NCBI GenBank assembly: GCA_048882505.1
Contig: JBHLRO010000017.1
Coordinates: forward strand, 1 to 32,000
Length of the DNA stretch: 32,000 nucleotides
Origin: Candidatus Thorarchaeota archaeon
GTDB lineage: Archaea > Asgardarchaeota > Heimdallarchaeia > Hodarchaeales > Hodarchaeaceae
Reading direction: 5' to 3'
Part shown: one piece after another, positions 1 to 32,000 of the stretch
Position numbering within the stretch: position 1 is the stretch's first letter
Layout: each line of letters starts with the position of its first letter
Position numbers and translations under genes: made by a program
The notes under the pieces: model-generated
Told to the model about the DNA's origin: nothing
Database searches by the model: none
Seen by the model: the letters and a program-made list of their open reading frames with translations, nothing else

Positions 1-465
1 CATTATGTTCGACCTCTATTTCCGATTTAATGCCACGATTTATCGCTTGATTTCTTCTCTTCATTCCATTCTTAAGGATTCATGATGGCTCACAAGAAAG
101 CTCATCTGGAATTTAATTACATCCTTGCTGGTTGGAATTGTAGTTTTAATGCCGTAATCTGACTCGCTTTATGCCCGTTGGAGCCGAGATTGCCTCAAAA
201 ACCCGGAGGAATATCGTCCTACCTAGCGGCTTTATTGTTTTATACATCGAATCTTAAATTTGTCTTTAAAAATCCGATTAAGACTTAAACCATACTCTTA
301 TCTTGTTAAGAGGTTAATAATGCTTTGTTTTTGACTCTTTGTCGTCTGTTGCTATTCCCCTGCCTGACTGCATGTAATTTAGGTCGTTATAGCGAAAATG
401 GGTTTATTCGATTCAAGCACCTCGTCTGAGAGGTGTTACACCAAGGATGGTTGTCAGTAGGGTGC

Positions 466-476
466 AAAGTTTATAT
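466..476 (+). promoter_or_regulatory. Archaeal-type BRE/TATA promoter candidate for the RHH-MerB-like pair
   Basis: AAAG-TTTATAT about 43 nt upstream of the likely GTG at 519. The same AAAGTTTATA string recurs at 12026. Confidence 0.55.
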
Positions 477-480
477 GTCT

Positions 481-506
481 ATTACAAATTACATATTACA
501 AATTAC
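481..506 (+). repeat. 12-bp direct repeat ATTACAAATTAC x2 (2-nt spacer), candidate operator
   Basis: 481-492 and 495-506 are identical. They lie between the TATA box and the start codon of an RHH gene. Confidence 0.6.
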
Positions 507-518
507 GAGGATTCTAAG

Positions 519-881
519 GTGTCTAGGAAAAAGAAATCTGAGAAGTCAGGCGATGATCCTGGAATGGAATGTGTAGTTTACGTTGGCGATGCCCAAACTG
601 GTGGTTTAAAGGGGAATGTCAAAGGAAAAATTTTAGAGGCAATAGAAACCAGTCTGGAGAAGCTGGAGGGGAGAAACAATGTGGTTTTAACTCGCCTCGA
701 CGATTCTACCATGCATCAACTTGACGCGTTGATCGAAATCGGGTTGTTCAAAAGCAAATCGGAAGCAGTTGCTTTTTTTTGTCATGAAGGTATTGCTGCG
801 AAAAGGGATTTGTTTGATAAAATAATGCCTACCGTCGAGAAAATCCGGGAACTAAAAGAGCAAGCGAAACAGAATTTGTAG
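519..881 (+). CDS. Ribbon-helix-helix (CopG/Arc/MetJ-like) DNA-binding protein with C-terminal coiled coil
   Basis: NNVVLTRLDDSTMHQLDALIEIGLFKSKSEAVAFFCHEG fits the strand-helix-helix pattern 'vrl...ld.lve.G.f.srseai'. ORF track starts at 447; the in-frame GTG at 519 lies after the TATA box and is preferred. Confidence 0.7.
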   Translation: MSRKKKSEKSGDDPGMECVVYVGDAQTGGLKGNVKGKILEAIETSLEKLEGRNNVVLTRLDDSTMHQLDALIEIGLFKSKSEAVAFFCHEGIAAKRDLFDKIMPTVEKIRELKEQAKQNL

Positions 882-892
882 AGGATTCATAA

Positions 893-1711
893 ATGAGTAG
901 TGTCGACGTAAATCTATCCCAAGCCGAACGTAGGATATTGAGGTTTCTCTTAAACACATTTAAATCGCAAGGAACGTTACCCTCGATAAAAGAAGTTCAA
1001 GAAACCTTAGATATTCCATATGATAAGGTAATTGCGGAAAAAATGATCAATCAATTTCTTAAACGGGGCATAATTGGTGTAGGTTTGAATAATGACCAAA
1101 AGAAGATCCTTGATTTTGTTTTGGAACAATACTCGAAGTCTGGCAAATATTTTACAGCAATCGAGTTATCACAAAACCTTTCTGTGTCATTAGAGACCCT
1201 AGAAAAGAATCTCGTGAAGCTAAATTCCCTTGGACTTCTTGTTGGAGGTAATTCTCATAATGATACAATTGTACCGTCTGTTATGAGAATGGGGTTTGAT
1301 AATATCGCAATATTGGACGACGGCAGACAAGAAAAGGCTGGATGTGCCATAGACGCCCTCGGAGTTCCGTTCATGTACGATCAGGATGCAACAATCATTT
1401 CGAAAGATCCTATAACTGAGGAGGAGATAAAAATTGAGATTCGCGAGGGCGAGATCAGATTTCAGCAACCCGAGAACTTGTTCGTATACTTTGGGAGTGA
1501 TTGCGCTACTATTCTTTTTTTTACATCAAAAACGAGCTTAGAAAGATGGGAAGAGAAAAATCCGAGTCAGAGCGGAATAACTTTAGATATGGATCAGGCT
1601 TTAACGTTAGCAAAACAGCTGTTCGAGAATCGGCTAAACCTAGACTTTACGCTTCAAGGATTAGCCTATGATCCAGTTAATAAAAAAATAAAATTAATGA
1701 ATATTTCCTAA
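893..1711 (+). CDS. MerB (alkylmercury lyase)-like protein with two N-terminal winged-helix units
   Basis: GCAIDALGVPF (CxxD), SKDPITEEEIKIEI, DCATILFFTS and DMDQALTLAKQLF match MerB core motifs, including both catalytic Cys and the Asp. The N-terminus has two similar HTH-like segments. Confidence 0.7.
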   Translation: MSSVDVNLSQAERRILRFLLNTFKSQGTLPSIKEVQETLDIPYDKVIAEKMINQFLKRGIIGVGLNNDQKKILDFVLEQYSKSGKYFTAIELSQNLSVSLETLEKNLVKLNSLGLLVGGNSHNDTIVPSVMRMGFDNIAILDDGRQEKAGCAIDALGVPFMYDQDATIISKDPITEEEIKIEIREGEIRFQQPENLFVYFGSDCATILFFTSKTSLERWEEKNPSQSGITLDMDQALTLAKQLFENRLNLDFTLQGLAYDPVNKKIKLMNIS

Positions 1712-2076
1712 CTGGCTCAAAAGGAAGCGATTGCCTCTAATATCTTCTTAAACGTCCACCGATGAAGCAGCTCCATTGATTCTCCACGACCCTAAATCCA
1801 AGTCAAGGAGATTCTGGGATCCGAATGTACAGGCTTGAAACCGTGGGGGTACCATCTACTCTTCTCCAACATGATGAGCCTCAGCTGCCAATCCCTGGGA
1901 TTTATTAGACCGCCAGGAATATTTAGATCATGATAGGGATGGAACGGAATAAGATCAGCGACATTTCTGGGAGGCCACTTATTCAGACTTTTTGAAAGCA
2001 CCTAAGGTCGTGATCTCTTTCAGGTACAGCCCCCCGAAAAAAAATCCAAGAATTAAATGTGCTAGGCCGCTTTTCA

Positions 2077-4755
2077 TCATTGCCTAGTACTTTGGATAAA
2101 GGGTTTTTCTGCTTCTCGATTTTTCTCCCACCTTTTTCTTTCGGAACGTAATTTGAAAAGGTCGACATCCTTATATATAAAACCTTCTTCGCCTGCAGGG
2201 AGTGTACGTTCGATTCGTTCTTTTTCTGGAGTGTAAATAAGAGAATTTCCAAATTCCGCAATATTTACGAAAAAGCAGTATGCGTAAATTGAACGACGAG
2301 CATCAAAGTGTGCGGCCTTAAATTCCGCCGTGACTGGGGTGAATGCAAGGTTGAAAAGTAGATCTATCGGCGGTTCTGCGTTTTTTAATTCGACACGCAA
2401 ATCCATGTCCAAAAAGTCTCGGCAAATCACGATAGCCATTCTTCCATATTCTGTTTCTCCAATGATGATCTTCCTTGCAGTGACTCCGGTTTCAATTCCT
2501 TCTTTGAACCGTTTCCCTTCGTAGGTTATGGTAGCCGGAATATGTTTACCTTGCTCCCAGAGGATACCATATGGACTGATAACATTACTAACATTTCGTC
2601 TGGTGCTTTTTTTGTGATAGGAGCCAGCTACAATGTACATTTGATATTTCTTGGAATAAAATGAAATTTCCTCGAACAAAGTGCCATGATTTAGGTCAAT
2701 AGAGAGCTCAGGAAATAGTAGGATGTTGACTCCATGCGAATGGGCTTTTTCGATTAATTCCTTTACCTTGGTTGAAATCTTCCCAACTTTATCTTGCTTA
2801 ATGGAAAATAAGCCTGGTTCAAACTCTTCATAGAACTCTTCAAGAACATCACCTGCAGTTGAGAGACCAATTTGAGCAACAGCAACACGACACGTATCCT
2901 TCTGGATTCCCCCATAAGCTCGCAGGAAATCGCGATATTCTAGCTTATAAACGGGGCCTTGGAGTTTTCTCGATATGGGGAAGAATTCATTTCCCAAATC
3001 TTGAATCAAACTAGCTTTCAGACCCTCAAGCAAATTAGAGCGTAGCGGTATTTCTTCTAGTCGTTGTTGGAGACTTTCAATTCCGCCCCCGTTGCCTATT
3101 CCTTTTCTTATTTCATTATTGACTGATTCTTGTTGCTGAATAATCTTTGGTAAATAATGGGAGAGTCCTTTAGTTTCTGCGGCATGCCTGGCCCTATTTA
3201 AACATGTGATTGCTTTATCCATATCTCTTTCAATTAGATCCACTTGTGCAGTGAGTAAACATGATTCAATTAATATCATGGGAACGTTATTTTCTTCTCC
3301 CAATTCAGCCAATTTTTGAAAAAGACCATGTATTTCATCTAATACTTCTGGTTCACCGTAGGATTTGAATTCAGAAATCAGCATATCACAGTAGTTTAGG
3401 GTCGCGAAAAGCGTCAAACAAATATCTACAGTTTTTTCAGTAACTAGTTCCCTTAGGATACTCTGGGCATTAATCTTCTCGGTAATTCTGGCACTTTGTT
3501 TCAAAACTAGCGCCTTTGCTAATCTTAATTGGTAATGGACAATGGCGCTGGGCTCCTTGGCATGAAACTTCTCCAACCTTTCTAGGTACTTTTGGGCTTG
3601 ATCATGTGCCTCCAATTCCAACGAGACGAATACAAGATAATAGAGTGTTTCGGGGTAACCAAACATGTTCAAAGGAATTTCGTCTGTCGGCTGATTATCA
3701 CCCCTATTCCATAATCGGTTAATAAAGCTGCTGTTAAAATGCTGGTACGCGAGATCTACTTCTCCTAAGCTCAAATAAGCCCTTCCTAGCTTCAGGTTGC
3801 TTTCGATAGAACAGTTTCTGTCATTTAAACTTCTAAAAATGAAAAAAGCGTCGTGATAGTTTTCAACTGCTCCGTGGGCATCCCCTCTAACAAGTAGAAG
3901 TTCTCCCGAATTAAGCATCCCCTTCGCATACAGGTGTCGATCTTCTACTTCTTTGGCCAATTCAAGACTTTGTTGAAGTTCGAGCTGACTCATGACGAAT
4001 TCCCCTTGACGTCTGAAAACCTTTGAGAGACTTAATCGTAATTCACCCTCCAGCCATTTATTTTGAATTTTACCGGCTACCTGAATACCCCTCTCCAACG
4101 CTGATTGGGCAGCCCTAAGCTTGCCTACGGAGTAACAACATTCCCCTATTCTATAAAGCGAAAATGCTATTCCTGGTTGAACATCATTTTTCTCAGAGAG
4201 AGCCAAACCTCTTTGTGCAAAATTCATGGATTCCTCAAGGAGTCCTTCCCAGAAGTATATCATACTCATGTTGTTCAATGCATGAGTGGCGCCACGATGG
4301 TCCCCAATCTCTGTAAAGATCTCATAACCTTCCTGTTCGAATTGTAAGGCGAGATCAGGTTCTCCAAATAGGACCTCAGTGAACATCCCTTTTTCAATTT
4401 TTAACTCTGCAATCCAAATTTTCTCCGTTTCCAAAATACCTTGATCCAAGGTATCAACCAAGTTTTCTGCCTTATTAATTTCTGTAAATGCCTTGTTCCA
4501 CTTAAGAAATACTCTTAATGAAAGACCCTTTACAATTCTGGCTTTACATTCAACAATCGGGTCATCTAAAGACGAAATTTCGTCAAGTATAAAGTCGGCC
4601 AAATCTAACGCTTTCTGATAGAGTGCCTTGTAATAGAGAATTAGGGCCTTCAGGGCTGTATCATGAAAGGAGGATTTATCATTTTGGTTTATCTGATTAA
4701 GGGCCTCATCAAAAAGTCCGTTTTTAAATAAGTCAAGGGTTTTTGGGGGCCCCAT
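2077..4755 (-). CDS. TPR-repeat protein fused to C-terminal nitrilase/carbon-nitrogen hydrolase domain (copy 1)
   Basis: About 580 aa of TPR-like helical repeats, then RVAVAQI, LLFPELS (Glu), QGKHIP (Lys), IVICRDF (Cys), NIAEFGNSLIYTP. Confidence 0.85.
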   Translation of the reverse strand: MGPPKTLDLFKNGLFDEALNQINQNDKSSFHDTALKALILYYKALYQKALDLADFILDEISSLDDPIVECKARIVKGLSLRVFLKWNKAFTEINKAENLVDTLDQGILETEKIWIAELKIEKGMFTEVLFGEPDLALQFEQEGYEIFTEIGDHRGATHALNNMSMIYFWEGLLEESMNFAQRGLALSEKNDVQPGIAFSLYRIGECCYSVGKLRAAQSALERGIQVAGKIQNKWLEGELRLSLSKVFRRQGEFVMSQLELQQSLELAKEVEDRHLYAKGMLNSGELLLVRGDAHGAVENYHDAFFIFRSLNDRNCSIESNLKLGRAYLSLGEVDLAYQHFNSSFINRLWNRGDNQPTDEIPLNMFGYPETLYYLVFVSLELEAHDQAQKYLERLEKFHAKEPSAIVHYQLRLAKALVLKQSARITEKINAQSILRELVTEKTVDICLTLFATLNYCDMLISEFKSYGEPEVLDEIHGLFQKLAELGEENNVPMILIESCLLTAQVDLIERDMDKAITCLNRARHAAETKGLSHYLPKIIQQQESVNNEIRKGIGNGGGIESLQQRLEEIPLRSNLLEGLKASLIQDLGNEFFPISRKLQGPVYKLEYRDFLRAYGGIQKDTCRVAVAQIGLSTAGDVLEEFYEEFEPGLFSIKQDKVGKISTKVKELIEKAHSHGVNILLFPELSIDLNHGTLFEEISFYSKKYQMYIVAGSYHKKSTRRNVSNVISPYGILWEQGKHIPATITYEGKRFKEGIETGVTARKIIIGETEYGRMAIVICRDFLDMDLRVELKNAEPPIDLLFNLAFTPVTAEFKAAHFDARRSIYAYCFFVNIAEFGNSLIYTPEKERIERTLPAGEEGFIYKDVDLFKLRSERKRWEKNREAEKPFIQSTRQ

Positions 4756-5317
4756 TTTTCTTCACGTTGATCTAGGATTTCTATGCTCTTTAGGTAAGTT
4801 CTTTGCCGAACTCATCTCTCTAACGTAACTATGCCCCCTCTTGACCGGAAACATGTTCTTTTTACCTCCCAAAATATGATTACTAGAATCGGACTGCACG
4901 TTCCGTACAAGGAACTCACCTCTAATATTATGATACTTGACGACACGGTTTTTTTTCAGATTTCAAATCGGGATTCCTACCCTCATTCCTCATAGTATTT
5001 TATTAATTTAACCTTTTTTTTATGTTTAAAATATGCAAATTGCCTCGAGGCTATCGCATAAATTTCGGAGCCAAAATTGCTCCCGCGATCCAAAAGGAAG
5101 CAGCGTCACTGTTTTTATTCCAAGAAGGAATAAAAGCTTGCTCTCTATCACGCCTCCATTGATTATAGCCGAAAGTGCTTGGAGCGCTCAAACATCCTAG
5201 AAGGCTGGACACCAAAGAATAATCAAGCTTTATTCAAAAAGCAAATCAGAATCATTTACCGCCCTTTTTCCACAATAAATGCCACCAGAAGGTATTTAAT
5301 AAAGGAATTTATTTCCG

Positions 5318-5896
5318 ATGATGCTCAATCGTATTCAAAACAAATTGTTGGGTGTTCAACCAAAATATTTGGCACTAAGTCTGGTTTTTGGAAGTTTATT
5401 TGTACTTAGTGTCATTTTGCTTGTTTTCATGCCAACAGAGGGAACCATGGCTTCAACTGGATTTACTATTTTTGATTTTCAGTTGGCTTGGACGAAAGCG
5501 AAAGTGGACATGATATTAGAAGCGTGGACGAACATTCTCCCAACAGTACTCTATCAAACATACTTCGATTACGTCTTTATTGTAGGGTATATTCTCCTGT
5601 TCACGAGTTTTTGGTTGCTCGTCTCACAAAGAATTCGTGGGAGAAGAATGGGGAGGATCACAGGGAGGATGATCTGGTTTGCGGGTCTCGCTGGCATTTT
5701 TGATGCAATCGAGAATGTGTTTTCTATGCAGGTACTCTCATCTCCATTGAATTATTCAGATTTCCTTCCTATGATAATAAGTTCCTTTGCTACTCTTAAG
5801 TTTCTTGCCTTGCTTGTTCAAATTGCGATTCTCGTGCCTTCTGTTATAACATTCATCAATCTTAACCTAATGAGCGGGAAAAATTCGCACGAATGA
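5318..5896 (+). CDS. Uncharacterised polytopic membrane protein (4-5 TM) with DxxEN motif
   Basis: Hydrophobic segments; motifs FDYVFIVGY and GIFDAIENVF; 192-aa clean ORF. Confidence 0.65.
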   Translation: MMLNRIQNKLLGVQPKYLALSLVFGSLFVLSVILLVFMPTEGTMASTGFTIFDFQLAWTKAKVDMILEAWTNILPTVLYQTYFDYVFIVGYILLFTSFWLLVSQRIRGRRMGRITGRMIWFAGLAGIFDAIENVFSMQVLSSPLNYSDFLPMIISSFATLKFLALLVQIAILVPSVITFINLNLMSGKNSHE

Positions 5897-5986
5897 GTGA
5901 ATCGGGAAAGGCCCTGATCTTCAACACAGACAGCCTTGTACATATATTTCGTAGAATTTCTGATTGGTCTAAAGGATCGTAGGATT

Positions 5987-8662
5987 TTACCGAGTGCTTT
6001 GAATGAAAGGACTTTCCGACTCTCGTTTTTTCTCCCACTTTTTCCTCTCGGAACGCAGTTGAAAGAGATCTACATCTTTATATATAATACCTTCTTGTCT
6101 TGCAGGAAGTACCCTTTCAGTCCGTTCCTTCTCTGGTGTGTAGATTAGAGAGTTTCCATATTCAGCAATATTTACGAAAAAGCAATACGCGTAGATCGAA
6201 CGACGAGCATCAAAATGCGCTGCTTTAAAATCTGCAGTGACTGGGGTGAAGGCGAGATTAAAAAGCAAATCTACAGGCGGTTCAGCGTTTTTCAATTCAA
6301 CTCGCAGATCCATATCAAGAAAATCGCGGCAGATCACAATAGCCATTCTACCAAACTCCGTCTCCCCAACAATGATCTCTTTGGGAAAGGTACCTACATC
6401 AATGCCTTCTATGATCCGCTGGCCTTCAAAGGTGATAATCGCTGGAATGTGCTTATCTTGTTCCCAAAGGATTCCATGGGGAGTTACCACACAACCTAAA
6501 TTTTTACTGATATCTTTTTTATGATACGTGCCCGGGATTATGTACATTTGATATTGCTTTGCGTACGACGATATTTCATCCAAAAACCTAAGGTGATTAA
6601 GATCAATTGAGAGCTCAGGGAACAGTAGTACATTAGCCCCATTCGAGTAAGCCTCTTCCGTTATTTTCTTCACTTTAGTTGAAATCTCTTCTAGTTTCTC
6701 GTTCCTAATTGAAAATAAACCTGGGCCCAATTCTTGGTAAAATTCCCCAAGAATATCATTTTTCGTTGACAAGCCAATTTGAGCAACAGCAACTCTACAC
6801 GTTTCTTTCTGGAGTCTCCCCAGTTCTTGCAGGAAGTTCCGATGTACTAGTTGGTATTTCTTTCCATGAATTCTTTTTGAAATGGGAAAAACTTCGGTTC
6901 CAATATCATGAATTAAACTAGTCCTTAGTGAGTCAATTAGATATGATTGCAGCTGAATCCTTTCAAGTCGTTCCCTTAATCTTTCTTTATGATCACCCTT
7001 ATCGAAGGCACCCTTCATTCCTTGATTGAGCGATTCCTGATGCTGAATAATCTTTGGCAGTAAATAAGGAAGTCCTTCCTTTTCTACTGTATTCCGAGCT
7101 TGGTTAAGCATGAGGCTGGCTTTTTCCGTTTTTCCTTCAATCAGGTTTATTTTGGAAGAAAGAATGCAGGCTTCAACTTCAACTATCGGAGCATTTGTAT
7201 TATGTCCTAGATCAATTAATTTCTGAAAAAGGGTTTGCAGTTCCTCTAAAACTTCTGATTCCCCGTACAATTCCAATTCAGCTACCAAAAATTCGGAATA
7301 GTTCAGGATGGCAAAAACCGTTAACCCGTGATCAACGATATTTTCATGAACCAAAGTTTTCAGTATTTCCTGCGCTTGAGCCTTTAGGATGATTCGGGGG
7401 CTTTGTTTCAAAACCATGGCCTTTGCCAATCTAGCCTGAAAATAGACAAGGCCGCTTGGTTCATGGATATAAAACTTCTCCAACCTGTTTAGGTACTGCT
7501 TGGCTTGCTCGAGTAATTCGAGCTCCAATGTGATCAATACAAGATGATAGAGAGTCTCAGGATAGCCATACATATGGAGGGGAATTTCGTCCGTAGGTTG
7601 ATTATCACTTCTATTCCACAATCGGTGTATAAAGCTGTTTTGAAATTGCTGATATGCTAGATTTAATTCCCCCAAAATCATGTATGCCTTCCCTAGCTTC
7701 AAATTGGTATCAATAGAACAATTAGAGTCTTTTAAACTTCTGAAAATACGAAATGCATGATGAAATTTTTCAATGGCTCCATGGGCATCCCCTCGGATCT
7801 GTAATAGATCTCCACTATTTAGAATGCTTTTTGCTGATAAATGTCGATCCCCAGTTTCCTCAGCTAACTTGATACTGGTTTGAAACTCTAGGTGACTTCC
7901 TTGAAATGCTCCTTGACGGCGATAGACCTTTCCAAGACTTAAACGTAGTTCTCCTTCGATCCACTTGTTTTTAATTATACTGGCAATCATTATCCCTCTC
8001 TCTAGCACCTTCTGGGCGCCCTTCAACTTGCCAACAGAATAGTAGTATTCCCCCATTCTATAAAGTGAGAATGCAATCTCAGATTTGATATCGTTTCCCT
8101 CGGAAATTGTTAAACCTTTTTCCGCGACTTCCATGGATTTTTCCAAAAAACCTTCAAAGAAATATATCATACTCATATAGTTCAGTGCCCGAGCGGCACC
8201 GCGGTAATCTTCTAATTTAGTGAAAATCTCATATGCAGATTGTTCAAGTTCTATTGCTAATTCTTTTTCTCCAAAAAGCACTTCAGTGAGTATTCCCTTT
8301 GAAAGTCTTAGCTCTGCAATCCACAGATCCTCAGTTTTGTGCATTGTCTGGTTTAAGGTATCTATCATGTTTTCTGCGGTGTTAATGTCAGAAAACGCTT
8401 CGCTTCGATTAAGAAAGATCGTTAGAGGAATTGCCCTCACGATGCGAGCTTTGAATTCAACACCTGGGTCCTTCCGAAATGAGCTATCCGCGAGTATTTG
8501 ATCTGCTAGATCTAATGCGTGCCTGAAGCGCGCTTTGTAAGCAAGAATCAAAGCTTTTAGAAGCTTGGACTCAATCGAAATCTCGGGAATTTTATTTATT
8601 TCATCCAACGCCTCATCCAGTCGTCCTTTTTTAAACAGTTCTTCCAATTTCGCATAGTTCAT
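5987..8662 (-). CDS. TPR-repeat protein fused to C-terminal nitrilase domain (copy 2, paralog of 2077-4755)
   Basis: Collinear with copy 1 over its full length; LLFPELS, QDKHIP and IVICRDF triad motifs are intact. Confidence 0.85.
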   Translation of the reverse strand: MNYAKLEELFKKGRLDEALDEINKIPEISIESKLLKALILAYKARFRHALDLADQILADSSFRKDPGVEFKARIVRAIPLTIFLNRSEAFSDINTAENMIDTLNQTMHKTEDLWIAELRLSKGILTEVLFGEKELAIELEQSAYEIFTKLEDYRGAARALNYMSMIYFFEGFLEKSMEVAEKGLTISEGNDIKSEIAFSLYRMGEYYYSVGKLKGAQKVLERGIMIASIIKNKWIEGELRLSLGKVYRRQGAFQGSHLEFQTSIKLAEETGDRHLSAKSILNSGDLLQIRGDAHGAIEKFHHAFRIFRSLKDSNCSIDTNLKLGKAYMILGELNLAYQQFQNSFIHRLWNRSDNQPTDEIPLHMYGYPETLYHLVLITLELELLEQAKQYLNRLEKFYIHEPSGLVYFQARLAKAMVLKQSPRIILKAQAQEILKTLVHENIVDHGLTVFAILNYSEFLVAELELYGESEVLEELQTLFQKLIDLGHNTNAPIVEVEACILSSKINLIEGKTEKASLMLNQARNTVEKEGLPYLLPKIIQHQESLNQGMKGAFDKGDHKERLRERLERIQLQSYLIDSLRTSLIHDIGTEVFPISKRIHGKKYQLVHRNFLQELGRLQKETCRVAVAQIGLSTKNDILGEFYQELGPGLFSIRNEKLEEISTKVKKITEEAYSNGANVLLFPELSIDLNHLRFLDEISSYAKQYQMYIIPGTYHKKDISKNLGCVVTPHGILWEQDKHIPAIITFEGQRIIEGIDVGTFPKEIIVGETEFGRMAIVICRDFLDMDLRVELKNAEPPVDLLFNLAFTPVTADFKAAHFDARRSIYAYCFFVNIAEYGNSLIYTPEKERTERVLPARQEGIIYKDVDLFQLRSERKKWEKKRESESPFIQSTR

Positions 8663-9404
8663 GTTGCTGCCCTTTAGTTAGATCAATTTAATCGTAAATA
8701 AATCACACCTAAGAATCGAAAATCACAGTGCGAGCCATTTCTTTATGGGTGGGTCATTTTGGTATCAAAACCGCTGTTATCTAAAGTATTCTGTGTAATT
8801 AAACAGAGGATTTACCCTATTTTTTGAATCAAGCTACTCAAATCCAGGATGGTTGGTAGCAATTTACAGTTCTGAAAGAGAACTAAAGGACGTATCTAAC
8901 AAAATCTGTCATCAAAGCTGTAATAGATCGAATCTATTCTTTGAAATGACTGTAGAAGCCCACACGTACTTTGAAATAGGGCAAAAAATGGGGAATGTGG
9001 TTCCCGCATAAAAACAGGGCGATATTGCTTAAGAATCTGCCTTTTAATCTATAGCCGAGATAAATCCCTTCCGCCCGATGTAATAAGCAATTTCACAAAT
9101 ATTCTACCTGAAAGAGAAGGTTGGGTACAAAACTGAGGTTTTTTCTTAGAAGGGAGAGAGGTTTGGTTCTTTCCATATTTTAGGTCGTGATTTCATTGAT
9201 ATGCTGCTTTTGGAGCAACCAGATCCCAATTGGTGCAGATAAAGGGTTCCATGGGATTTTGTCTTAGATATCAATTGTTATCTATTTGAAAATTTTTAAA
9301 TGTGTAAAATGTGGAAAGTTTATCGAGATAACCTCAAAAATTGCGGACCTATATTTACTTCGAATAACGAAACTCGCATCAAAATCAACAGTTGATCCGA
9401 GGTT

Positions 9405-10505
9405 ATGGAAATGTCATCCCCAGAGGTTTTCCTTTCAGTTTTTGATATTCAGCAAAGCCCAATGCCAATCTTTTCAACCAATAAGGCAAGTAATAGCTTG
9501 GCCAATAAAATTGCGTTGAAAAGTCGTATAACTCTGGATGTAAGTGGTGGAGAAATATCCTCAGCTCTTGATGCGGTCCTTCCTCTTCCAGAAACGGATA
9601 AAATTGCTTACGTATATATTTTTTCCATTGAAGGAACAAATCCTGAAATCACGGGCAAGAAAAGAATAGCTTCGTTAAACTACGTCGTTAAGAGTTCAGA
9701 AGAAGAACAATTGTACGGAAAAATAAATCTATTGAAAGCGCAGGCGGAGGAGCTTTCCCGTGAGATTATTAAACAGCTGTTCAAATCTTCAACCGACGAT
9801 ATAGTTTTTACCAAGGATTTGGAATCGGAGATCGCCAGTTTCGGATCAATAATCTCATCATATTCTAGTTTACCGGAGTATGATATCTCGAGGGGTACGA
9901 AAGGGGATCCTTACCTTAAGGATGGCTCAATCAACTTTCTTATAGGATCATTTAGCAAGAATTTGGAGGCTGCCATTTTTTCAGCGCTTGCTGATGATAC
10001 CATCATTGTCATGGGACAGGAACTGCTCGTATCCCACGTCGTACGGGGTTTAAGACTTTTCACTTTGTTTCCCCCCAAAAATCACATAGAATATAGTACT
10101 ACATATGTGGATCCAAAAAATGCCAGGATTATTGGAATTTCAAGAGAGCTGGTCCATCTTTACGACGAAAATAGAGTCCTGGTTATTGATATCGATAAAC
10201 GCACGATTAGTCGTGAAAACAGGGATAAATTCCTCAAATCTTTGCTAAAAACGCTTAGAAAATCCAAGAGCGAAACTCAAATGCTTGATAACATCGAGCT
10301 AATCGTGGACAAAATTAGAGAGGCAGTAAACAGTTTGTCCAGTATCTTCAGCTTAAATGATGAAAGCAAGGTTAAGGAATACCTTCACCAGTATTCTGAC
10401 ACTGAAACGCATTTGATCTTGGAGCTGAGCAAGCGATATCTGCCAAAATTTATTCCGCAAATTGAAAAATTGCAGGCTCCAGATTTTGGAGATCTTTTTG
10501 CCTGA
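9405..10505 (+). CDS. DENN-like (longin + core + helical) protein, putative small-GTPase regulator
   Basis: N-terminal VFLSVFDIQQSPMPIF resembles the uDENN/longin first strands. LIGSFSKNLEAAIFSALADDTIIVMG...LVSHVVRGL and RIIGIS...VLVIDIDKRTI resemble core-DENN motifs. The C-terminus is helical. Start may be ATG 9411. Confidence 0.6.
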   Translation: MEMSSPEVFLSVFDIQQSPMPIFSTNKASNSLANKIALKSRITLDVSGGEISSALDAVLPLPETDKIAYVYIFSIEGTNPEITGKKRIASLNYVVKSSEEEQLYGKINLLKAQAEELSREIIKQLFKSSTDDIVFTKDLESEIASFGSIISSYSSLPEYDISRGTKGDPYLKDGSINFLIGSFSKNLEAAIFSALADDTIIVMGQELLVSHVVRGLRLFTLFPPKNHIEYSTTYVDPKNARIIGISRELVHLYDENRVLVIDIDKRTISRENRDKFLKSLLKTLRKSKSETQMLDNIELIVDKIREAVNSLSSIFSLNDESKVKEYLHQYSDTETHLILELSKRYLPKFIPQIEKLQAPDFGDLFA

Positions 10506-10555
10506 TCAAATAAACTAACAACTATTGAACAAACAAATATGGACAGGTGCTAATA

Positions 10556-10873
10556 ATGTCAGTATCATGGGGTTTTCATCCAATTGTTCAACTAATAACT
10601 AGTGTAGGATGTATTGGCCTGGTTTTATTGACTTGGAATATCTACAACAAGACACATTACCAGCCATTGAAGAGATTTATTGTCTCTTTCATAATTCTTG
10701 CAGTCATCTTGATTGTAAGAACGATGTTGCCAACGCTTCTCACCTTTCTTCCTCCAGGCGAAGAAATGTATGAAACCATTATTGAAAGCTTTCAATTCCT
10801 GGCCGCGGTCTTCTTTGCATGGGGATATCGAGAAATTTACGGTCAATCGAAGAAAGCGCCTCAGGAGGTATGA
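10556..10873 (+). CDS. Small 3-TM membrane protein A
   Basis: Three hydrophobic helices and similarity to the next gene. In-frame ATG at 10556 (track GTG at 10547). Confidence 0.65.
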   Translation: MSVSWGFHPIVQLITSVGCIGLVLLTWNIYNKTHYQPLKRFIVSFIILAVILIVRTMLPTLLTFLPPGEEMYETIIESFQFLAAVFFAWGYREIYGQSKKAPQEV

Positions 10874-10875
10874 TC

Positions 10876-11166
10876 ATGGCCGAACTTGTAGTTTGGGAAC
10901 TGCTGGAAAACAGTGTTGAACTAGGGTACTTCTTCGTGTATCTAATTCTAGGGTTAATTTCGACTCGTTCCTACCTAAAAAATCGGAAGAATCTACCCCT
11001 CTTTTTTGCAATGGCATTTTTTGCCTTGGCATTATCAGGTCTTTACGGAGGGCTTGATTTTTTTGTCGAAGGAACTCCCTTGGCTTACGAAAAGATAAAA
11101 GAGATTTACGAGGGACTCCAGCTTCTTGCAGTTATATTGTTTGGAATCGGAATCCTTCGAGCATGA
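10876..11166 (+). CDS. Small 3-TM membrane protein B (paralog of A)
   Basis: AGGAGGT Shine-Dalgarno-like motif at 10863-10869 before ATG 10876. Three TM helices. EGLQLLAVILFGIG aligns with ESFQFLAAVFFAWG of protein A. Confidence 0.7.
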   Translation: MAELVVWELLENSVELGYFFVYLILGLISTRSYLKNRKNLPLFFAMAFFALALSGLYGGLDFFVEGTPLAYEKIKEIYEGLQLLAVILFGIGILRA

Positions 11167-11242
11167 TTAAAAAGTAATGAGGAGGGGGAGTTATTTTTTC
11201 CATTAATAACCATTAAGGAAAGATTTAGGACCCTCTAGTGTG

Positions 11243-11623
11243 TTACTTTCCCATTACTTCCAACGATTTCTGAACGAGCTGTTTCGCATCATCTGAAAGA
11301 TCCGGTAGAACTTGATTCATTAAACGTTTCTCCCGCTGTAGGACTGCATTGGGAAGTTCAGCAAAAGCTTTGGCTCCATCCTCGAGCATCTGTGACAAGA
11401 TGTCTTCAGATAAGTCCGAGAAGGCCTCTAACCGCGCCTTAAGTACTTTGGTATGCACCTCTTCTGGCATTTCGGAGAGCGTTTTTATTAATCCCTTCGT
11501 CTGGGCCATTCGTTCATTCTCTGACAATGTACCCATACTACTGACGGTTTCAGCAATTTGAGACTTAGCTTCATCTTGCGATAGGTTTGCCAACATTTGA
11601 AAATATTCTTTTAGGTTCTCCAT
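11243..11623 (-). CDS. All-helical protein with six 19-aa tandem repeats
   Basis: The motif hydrophobic-x-x-[LM]-[SP] recurs with L/M at residues 14, 33, 52, 71, 90 and 109. Confidence 0.7.
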   Translation of the reverse strand: MENLKEYFQMLANLSQDEAKSQIAETVSSMGTLSENERMAQTKGLIKTLSEMPEEVHTKVLKARLEAFSDLSEDILSQMLEDGAKAFAELPNAVLQREKRLMNQVLPDLSDDAKQLVQKSLEVMGK

Positions 11624-12025
11624 AGAGTAAACACTTTCTTTTCGTTTTTCGGTTATCCATAATAACCGTTTTATGATTCAATTTTCGTTTTACCCCTGAT
11701 TTATCAGTCGAATTCTAAGAAATTCGAAAAAACGGGTTTTGCCGCCGAGTGGCCCACTTAATACAACATAGAAATATTCCTCACCAAATGCATTCTCTGG
11801 ACTATTTTACCATGAACATTGACTAGGGTAATATAATTATAAAGAGAATGACTAGCAACGCGGATTTCAACCTTTGACGGGGTATCGTTGAGCCAGGACG
11901 AATCTGAAGTCCTTTTCAGGATAGAAGTAACTATTGGAGAATCAGTTCCGAAAGAAACACATGTCCTCTATTATAAATTGGTTCACTATTAAGCTGGTTC
12001 ATCCAGTTTTTTAGGGATAGGTAGG

Positions 12026-12036
12026 AAAGTTTATAA
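12026..12036 (+). promoter_or_regulatory. Archaeal-type BRE/TATA promoter candidate for the fakA-degV-plsY operon
   Basis: AAAG-TTTATAA about 50 nt upstream of the TTG at 12087. Confidence 0.55.
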
Positions 12037-12086
12037 GGAGAAAATTGCAAAATTTACGCAAATAATACAAGAAACTAAACATAATT

Positions 12087-13112
12087 TTGGAGTCGGTTCT
12101 TGAGATGGTTCTTCAAGAATTCGCTCAAAGCCTGTTACCAGATGTAATCTCTGGCGAAGATTTGTACTGCATGTTGAAATTGGCATCACAGAAGCTAGAG
12201 AAATTTATTGATATCCTTAATGATGTTAACGTGTTTCCTGTACCTGATGGGGATACAGGATTTAATATGCATCAAACTTTTAAATCTATTATCAAGGAAC
12301 TGAATAATTTAGAGATTTACAATAATTTTGGCAAGGTTATCAGCGCAGCATCAAAAGGAGCATTTTTCGGTAGCATAGGAAACTCTGGTATAATTCTAGC
12401 GGAATATTTCCACGGTTTGGAGCAAGAATGGAATGATTTCGACAGCATTGGTAGAGAGGTACTTTCTAGCGGATTATTTTCAGGGGCAAAATGTGCCTAC
12501 CAAGCGGTTGAAAATCCCAGGGAAGGAACGATTCTGACCATAGCCAGAATAATAGCGGAAACCGCAAATGAATGGCAGCATACGGTCAAATCACCTTTTG
12601 AATTACTGTATATTGTACTCGAGGAGGCCAAAGCAGCTTTATTAGACACTCACAGAATTTTGCCTCAGGCAAATCTTGCGGGAGTCGTAGATGCGGGAGC
12701 TATGGGCTTAATGCTCATTTTTGAGGGATTCGTAGAGGGAATGGTGGATAGATTTCCATCGGACGTTCTGCCATTACATGTAATCGACGACGATCTTGCT
12801 CCCTTTTTAAAACCAAGAATTGATTTCTCAATGACTGAACAACAATTCGAAGTAATCTTCAGAATCTCTGGCTTAAAGAAATCTATTGAATTCTTAAAAG
12901 CCAAACTGAAAAAGGAAGGCACATGCGTTCTGGTCTTAACTAAAGAATCGATCTCCAAAATCAAAGTTCATATCCACTGTAAAGATCCTGATATGGTCAT
13001 TTCCAAAGTGAGAGATTATGTGAGTCGAGTAGAGGTCGATTCTATTAAATCCCTGAATGAACAGAATTATCTGCTAGCAAAACGCATCAGATCCAAAGTA
13101 GCGGGGGATTGA
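12087..13112 (+). CDS. fakA: DAK2-domain fatty acid kinase catalytic subunit (FakA/YloV-like), short form lacking the C-terminal domain
   Basis: LNDVNVFPVPDGDTGFNM, GSIGNSGIILAEYF, AYQAVENPREGTILT, AGVVDAGAMGL, and middle-domain KVHIHCKDP (HxH). Start is TTG 12087 or ATG 12105. Confidence 0.85.
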   Translation: MESVLEMVLQEFAQSLLPDVISGEDLYCMLKLASQKLEKFIDILNDVNVFPVPDGDTGFNMHQTFKSIIKELNNLEIYNNFGKVISAASKGAFFGSIGNSGIILAEYFHGLEQEWNDFDSIGREVLSSGLFSGAKCAYQAVENPREGTILTIARIIAETANEWQHTVKSPFELLYIVLEEAKAALLDTHRILPQANLAGVVDAGAMGLMLIFEGFVEGMVDRFPSDVLPLHVIDDDLAPFLKPRIDFSMTEQQFEVIFRISGLKKSIEFLKAKLKKEGTCVLVLTKESISKIKVHIHCKDPDMVISKVRDYVSRVEVDSIKSLNEQNYLLAKRIRSKVAGD

Positions 13113-14008
13113 GTACGAAGATTGGCGTTGTATGCGATAGTATGTCTGATTTGCCTCCTAAAGTTTCCGAAAAGCATGGAGTAGTGCTTGTACCAGGCAT
13201 TGTATACATTGATGGAACTCCTTACCAAAGTGGCGTGGATATTCAAGCTGAGGATCTTCAAAAACTTCTAGAAGATGAAACGAAAAACATCCGTACTGGA
13301 GCACCCCCTCCCGCCGCTTATTATAGGGCTTACGAACGCCTATATGACAAGGTCGACATGATTTTAAGTTTGCACTGCCCTATAAAACACTCCGGGATGT
13401 TAAACGCTGCTAAAGCGGCTGCCAGGCGCTTGGATGACTCTTCCAGGATTGTACACTTCGAATGCGGAGTTGCGACAATCGGTTTGGGTATTACAGCAAT
13501 AGCGGCAGCTGCTATCGCGACACGTCAAATTGAGGACAGACAGGAGATCATTCGTCAAGTTCGCGAGTACTGTAAGAAGATCCAGATAGTAGGAACCCTT
13601 GAATCTTTTAAATATCTTCAAAGAAGTGGCAGATTGAAACTGAGAATAGCAGGTTGGATAGCAAGTACCCTATCAGTTAAGCCTGTTCTTTTAATGCGTG
13701 ATTCGGACGTATTTCTGGTCGAGAGACCGCGAAACAGGAAAACGGCATTGAATCTTGTAATTAATTCCTTATCGGAAAATATGGATAGAGAAATGATTCC
13801 ACGAATTGTGGGAATTAGTCATTTTAGATGTGAGAAGGAATTAATTGAAATCGAAGAGAAACTAATGGAAAAGTTGCCCGATTATACGATTATTAGAGGT
13901 TACGCAGATCCAACGGTGGCGGCCAATACTGGACCTGGTTTAATATTGGTTGCTTACTTCGCTGAAACGGGAAATAAACCCAGAAAAGGAATTAAGGTTA
14001 ATGTTTGA
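13109..14008 (+). CDS. degV: DegV/FakB-family fatty-acid-binding protein
   Basis: IGVVCDSMSDLP, YLQRSGRL, LSVKPVL, TVAANTGPG. TTG start overlaps the fakA TGA by 4 nt. Confidence 0.9.
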   Translation: MSTKIGVVCDSMSDLPPKVSEKHGVVLVPGIVYIDGTPYQSGVDIQAEDLQKLLEDETKNIRTGAPPPAAYYRAYERLYDKVDMILSLHCPIKHSGMLNAAKAAARRLDDSSRIVHFECGVATIGLGITAIAAAAIATRQIEDRQEIIRQVREYCKKIQIVGTLESFKYLQRSGRLKLRIAGWIASTLSVKPVLLMRDSDVFLVERPRNRKTALNLVINSLSENMDREMIPRIVGISHFRCEKELIEIEEKLMEKLPDYTIIRGYADPTVAANTGPGLILVAYFAETGNKPRKGIKVNV

Positions 14009-14663
14009 AATCCTAATCGCTGGGACTTTCGGTTACTTAACAGGGTCGATATTCCTATCATATTATTGGGGAAAACTGAATCGAATTGATCTAACACAAG
14101 AGGGCACTGGACAATTAGGTGCATCAAATGCGGGGAGGACTTTTGGGTGGCCTATAATGGTAATCGTTGGCATATCTGATATATTAAAAGCCACAATAGC
14201 TCTAGCAATCCTAACTTTTGTTTTTAACGATTTTATCGGGTCCCAATATTATGATGGAATACTGATTGTTGGCAGTCTAGGAATTGTTTTTGGTCACGTT
14301 AACTCCTTTTGGATCTGGTTAGAAAAGCACAATTGGCATGGTGGAAAGGGAGGCTCCTCGCTCGGGGGAATTCTTTTGTTTCTATCCCTGGAGAGCTTTT
14401 TAATCTTGTTTATTGGCCTGATGCTCACGTTGAAGATACTGAAAAGGTACCTATTAAACGGAAACTGGTACGAAAATTTTTCTACAAATGCGATTGTGGT
14501 TTTATTTTCTCCCTTTGTCATTCTTTGGTTTACGGGGAACAGCACGTATTTCGTTTTGGTGCTTTTAATTATTGGTACAATTCTTTTCTTTGAAAGGGCA
14601 AAAATTTCGAGTATCCTTGGGAATGTTTTACCTAAGGAAGCAAAAAAGGTATGGGATCAATAG
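14001..14663 (+). CDS. plsY: PlsY-family acyl-phosphate:glycerol-phosphate acyltransferase
   Basis: GYLTGSI, GTGQLGASNAGRTFG, DILKA, GIVFGH, GGKGGSS and about 7 TM segments. ATG at 14001 overlaps the degV end by 8 nt (track start 13950). Confidence 0.85.
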   Translation: MFEILIAGTFGYLTGSIFLSYYWGKLNRIDLTQEGTGQLGASNAGRTFGWPIMVIVGISDILKATIALAILTFVFNDFIGSQYYDGILIVGSLGIVFGHVNSFWIWLEKHNWHGGKGGSSLGGILLFLSLESFLILFIGLMLTLKILKRYLLNGNWYENFSTNAIVVLFSPFVILWFTGNSTYFVLVLLIIGTILFFERAKISSILGNVLPKEAKKVWDQ

Positions 14664-14690
14664 TCAATAACAGAAAGGTGAATTTACCTA

Positions 14691-14703
14691 AAGATTTTTT
14701 AAA
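14691..14703 (+). promoter_or_regulatory. T6 tract after plsY, also a possible TATA (TTTTAAA) for a leaderless lipase transcript
   Basis: AAGATTTTTTAAA ends 24 nt before ATG 14727. It could be an oligo-T terminator, a promoter, or both. Confidence 0.35.
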
Positions 14704-14726
14704 CCAAAAAGCCCTGCTATATATCC

Positions 14727-15521
14727 ATGAGCATAGAGCGCGCAATCTATGAAATAAAAACCAAACACGGTACTGCCCGTTTGATAAACGAAACTGTCGA
14801 TCGGCGGGGCTCTCCTGTTCTTTTTGTTCACGGATTTGGTAGTTCGCCAAGGATTTGGTTTAAGTACCCGGATAGTCTTGGAAAATTCTTCCTGAAAAAA
14901 GAGGAATTAGACGTATGGAGTTTGGGATTATCAAATGCGATTAGCGGTGACATTGAAATCCTTGCACAGGAAGATCTCTATGCTTCATTGGTTTTTATAT
15001 ATAAGAGGGATAAAAAACGTATTCATATCATAGCTCATAGCATAGGGGGAATAATTGTGCGATATCTATTATGCCCCCATTTTGATCATTTTTCGTTTAA
15101 CGCTGAAGACCTTGTTAGCGGGGTGTCTCTTCTCTCGGTGCCAAATCATGGAACGAACAAGTTTAAGAGCGATAGAATTTGGAACATGATGAGTCTTATT
15201 ACGAACTACATCAGCTTTAATCGATTATTCGTTCAGGTACTTAGATCAAGTAAATTAATTGGCTCATTAAACCGCCATAAGCCATGTTTGAATCCAAAAA
15301 TCAAATGGCAAAACGCTATCAGTACGTTTGACAATCTAATTGAACCAGAAAGCATGAGATTTGCGGAGGAAGATATGACTGATATAGAAATTGAACAACG
15401 AGAGTTTCCGTGTGACCATATTGTTTATCCCTTGAAATGGCTTTTCGCTGATAATTATCCACCTATACATAGGTATTCGCCTGTTGCTGAATGGATCTAT
15501 GAAAATTTCTTTATAAAATAA
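14727..15521 (+). CDS. Alpha/beta-hydrolase, lipase/esterase type, no signal peptide
   Basis: VLFVHGFGSS (oxyanion), IAHSIGG (nucleophile), LLSVPNHGT, FDNLI (Asp) and CDHIV (His). Confidence 0.8.
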   Translation: MSIERAIYEIKTKHGTARLINETVDRRGSPVLFVHGFGSSPRIWFKYPDSLGKFFLKKEELDVWSLGLSNAISGDIEILAQEDLYASLVFIYKRDKKRIHIIAHSIGGIIVRYLLCPHFDHFSFNAEDLVSGVSLLSVPNHGTNKFKSDRIWNMMSLITNYISFNRLFVQVLRSSKLIGSLNRHKPCLNPKIKWQNAISTFDNLIEPESMRFAEEDMTDIEIEQREFPCDHIVYPLKWLFADNYPPIHRYSPVAEWIYENFFIK

Positions 15522-15849
15522 ACCAGGAAATGATCACATTTGTTATTTGAAAAGCTCTAACAGGATTGGCATGTTCTGGAGGAAAAATAACCAGAATAAG
15601 TTTACCTGCACTCGAAAGTGCTCTATCCTAGCTTTTAAAGACGGGGCTGGTATAGAAACAAACGACAGACTGTTTAGGGGACAGTCAAGACACTGTGATC
15701 TACTTGGGATTTTATGGTTAAATACTGATTCTATAACTAATGAAATCTGTTGGCAAGTTCAGTGGCGAAATCACGGAAAGCAGCACTTGCCGTAAATCCA
15801 TTCGAGGGATGCTACTAGGACATGGAAACAGATTGAATCAAAGTGTAAA

Positions 15850-15870
15850 CCAAATCAAAGCTTGATTTGG
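15850..15870. repeat. Perfect 9-bp inverted repeat CCAAATCAA-agc-TTGATTTGG
   Basis: Directly visible in the 580-bp intergenic region upstream of the SSB gene. Confidence 0.5.
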
Positions 15871-16101
15871 AAAGCAGGGGAGATAAGATTGAGAAATTTG
15901 CCTATAGTTGTGAAGAATATACTTATAAAATCTCAATAAAAACCTTCTAATGAACCTTAATCTAGTTTTAAGAAGTAAAAAAGACGTATGAATTAGTTGA
16001 TTTTCTCTTTAACCATGAGAACCTTCGAATAAGAAATTCTTGTTTTATTTTACTTTTTCTGGGAGTTTAAGGTCAATTCGATTTAAATTCGAAGTGACAA
16101 A

Positions 16102-16617
16102 ATGAGCATCAATAAAAATCAAAACAAAACACACAATGTCAAAATTGGCGAATTGAAACCGTACGAAAAAAACATTGATGTCGTTTTCAAGGTTACCAAG
16201 AGTAATGGCGAGCGAAAGGTTAACAACCGCTCAGGACAGACTCAACGCGTCTGTGATTTCACGGTTTCCGATCCGACAGGGAGCGTTACTCTTACTCTTT
16301 GGAACGAAGACATTGATAACCTAAAAGAGGATTCAGTTTATAAATTGTCCAATGGTTTTGCGAATGTATTCAGAAATTCTCTTCAGTTGTCAAAAGGGAG
16401 GGAAGGAATTATAACTGAAGATGAAACGGCATTTGAAGAAATTAACGAGGAAAACAATCGTTCTGCGGAGCGGATAGCGGATTCTCGAGGAAGATCCGCT
16501 AGAAATCGAAGTGGTGGTTACTCTTCGCAGCGAGGTTCCCGAAATAGACATTCTTCGAATCGGCGCAACAGCGAAAATTTTGAGGATCGCCCCGTACATC
16601 GGCGTCACAATTGGTAG
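16102..16617 (+). CDS. ssb: Single-OB-fold ssDNA-binding protein (crenarchaeal SSB / eukaryotic SOSS-B-like) with R/S/N/G-rich tail
   Basis: KIGELKP, VCDFTVSDPTGSVTLTLWNE, NGFANVFRNSLQLSKGREG, followed by a basic low-complexity tail. Confidence 0.8.
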   Translation: MSINKNQNKTHNVKIGELKPYEKNIDVVFKVTKSNGERKVNNRSGQTQRVCDFTVSDPTGSVTLTLWNEDIDNLKEDSVYKLSNGFANVFRNSLQLSKGREGIITEDETAFEEINEENNRSAERIADSRGRSARNRSGGYSSQRGSRNRHSSNRRNSENFEDRPVHRRHNW

Positions 16618-16929
16618 CTATTTCGCGGGGCTGAATCTATACCATTTCTTATCATCGAACCTCCTGTGCTCTTTTAAGACCCTTTTTTAGAATTTTCTCG
16701 ATGCCAGGGAATTGAGACGAAGCTGTAATGGTATTCAATTTCCTCATGGGATGTCGGTGGTCGGGCTAATAGTTACACAATCGTGTCCATAATTTAAGTT
16801 GACCCCAGAAGTAACCCAATTCACAGAGAATTCTCCCAATTTAACCCCTTCTAATATCGAGCGGTTTCATGAGATTTGATGCCTATACTAGGAATTTATA
16901 CAGCAGTAGTTCTGATATCCTAGTTCAAG

Positions 16930-16957
16930 AAAAAAATAGGTGAGTTTTCACTCACCT
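16930..16957 (-). terminator. Intrinsic-type terminator: 8-bp stem, GAAA loop, U7 tract
   Basis: Minus strand reads AGGTGAGT-GAAA-ACTCACCT-A-TTTTTTT, about 55 nt downstream of the hydrolase stop. Confidence 0.7.
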
Positions 16958-17012
16958 GCATATCTGAATTGATAGGAGATTGTTACCACGATTATAGGAG
17001 CTAATCTTCGCG

Positions 17013-17825
17013 CTATTCGCCTTCGAGAAACGACATTACGATAGCATTAAACTCGTCGGGACGTTCTAACGGTAAAACGTGAGACGTACCTGGGCCGTCG
17101 ATTTGGTGATATCGTGCCCCTGAAATGGCGTCAGCTACACGACGACACACCCATGGCGGCGTCAATCGATCACGTTCGCCACAAATAACTAGTGTCGGCG
17201 CTTTAACACCACCTAGGCGACTCAATGTATCATGCTTAACGTAAGCGTCCGCTTGTCTTTCGTAAGCCTCAGGACTCTGAGGATTCGGGTTGGAGGCAAG
17301 CATTTGAAGAGTTTGATCAACAGCCTCGGCGTTACGCAAGAAAGTATCGGAGAACAGCCACAGAAACTGTTGGGCTGCGAAAGTAAGTCCCTTCTTATCG
17401 TATGACTTAACGAAATTCCATACTGAAATTGGATCGAACTTTGCGTGACTATTATCTGCGCTCGTACCAGTCACTATTAGCTTGTCAAGTCGGTCAGGAT
17501 GTCTCAATGCAAACTCCTGCGCGATCATTCCACCCATAGATATGCCTAAAACGCTAGCACGATCGATCTTCAGACCGTTGAGTAATGTAACTACGTCATC
17601 AGCCATGTCTGCGATAGTGTACGAGCCATTAGCTTGGGAACTGCGGCCTACATCGCGGTTGTCGAAAACGATAACTTGATAGTTTTTTGAAAATGCTGGG
17701 ATCTGGTATAGACCCCAGAGCGTTGCGTCGTATCCGATGCCCATGATCAGAATCAGAGGGGACCCCTCTCCATGAACTTCGTAATACAAACTTTGACCAT
17801 TTGATTCAATCTTTCCACTTCTCAT
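17013..17825 (-). CDS. Alpha/beta-hydrolase (enol-lactone hydrolase/esterase-like)
   Basis: PLILIMGIG, FDNRDVGRS, GISMGGMIA, GERDRL and TSHVLPLERP. Confidence 0.85.
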   Translation of the reverse strand: MRSGKIESNGQSLYYEVHGEGSPLILIMGIGYDATLWGLYQIPAFSKNYQVIVFDNRDVGRSSQANGSYTIADMADDVVTLLNGLKIDRASVLGISMGGMIAQEFALRHPDRLDKLIVTGTSADNSHAKFDPISVWNFVKSYDKKGLTFAAQQFLWLFSDTFLRNAEAVDQTLQMLASNPNPQSPEAYERQADAYVKHDTLSRLGGVKAPTLVICGERDRLTPPWVCRRVADAISGARYHQIDGPGTSHVLPLERPDEFNAIVMSFLEGE

Positions 17826-17891
17826 CTTTTGTTCACTGTTCCTCTATTTTATTCTATTAATTCGCCATTATTTCTAGCCACTTTTCACGCC

Positions 17892-19322
17892 TTAGGAAGT
17901 CGGCTTGATATTCCTGTTCAAACGGAAGAAGTTTGAGGGATCGTATTTTTTCTTCAGTGCAGAGAGGCGATCGAGTTTCGTTGAACCATATGTGGTTTGG
18001 ACTCTATCATCGCCTTCGTCATCACTTTGGAAGTTGATATAGGCACCACCAACTGAGAACGGTTGAAGATCTTCCCAAAGTCCACGTGTCCATTTGATAT
18101 GCTTTTCTGATTCGTTTGGATCTGTCCACGCACAGCTGATGATAAGCGAATAGGCGGCATTACGGTGACTGTATGCTGTTGCATCTTCATCAATGCGACT
18201 TACTGCACCACCAAGGTGAAATCCTAAAATTACCGTTTTACTTGATGAGATTTTTGAGCCATGAGCGATCAATGTATCAATCATGTCATCACTAAATGGA
18301 GGTAGGAATTCGGATTTGATATAATAGTACCATCCTTTTGGGGCTGAAACATCCAGTAAGGACTGGAGCGTTCTGAAAGGTTTTGGGCCAATTGCATCAA
18401 CCAGGGGTTTTCCCCATTTTCTCAAAGGGGCAAGGAGTTTTTCACCCTCTTCAACTGAACCTGAATATAAAGCGATAATGCCTACTACTGGCTTACCATG
18501 AACTTCTTTAGGTAAGAAGGGTACAGGAGGAGCTATTCGGAGTAATGGTGCAACCGTAAGTTCATCGGGCGCATCAGCAATGAAATCACGATAGAAGCTT
18601 AGAAATTCCTTTGCTTCAGCCATGGGGTGGAGTAGCATTCCGCCAAGAACGGTAGGACCCACTGGTACGAGCTTATATTCGAATGAGGTGATAATACCGA
18701 AGTTACCGCCCCCACCACGAATCCCCCAGAATAGATCTTGATGGTCAGTTTCACTTGCTGTAAGGAATTCACCATCAGCTGTAACTATATCTACGGATAT
18801 AAGGTTGTCACACGTAAGTTGATATCTGCGTGAAAGCCATCCAAAGCCTCCACCAAGCGTTAAGCCAGCAATACCGGTTGTCGTCACGATGCCAGCTGGA
18901 ACAACAAGACCAAATACCTGGGTTTCACGATCAAGGTCTCCTAGAGTGGCACCAGCTTGAGCACGTACAGTTTTGGCCTTGGGATCAACACGAACTCCTT
19001 TCATGAGTGAGAGATCTATCAACATCCCATCATCACATAAAGAAGTTCCAGCTACATTGTGTCCACCGCCTCGAACGGATACTAAGAGATCATGTTCGCG
19101 CGCGAACTTTATCGCGTCAATTACATCCCCTGGATTACTACATCGGACAATAATTGCGGGACGTTTATCAATCATAGCATTCCAGATCTTACGTACCTCG
19201 TCATAATCTTCATGGGAAGGTAGAAGTACGTCCCCTTTGATCAATCCTCGCAATTTCTCAATCGCATCTTCAGCGAGGAAGATCTCCTTCTGTGTGAATG
19301 TCATACTCTTTATTTTCGACAT
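17892..19322 (-). CDS. FAD-linked oxidoreductase, berberine-bridge-enzyme-like (VAO/PCMH family)
   Basis: VRGGGHNVAG (covalent-FAD His), GIAGLTLGGGFGW, DLFWGIRGGGGNFGIIT, and C-terminal YINF...KKKYDPSNFFRLNRNI. Confidence 0.9.
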   Translation of the reverse strand: MSKIKSMTFTQKEIFLAEDAIEKLRGLIKGDVLLPSHEDYDEVRKIWNAMIDKRPAIIVRCSNPGDVIDAIKFAREHDLLVSVRGGGHNVAGTSLCDDGMLIDLSLMKGVRVDPKAKTVRAQAGATLGDLDRETQVFGLVVPAGIVTTTGIAGLTLGGGFGWLSRRYQLTCDNLISVDIVTADGEFLTASETDHQDLFWGIRGGGGNFGIITSFEYKLVPVGPTVLGGMLLHPMAEAKEFLSFYRDFIADAPDELTVAPLLRIAPPVPFLPKEVHGKPVVGIIALYSGSVEEGEKLLAPLRKWGKPLVDAIGPKPFRTLQSLLDVSAPKGWYYYIKSEFLPPFSDDMIDTLIAHGSKISSSKTVILGFHLGGAVSRIDEDATAYSHRNAAYSLIISCAWTDPNESEKHIKWTRGLWEDLQPFSVGGAYINFQSDDEGDDRVQTTYGSTKLDRLSALKKKYDPSNFFRLNRNIKPTS

Positions 19323-19755
19323 TTTACTCGTTTTTCGGAAAACAATAGTTAACTAGTTCTTGATTTTCGTGCGATTCTCGAAAGAAAGGGGGCATTATGC
19401 TATGGAATCGATGCATTCTACCATTTTTTCTTCGCGTTTCTGCAGGGATATAGCAGAACTAATATCGGCGGAAAACAGCATCCACTCTTTATTACCCAAA
19501 ACCTCGCATTTTGAGAAAGAAGTCAAGTTTTTCTGAATATTTCATGGGAGTAACTCCATCTTTAGACGTCTGCAGTAAAGATATGGGTTTTTTTGCTGGA
19601 ACCATTCTCATTCTGTAGAACAGTAGTAGAACTTCTGGTTCTGAAGTCCGATCAATCCATCGAAAATAAAATTTGATCGACTAATAACGCGAAACACATT
19701 ACAAGAAATGTATAAATAACGGGATGCATATTCTTGGGACGAAACCATTAATAAA

Positions 19756-20469
19756 ATGCACTTCCAGGTGTTTCACATGGACGATCGCGTTAAGATATTA
19801 CTCCTAATGATCTTCTACCTTCCAATCGTTTCTGTAGTTTTCAGTGCGTTGGTTCTCATCCCAGCTAATGATTTTGCTTGGCTTGAAGGCTGGTTCTTTA
19901 TCATTATCTTTTTAGGCTATGCTTTCCTGTACATTTTCTATTCTCTCATTAAAGATCCGGACATATTATTAAAAAGAGGCAAATATTTCACAGATAACCC
20001 AGAAACTCACTCATTCCCTGATAGAGCCTTCATGATCTTTGGTTTGGTCGTGTTTGGTTTTATCGTAATTTTTCCTGGAGTTGAGCATGCATCTAAAATC
20101 TCCCCTCTCCCTTGGTATCTCGAGCTTCTTGGATTTATCGGATTTATAATTGGGCTCATTGGAATCACGTATGTTAACAAGGTGAACAGGTATGCTTCAA
20201 AAGGTCTTGTCATTCACAAGGATCATGAATTGATCACTTCTGGCCCGTATCAATATGTTCGACATCCGATGTATGCGATCGCCGCAATCATGGTAATTTG
20301 TATACCTTTGGCTCTGGGATCGTTGATCGCTTTTCTGGTTTCCTTGTTATTTCCAATCCTATTACTTTTCAGGATACGAATTGAGGAAGATATGCTGATG
20401 AATCACTTGGCAGGATACAAGGAATATATGGAACAGGTCAAATACCGCCTCATTCCGAAAATTTATTAG
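19756..20469 (+). CDS. ICMT/Ste14/PEMT-family membrane methyltransferase
   Basis: LITSGPYQYVRHPMY, RIRIEEDML, YKEYMEQVKYRLIP and several TM helices. Start may be 19777. Confidence 0.85.
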   Translation: MHFQVFHMDDRVKILLLMIFYLPIVSVVFSALVLIPANDFAWLEGWFFIIIFLGYAFLYIFYSLIKDPDILLKRGKYFTDNPETHSFPDRAFMIFGLVVFGFIVIFPGVEHASKISPLPWYLELLGFIGFIIGLIGITYVNKVNRYASKGLVIHKDHELITSGPYQYVRHPMYAIAAIMVICIPLALGSLIAFLVSLLFPILLLFRIRIEEDMLMNHLAGYKEYMEQVKYRLIPKIY

Positions 20470-20617
20470 AACTGGTAAATTTTCCAAAATCAAATCAATA
20501 TGAAGACCTGCATTGAGGATCATACCCACAGTTTAAATCTTAGTAAATCAGCTAAGAGGATCTTAAATAACTTTTTAGCCATCTAAAAAGGGATTAAATC
20601 AAGAGCGAATAATTTGG

Positions 20618-21403
20618 TTAAACGCTTTCTTTTACAAAGGCGAGCTGGCGTCCAAGGGCAACAATCTTTCCTTCCTCACTCCAAAGCTGGATGTCTGTTT
20701 CCGAAAGACCGTTCGTAATGAAGCGAGATTTGGAGACAAAACCCAAGTTCTTACCCTTGGGAATGTCTCTAATCTGAACTGTTAACTCAAGCGTGGGAAC
20801 CCATGCTAGAGGTCCAGTTTTTCGTAGGATGGGAGGAGGGGTTGCATCCACGAACAACAGCACTGCCAGACCATCCAGTGGACGATTATCCTGAAAACCG
20901 AAGTAACCTGAAAAACCCAGTTCTTTCCCTTCTTCTCCTCTTAGCCAGTCTAATTGCTCGCTAGGGACTGAAAGTTTCACCTGCTTGAAAAAAGGGATTG
21001 GAACATCGGACATCTCCACACAAACGGATGGATCAGGTAACATCGGCCATTCTTGGACCGAAGTCAGCCCGTTAAATGAACCTCTTTGAGTAAACATTCC
21101 TGTATAAGAAATAACTACAGCCTGGTTCTGGATTAACGAAATATTCATGGTGATAGTCCTTTTGCTACGTATGATGCGATCAATGATCAAATCAGCATGA
21201 CCTGGCGATGTTGGTTTATGGAAATACGCCGTCATTGACAGAGGGATCTTGTAGTCGGAGACGGTCGAAATAACTTTCCCTGCTATTGCCATTAAGTATC
21301 CCCCATTCGGAGCAACGATGTTCCAGTCACTCGAGATTTCCGTCATAAATCGGTTTTCTCCCTTACTCTCCACATGAATATCTTGATCGAATTTAAATTC
21401 CAT
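20618..21403 (-). CDS. Double hot-dog acyl-CoA thioesterase (TesB-like family)
   Basis: WNIVAPNGGYLMAIA, LFVDATPP, WVPTLELTVQIR and SEEGKIVALGRQL. Confidence 0.8.
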   Translation of the reverse strand: MEFKFDQDIHVESKGENRFMTEISSDWNIVAPNGGYLMAIAGKVISTVSDYKIPLSMTAYFHKPTSPGHADLIIDRIIRSKRTITMNISLIQNQAVVISYTGMFTQRGSFNGLTSVQEWPMLPDPSVCVEMSDVPIPFFKQVKLSVPSEQLDWLRGEEGKELGFSGYFGFQDNRPLDGLAVLLFVDATPPPILRKTGPLAWVPTLELTVQIRDIPKGKNLGFVSKSRFITNGLSETDIQLWSEEGKIVALGRQLAFVKESV

Positions 21404-21505
21404 AAACGGCCATCCTGCTATAAACAGTTGGATAAAAGTTTATATTTTATCAATTCCCTCCTATCAATAAAGAATCTCGATTTTTACGTATAGAAATCCA
21501 GGTTC

Positions 21506-21706
21506 TCATCCATAACTCTTGACAAGACTTATAAATTTCTGCGAAATGGACCTTTTTTCAAGAATCAAGAGAAAAAGCCCATAAGAAGATACCACTATAA
21601 TTGTAATTAAGTAAGCGAGTATTTTCAAATCCAAGAAGAGAGGTACGCTAGCCACGATAGCAAAATTATAGGCAGGAGGGTTATGGCCAATTAAGTTTAG
21701 TATCAT
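21506..21706 (-). pseudogene. 66-aa ORF homologous to the C-terminal third of 21805-22455 (truncated tandem duplicate)
   Basis: IGHNPP vs IGHNLP; LFLDLKILAYLI vs LFLEIKLLFYLI; YGLFLLILEKRSISQKF vs YGITLIALEKTSISDKF. Confidence 0.6.
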
Positions 21707-21804
21707 CAGATTTCTTCTCCGATGTCATGGTTTCAAAAAGTAACCAGTCAGGTGAGTCGAGTTTTTTTCAGTTCCCCCTATTGGTCAAAAGACTTGATGC
21801 GGAT

Positions 21805-22455
21805 CTAAATCACCTTGTTATCCGACGCGTGACTCTTCAAATAACGGGCAAATTTATCTGATATAGAAGTTTTTTCAAGAGCAATTAGGGTAATTCCGTA
21901 AACTATAACCATTGTTATGAGTATTAGGTAAAAGAGCAGTTTAATTTCCAGGAAAAGAAAAACATTATCTACTGATACCATGTTAATAAAGGGAAGATTA
22001 TGCCCGATCCCTATTAATACAATTACATTGGCGAAAATTGCTGGAATGACAGCCTTCCGATCTTTCCCAAAATACCAACCTATCAAAATTCCAGATAATA
22101 GCATTATTGGAATAATAGGAAATATCACGCGTTCTCCGAAATCGGAGGGCAAGGTTCTCGTTTCTATCAATTCTGCTATTGAATAGGTTTTCTCGGAAAA
22201 AAGGGTCACCAAATCGACTAAAATCATAGGAATGGAGAATAGGGTCAAAAATTTGATTAGATTACGTACATTAAAAGCCTCAAAGATCGTGAGATAGGCC
22301 CAGGCCAAAAATAAACCAGTCAAAGCCCCAATAATTAACGCGAAGGGGAGAATGAAAAAGATATCCGCAATAAATAGAAAATGCAGCAATATGAAGATGA
22401 ATGAAGTTATTATTCCTGCTATTGTTCCTGAAACAAGGAAAGAAGACGAGTTCAT
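21805..22455 (-). CDS. Uncharacterised multi-pass membrane protein
   Basis: About 6 hydrophobic segments in a 216-aa clean ORF. Confidence 0.7.
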   Translation of the reverse strand: MNSSSFLVSGTIAGIITSFIFILLHFLFIADIFFILPFALIIGALTGLFLAWAYLTIFEAFNVRNLIKFLTLFSIPMILVDLVTLFSEKTYSIAELIETRTLPSDFGERVIFPIIPIMLLSGILIGWYFGKDRKAVIPAIFANVIVLIGIGHNLPFINMVSVDNVFLFLEIKLLFYLILITMVIVYGITLIALEKTSISDKFARYLKSHASDNKVI

Positions 22456-22653
22456 CTGCCTGTATTCATTAGTTTTATATGATATAAATAGCAGACTGTT
22501 TTATTCCTCGTAAGGCTTGTGACAACCAAAACTTGGATATTGCAGGTTTTTAATGCAATAGAGTGATGGCAGATACACAATTACGATAAAGATGGCAGAA
22601 AACTTATAATTGGAAATCGAGCTTTTACCGCTTCGGTGTGGAAGATGAGGAGA

Positions 22654-23520
22654 ATGAAACTATCGGGACTGGTAGTAGTCCTTTTTCTCCTTATATTATC
22701 AGCTGGGACGGCATTTGCCGCTAGCGTGCCAACAGAAGGCGTAGTTACAGAAGGGGTTGGGGTACCTGGAATAGCACTAGGTTTTACCAGGGCTGAGGTT
22801 ATAACCAGTTATGGGCCTCCGACCCATTGTCAAGGCATATATAGCGATTTCTGTCATTATGACTTACCTGAGGGCGACATTTTCATTCATTATTCGGGGC
22901 CAAACGGGGGAAACGTGACGGGAACGGATGAAGACGTTCTCCATCAAGTTTATTGGTATCGGCTTAGCGGTTGGGTAACAACAGCTGGTGTCAATACCGA
23001 TCTGGCGCTAGAGAACCCTGATGCGGTCATCGCCGCCTATCCAAACGCCATTGTGACCTACAATCAGTTCGGGCAAATCCTTAGCGTGACAGATTACCCG
23101 CTTGGCATCGCGGTTGACTGGGTGCGTACTCTATACCCATTACCCTCCGTGCAAACTCGGATAAGGGTTTTTTACCCCAGGGATCCACCCGTTCCCCCCG
23201 AACCCACTTTACACTCATCCTGGATCGCCTTGCGTGTCCATCGTAATCGTGTGGAGGCATCTGTTTGGGTGAATGACATACACAATGGTTCTGGAGTAGA
23301 AGGGGCAGTTGTTTCAGCGACTTGGACCTTACCTAAAGGCCGCACAATGGCCGTGACAGGAACTACCAACAATTATGGTGAGGTTTTGTTTGAGATAAAA
23401 AAATCACATGGTACCTACGTTTTTACCATTGATGACATTACAAAAGAGGGTTATGTCTTCGATGCCGATAACAGCGTGTTAAGTGCCCAAATCGAAGTGA
23501 CGGGAAAGGGTGGAAACTAA
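22654..23520 (+). CDS. Secreted protein with signal peptide and C-terminal Ig-like beta-sandwich
   Basis: MKLSGLVVVLFLLILSAGTAFA signal peptide after GAGGAGA. Pro-rich linker PRDPPVPPEP. GAVVSATW...GTTNNYGEV...GTYVFTIDDITKEGY resembles Ig-like modules of secreted enzymes. Track start is 22636. Confidence 0.7.
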   Translation: MKLSGLVVVLFLLILSAGTAFAASVPTEGVVTEGVGVPGIALGFTRAEVITSYGPPTHCQGIYSDFCHYDLPEGDIFIHYSGPNGGNVTGTDEDVLHQVYWYRLSGWVTTAGVNTDLALENPDAVIAAYPNAIVTYNQFGQILSVTDYPLGIAVDWVRTLYPLPSVQTRIRVFYPRDPPVPPEPTLHSSWIALRVHRNRVEASVWVNDIHNGSGVEGAVVSATWTLPKGRTMAVTGTTNNYGEVLFEIKKSHGTYVFTIDDITKEGYVFDADNSVLSAQIEVTGKGGN

Positions 23521-23696
23521 CACCGTCGCGTACCGTAAAGAGATCCGCTTTAACGATACATCTGGGAGTTTTTGCATCGATCTTAGGTGCAGCAGTATTA
23601 GTTAATCTTGCTGGTTGAGGGAACCAAATCCTTACAAATTTGGGGACCGGAAATTATCCGCCTTTGACAAACAGGAGAGAGGTATATAGGAGTCTT

Positions 23697-24686
23697 TCAT
23701 CTTTTGTAAGGTGATTTCTTTATTAAGCTCCTTTTTATGAAGGGACCAATGAAGAACATTAATAGTCGATTTAATATATTGGGTTTCTCTTTATCTCTTA
23801 GGTATTGATCGTAAGTAATATTTTGATATTGTAAAACCTCTTGTGATTCTGTTGTATCCATCCAGTGAGTATAATACCAATCAGAATCCGACTGTGCTTG
23901 TTTGAACACATCTTCTGGCATTCCCCTCATACCCATATCTTCTAAAAATGGAAAGATAAATTCTTTTTGATATAATTGACATCCTTTTCCTCCACCTCCA
24001 AAAAATATTCTTTTCACAGCACGATCGTTGCCTAGTGCATTAACCATTGCACGTGCCGCATCATATGTATGGATTGCCTCAACTTTTTGTTCTAACGGTA
24101 TTCCAAACAGAAATTCTAGTGCAACATCATCCAATCCCCCTCTTGGTTGACCTTCAGTCTCGACTGCAAGGATTGCTCCAAAGCGGACGATAGTCCAATT
24201 CAATTTACAGTCGTAAATATATTCTTCACACTCTACTTTATGGTGAGTGTAATTATCAGTTGGCTTTAGGGGATCAGTGACTTTTAATGGAGGATTAGTC
24301 GGTTTTTGAGGACCGTGAACCGAGACCGAACTGGCAAAAGCAAAATGTTTTATATCTGAAAATGCTTCCGCTTCTTCAATAAGGTTTTTAGTTCCCGTTA
24401 CGTTTACTTTTTTTGCTAATTCAGGATTTTGTTCTGAGGGAGGTGGTATAATTGCGGCAGTATGAATTATCCCTTCTATCCCTTCTAATGCATTTCTTAT
24501 AGAATTTTTATCAAGAATATCTCCCCAAAACACCTCCATTTTTGGAGTGTCCTTATATTTTTCAAATCTTATTTCCGTCATTTTTGACTTAATATCAAAA
24601 CAACGCATTTCATGTCCCTGTTTGGCAAGTTCCTTGATGCATGAAGTGCCTAAGTTCCCAAAAGCTCCTGTTAGAAGAATTTTCAT
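23697..24686 (-). CDS. Extended SDR, NAD-dependent epimerase/dehydratase (3-beta-HSD-like)
   Basis: ILLTGAFGNLG, HTAAII, VNVTGTKNL, ASSVSVHG and YTHHK (YxxxK). Confidence 0.85.
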   Translation of the reverse strand: MKILLTGAFGNLGTSCIKELAKQGHEMRCFDIKSKMTEIRFEKYKDTPKMEVFWGDILDKNSIRNALEGIEGIIHTAAIIPPPSEQNPELAKKVNVTGTKNLIEEAEAFSDIKHFAFASSVSVHGPQKPTNPPLKVTDPLKPTDNYTHHKVECEEYIYDCKLNWTIVRFGAILAVETEGQPRGGLDDVALEFLFGIPLEQKVEAIHTYDAARAMVNALGNDRAVKRIFFGGGGKGCQLYQKEFIFPFLEDMGMRGMPEDVFKQAQSDSDWYYTHWMDTTESQEVLQYQNITYDQYLRDKEKPNILNRLLMFFIGPFIKRSLIKKSPYKR

Positions 24687-24787
24687 AAATCATCTAGGTA
24701 GTTAATTCATTTAAAAATTTATGTACTCACTGTCTCTGATATCCTCCCAAAAGAGCTAATAATGTCCTCCTATCGATATTCCCAAAA

Positions 24788-25324
24788 ATGACAGTCAGTT
24801 TAATTCGAGTTGACATAAGAACAGGAGAGGAAAGGGAATTTAATATTGTATTTGCAATGTATTATGCGCTAAAAAATCAATCTATTAAAAAGCAATTTAG
24901 AACTGTGATTGTTTTGAGAAAAATCAAAAATGACTGGTATTTGAGAGTGTCTTTTCTTTTAGGTGGTAGCTATAACCTCCTATCTGGGATTATACTATTA
25001 TTGTTCTGGGATGCATTATTTTCCTTTTTTAGTGTGAATAAACCTGATCCCATATTCGTACAGATAACGGCCTTATTTCTAATTGTCGTGGGATATTTCC
25101 TGATTTATGCAGCTCAAAATCCGCGGGAATTGATGATAATCGGAATTGGATCAGTGACAACGCGTTTAGCCTACCTGGTCATTGTTCTTGTTACTTCGGC
25201 AGTTCAGAATCTAGATAATTTGTACCTTCTGATGGGAATAGTTGATGCAGCCATTGCCGTTCTTATCTTGATTCTGCTACTACTTACCGATGGAGTAATG
25301 TGGCGACGATTATGGAGTTATTAA
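24788..25324 (+). CDS. Uncharacterised 4-TM membrane protein
   Basis: Four hydrophobic helices from GSYNLLSGII onward. The true start is probably downstream of 24788. Confidence 0.6.
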   Translation: MTVSLIRVDIRTGEEREFNIVFAMYYALKNQSIKKQFRTVIVLRKIKNDWYLRVSFLLGGSYNLLSGIILLLFWDALFSFFSVNKPDPIFVQITALFLIVVGYFLIYAAQNPRELMIIGIGSVTTRLAYLVIVLVTSAVQNLDNLYLLMGIVDAAIAVLILILLLLTDGVMWRRLWSY

Positions 25325-25599
25325 GTTTCCTTCAAGCATTTGATAGATTGTCCAACTCATATTCCAGTTACACGAATACAAGCTAAATCAATACGTTTCT
25401 TTACTCCTGATCCTGCTTCTTATTTTAGTTTTTGAGACGAATTACCATCATGTCTCTTCATCATCAAACCATCTTTTACGGAGAATATTGTTATAAGCCA
25501 CGAATATTACCGACATTTCTCTTCTATGATCGCTTATTAATGAATAAAAATGTAATTAACTTAGATAAGATTTCACGAAAAACAGATGGATTGATCATT

Positions 25600-26532
25600 A
25601 TGATCTCGGAGAATGAACAGCGCGCTTTAAGTGAAATCACCAGGTTGTTGTATGAGACTGGGAAGTTAAATGAAGGAGAAAATATCAAGACATTAGAGCA
25701 CAACCAACACATCTATGATGAAAAAGTATGTGTAAAAATTGTTAATGGAACAGTAGTGGGGCTCTCACTTAGATTTTGCGGTTTAAGATCCCTTCCTGAA
25801 AGTATAGGGTCTTTAGTAAATCTTAAACAACTCTTTATTCACGATAACAAGTTGAATACTTTACCAATTTCAATAGGAAGCTTACAGGATCTGGAAGTAC
25901 TAGACGCTGCCAATAATCAACTTGAGAACATACCAAACTCTATAGGACAATTAAAATCGCTAAAGTTCTTATATTTACATAATAATATGTTAAAACACTT
26001 ACACGAATCAATAAAGGGTTTACATAATCTTATCTACTTGAATATTAGTGAAAATCAATTTGAAGAGCTACCAGAATACTTTAGTAAACTCCAAAACCTA
26101 ATAGAATTCAGATTACATGATAATAAACTCGCCAAACTACAAGATAACATCGGAGAACTTGAGAACCTTCAAGAGATATACGTTATGAACAACAATCTAA
26201 GCTCCCTACCAGAGACATTTGGAGATTTAAAATCCTTAGTTAAAGCAGATTTCAAAAATAACCTAATAATGGCAGTTCCTGCTAGATTTGGCGATCTAAC
26301 TAATCTAGTAGAATGTAGTTTTAGAAATAATAGATTGGAGAACTTGGAATTTCCTATGAGATCAATGTTATCTCTGCAGGTATTGGATCTTCGCGCAAAT
26401 AGACTAAGATCTGTACCAAAAACATTAGAAGATACTAATAGTCTTAAAAAGCTCGATCTACGATGGAATCCAATTGATATGGAAACAATTTTGCAACTAG
26501 AGAGTAAATCATCAGTATTAATATATTATTAA
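25600..26532 (+). CDS. Leucine-rich repeat protein (about 11 repeats of 23 aa)
   Basis: Repeats of LxxLxLxxNxLxxLPxxIGxL. In-frame ATG at 25600 (MISENEQ) is preferred over the track start at 25432. Confidence 0.9.
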   Translation: MISENEQRALSEITRLLYETGKLNEGENIKTLEHNQHIYDEKVCVKIVNGTVVGLSLRFCGLRSLPESIGSLVNLKQLFIHDNKLNTLPISIGSLQDLEVLDAANNQLENIPNSIGQLKSLKFLYLHNNMLKHLHESIKGLHNLIYLNISENQFEELPEYFSKLQNLIEFRLHDNKLAKLQDNIGELENLQEIYVMNNNLSSLPETFGDLKSLVKADFKNNLIMAVPARFGDLTNLVECSFRNNRLENLEFPMRSMLSLQVLDLRANRLRSVPKTLEDTNSLKKLDLRWNPIDMETILQLESKSSVLIYY

Positions 26533-26774
26533 GGTGGTTGAACTTCGGTAAATACTTTGTATTCTTAACCAACATCTAACGAATTAAAAAAACATTATAC
26601 GAAAGAAAATAGCATTTAGAAATCGATGAATGATGAATGCCCATCCGTGATTTACGGGGATGTCGCCAAACCTACTTTTACGAAGTTCAGACAGGATCTA
26701 AGTAGATATTTTAAAGCGTTGTAATTTTCTTTCCAGACTGTTGCTGATCCACAATTTCTTCTGCAAAGATTACT

Positions 26775-27266
26775 CTATAATTCTGCATTGCCAATCCAAA
26801 ATTTCTCGTCAATACCGTAATGACGTAATCTAATCTGTAGAGCACCAATATGTAACATTACATGTCTAAGATTATACAAAAGGGAGCTTAGAAGAGATGA
26901 GCCATGCCATTCAAATATCGGCTTGCCTTGGAGTTGCCCTAGTGTCATACTAGTGAACAAGTTTTTCGCTTTACTCCTCATCTCCTTTATGTATTCTAGC
27001 AAATCACTTTTCTCGAGAGTTCTTATCATATACATATCGTCTCTTTCATCAGGAAATTTGGGTTTGTAGCTTTCCCGTTCTTCTTTTGACTTACTAAGAT
27101 ATAAATCAACAAAGTAAAGAATGTGATTAACTACTCCATAAATTGGAGGGGTATTAGGAGAATTTTTCCAGATCTCATTTGGACAGAAGTCAATTATTTT
27201 TTCGAGTGTGTTAAATGCTGCTCCATACTGCTCTTCTAATGCTGTAAAAATCCTTTCTGTATTCAT
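26775..27266 (-). CDS. DinB/YfiT-like four-helix protein
   Basis: FCPNEIW, VNHILYFVDLY and YNLRHVMLHIGAL give three candidate metal-binding His. Confidence 0.75.
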   Translation of the reverse strand: MNTERIFTALEEQYGAAFNTLEKIIDFCPNEIWKNSPNTPPIYGVVNHILYFVDLYLSKSKEERESYKPKFPDERDDMYMIRTLEKSDLLEYIKEMRSKAKNLFTSMTLGQLQGKPIFEWHGSSLLSSLLYNLRHVMLHIGALQIRLRHYGIDEKFWIGNAEL

Positions 27267-27459
27267 TTATACTGCCTTCTATGTCGGTATATTTGAAATT
27301 GAAACCTTGTCTTTTTAAAAACAACCCGCCCCCTGAAACATGAATATGAAAAAATGACAGATGACTATTCTAACTAGTAATGAAATTTGTGGGTACTTAG
27401 AAAGATAATCTTCAAATATCGCTTTTCTAGCATTATGCAACGGATCCAGAGGTGAAGGT

Positions 27460-28206
27460 TTGAAAAATACTAAAATAATAATCAAAGATGATCAAGGAAA
27501 CACAATAAAGAGAGATGAGTTGCTTAATACCACAGGAAGAGTAGATTATGAAATCATTGGAGTAGAAAATGTTTCTCAAAGAGTAAAAGGGTTACACCAA
27601 CAGGCTAGGGTGTATGGTCAATCTGGAAACTATAATAAGGCAATAGAATTACTGGAAGAAGCACATCGTGGGGCTCCCAAATGGCCCTATCCATTATATG
27701 ACCTAGCGTTTACTCACCTGTTAAAGAAAGATTTTGGTAAAGCATTATTGAACTATGAAAAGGTTGACGTTCTAGCTCCAAAAGGATTCTATACTTCCAA
27801 GGTTGCTTTATTTACTCTGAAAAAAGAAAATAAAGGAGAATTACCTAAAGGTACCTATCTAGCTTATTTACAGCTCGAATGGATCCAGGACCCAAAAGAA
27901 AAAAGGGAAAAGGTTAACACTCTATTAGAATATTTACCAAATTATCCACCAGCTTGGAAAGAATTATCATCTCTACTTAAGGATGCGTCGGAACGGAAAA
28001 AAGCAATAGAAAACGGTTTGAAGTATAATCCAGATTCTGAAACAAAAGGAATTCTTCTAATTAACAAAGCTCTTATATTGAATATGGAAAATAGAAATCA
28101 AGAAGCTGTTAGAATATTGGGTAAGTTAATACTTAACCCTAATTCCACTTTAGCGACAGTTGAACTGGCAAAATTTGCGTTACGTTCTATAACTAAAGAA
28201 GGATAG
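27460..28206 (+). CDS. TPR-containing protein
   Basis: GNYNKAIELLEEAHRGAPKWPYPLYDLAFTHLLKKDFGKALLNYEKVDVLAP and further TPR-like helices. Confidence 0.75.
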   Translation: MKNTKIIIKDDQGNTIKRDELLNTTGRVDYEIIGVENVSQRVKGLHQQARVYGQSGNYNKAIELLEEAHRGAPKWPYPLYDLAFTHLLKKDFGKALLNYEKVDVLAPKGFYTSKVALFTLKKENKGELPKGTYLAYLQLEWIQDPKEKREKVNTLLEYLPNYPPAWKELSSLLKDASERKKAIENGLKYNPDSETKGILLINKALILNMENRNQEAVRILGKLILNPNSTLATVELAKFALRSITKEG

Positions 28207-28270
28207 GTAGGAATTCCTAGATCAAATACCTGGATTTCTCGCCAATTCTACCGCTTAATGAACGACTGGT

Positions 28271-28909
28271 TCATTGCAACACAAAGTCATAAAGTTCAAA
28301 CTTGTATTCGTTGATAAATTGGGATACGTGGTTAATTTCCGCAATACTCTCGCCAGTATGAGAATCTGTTCCAATAACTACTTTCACCCTATGAGCAAGT
28401 AACTCCTGGATCAATTTTTGTGAGAAATGTAGGTAATAGTCTAGTCCGTCTCTTGTATTTCGACCTACTCCTCTTCGTGGATGCCATTCCGATTGATTTA
28501 ACTCGAGAAAAATGTCGTAATCTGATAGAATTTCTGCAATACTCGATTCTTGGCCTTGAAAATTGTTTTGGAGATCATTATGAGTTAATTCTATGGGAAC
28601 CTTCAATTCTGTCCTAACATCTAGCAGTTCTTGAATATCTCGACTCCCGATTGTTCCCCAATATTCAGTTTCGGTATTCACATATTCGAAAAGGATATAA
28701 TCAAAGTCATTTAAGACAGAAAAAGGTAATTCTTTGGGATTACTCCCGTAGCGTTTGGATACATCAATTTCTATCCCAATTTTCAGTTGGAATCCTGAAC
28801 CATCCAATAATGATCCTTGAATTTCGCCTAGATTCCTGAGATACTGATTCAATGAAGATGTAATTTGGTGGGTTGGTGGCAAAAATATCTGGATTATCGA
28901 TTTGTCCAA
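28271..28909 (-). pseudogene. PHP-family phosphoesterase lacking its N-terminal metal-binding motifs
   Basis: KIGIEID, FDYILFEY, THND, FLELN and IGTDSH are present. No HxH...SDG or TDH motif is found in frame; an in-frame TGA lies shortly upstream. Confidence 0.5.
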
Positions 28910-29119
28910 AAATTTCTGATTTAAGCTCTTGAAGATCCTTATTCTTCATAAAGACGTTTTTTAATTTGGTTTCGCCACTTTTCGGGTAATCTGTGCATAT
29001 TCCGATTATCACATTAAAAGGAGTTTAACTCAATCTAAAAAATCATAGTTTCACATTATTTGATAGTTTGTGAACAGGTTTTCACTGTGAGGTTAAATTT
29101 TTAGAGGGGTATCTGATTT

Positions 29120-30364
29120 ATGAAGGTTAAAAATACATCTAATACCGTTAAACACAATTTCTCTCTACCTGAATTAATATTGTTATTACTGAGCACATTA
29201 ACAGTTATGGCTGGAGCTACAATAGCTCCTGTTCTTCCTACATTAAGAGAAAGTTTTATCAATAATTTAAATGTGGATTTATTGGTAAGAATAACTCTCA
29301 CAATTACTCCACTTTTCATTGCCCTTGGTTCACCTGTGATGGGTATCATTGTTGATAAATGGGGTCGAAAAAATTTAGTTCTTATTAATACGATCCTCTA
29401 TGGTATTGCAGGAAGCTCGGGTTTCTTTCTAGATTCCTTAGAAGCCATTATAATTAGTCGTGCAATACTAGGTGTGACTGTTGCAGGAATCATGACAACT
29501 ACAACCACTTTAATTGCGGATTATTATCAAGGAGAACAAAGAAATAAAATTATGGGGTATCAAGGAAGTTTTTTAGCCTACGGTGGAATAGTTTTCTTGA
29601 TTATTGGGGGAATGTTGGGCGGTATCGGATGGCAATTTCCATTTCTGATCTATCTTTTAGCATTCCCTTTGGTACCAGGAATATGGATTTATCTATACGA
29701 ACCTGATCGGGATATTCTTCGCTCAACACATGCAAAAAAACAGTCCCTTTCTGACTCCAATAGAAATTTTCCCTATTCTTCTATTGGGATCGTTTACCTT
29801 TTAACTCTCGTTTTTCAAATATTCTTCTATATCACTCTCACCGAATTACCATTTTTTCTAACAAATAATTTACTTCTAAAGCCAGAATCGATAGGAATTG
29901 TACTTGCCACAGCAACATTTTCTGCAGGAACTTTTTCACTCCTATATAAACGAATTAAACGACATTTTGGCTTTGTATCTATTTTTATTGCCTCTTTTCT
30001 GTTCAGTGGAGTTGGCCTATTCATAATATTTCTTTCAAATGATGTTCTTAGAGCAGTTTTAGGCCTATTGATTGCAGGTATCGGTTTGGGACTATTTATT
30101 CCCAACAGTACCGTTTGGATAACGTTAATAACTCCGGGATCCAGTAGAGGACTTGTTTTGAGTGGATTCATGTCTTCTCTCTTTCTTGGACAATTCCTTT
30201 CTCCTTTTATCAGTCAATTCTTGCTTAACTATTTCTTAGCTGCTGAAATGTTTGCTCTTAGTGGTCTAATTCTTGTCTCGATTGGAGTTATCTATTTGAT
30301 TGCAACTTTATCTTTTAATTCTAAGGGACCTGCGAACCCTTCCCCCGACAGAGATCTTGGTTGA
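29120..30364 (+). CDS. Major facilitator superfamily transporter (DHA-like)
   Basis: About 12 TM segments; GIIVDKWGRK (motif A), ISRAILGVTVAG, TTLIADYYQGEQRNKIMG and GWQFPFLIY. Confidence 0.9.
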   Translation: MKVKNTSNTVKHNFSLPELILLLLSTLTVMAGATIAPVLPTLRESFINNLNVDLLVRITLTITPLFIALGSPVMGIIVDKWGRKNLVLINTILYGIAGSSGFFLDSLEAIIISRAILGVTVAGIMTTTTTLIADYYQGEQRNKIMGYQGSFLAYGGIVFLIIGGMLGGIGWQFPFLIYLLAFPLVPGIWIYLYEPDRDILRSTHAKKQSLSDSNRNFPYSSIGIVYLLTLVFQIFFYITLTELPFFLTNNLLLKPESIGIVLATATFSAGTFSLLYKRIKRHFGFVSIFIASFLFSGVGLFIIFLSNDVLRAVLGLLIAGIGLGLFIPNSTVWITLITPGSSRGLVLSGFMSSLFLGQFLSPFISQFLLNYFLAAEMFALSGLILVSIGVIYLIATLSFNSKGPANPSPDRDLG

Positions 30365-30840
30365 ATTTTTATGGAACCTCGATGAAGAAGGTTTGCTTGA
30401 CAACATCAAATTGAAAAACCCAAAAAGGCATTATTCAAAACTAGCATATACTTTTGTGATCTAAACCAGCCCAGGACGGAGTTCAAAAAAAAAGAGACAT
30501 TAAAGCGTTTTTGAATAAAATACAAGTTTTACGACTACATATATATGGAATCATATAGGAATATACATTTATCCAGCATTGGACGACGAAAAGCGTATGC
30601 TTTCATCAATTCATCTTTGAGGATCCGGTCATCAGGACTCTGAAGATTAAGTTCAAGAGATATATGGAAAAAATCGGTAGGAATTTCATAAAAAAGACTG
30701 AACAGTCGATCCCGAACTTCAGAGCCTATAGTCACGAATTATAAACCTAATTTTCTAGTTTATTCAATAGACACTTAAGAATTGGATGCTTCCCTGCGGC
30801 TGAAGCCAGAAGGCCGTTAGAACAGGTAAGAACAGAAACT

Positions 30841-31701
30841 TCACTGGAACTGCTCTAGAATGGACGGTTTTGACGGCCGATCAACTGACATTTCAGAGGG
30901 GGAAACTTTGGATTTTCTAATTAGAGAGGTAATTCTGAGACTTGTCGAGATCACAAGAAACGGAATAATAAAAACTTTCAACGTTAAACCTAGCACCAAT
31001 AAAAGACCGTTAGGTCGAATACCTGTGTAATCTATAACTTCAGGATTAGCTAAAGGAATATTACTCCCCAATAAGAATAATAATACGCCAACCAGATTCA
31101 AGACCCCTGCAATGGTAGCACGCCCGATAGGAATTTGGTCGAGGTCCCTTGCAAACTTACGATCACTAATTGGGTCAAAAAGCCTATCTTGGTAGAATAG
31201 AAACGCAAATAGCCCAAGAGCAGCGGCAACTTGGAATACCAGCATGATAGGATTATTGATTATATTGTAATAAAACTGATTATCCTCCAATTCCCACCTG
31301 CGGGGTTGTGTAAAGCCAAGGTCAAACCCTCCTTGAAGATAGAAGGGTAATCTCCATAGGAAGCTTAACGCTATCCAGGTAAATCCAGATATTGCGATAT
31401 AAAGTTCCTTGCTCCTTAATCCCGTCTCTTTTTTCGTTGTTAGGAACTGGCCAAGTGCACTGCCACTGATAATTAAGATAGCGAAAAGGTCGACTAGAAG
31501 AGCAAAGGTAAAAATGTAATTGAGGGCTTTATTAACGAGGTTTAGTTGCTCACTGGACGTTATAATTCCAAAAGTACTAGATGAGAAGACAGGAAAGATC
31601 ATAATAAATGGAATTAGTAATATCAAGTTCTGGAAAAACCAGATTCTCCAGCCAATTCGGTATGATTTACTCTTATGCAGGTCAGTCAAAAGGGTCGACA
31701 C
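30841..31701 (-). CDS. Uncharacterised multi-pass membrane protein
   Basis: 286-aa ORF with about 6 hydrophobic segments; no family motif recognised. Confidence 0.65.
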   Translation of the reverse strand: MSTLLTDLHKSKSYRIGWRIWFFQNLILLIPFIMIFPVFSSSTFGIITSSEQLNLVNKALNYIFTFALLVDLFAILIISGSALGQFLTTKKETGLRSKELYIAISGFTWIALSFLWRLPFYLQGGFDLGFTQPRRWELEDNQFYYNIINNPIMLVFQVAAALGLFAFLFYQDRLFDPISDRKFARDLDQIPIGRATIAGVLNLVGVLLFLLGSNIPLANPEVIDYTGIRPNGLLLVLGLTLKVFIIPFLVISTSLRITSLIRKSKVSPSEMSVDRPSKPSILEQFQ

Positions 31702-32000
31702 CTTAACGAAGTACCATCAAACGGGGAAACTACGATAACTACATACAAAACTGTGTGTAGAATGAGCTTCTTGTAATGCTTCCTCTCGAAATTTAAAAGC
31801 ATTGATTTAGCGGCAAAATAATTGTGATGAAACTTAGAAGATCAGAGGATTTCAGGGAACTAAATGTAATCGCTGAACACACAGCAATCCTGGTAGACAG
31901 CTTTGAATTTCGAGCTTCTAATTCGAAACATCATATCGATCATAGGGAATCTGGTCACAAGGTTTTGAAGTGCAAGGTAAAGATAGGGAAGATATCGGAG

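Follow-up and report, generated by a model that had tools for sequence, protein, structure and literature searches.

Paired TPR–nitrilase fusion genes in an Asgard archaeon: candidate gated effectors with a module related to anti-phage nitrilases

Two neighboring genes of a Candidatus Thorarchaeota archaeon (Hodarchaeales) each encode a protein in which a TPR solenoid of about 550 residues is followed by a linker and a 290-residue nitrilase-fold module. By sequence comparison, this module belongs in a clade with the effector domains of DRT1, UG5/DRT11, and CARF-nitrilase and is nearer to these than to the metabolic branches of the superfamily. Because its nearest relatives are anti-phage effector domains, the architecture looks like a sensor joined to an effector rather than an ordinary metabolic enzyme. 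We give an even chance to the reading that each gene encodes a TPR-gated nitrilase effector, with sensor and effector in a single chain. The features of the two genes are collected in Table 1, with coordinates given in the window, that is, the 32,000-nucleotide stretch of contig JBHLRO010000017.1 that was analyzed.

Table 1. Positions of the fusion genes, their domains, and their predicted catalytic codons in the window
Feature	Position	Strand	Basis or remark
Gene 1 (P0001), TPR–nitrilase fusion, 892 aa	2077..4755	-	ORF and Pfam; faster-diverging copy
Gene 1 TPR solenoid, residues 1–550, about 27 helices	3106..4755	-	Pfam TPR_MalT/TPR_12; AF2; invariant columns
Gene 1 linker, residues 551–602, low confidence	2950..3105	-	AF2; least conserved part, 42% between paralogs
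Gene 1 nitrilase-fold cassette, residues 603–892	2080..2949	-	Pfam, PADLOC, AF2, Foldseek, profile alignment
Gene 1 catalytic codons	Glu683 2707–2709; Lys737 2545–2547; Glu752 2500–2502; Cys778 2422–2424	-	Codons checked
P0003, 192-aa multi-TM ORF between genes 1 and 2, no family match	5318..5896	+	ORF, synteny
Gene 2 (P0002), TPR–nitrilase fusion, 891 aa	5987..8662	-	ORF and Pfam; copy nearer outside orthologs (71% to P0004)
Gene 2 TPR solenoid, residues 1–550	7013..8662	-	Pfam, paralog alignment, invariant columns
Gene 2 nitrilase-fold cassette, residues 603–891	5990..6856	-	Pfam, PADLOC
Gene 2 catalytic codons	Glu683 6614–6616; Lys737 6452–6454; Glu752 6407–6409; Cys778 6329–6331	-	Codons checked

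An earlier note on this DNA had described a tandem pair of paralogs of about 890 residues, each a TPR array fused to a nitrilase domain, without a signal peptide, transmembrane segment, or Walker motif. The size and architecture were confirmed by the ORFs and by Pfam domains, and the two proteins are 62% identical across 891 residues with zero gaps in a pairwise alignment. Likewise, scanning of both proteins found no Walker A motif ([AG]x4GK[ST]), transmembrane segment, or signal peptide; over 19-residue spans, hydropathy peaks at 1.38 and 1.28, and the N termini of the two proteins are hydrophilic. The description as a tandem pair holds in that the genes are neighbors on the same strand, whereas they are not strictly adjacent because the ORF of P0003 intervenes on the opposite strand. 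The gene arrangement is real, since a related strain is represented in the sequencing runs of two studies by a 5362-nt contig that spans window positions 2040 to 7388 and a same-genus genome is collinear with positions 1729 to 6258 at 91% DNA identity. P0003 keeps its place in the same-genus genome, at 87% identity. We doubt that it belongs to the system, because no homolog lies beside family members elsewhere; no family model matched it, and it was rejected as a conserved partner. A scan for sigma-70 promoters and terminators gave a signal at the level of shuffled sequence, this bacterial model not being applicable to the archaeal host.

The Pfam CN_hydrolase model (PF00795) matches the two proteins from residues 653/662 to 871 with 32.9 and 31.8 bits, against a gathering score of 23.2. 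In a profile alignment, Glu683, Lys737, Glu752, and Cys778 fall on the catalytic residues of mouse Nit2 (Glu, Lys, second Glu, and Cys, respectively). While Glu752 is at least 90% conserved among 12 full-length orthologs, Glu683, Lys737, and Cys778 are invariant, in agreement with the intact Glu-Lys-Cys triad reported earlier. The AF2 model of the module, built on a 50-sequence alignment, has the alpha-beta-beta-alpha sandwich of the nitrilase fold with a pLDDT of 93.8. Its top Foldseek match is Nit2 (2w1v, E = 3e-17); 213 PDB matches reached E ≤ 0.001, and among those listed, 50 of 50 are nitrilase-superfamily enzymes. On the alignment and the model, the module is a member of the nitrilase superfamily with a predicted catalytically competent Glu-Lys-Glu-Cys site. 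The invariant C-terminal tail FIQSTR lies beyond the last helix, and the AF2 monomer model leaves it disordered.

The placement of the module within the superfamily comes from profile searches. The best E values with PADLOC models were 8.5e-15 for RTasNitrilase, 5e-14 for RT_UG5-nitrilase, and 8e-13 for CARF_nitrilase, versus 5e-8 for Pfam CN_hydrolase; across the two proteins, RT_UG5-nitrilase reached 5e-11 and 5e-14 and CARF_m7--CARF_nitrilase 8e-13 and 8e-11. With a profile of 50 modules searched against the PDB, DRT1 (9yfd_A, residues 989–1221) was the top match at 1.2e-19, and Nit2 scored 1.1e-13. Moreover, the ten nearest outgroup proteins tested each matched a DRT or CARF nitrilase model, with E values of 1e-20 to 1e-40 for eight; one of the ten is a nitrilase–nSTAND3–PUA protein. 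No reverse transcriptase or CARF domain was found in the fusion proteins or the scanned neighbors. A grouping with a known metabolic branch, which the earlier note had named as part of what would count against its proposal, did not emerge: no curated metabolic nitrilase model was reached, and the sole NCBIfam nitrilase match was AguB at 17.5 bits against a cutoff of 410.

These scores bear on the possibility that the fusions are regulated amidases of a metabolite or xenobiotic, in which the MalT-like TPR region would be an allosteric sensor or an oligomerization scaffold. We consider this quite unlikely. In addition to the unreached metabolic models, PF00795 gives 27 to 45 bits for the four fused modules of this genome versus 62 to 142 for its three stand-alone nitrilases. 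In favor of such an enzyme, both N-terminal halves match TPR_MalT, the Pfam model of the TPR region that serves MalT as its maltotriose-binding sensor domain, as well as TPR_12. Furthermore, in another Hodarchaeales genome, a related TPR scaffold is joined to a fold resembling fucose/arabinose isomerase (structural TM-score 0.92). Given this relative and the several modules fused to alpha/beta hydrolases, TPR–enzyme fusions in the lineage need not be immune.

Within the gene 1 solenoid, residues 110 to 350 form six regular 40-aa repeats, and an invariant loop, RLWNRxDNQPTxEIP..YPET (residues 345–370), is specific to the orthogroup of about 890 aa. AF2 modeling of the whole protein, based on 12 sequences, gave a pLDDT of 80 to 97 over residues 130 to 540 or so; the nitrilase half of that model, below 50, is superseded by the domain model. 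Many database TPR relatives of P0001 bear CHAT, NB-ARC, or TIR domains. An N-terminal match to EAD11, an effector-associated domain, was discarded as helical-repeat noise, as it occurred in 4 of 12 orthologs with a best E of 0.0014 and generic TPR and ANAPC3 models were stronger.

The nitrilase is a portable C-terminal cassette reused on unrelated scaffolds. In an exhaustive HMMER search, the module was always C-terminal, at 50 to 69% identity, in proteins of 497 to 1800 aa whose N termini belong to at least five unrelated classes, with TPR, alpha/beta hydrolase, beta-helix, kinase (Pkinase), Arf, and AAA_16 as partners. The scaffold classes are interleaved in the module tree, where well-supported branches force at least two origins of the TPR class and at least three of the 1276-aa class. 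This genome holds four copies. A survey of the phylum found the module in 132 of 400 genomes, confined to four families, with up to 14 candidates per genome and often several copies, including repeated tandem triplets; such multicopy tandem families on shuffled scaffolds would be unusual for a metabolic enzyme. No relative was found in the viral contigs searched with the module. A literature search on nitrilases in Asgard archaea returned nothing relevant, so the architecture still appears uncharacterized, as the first description had it.

The reuse of the cassette also bears on a second explanation, in which the TPR groove recruits a protein or peptide that the nitrilase deamidates or deacylates, in a housekeeping or signaling role like that of the N-terminal amidase Nta1. 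TPR arrays typically bind peptides, and family members are fused to the signaling domains Pkinase and Arf, both of which favor this explanation. However, the same cassette sits on alpha/beta hydrolase and beta-helix scaffolds, and TPR-mediated substrate delivery is therefore not intrinsic to its chemistry. Moreover, the nearest relatives are defense-type effector nitrilases with no protein amidase among them, and no chain named as an N-terminal amidase occurs among the 40 PDB sequence matches at E ≤ 0.01. Overall, we regard a protein-directed amidase as unlikely.

P0001 and P0002 are sisters in the tree (support 100/98). Between them, pN/pS is 0.24/0.75 in the TPR region and 0.15/0.69 in the nitrilase module, the synonymous sites being saturated. 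The two genes stem from an old duplication at genus level and have been under purifying selection. Recent gene conversion was rejected, with third-position identity of 0.32 to 0.56 throughout, including the C-terminal 90 residues that are 94% identical. After duplication, the input diverged asymmetrically: TPR identity to the outgroup P0004 is 64% and 57% for P0001 but 77% and 71% for P0002, whereas the nitrilase modules are near equally conserved (77% and 75%). Across Hodarchaeales, the orthogroup is collinear, gap-free, and 57 to 64% identical. Its stable inheritance under purifying selection would suit a protein amidase. Together with the age of the duplicates, this pattern resembles steady vertical transmission more than rapid immune turnover, which argues against an immune role.

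The gene neighborhoods were compared in six independent ortholog contexts (the window, L001, L002, L003, L012, and L013/L014). Toxin–antitoxin or Abi genes were present in only one of the six (L002, with ParE/RHH, PIN, and AbiEi/Eii in its vicinity), and the other five contained housekeeping or metabolic genes; the defense-island association that the earlier note proposed to look for was thus not borne out. Likewise, a scan of the window proteins and neighbors revealed no defense or mobile-element genes apart from one weak Csx1 match of a 366-aa neighbor (PADLOC, 1.3e-4), which is probably spurious because this neighbor has folliculin/DENN-like features. The gene for this folliculin/C9orf72/DENN-like protein adjoins gene 2 divergently, and an Arf-family GTPase gene lies near one ortholog; both would fit protein-directed signaling. 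Metabolic surroundings favor a small-molecule substrate instead: the orthologs P0007 and P0011 have a PIG-L deacetylase gene on one side and a GNAT gene on the other, genes for a metallo-beta-lactamase-fold protein, DinB, and two GNAT proteins follow downstream in L003, and lipid and hydrolase genes surround the window. The folliculin-like neighbor and the other flanking ORFs were rejected as conserved partners, as they are not kept beside orthologs. No conserved partner gene or operon was found across the orthogroup in the compared contexts, which counts against both amidase explanations.

If the fusions are instead TPR-gated effectors, the MalT-like solenoid would act as the input and bind a peptide, protein, or small ligand, and the C-terminal cassette would be the output, a nitrilase-superfamily amidase. 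By analogy with DRT1, activity would depend on how the nitrilase core oligomerizes, with the FIQSTR tail completing or occluding the active site of the neighboring subunit. The TPR region may keep the enzyme off until a ligand arrives, whereupon an amide-bearing cellular molecule would be hydrolyzed. Two further points count against this gated effector: Pfam detected no NTPase domain in P0001 or P0002, which thus have no NTPase switch, and no substrate is reported for any member of the clade, DRT1 included. As to biological role, a conflict or immunity-like function comes close to an even chance, protein-directed signaling is unlikely, small-molecule metabolism decidedly so, and any other role improbable. 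A broader proposal, which we hold to be doubtful, is that Asgard archaea possess an NTPase-less, NLR-like receptor repertoire in which diversifying scaffolds, TPR and others, gate one shared nitrilase "death" cassette, whose effector chemistry would be that employed by bacteria in DRT1 and UG5; the pair would then be two receptors with diverged specificities.

Asgard archaea are the archaeal lineage closest to eukaryotes. In the window, the DRT1/UG5 effector clade appears with no reverse transcriptase attached, its module serving as a portable C-terminal unit on TPR scaffolds and on others. Should the TPR region control the enzyme, the fusion would amount to a simple receptor of two parts, immune or signaling in function, and would offer a soluble and tractable way into the chemistry of the defense-nitrilase clade; under the NLR-like proposal, the soluble archaeal module could help to identify the defense-nitrilase substrate. 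A housekeeping amidase would instead caution against equating "defense-type" domains with defense.

Compared with known systems, the module shares the alpha-beta-beta-alpha fold and catalytic tetrad of Nit2/omega-amidase (2w1v) and the metabolic branches, which differ in being stand-alone enzymes of about 280 aa at 13 to 20% identity and a TM-score of about 0.65 to 0.7, and no NCBIfam equivalog threshold was reached. STAND/Avs and TPR-CHAT proteins are likewise built from a variable TPR input array and an enzymatic effector, and an nSTAND3 NTPase is fused to a distant nitrilase relative of the module; unlike STAND/Avs, P0001 and P0002 have neither an NTPase module nor Walker A, and their effector is C-terminal. 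CARF-nitrilase, a candidate type III CRISPR ancillary effector, also pairs a ligand-sensing domain with a nitrilase of the same clade, but CARF senses cyclic oligoadenylate, whereas neither a CARF domain nor nearby CRISPR-Cas genes were found in the window. The essential effector role of the DRT1 and UG5/DRT11 nitrilases was shown only in 2026. UG5-large/DRT11 belongs to the same clade by the PADLOC RT_UG5-nitrilase model and needs its catalytic Cys, as the C876A substitution abolished defense by the reverse transcriptase–nitrilase of Sinorhizobium meliloti (PMC13436386); it differs in having an N-terminal reverse transcriptase plus DUF4136 in place of TPR and, unlike the window genes, in lying among other defense systems. 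From DRT1 (UG1; a class 3 UG/Abi defense reverse transcriptase; 9yfd), P0001 and P0002 differ in their archaeal host, in having no reported phage-defense phenotype, and in lacking a reverse transcriptase, and therefore the DNA-adduct control of DRT1. The DRT1 nitrilase is the effector, requires a tetramer, and is controlled by a conserved, swapped C-terminal lid over the active site (Neville et al., Nat Struct Mol Biol 2026, PMC13275509). Like DRT1, P0001 and P0002 place a C-terminal nitrilase after an alpha-helical repeat domain. They also end in the invariant FIQSTR tail, which may, by analogy only, be the equivalent of the DRT1 lid (residues 1218–1221).

Both ~890-aa paralogues proved to be fusions of a TPR array with a nitrilase domain, as the earlier note had proposed. 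Pfam identified MalT-like TPR and TPR_12 repeats in the N-terminal halves of P0001 and P0002, the products of gene 1 and gene 2, and CN_hydrolase above its gathering score at ~653-871 in both. Motif and hydropathy scans of the two proteins found no Walker A motif, TM-grade hydrophobic segment, or hydrophobic N terminus, which bears out the claim that signal peptide, TM segment, and Walker motif are missing. The AlphaFold2 model with 12 orthologues as input reveals a helical solenoid (pLDDT 80-97 across ~130-540) with six regular 40-residue TPR pairs at 110-350 and more helical pairs up to 550, followed by a low-confidence linker at 551-602. The C-terminal 298 residues, modeled by AlphaFold2 on a 50-sequence alignment, form the nitrilase alpha-beta-beta-alpha sandwich (pLDDT 93.8), for which the top Foldseek match was mouse Nit2 (E 3e-17, TM 0.68, 20% identity), then other enzymes of the superfamily. 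In the orthologue alignment, Glu752 is nearly invariant, and Glu683, Lys737, and Cys778 are so without exception; the profile alignment matches these residues to Nit2's Glu, Lys, second Glu, and Cys, and the proposed E-K-C triad is thus intact. The terminal FIQSTR is invariant throughout the module family and unstructured in the monomer model. An invariant loop, found at the same residues in P0001 and P0002, interrupts the TPR array; it is restricted to the ~890-aa Hodarchaeales orthogroup, is missing from other TPR-nitrilase scaffolds, and could serve as a hinge, bind a ligand, or contact the nitrilase.

When the C-terminal nitrilase module was searched against NCBIfam, no curated metabolic family was reached, the sole nitrilase match being AguB at 17.5 bits versus a cut-off of 410. 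On PF00795, the three ordinary stand-alone nitrilases of the same genome score 62-142 bits, and its four fused copies score 27-45 bits. The PADLOC defence nitrilase models outscore the general Pfam model on the module (RTasNitrilase, 8.5e-15; RT_UG5-nitrilase, 5e-14; CARF_nitrilase, 8e-13), and the best solved sequence for a 50-module profile is the bacterial RT-nitrilase DRT1 (PDB 9yfd, residues 989-1221) at 1.2e-19, with Nit2 at 1.1e-13. Beyond the Asgard family, the next-nearest proteins in an exhaustive HMMER search show 27-34% identity; all 10 outside proteins tested hit a DRT or CARF nitrilase model, with eight at 1e-20 to 1e-40, and one of the 10 has a nitrilase-nSTAND3-PUA architecture. 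With defence-type nitrilases as its nearest kin and no match to a curated metabolic model, the module does not show the grouping with a known metabolic branch that the earlier note had named as a refutation. By sequence, P0001 and P0002 belong to the nitrilase superfamily and its defence-type clade. A distant relative from outside the window, the 970-aa metagenomic protein P0190, carries an N-terminal nitrilase, nSTAND3 NTPase, DUF7179, and PUA and also matches the PADLOC PDC-S73 and mad8 models; it is a STAND-type protein with a nitrilase of the same clade as effector.

P0001 and P0002 align end to end at 62% identity with zero gaps. The two genes, described earlier as a tandem pair, are neighboring paralogues but near-tandem rather than strictly adjacent, because an opposite-strand ORF separates them, for which the domain search found no family. 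The arrangement does not stem from misassembly. Runs of two studies contain a 5.4-kb contig, from a ~93%-identical strain, that spans window 2040-7388, and a same-genus genome is collinear at 91% identity over window 1729-6258, its contig ending inside the second gene. In runs X3 and X4, the related strain also differs in the stretch that separates gene 1 from the membrane-protein gene (the separating ORF). Relative to the same-genus genome (L011), a 1.5-kb indel immediately adjoins the 3' end of gene 1, with L011 7014-7260 corresponding to window 1-247 and L011 from 7291 to window from 1729.

Coordinates of the paralogues and of features mentioned in the text (window positions unless a locus is named)
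Feature	Position	Strand	Description
P0001 (gene 1)	2077-4755	minus	892-aa ORF
Separating ORF	5318-5896	plus	192 aa, 3-4 hydrophobic segments
P0002 (gene 2)	5987-8662	minus	891-aa ORF
Invariant loop (P0001)	3646-3723		residues 345-370, RLWNRxDNQPTxEIP..YPET
Related-strain insertions	4950-4953		small
Related-strain replacement	5108-5215		intergenic; 106 nt swapped for 105 unrelated letters
Indel	248-1728		144-aa ORF and MerB-like gene, missing there in same-genus genome
wHTH-MerB-like gene	893-1711
Folliculin/DENN-like ORF	9405-10505	plus	366 aa, divergent from gene 2
Leucine-rich-repeat protein	25432-26532	plus	366 aa; LRR_14, LRR_8, LRR_4
TPR protein	L001:17758-20511	plus	917 aa
Second TPR-nitrilase	L003:16447-18861	plus	804 aa

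The exhaustive HMMER search placed the module at the C terminus in every case, with 50-69% identity; the proteins that carry it are 497-1800 aa long and have the source names Promethearchaeota, Lokiarchaeota, and Hodarchaeales. Their N termini fall into at least five classes without mutual similarity: TPR arrays (16 of 41), alpha/beta hydrolases, beta-helix/NosD, protein kinase, Arf-type GTPase, and AAA_16 are among the scaffolds. Bacteria, Sandaracinus among them, have a more distant branch of alpha/beta-hydrolase-nitrilase proteins. Scaffold classes are interleaved in the module tree, whose backbone is poorly resolved; given its supported branches, the TPR class must have arisen at least twice and the ~1276-aa class at least three times. 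The genome that contains the window has four copies: besides the window pair there are an 864-aa TPR form and a 1263-aa form whose N terminus has no annotation. Of 400 genomes of the phylum, 132 carry the module, all of them in four families; a single genome has up to 14 candidate copies, and tandem triplets recur.

The ~890-aa orthogroup comprises ~11 full-length orthologues (57-64% identity), all in Heimdall/Hodarchaeales assemblies; the closest TPR relatives outside it, at 26-27% identity, are ~580 aa long and consist of TPR only. The tree joins P0001 and P0002 as sisters (support 100/98), which indicates duplication within the genus. Synonymous sites between them are saturated, and no sign of gene conversion was seen. 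Purifying selection acts on the TPR region (pN/pS 0.24/0.75) as well as on the nitrilase (0.15/0.69). Compared with the outgroup orthologue P0004, the TPR segments retain 64% and 57% identity in P0001 and 77% and 71% in P0002, and the modules 77% and 75%, respectively; the asymmetry in divergence is limited to the TPR input part. Another loose pair exists in a different genome (L003), where the orthologue P0009 is followed, 3.8 kb downstream, by a second TPR-nitrilase that shares 36-40% identity with the window proteins.

Defence-island association, raised in the earlier note, is not supported for this orthogroup, as only one of six independent contexts (the window and five others, L013 and L014 counted as one) is defence-rich. 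ParE/RHH, PIN, and AbiEi/Eii genes abound at L002 only. Among the scanned window proteins and neighbors, no defence or mobile-element gene was found apart from one weak Csx1 match; the neighbors are a MerB-like gene, FakA/DegV/PlsY lipid genes, hydrolases, and a folliculin/DENN-like protein. L013 and L014 share PIG-L upstream and GNAT downstream, L003 has GNATs, DinB, and the second TPR-nitrilase, and L012 has housekeeping and transport genes only. L001 adjoins other TPR proteins, one ending in a sugar-isomerase-like fold: this protein, in another Hodarchaeales genome and 5 kb from the TPR-nitrilase orthologue there, has a related TPR scaffold (25% identity), and its C-terminal domain (Atlas model) matches fucose/arabinose-isomerase-like structures at TM 0.86-0.92. 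No conserved partner gene was found beside orthologues in the contexts examined, and these proteins thus act as single-gene units. The folliculin/DENN-like ORF has no Pfam match; by language-model features it resembles a cluster from Heimdallarchaeota (0.95), in which Folliculin is assigned to 23% of members, as well as eukaryotic clusters of C9orf72, folliculin, SMCR8, and DENN (0.82-0.89), with structural TM-scores of only 0.38-0.48, making it a candidate longin-DENN-type eukaryotic-signature protein. A leucine-rich-repeat protein is also encoded in the window. Cassette reuse, copy-number dynamics, and input-biased divergence argue for an immune-like role of P0001 and P0002, whereas the stable vertical orthogroup, ordinary neighborhoods, and other TPR-enzyme fusions argue against it. 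Because the latter leave room for them, a protein amidase and a small-molecule enzyme both stand as live alternatives.

The literature searched holds no published TPR-nitrilase or Asgard nitrilase family, consistent with the note's view of the architecture as uncharacterized. Those members of the defence-type clade that have been characterized are effectors. In DRT1, abortive infection requires the nitrilase, which needs the tetramer for activity and is kept inactive when conserved, domain-swapped residues of the C terminus close over a neighbor's active site (PMC13275509); in UG5/DRT11, Cys-to-Ala abolishes defence (PMC13436386). DRT1 is laid out as RT, helical repeats, and nitrilase, and P0001 and P0002 resemble this layout without the RT. 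Since the characterized clade members are effectors and the layout is DRT1-like, the two proteins are most likely TPR-gated nitrilase effectors; by this analogy we infer gating, trigger, substrate, and biological role alike. The TPR region would gate the nitrilase, and the switch may depend on the oligomer and the C-terminal tail. RT- and CARF-nitrilases carry an RT or CARF domain and STAND proteins an NTPase, whereas P0001 and P0002 carry none of these and thus fall outside the architecture of both groups.

Follow-up and report, generated by a model that had tools for sequence, protein, structure and literature searches.

Among the closest described counterparts of the locus reported here is the FakA/FakB→PlsY route of the Firmicutes (S. 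aureus, S. suis, B. subtilis; PDB 7rm7, 7w7h, 4x9x, 5xj5), which comprises the same three protein families. In FakB1, the fatty acid is held by the network Ser171–His270–Thr62–carboxylate–Ser95, complemented by the catalytically required Arg173 (PMC8892158), and the S. aureus FakA_NL, i.e. FakA without the C domain, is active in vitro with a Km for FakB approximately 10-fold higher (PMC9136124). Concerning PlsY, the G3P pocket known from the Aquifex enzyme consists only of S35, R45, K104 and N180—the phosphate clamp—and of S142 and H177 at the 2-OH group; N37 touches neither substrate and was proposed to stabilise the oxyanion, and the GGKG loop mainly builds, via its backbone amides, the "phosphate hole" for the acyl-phosphate (PMC5700162). 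The canonical bacterial PlsY, relaxed as to backbone chirality, takes both G1P and G3P (PMC13400652). Fusions of PlsY with DegV are found in Anaerolineae (Bellilinea, Thermanaerothrix) and have been read as a means of channelling the labile acyl-phosphate (Li et al. 2017, PMC5700162).

Canonical PlsY homologues are also known from MAGs of Loki-, Thor- and Heimdallarchaeota (Manoharan 2019, PMC6737245; Coleman 2019, PMC6431249). The archaeal PlsY has been viewed as an orphan with no source of acyl-phosphate, since PlsX is missing (PMC6431249), and the only Asgard lipidomics cited in the literature consulted, on a cultured Lokiarchaeote, gave archaeal lipids only according to a second-hand account (PMC13400652), which counts against the reading proposed below. 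The Asgard PlsY genes have for years figured in discussions of the "lipid divide" and of the origin of the bacterial-type membranes of eukaryotes, the Hodarchaeales being among the archaea placed closest to the latter. The window—the whole analysed stretch of 32,000 nucleotides from a member of the Hodarchaeales (Asgard)—contains four successive genes for a short FakA, a DegV/FakB, a PlsY-like acyltransferase and a lipase-like hydrolase, of which no published description was found in the literature. With a probability of roughly 60%, they form an accessory Hodarchaeales cassette feeding free fatty acids into membrane lipid.

Organisation and distribution of the cassette

The cassette is composed of the following features:

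12030..12036, + strand, TATA-box-like TTTATAA, about 50 nt 5' of the first cassette gene, read from the sequence
12087..13112, + strand, short FakA-type kinase subunit (FakA_NL), 341 aa, PF02734 and PF21645
13109..14008, + strand, DegV/FakB-type fatty-acid-binding protein, 299 aa, PF02645 and TIGR00762
14001..14663, + strand, PlsY-like membrane acyltransferase, 220 aa from ATG 14001, PF02660
14727..15521, + strand, divergent α/β serine hydrolase, 64 nt 3' of the PlsY-like gene

Read from the sequence, the FakA stop and the DegV start share an overlap of 4 nt, and the DegV stop and the PlsY-like start one of 8 nt; the three genes are translationally coupled, the cassette is probably a single operon, and TTTATAA is its possible archaeal promoter. 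It should be pointed out that the initial annotation opened the PlsY-like frame at TTG 13950, a start to be replaced by ATG 14001, at which the database relatives begin (220 aa), and that it passed over the operon structure and both flanking genes, with the short FakA on the 5' side and the hydrolase on the 3' side. The order FakA_NL–DegV–PlsY is identical in all ten related loci, reaching down to 47% identity. All four genes are under purifying selection, with dN/dS of 0.07–0.19 against a relative with dS of 0.18–0.33 and of 0.05–0.14 against more distant relatives.

Among the 21 congeneric genomes, nine contain all three core genes—the same nine for each gene—and the remaining 12, including a closed one that is 96% complete, lack all three; being absent from most congeners, the cassette is therefore not the core membrane pathway. 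The pair of motifs is confined to ten loci in Asgard MAGs labelled Hod or Heimdall (185,579 species genomes searched). A sister family has PlsY fused N-terminally to Dak2 and FakA_M in proteins of 585–587 aa (P0038, P0048), the fusion being a single open frame of 585–602 aa in the genomes, with the DegV gene located 3' of it. The operon and the fusion thus tie PlsY physically to a fatty-acid kinase, by which the missing acyl donor would be supplied.

The accessory distribution (9/21) and the expansion of DegV to 5–17 copies in other Heimdall families, suggestive of roles beyond lipid entry, would also suit a handling of fatty acids without membrane phospholipid, such as detoxification or buffering, or a transfer of the acyl group to a head group or to an acceptor that is not a lipid; the PlsY-like protein would then be a transferase of another type that consumes acyl-phosphate. 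It speaks against this explanation that no neighbouring gene hints at another acceptor and that the flanks vary between loci, those of the less closely related cassettes (P-type ATPase, GTPases, LRR protein) being unrelated; at one locus, a different α/β hydrolase lies immediately upstream.

Kinase subunit, hydrolase and substrate supply

FakA_NL matches PF02734 at 103.8 bits and the middle-domain family PF21645 at 35.5 bits, scores under the curated FakA equivalog cut-off, and aligns with TIGR03599 and NF038248, models of 530–549 positions, only over model positions 3–310. In the alignment with S. aureus FakA_N (119.6 bits), the PVPDGDTG (12237–12260) and GNSG motifs are kept, as is the middle-domain HxH (12969–12977) in all family members; the zinc-finger Cys is replaced by Glu in every member of the FakA_NL family and is still Cys in the sister family's fusions. 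The protein stops behind its middle domain, thus having no C-terminal DegV-like domain for binding FakB, and the family PF13684 of the FakA C-terminal domain has no match anywhere in the 94.5%-complete genome. By analogy with its S. aureus counterpart, the short FakA can presumably work without the C domain; its competence as a kinase is only assumed, because the FakB-docking domain is missing and the zinc-finger Cys is Glu.

The downstream hydrolase has an AHSIGG nucleophile elbow at about 15033–15050 and matches PF00561, PF12697, DUF676 and PGAP1, all weakly and without placement in a characterised family. It follows PlsY in six of the ten related loci with 80–95% identity, its dN/dS is 0.05–0.08, and it may be regarded as a candidate esterase/lipase providing free fatty acid.

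No PlsX was found in the same 94.5%-complete genome, so that Fak is the only visible source of acyl-phosphate. The genome has candidate Fe-ADHs of the G1PDH type, along with a GGGPS-type gene and a glycerol kinase. Within the genus, glycerol kinase scores above its curated cut-off in 19 of the 22 genomes, that of the window included, and PlsC-type acyltransferases are present in all 22, neither of them co-varying with the cassette; a search of the 22 genomes gave no GpsA. These supply genes do not discriminate between the candidate acceptors.

The DegV/FakB protein

The protein, the sole DegV in the genome, was recognised by PF02645 at 168 bits, in agreement with its initial family assignment, and by TIGR00762 at 188.8 bits (cut-off 99.7); against the FakB1 equivalog NF038249, it reaches 87.9 bits, below the cut-off of 350. 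Its AF2 model (pLDDT 90.3) superimposes with TM of 0.8–0.88 in Foldseek on fatty-acid-loaded DegV/FakB structures. Among the non-Asgard relatives with a named organism, the closest carry the label Anaerolineae or Ardenticatenaceae. The idea that it could be a split-off C domain of FakA was rejected in view of the full-length DegV match and the ligand-binding FakB fold, FakA_C ranking only 48th in Foldseek (TM 0.35). The residues relevant to the ligand are:

13295..13312, + strand, TGAPPP, aa 63–68, with Thr63 (equivalent to FakB1 Thr62) kept and the next S-Q replaced by G-A
13388..13396, + strand, H-S-G, with Ser95 equivalent to the carboxylate ligand FakB1 Ser95
13622..13636, + strand, RSGRL, with Ser173 and Arg175 equivalent to FakB1 Ser171 and Arg173
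13919..13939, + strand, AANTGPG, aa 271–277, with Asn273 in place of FakB1 His270

The Thr of TGAPPP is invariant (19/19 clade members), the position of Ser95 is Ser in the subclade of the window and Thr in its sister subclade, and Arg175 is found in all 19 clade members as well as in all 106 background sequences. The position of His270, occupied by His in 105 of the 106 background sequences, is Asn in 11, His in six and Tyr in two clade members; the change to Asn is thus not fixed, the sister subclade having His. The carboxylate network also retains its Thr, both of its Ser residues and its Arg, and the changes in DegV are weaker than those in PlsY. Of the positions claimed to contact the carboxylate, Thr62 and His270 belong to the network (PMC8892158), no evidence having been found for a ligand contact by the S, Q or S of TSQPS. 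The supposed concerted change of both proteins has to be abandoned—DegV orthologues with Asn, His or Tyr all accompany the same E/K-type PlsY—and nothing points to branched or isoprenoid acids.

The PlsY-like protein and its acceptor pocket

The only PF02660 match in the genome (80 bits; gathering cut-off 24.1), and hence a member of the family to which it had been assigned, the PlsY-like protein scores 68.8 bits with the equivalog TIGR00023, under the cut-off of 137.2. The AF2 model (pLDDT 93.4) has the seven-helix PlsY fold, with TM of 0.74–0.83 in Foldseek to the Aquifex PlsY structures 5xj5–5xj8 and no other fold at E < 1, the sequence identity to Aquifex PlsY being 24%. In a quick tree, the PlsY-like clade is nested among canonical Heimdall PlsYs, with weak support (85). 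The acyl-phosphate site is preserved: His99 (H92), Ser42 supplying the hydroxyl of T41, and the GGKG loop are invariant in the clade, and the D and K of motif 2 (DxxK) and K104 are also kept; the substitution T41S leaves Aquifex PlsY about half of its activity (PMC5700162). Since a fatty-acid kinase is part of the cassette itself, the donor is expected to be acyl-phosphate; of the originally proposed non-canonical donor or acceptor, the acceptor is plausible and the donor finds no support.

The pocket residues were assigned by alignment to Aquifex PlsY (5xj5), on which the positions of Glu198 (H177E) and Lys201 (N180K) rest, and compared with 17 clade members (46–100% identity) and 121 other PlsY representatives. 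The relevant segments are:

14103..14129, + strand, motif 1 GTGQLGASN, with S35T, N37Q and T41S; R45, which follows, is kept
14307..14360, + strand, lengthened loop FWIWLEKHNWH (five clade-specific residues), then GGKGGSS; K104 kept, V106G
14340–14360, + strand, GGKGGSS itself, read from the sequence
14457..14489, + strand, clade-specific nine-residue insertion NGNWYENFS, then Asn163 at the position of Aquifex S142
14586..14618, + strand, motif 3 region FFERAKISSIL, with H177E, N180K and R183S

All the motif strings quoted in the initial annotation, from both proteins, are present where it placed them, and the C-terminal HxxNIxR motif is indeed missing with respect to both Aquifex PlsY and the 121 representatives. 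The position of H177 is Glu or Asp in 17/17 clade members (among the 121 others, His in 109 and Glu in one) and that of N180 is Lys in 17/17 (Asn in 99 others, Lys in none). Gln37 occurs in 16 clade members and in none of the others, and V106G in 16/17; S35T (20/121) and T41S (41/121) are ordinary variants elsewhere. The Tyr and Asn of NGNWYENFS are invariant, the insertion being lacking, depending on the column, in 115–120 of the 121, and the Asn at the S142 position is common to canonical Heimdall PlsYs. As a set, N37Q, V106G, H177E, N180K, R183S and the two insertions are fixed in the clade and practically missing among the 121 others as well as among canonical PlsYs of the Heimdall sister families. 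Within the G3P pocket, the Arg and Lys are kept, and S35T, N180K, S142N and H177E are fixed in 16–17 of 17 members.

The aligned orthologues thus support the original claim as far as the PlsY changes are concerned, these being fixed in an archaeal clade, and not for the His-to-Asn change of DegV. N37Q, H177E and N180K are neither common in ordinary homologues nor private to this genome, and dN/dS of the PlsY-like gene (0.11–0.19) is not relaxed. Regarding the contacts ascribed to them, those of H177 and N180 with G3P are correct; N37 does not belong there, and GGKG serves mainly the acyl-phosphate (PMC5700162).

Simple decay, according to which the deviant motifs would mark genes losing their function, could appeal to the PlsY, FakA and FakB1 scores under the curated equivalog cut-offs and to the patchy presence within the genus. 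The frames are uninterrupted, the AF2 models of DegV and of the PlsY-like protein are of high confidence, dN/dS is low against near and distant relatives alike, and the "deviant" residues are invariant across 46–100% identity, dS > 1.4 excluding an artefact of recent descent. Because the PlsY changes lie on G3P-pocket residues, are fixed and under selection, and are absent from the sister-family PlsYs, decay is refuted, its probability being practically negligible.

In Aquifex PlsY, H177E has 1% of the activity left and a Km raised 30-fold, V106G retains 4%, and each N180 mutant tested lost more than 95%; among 7,288 homologues, His177 is conserved in 91% and Asn180 in 89%, Glu and Lys not being listed as alternatives (PMC5700162). 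The joint fixation of changes nearly lethal to the Aquifex enzyme therefore argues for a different binding solution, and the acceptor may fairly be taken to be altered or to be held in an altered way. On these residues, we read it as probably still glycerol-phosphate-like, because the clamp residues R45 and K104 persist and Lys has taken the place of N180, and as held differently from G3P in the bacterial enzyme, in view of the Glu at the His177 position and of two new loops. Candidates are G1P, G3P bound in another pose, and a phospho-alcohol or lyso-lipid of larger size.

The same evidence bears on an ordinary PlsY function, i.e. the acylation of G3P (and G1P) by an enzyme on a long branch, in which the Glu/Lys pair, Gln37 and Gly106 constitute a co-evolved alternative pocket. 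The retained clamp with the likewise phosphate-friendly Lys, the weakly supported nesting among canonical Heimdall PlsYs and the relaxed chirality of the bacterial enzyme are all compatible with it; G3P should be available owing to the widespread glycerol kinase, and PlsC-type enzymes for a second acylation occur throughout the genus. Moreover, H177E and N180K are separated by three residues on a single helix and may compensate each other in charge, so as to bind the same G3P again. Such a function is, however, difficult to reconcile with the near-inactivity of H177E, the rarity of these residues among the 7,288 homologues and the low TIGR00023 score, as well as with the two clade-specific insertions flanking the pocket and with the canonical residues kept by sister Heimdall lineages of the same cellular chemistry; it is considered somewhat unlikely.

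As for a role outside membrane phospholipid, the negative charge of Glu198 at the site of the glycerol 2-OH would suit an amine- or polyol-bearing acceptor. The retained Arg/Lys phosphate clamp and the fact that, to our knowledge, all known activity of the PlsY family is acyl transfer from acyl-phosphate to glycerol-phosphate make that role very improbable.

Proposed pathway and its meaning

In the favoured reading, a cassette for membrane lipid, DegV/FakB would bind a free fatty acid, which the adjacent serine hydrolase may liberate from an ester; the short FakA, with its ATP-binding and middle domains, would phosphorylate the bound acid to acyl-phosphate; and the PlsY-like enzyme would transfer the acyl group, at the cytoplasmic face, from acyl-phosphate to a phosphorylated hydroxyl acceptor. 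The analysis establishes the families and folds of the three core proteins, the preserved acyl-phosphate site, the fixed and rebuilt acceptor pocket, the purifying selection, the strict linkage and joint occurrence of the core genes, and the PlsY–FakA fusion of the sister family; the reaction, the role of the hydrolase and the identity of the acceptor are what we infer. A more specific version, in which the scavenged fatty acids become ester-linked to G1P or to an ether lyso-lipid, yielding hybrid ester/ether or heterochiral lipids with the Glu198/Lys201 pocket setting the specificity, is distinctly doubtful; as the bacterial PlsY accepts both G1P and G3P, the use of G1P alone needs no rebuilt pocket.

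One lineage has rebuilt the acceptor pocket of PlsY under selection, and it offers a small, cloneable three-protein system for the precise question of what phospho-alcohol receives the acyl group and of the chirality involved. The answer would bear directly on whether ester lipids are made by close archaeal relatives of eukaryotes and would reveal the residues of acceptor specificity in PlsY, an antibacterial target.

Comparison with known systems

With the Firmicute route, the cassette shares the predicted logic—from fatty acid through acyl-phosphate to acyl transfer at the membrane—as well as the FakA ATP-binding motifs, the middle-domain HxH, the equivalents of FakB Thr62, Ser95, Ser171 and Arg173, and the acyl-phosphate site of PlsY. 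It differs in its archaeal host, in the translational coupling of three genes in one cassette, bacterial plsY being located apart from fakA and fakB, in the replacement of the FakB network His by Asn, in the rebuilt acceptor pocket and in the lack of a detectable PlsX.

The PlsY-like protein resembles Aquifex aeolicus PlsY (PMC5700162) in the seven-helix fold, R45, H92, K104, the GGKG loop and the DxxK motif, and departs from it by S35T, N37Q, V106G, S142N, H177E, N180K, R183S and the insertions of five and nine residues. Like the canonical Asgard PlsYs, it has an Asgard host and Asn at the S142 position, and the Hod clade probably shares an ancestral lineage with them, as judged from the quick tree (support 85). 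In the canonical PlsYs examined from other Heimdall families, S35, N37, H177, N180 and R183 are all retained, unlike in this clade, and neither FakA nor DegV lies next to them.

The Anaerolineae fusions, finally, have in common with the window a PlsY physically coupled to a Fak component; the host there is bacterial and the partner is DegV, whereas the window has an operon and the sister Asgard family a fusion to the kinase subunit instead of DegV.

Organisation of the cassette

The best-supported reading of the cassette formed by the genes listed below—three core genes for a short FakA, a DegV/FakB protein and a PlsY-like acyltransferase, together with a lipase-like hydrolase—is that it serves fatty-acid salvage or incorporation.

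Genes of the cassette (assignments from Pfam and NCBIfam)
12087-13112, + strand: short FakA-type kinase, 341 aa, Dak2 and middle domains only
13109-14008, + strand: DegV/FakB protein, 299 aa, start overlapping the FakA stop by 4 nt
14001-14663, + strand: PlsY-family membrane protein, 220 aa, start overlapping the DegV stop by 8 nt
14727-15521, + strand: divergent α/β serine hydrolase, 264 aa, beginning 64 nt after the PlsY-like gene

The start of the PlsY-like gene was placed at the ATG at 14001, matching the database relatives. The core genes are adjacent, in the order FakA–DegV–PlsY, in 10/10 related loci, the hydrolase gene lying 3' of PlsY in six of the ten. Conservation within the cassette is highest for the hydrolase gene, which matched no characterised family (80–95% identity where PlsY has 66–89%; dN/dS 0.05–0.08); at the distant locus L038, a phospholipase/carboxylesterase-type hydrolase (4212-4829) is found directly upstream of FakA instead. 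Five further lipid- or ester-related genes are present within 10 kb (17013-24686), only the first two being syntenic in the nearest relative (locus L042).

Other lipid- or ester-related genes in the window
17013-17825: PcaD-like α/β hydrolase
17892-19322: BBE-type FAD oxidase
19756-20469: ICMT/PEMT-like membrane methyltransferase
20618-21403: acyl-CoA thioesterase II-like protein
23697-24686: 3-beta-HSD/epimerase-type SDR

Donor and acceptor sites of the PlsY-like protein

Modelled with AF2 (pLDDT 93.4), the PlsY-like protein matches PlsY structures only (TM 0.74–0.83), and the exhaustive HMMER search reveals an isolated subfamily, with five representatives below E 1e-25 and the next at 2.5e-13. 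The window protein was aligned to Aquifex aeolicus PlsY, the numbering of which is used here, and, jointly with 16 members of its clade, to 121 other PlsY representatives. In the Aquifex enzyme (Li et al. 2017, PMC5700162), the acyl-phosphate is bound via His92, the hydroxyl of Thr41 and the K104–A107 backbone amides, the G3P phosphate by Ser35, Arg45, Lys104 and Asn180, and the 2-OH by Ser142 and His177, while Asn37 contacts neither substrate and has been proposed as an oxyanion stabiliser (PMC5700162).

Residues changed in the clade (n = 17) and their state in the 121 other representatives
S35: clade Thr 17/17; others Ser 99, Thr 20
N37: clade Gln 16/17; others Gln 0
T41: clade Ser; others Ser 41
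V106: clade Gly 16/17; others hydrophobic
S142: clade Asn 17/17; others Asn 7
H177: clade Glu 16/17, Asp 1; others His 109, Glu 1
N180: clade Lys 17/17; others Asn 99, Lys 0
R183: clade Ser 13/17; others Arg 89

The clade retains R45, H92, K104, the GGKG loop and DxxK, and has two specific insertions, of five residues ahead of GGKG and of nine residues ahead of the S142 position. Mapped onto the substrate contacts of Aquifex PlsY, the donor site is conserved and the acceptor site rebuilt. In the Aquifex enzyme itself, activity falls to 1% in H177E, whose Km rises 30-fold, to 4% in V106G and to 17% in S35T, all N180 mutants losing more than 95% (PMC5700162).

The motifs quoted in the initial annotation are all present in the sequence at the positions it gave. 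Of its proposal of a non-canonical acyl donor or acceptor, an altered acceptor is plausible, the pocket being rebuilt, and an altered donor finds no support, the donor site being conserved. Simple decay, its alternative, is refuted: the deviant PlsY residues are invariant among relatives of 46–100% identity, and dN/dS is low, both against the nearest relative (FakA 0.12, DegV 0.07, PlsY 0.19, hydrolase 0.08) and against more distant ones (0.05–0.14).

DegV and FakA partners

The predicted DegV model (pLDDT 90.3) has the fold of fatty-acid-loaded DegV/FakB (TM 0.8–0.88). The FakB1 network consists of Ser171–His270–Thr62–carboxylate–Ser95 with the catalytic Arg173 (PMC8892158); the window DegV retains the Thr, both Ser and the Arg, and has Asn for His. 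Of 106 background DegVs, 105 have His here, but the Asgard orthologues divide into 11 with Asn, six with His and two with Tyr. Because the orthologues with His pair with the same Glu/Lys-type PlsY, the concerted change of DegV and PlsY that had been suggested is not supported. We read the Asn, which can still hydrogen-bond, as a tolerated variant rather than as evidence for a new ligand.

The short FakA retains the ATP motifs and HxH, the latter found in all forms compared. Its Glu255 (12849-12851) replaces the bacterial Cys (S. aureus C240, S. suis C244) described as a zinc-finger residue in S. suis FakA (PMC10848957) and also termed catalytic; Glu occupies this position in each of the eight operon-type loci included in the comparison (the window, L002 and L005-L010). 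Loss of the C domain leaves S. aureus FakA active, at a Km for FakB ~10-fold higher (PMC9136124).

In a sister family belonging to the same taxonomic order, PlsY forms the N-terminal part of a fusion with Dak2 and FakA_M (proteins P0038 and P0048, 585–587 aa); in the genomes, the fusion is one open frame of 585–602 aa with the DegV gene next (loci L011, L012, L034; genomes G022, G023). The fusions keep the FakA Cys, and their PlsY part has Thr35, the loop insertion, Asp as the acidic residue at 177 and the retained Asn37. In a quick tree, the fused forms and the window's clade share a long stem (SH-aLRT 99), the joint group nesting weakly (85) among canonical Heimdall PlsYs; those sampled from other Heimdall families retain S35, N37, H177, N180 and R183 and are not adjacent to FakA or DegV.

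Distribution

The closest database proteins come from Asgard MAGs labelled Heimdall-, Hod-, Hermod- or Promethearchaeota, and the scan of 185,579 species genomes for the PlsY-like motif pair found matches only in MAGs so labelled, including Candidatus Hodarchaeum mangrovi. All three core genes occur in the same 9/21 congeneric genomes and none of them in the other 12, including a closed genome 96% complete; this all-or-none presence indicates that the cassette is accessory and moves as a unit. The window genome has a single PlsY and a single DegV; neither the FakA C domain nor PlsX was found in it.

Short FakA forms of 314–345 aa adjoining DegV are common across the class Heimdallarchaeia, one family having Dak2-only forms of about 215–250 aa. 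Among the other Heimdallarchaeia families (genomes G024-G060), two have DegV expanded to 5–17 copies in each genome, versus 0–2 in this genus. Another Heimdall family (loci L023, L028, L035, L036; genomes G047, G037, G031) possesses several very divergent PlsY paralogues with Lys104 replaced by Gln or Arg and His177 by Lys, Ser or Arg, some less than 2 kb away from DegV. In eight genomes of the genus, the bona fide glycerol kinase (about 700–730 bits) is accompanied by a second, GlpK-like paralogue (about 460–480 bits, below the cut-off); six of the eight also have the cassette.

Proposed reaction and acceptor

A free fatty acid, possibly released by the hydrolase, would be bound by DegV, converted to acyl-phosphate by the short FakA and transferred by the PlsY-like enzyme onto a phosphorylated acceptor. 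The kept Arg/Lys clamp and the extra Lys argue for an acceptor that would still bear a phosphate, and the change of His177 to Glu and the new loops suggest that it may adopt a different pose, or be a different molecule, compared with G3P in bacterial PlsY. The use of G1P alone needs no new pocket, since bacterial PlsY takes both G1P and G3P (PMC13400652); the same acceptance keeps alive an ordinary PlsY function with a compensated pocket, which we nevertheless consider rather unlikely. Substrate supply does not discriminate between the acceptor candidates: the window genome has G1PDH-type candidates, a GGGPS-type gene and glycerol kinase, GpsA was not found in the 22 genomes searched, and PlsC-type acyltransferases occur in 22/22 genomes of the genus.

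Comparison with known systems

Among the papers searched, none connects Asgard archaea to DegV, FakB or a fatty acid kinase, and none describes the rebuilt PlsY pocket. PlsY genes in Asgard MAGs have already been published (PMC6737245, PMC6431249), their lipid role being doubted by Coleman et al. because PlsX is missing (PMC6431249). The proposed salvage or incorporation cassette is a variant of a known pathway, of interest for the lipid-divide question and directly testable. Concerning gene fusions, two bacterial PlsY–DegV fusions were noted by Li et al. (PMC5700162); there the partner is DegV, whereas in the archaeal fusion of the sister family it is the N-terminal and middle parts of FakA.
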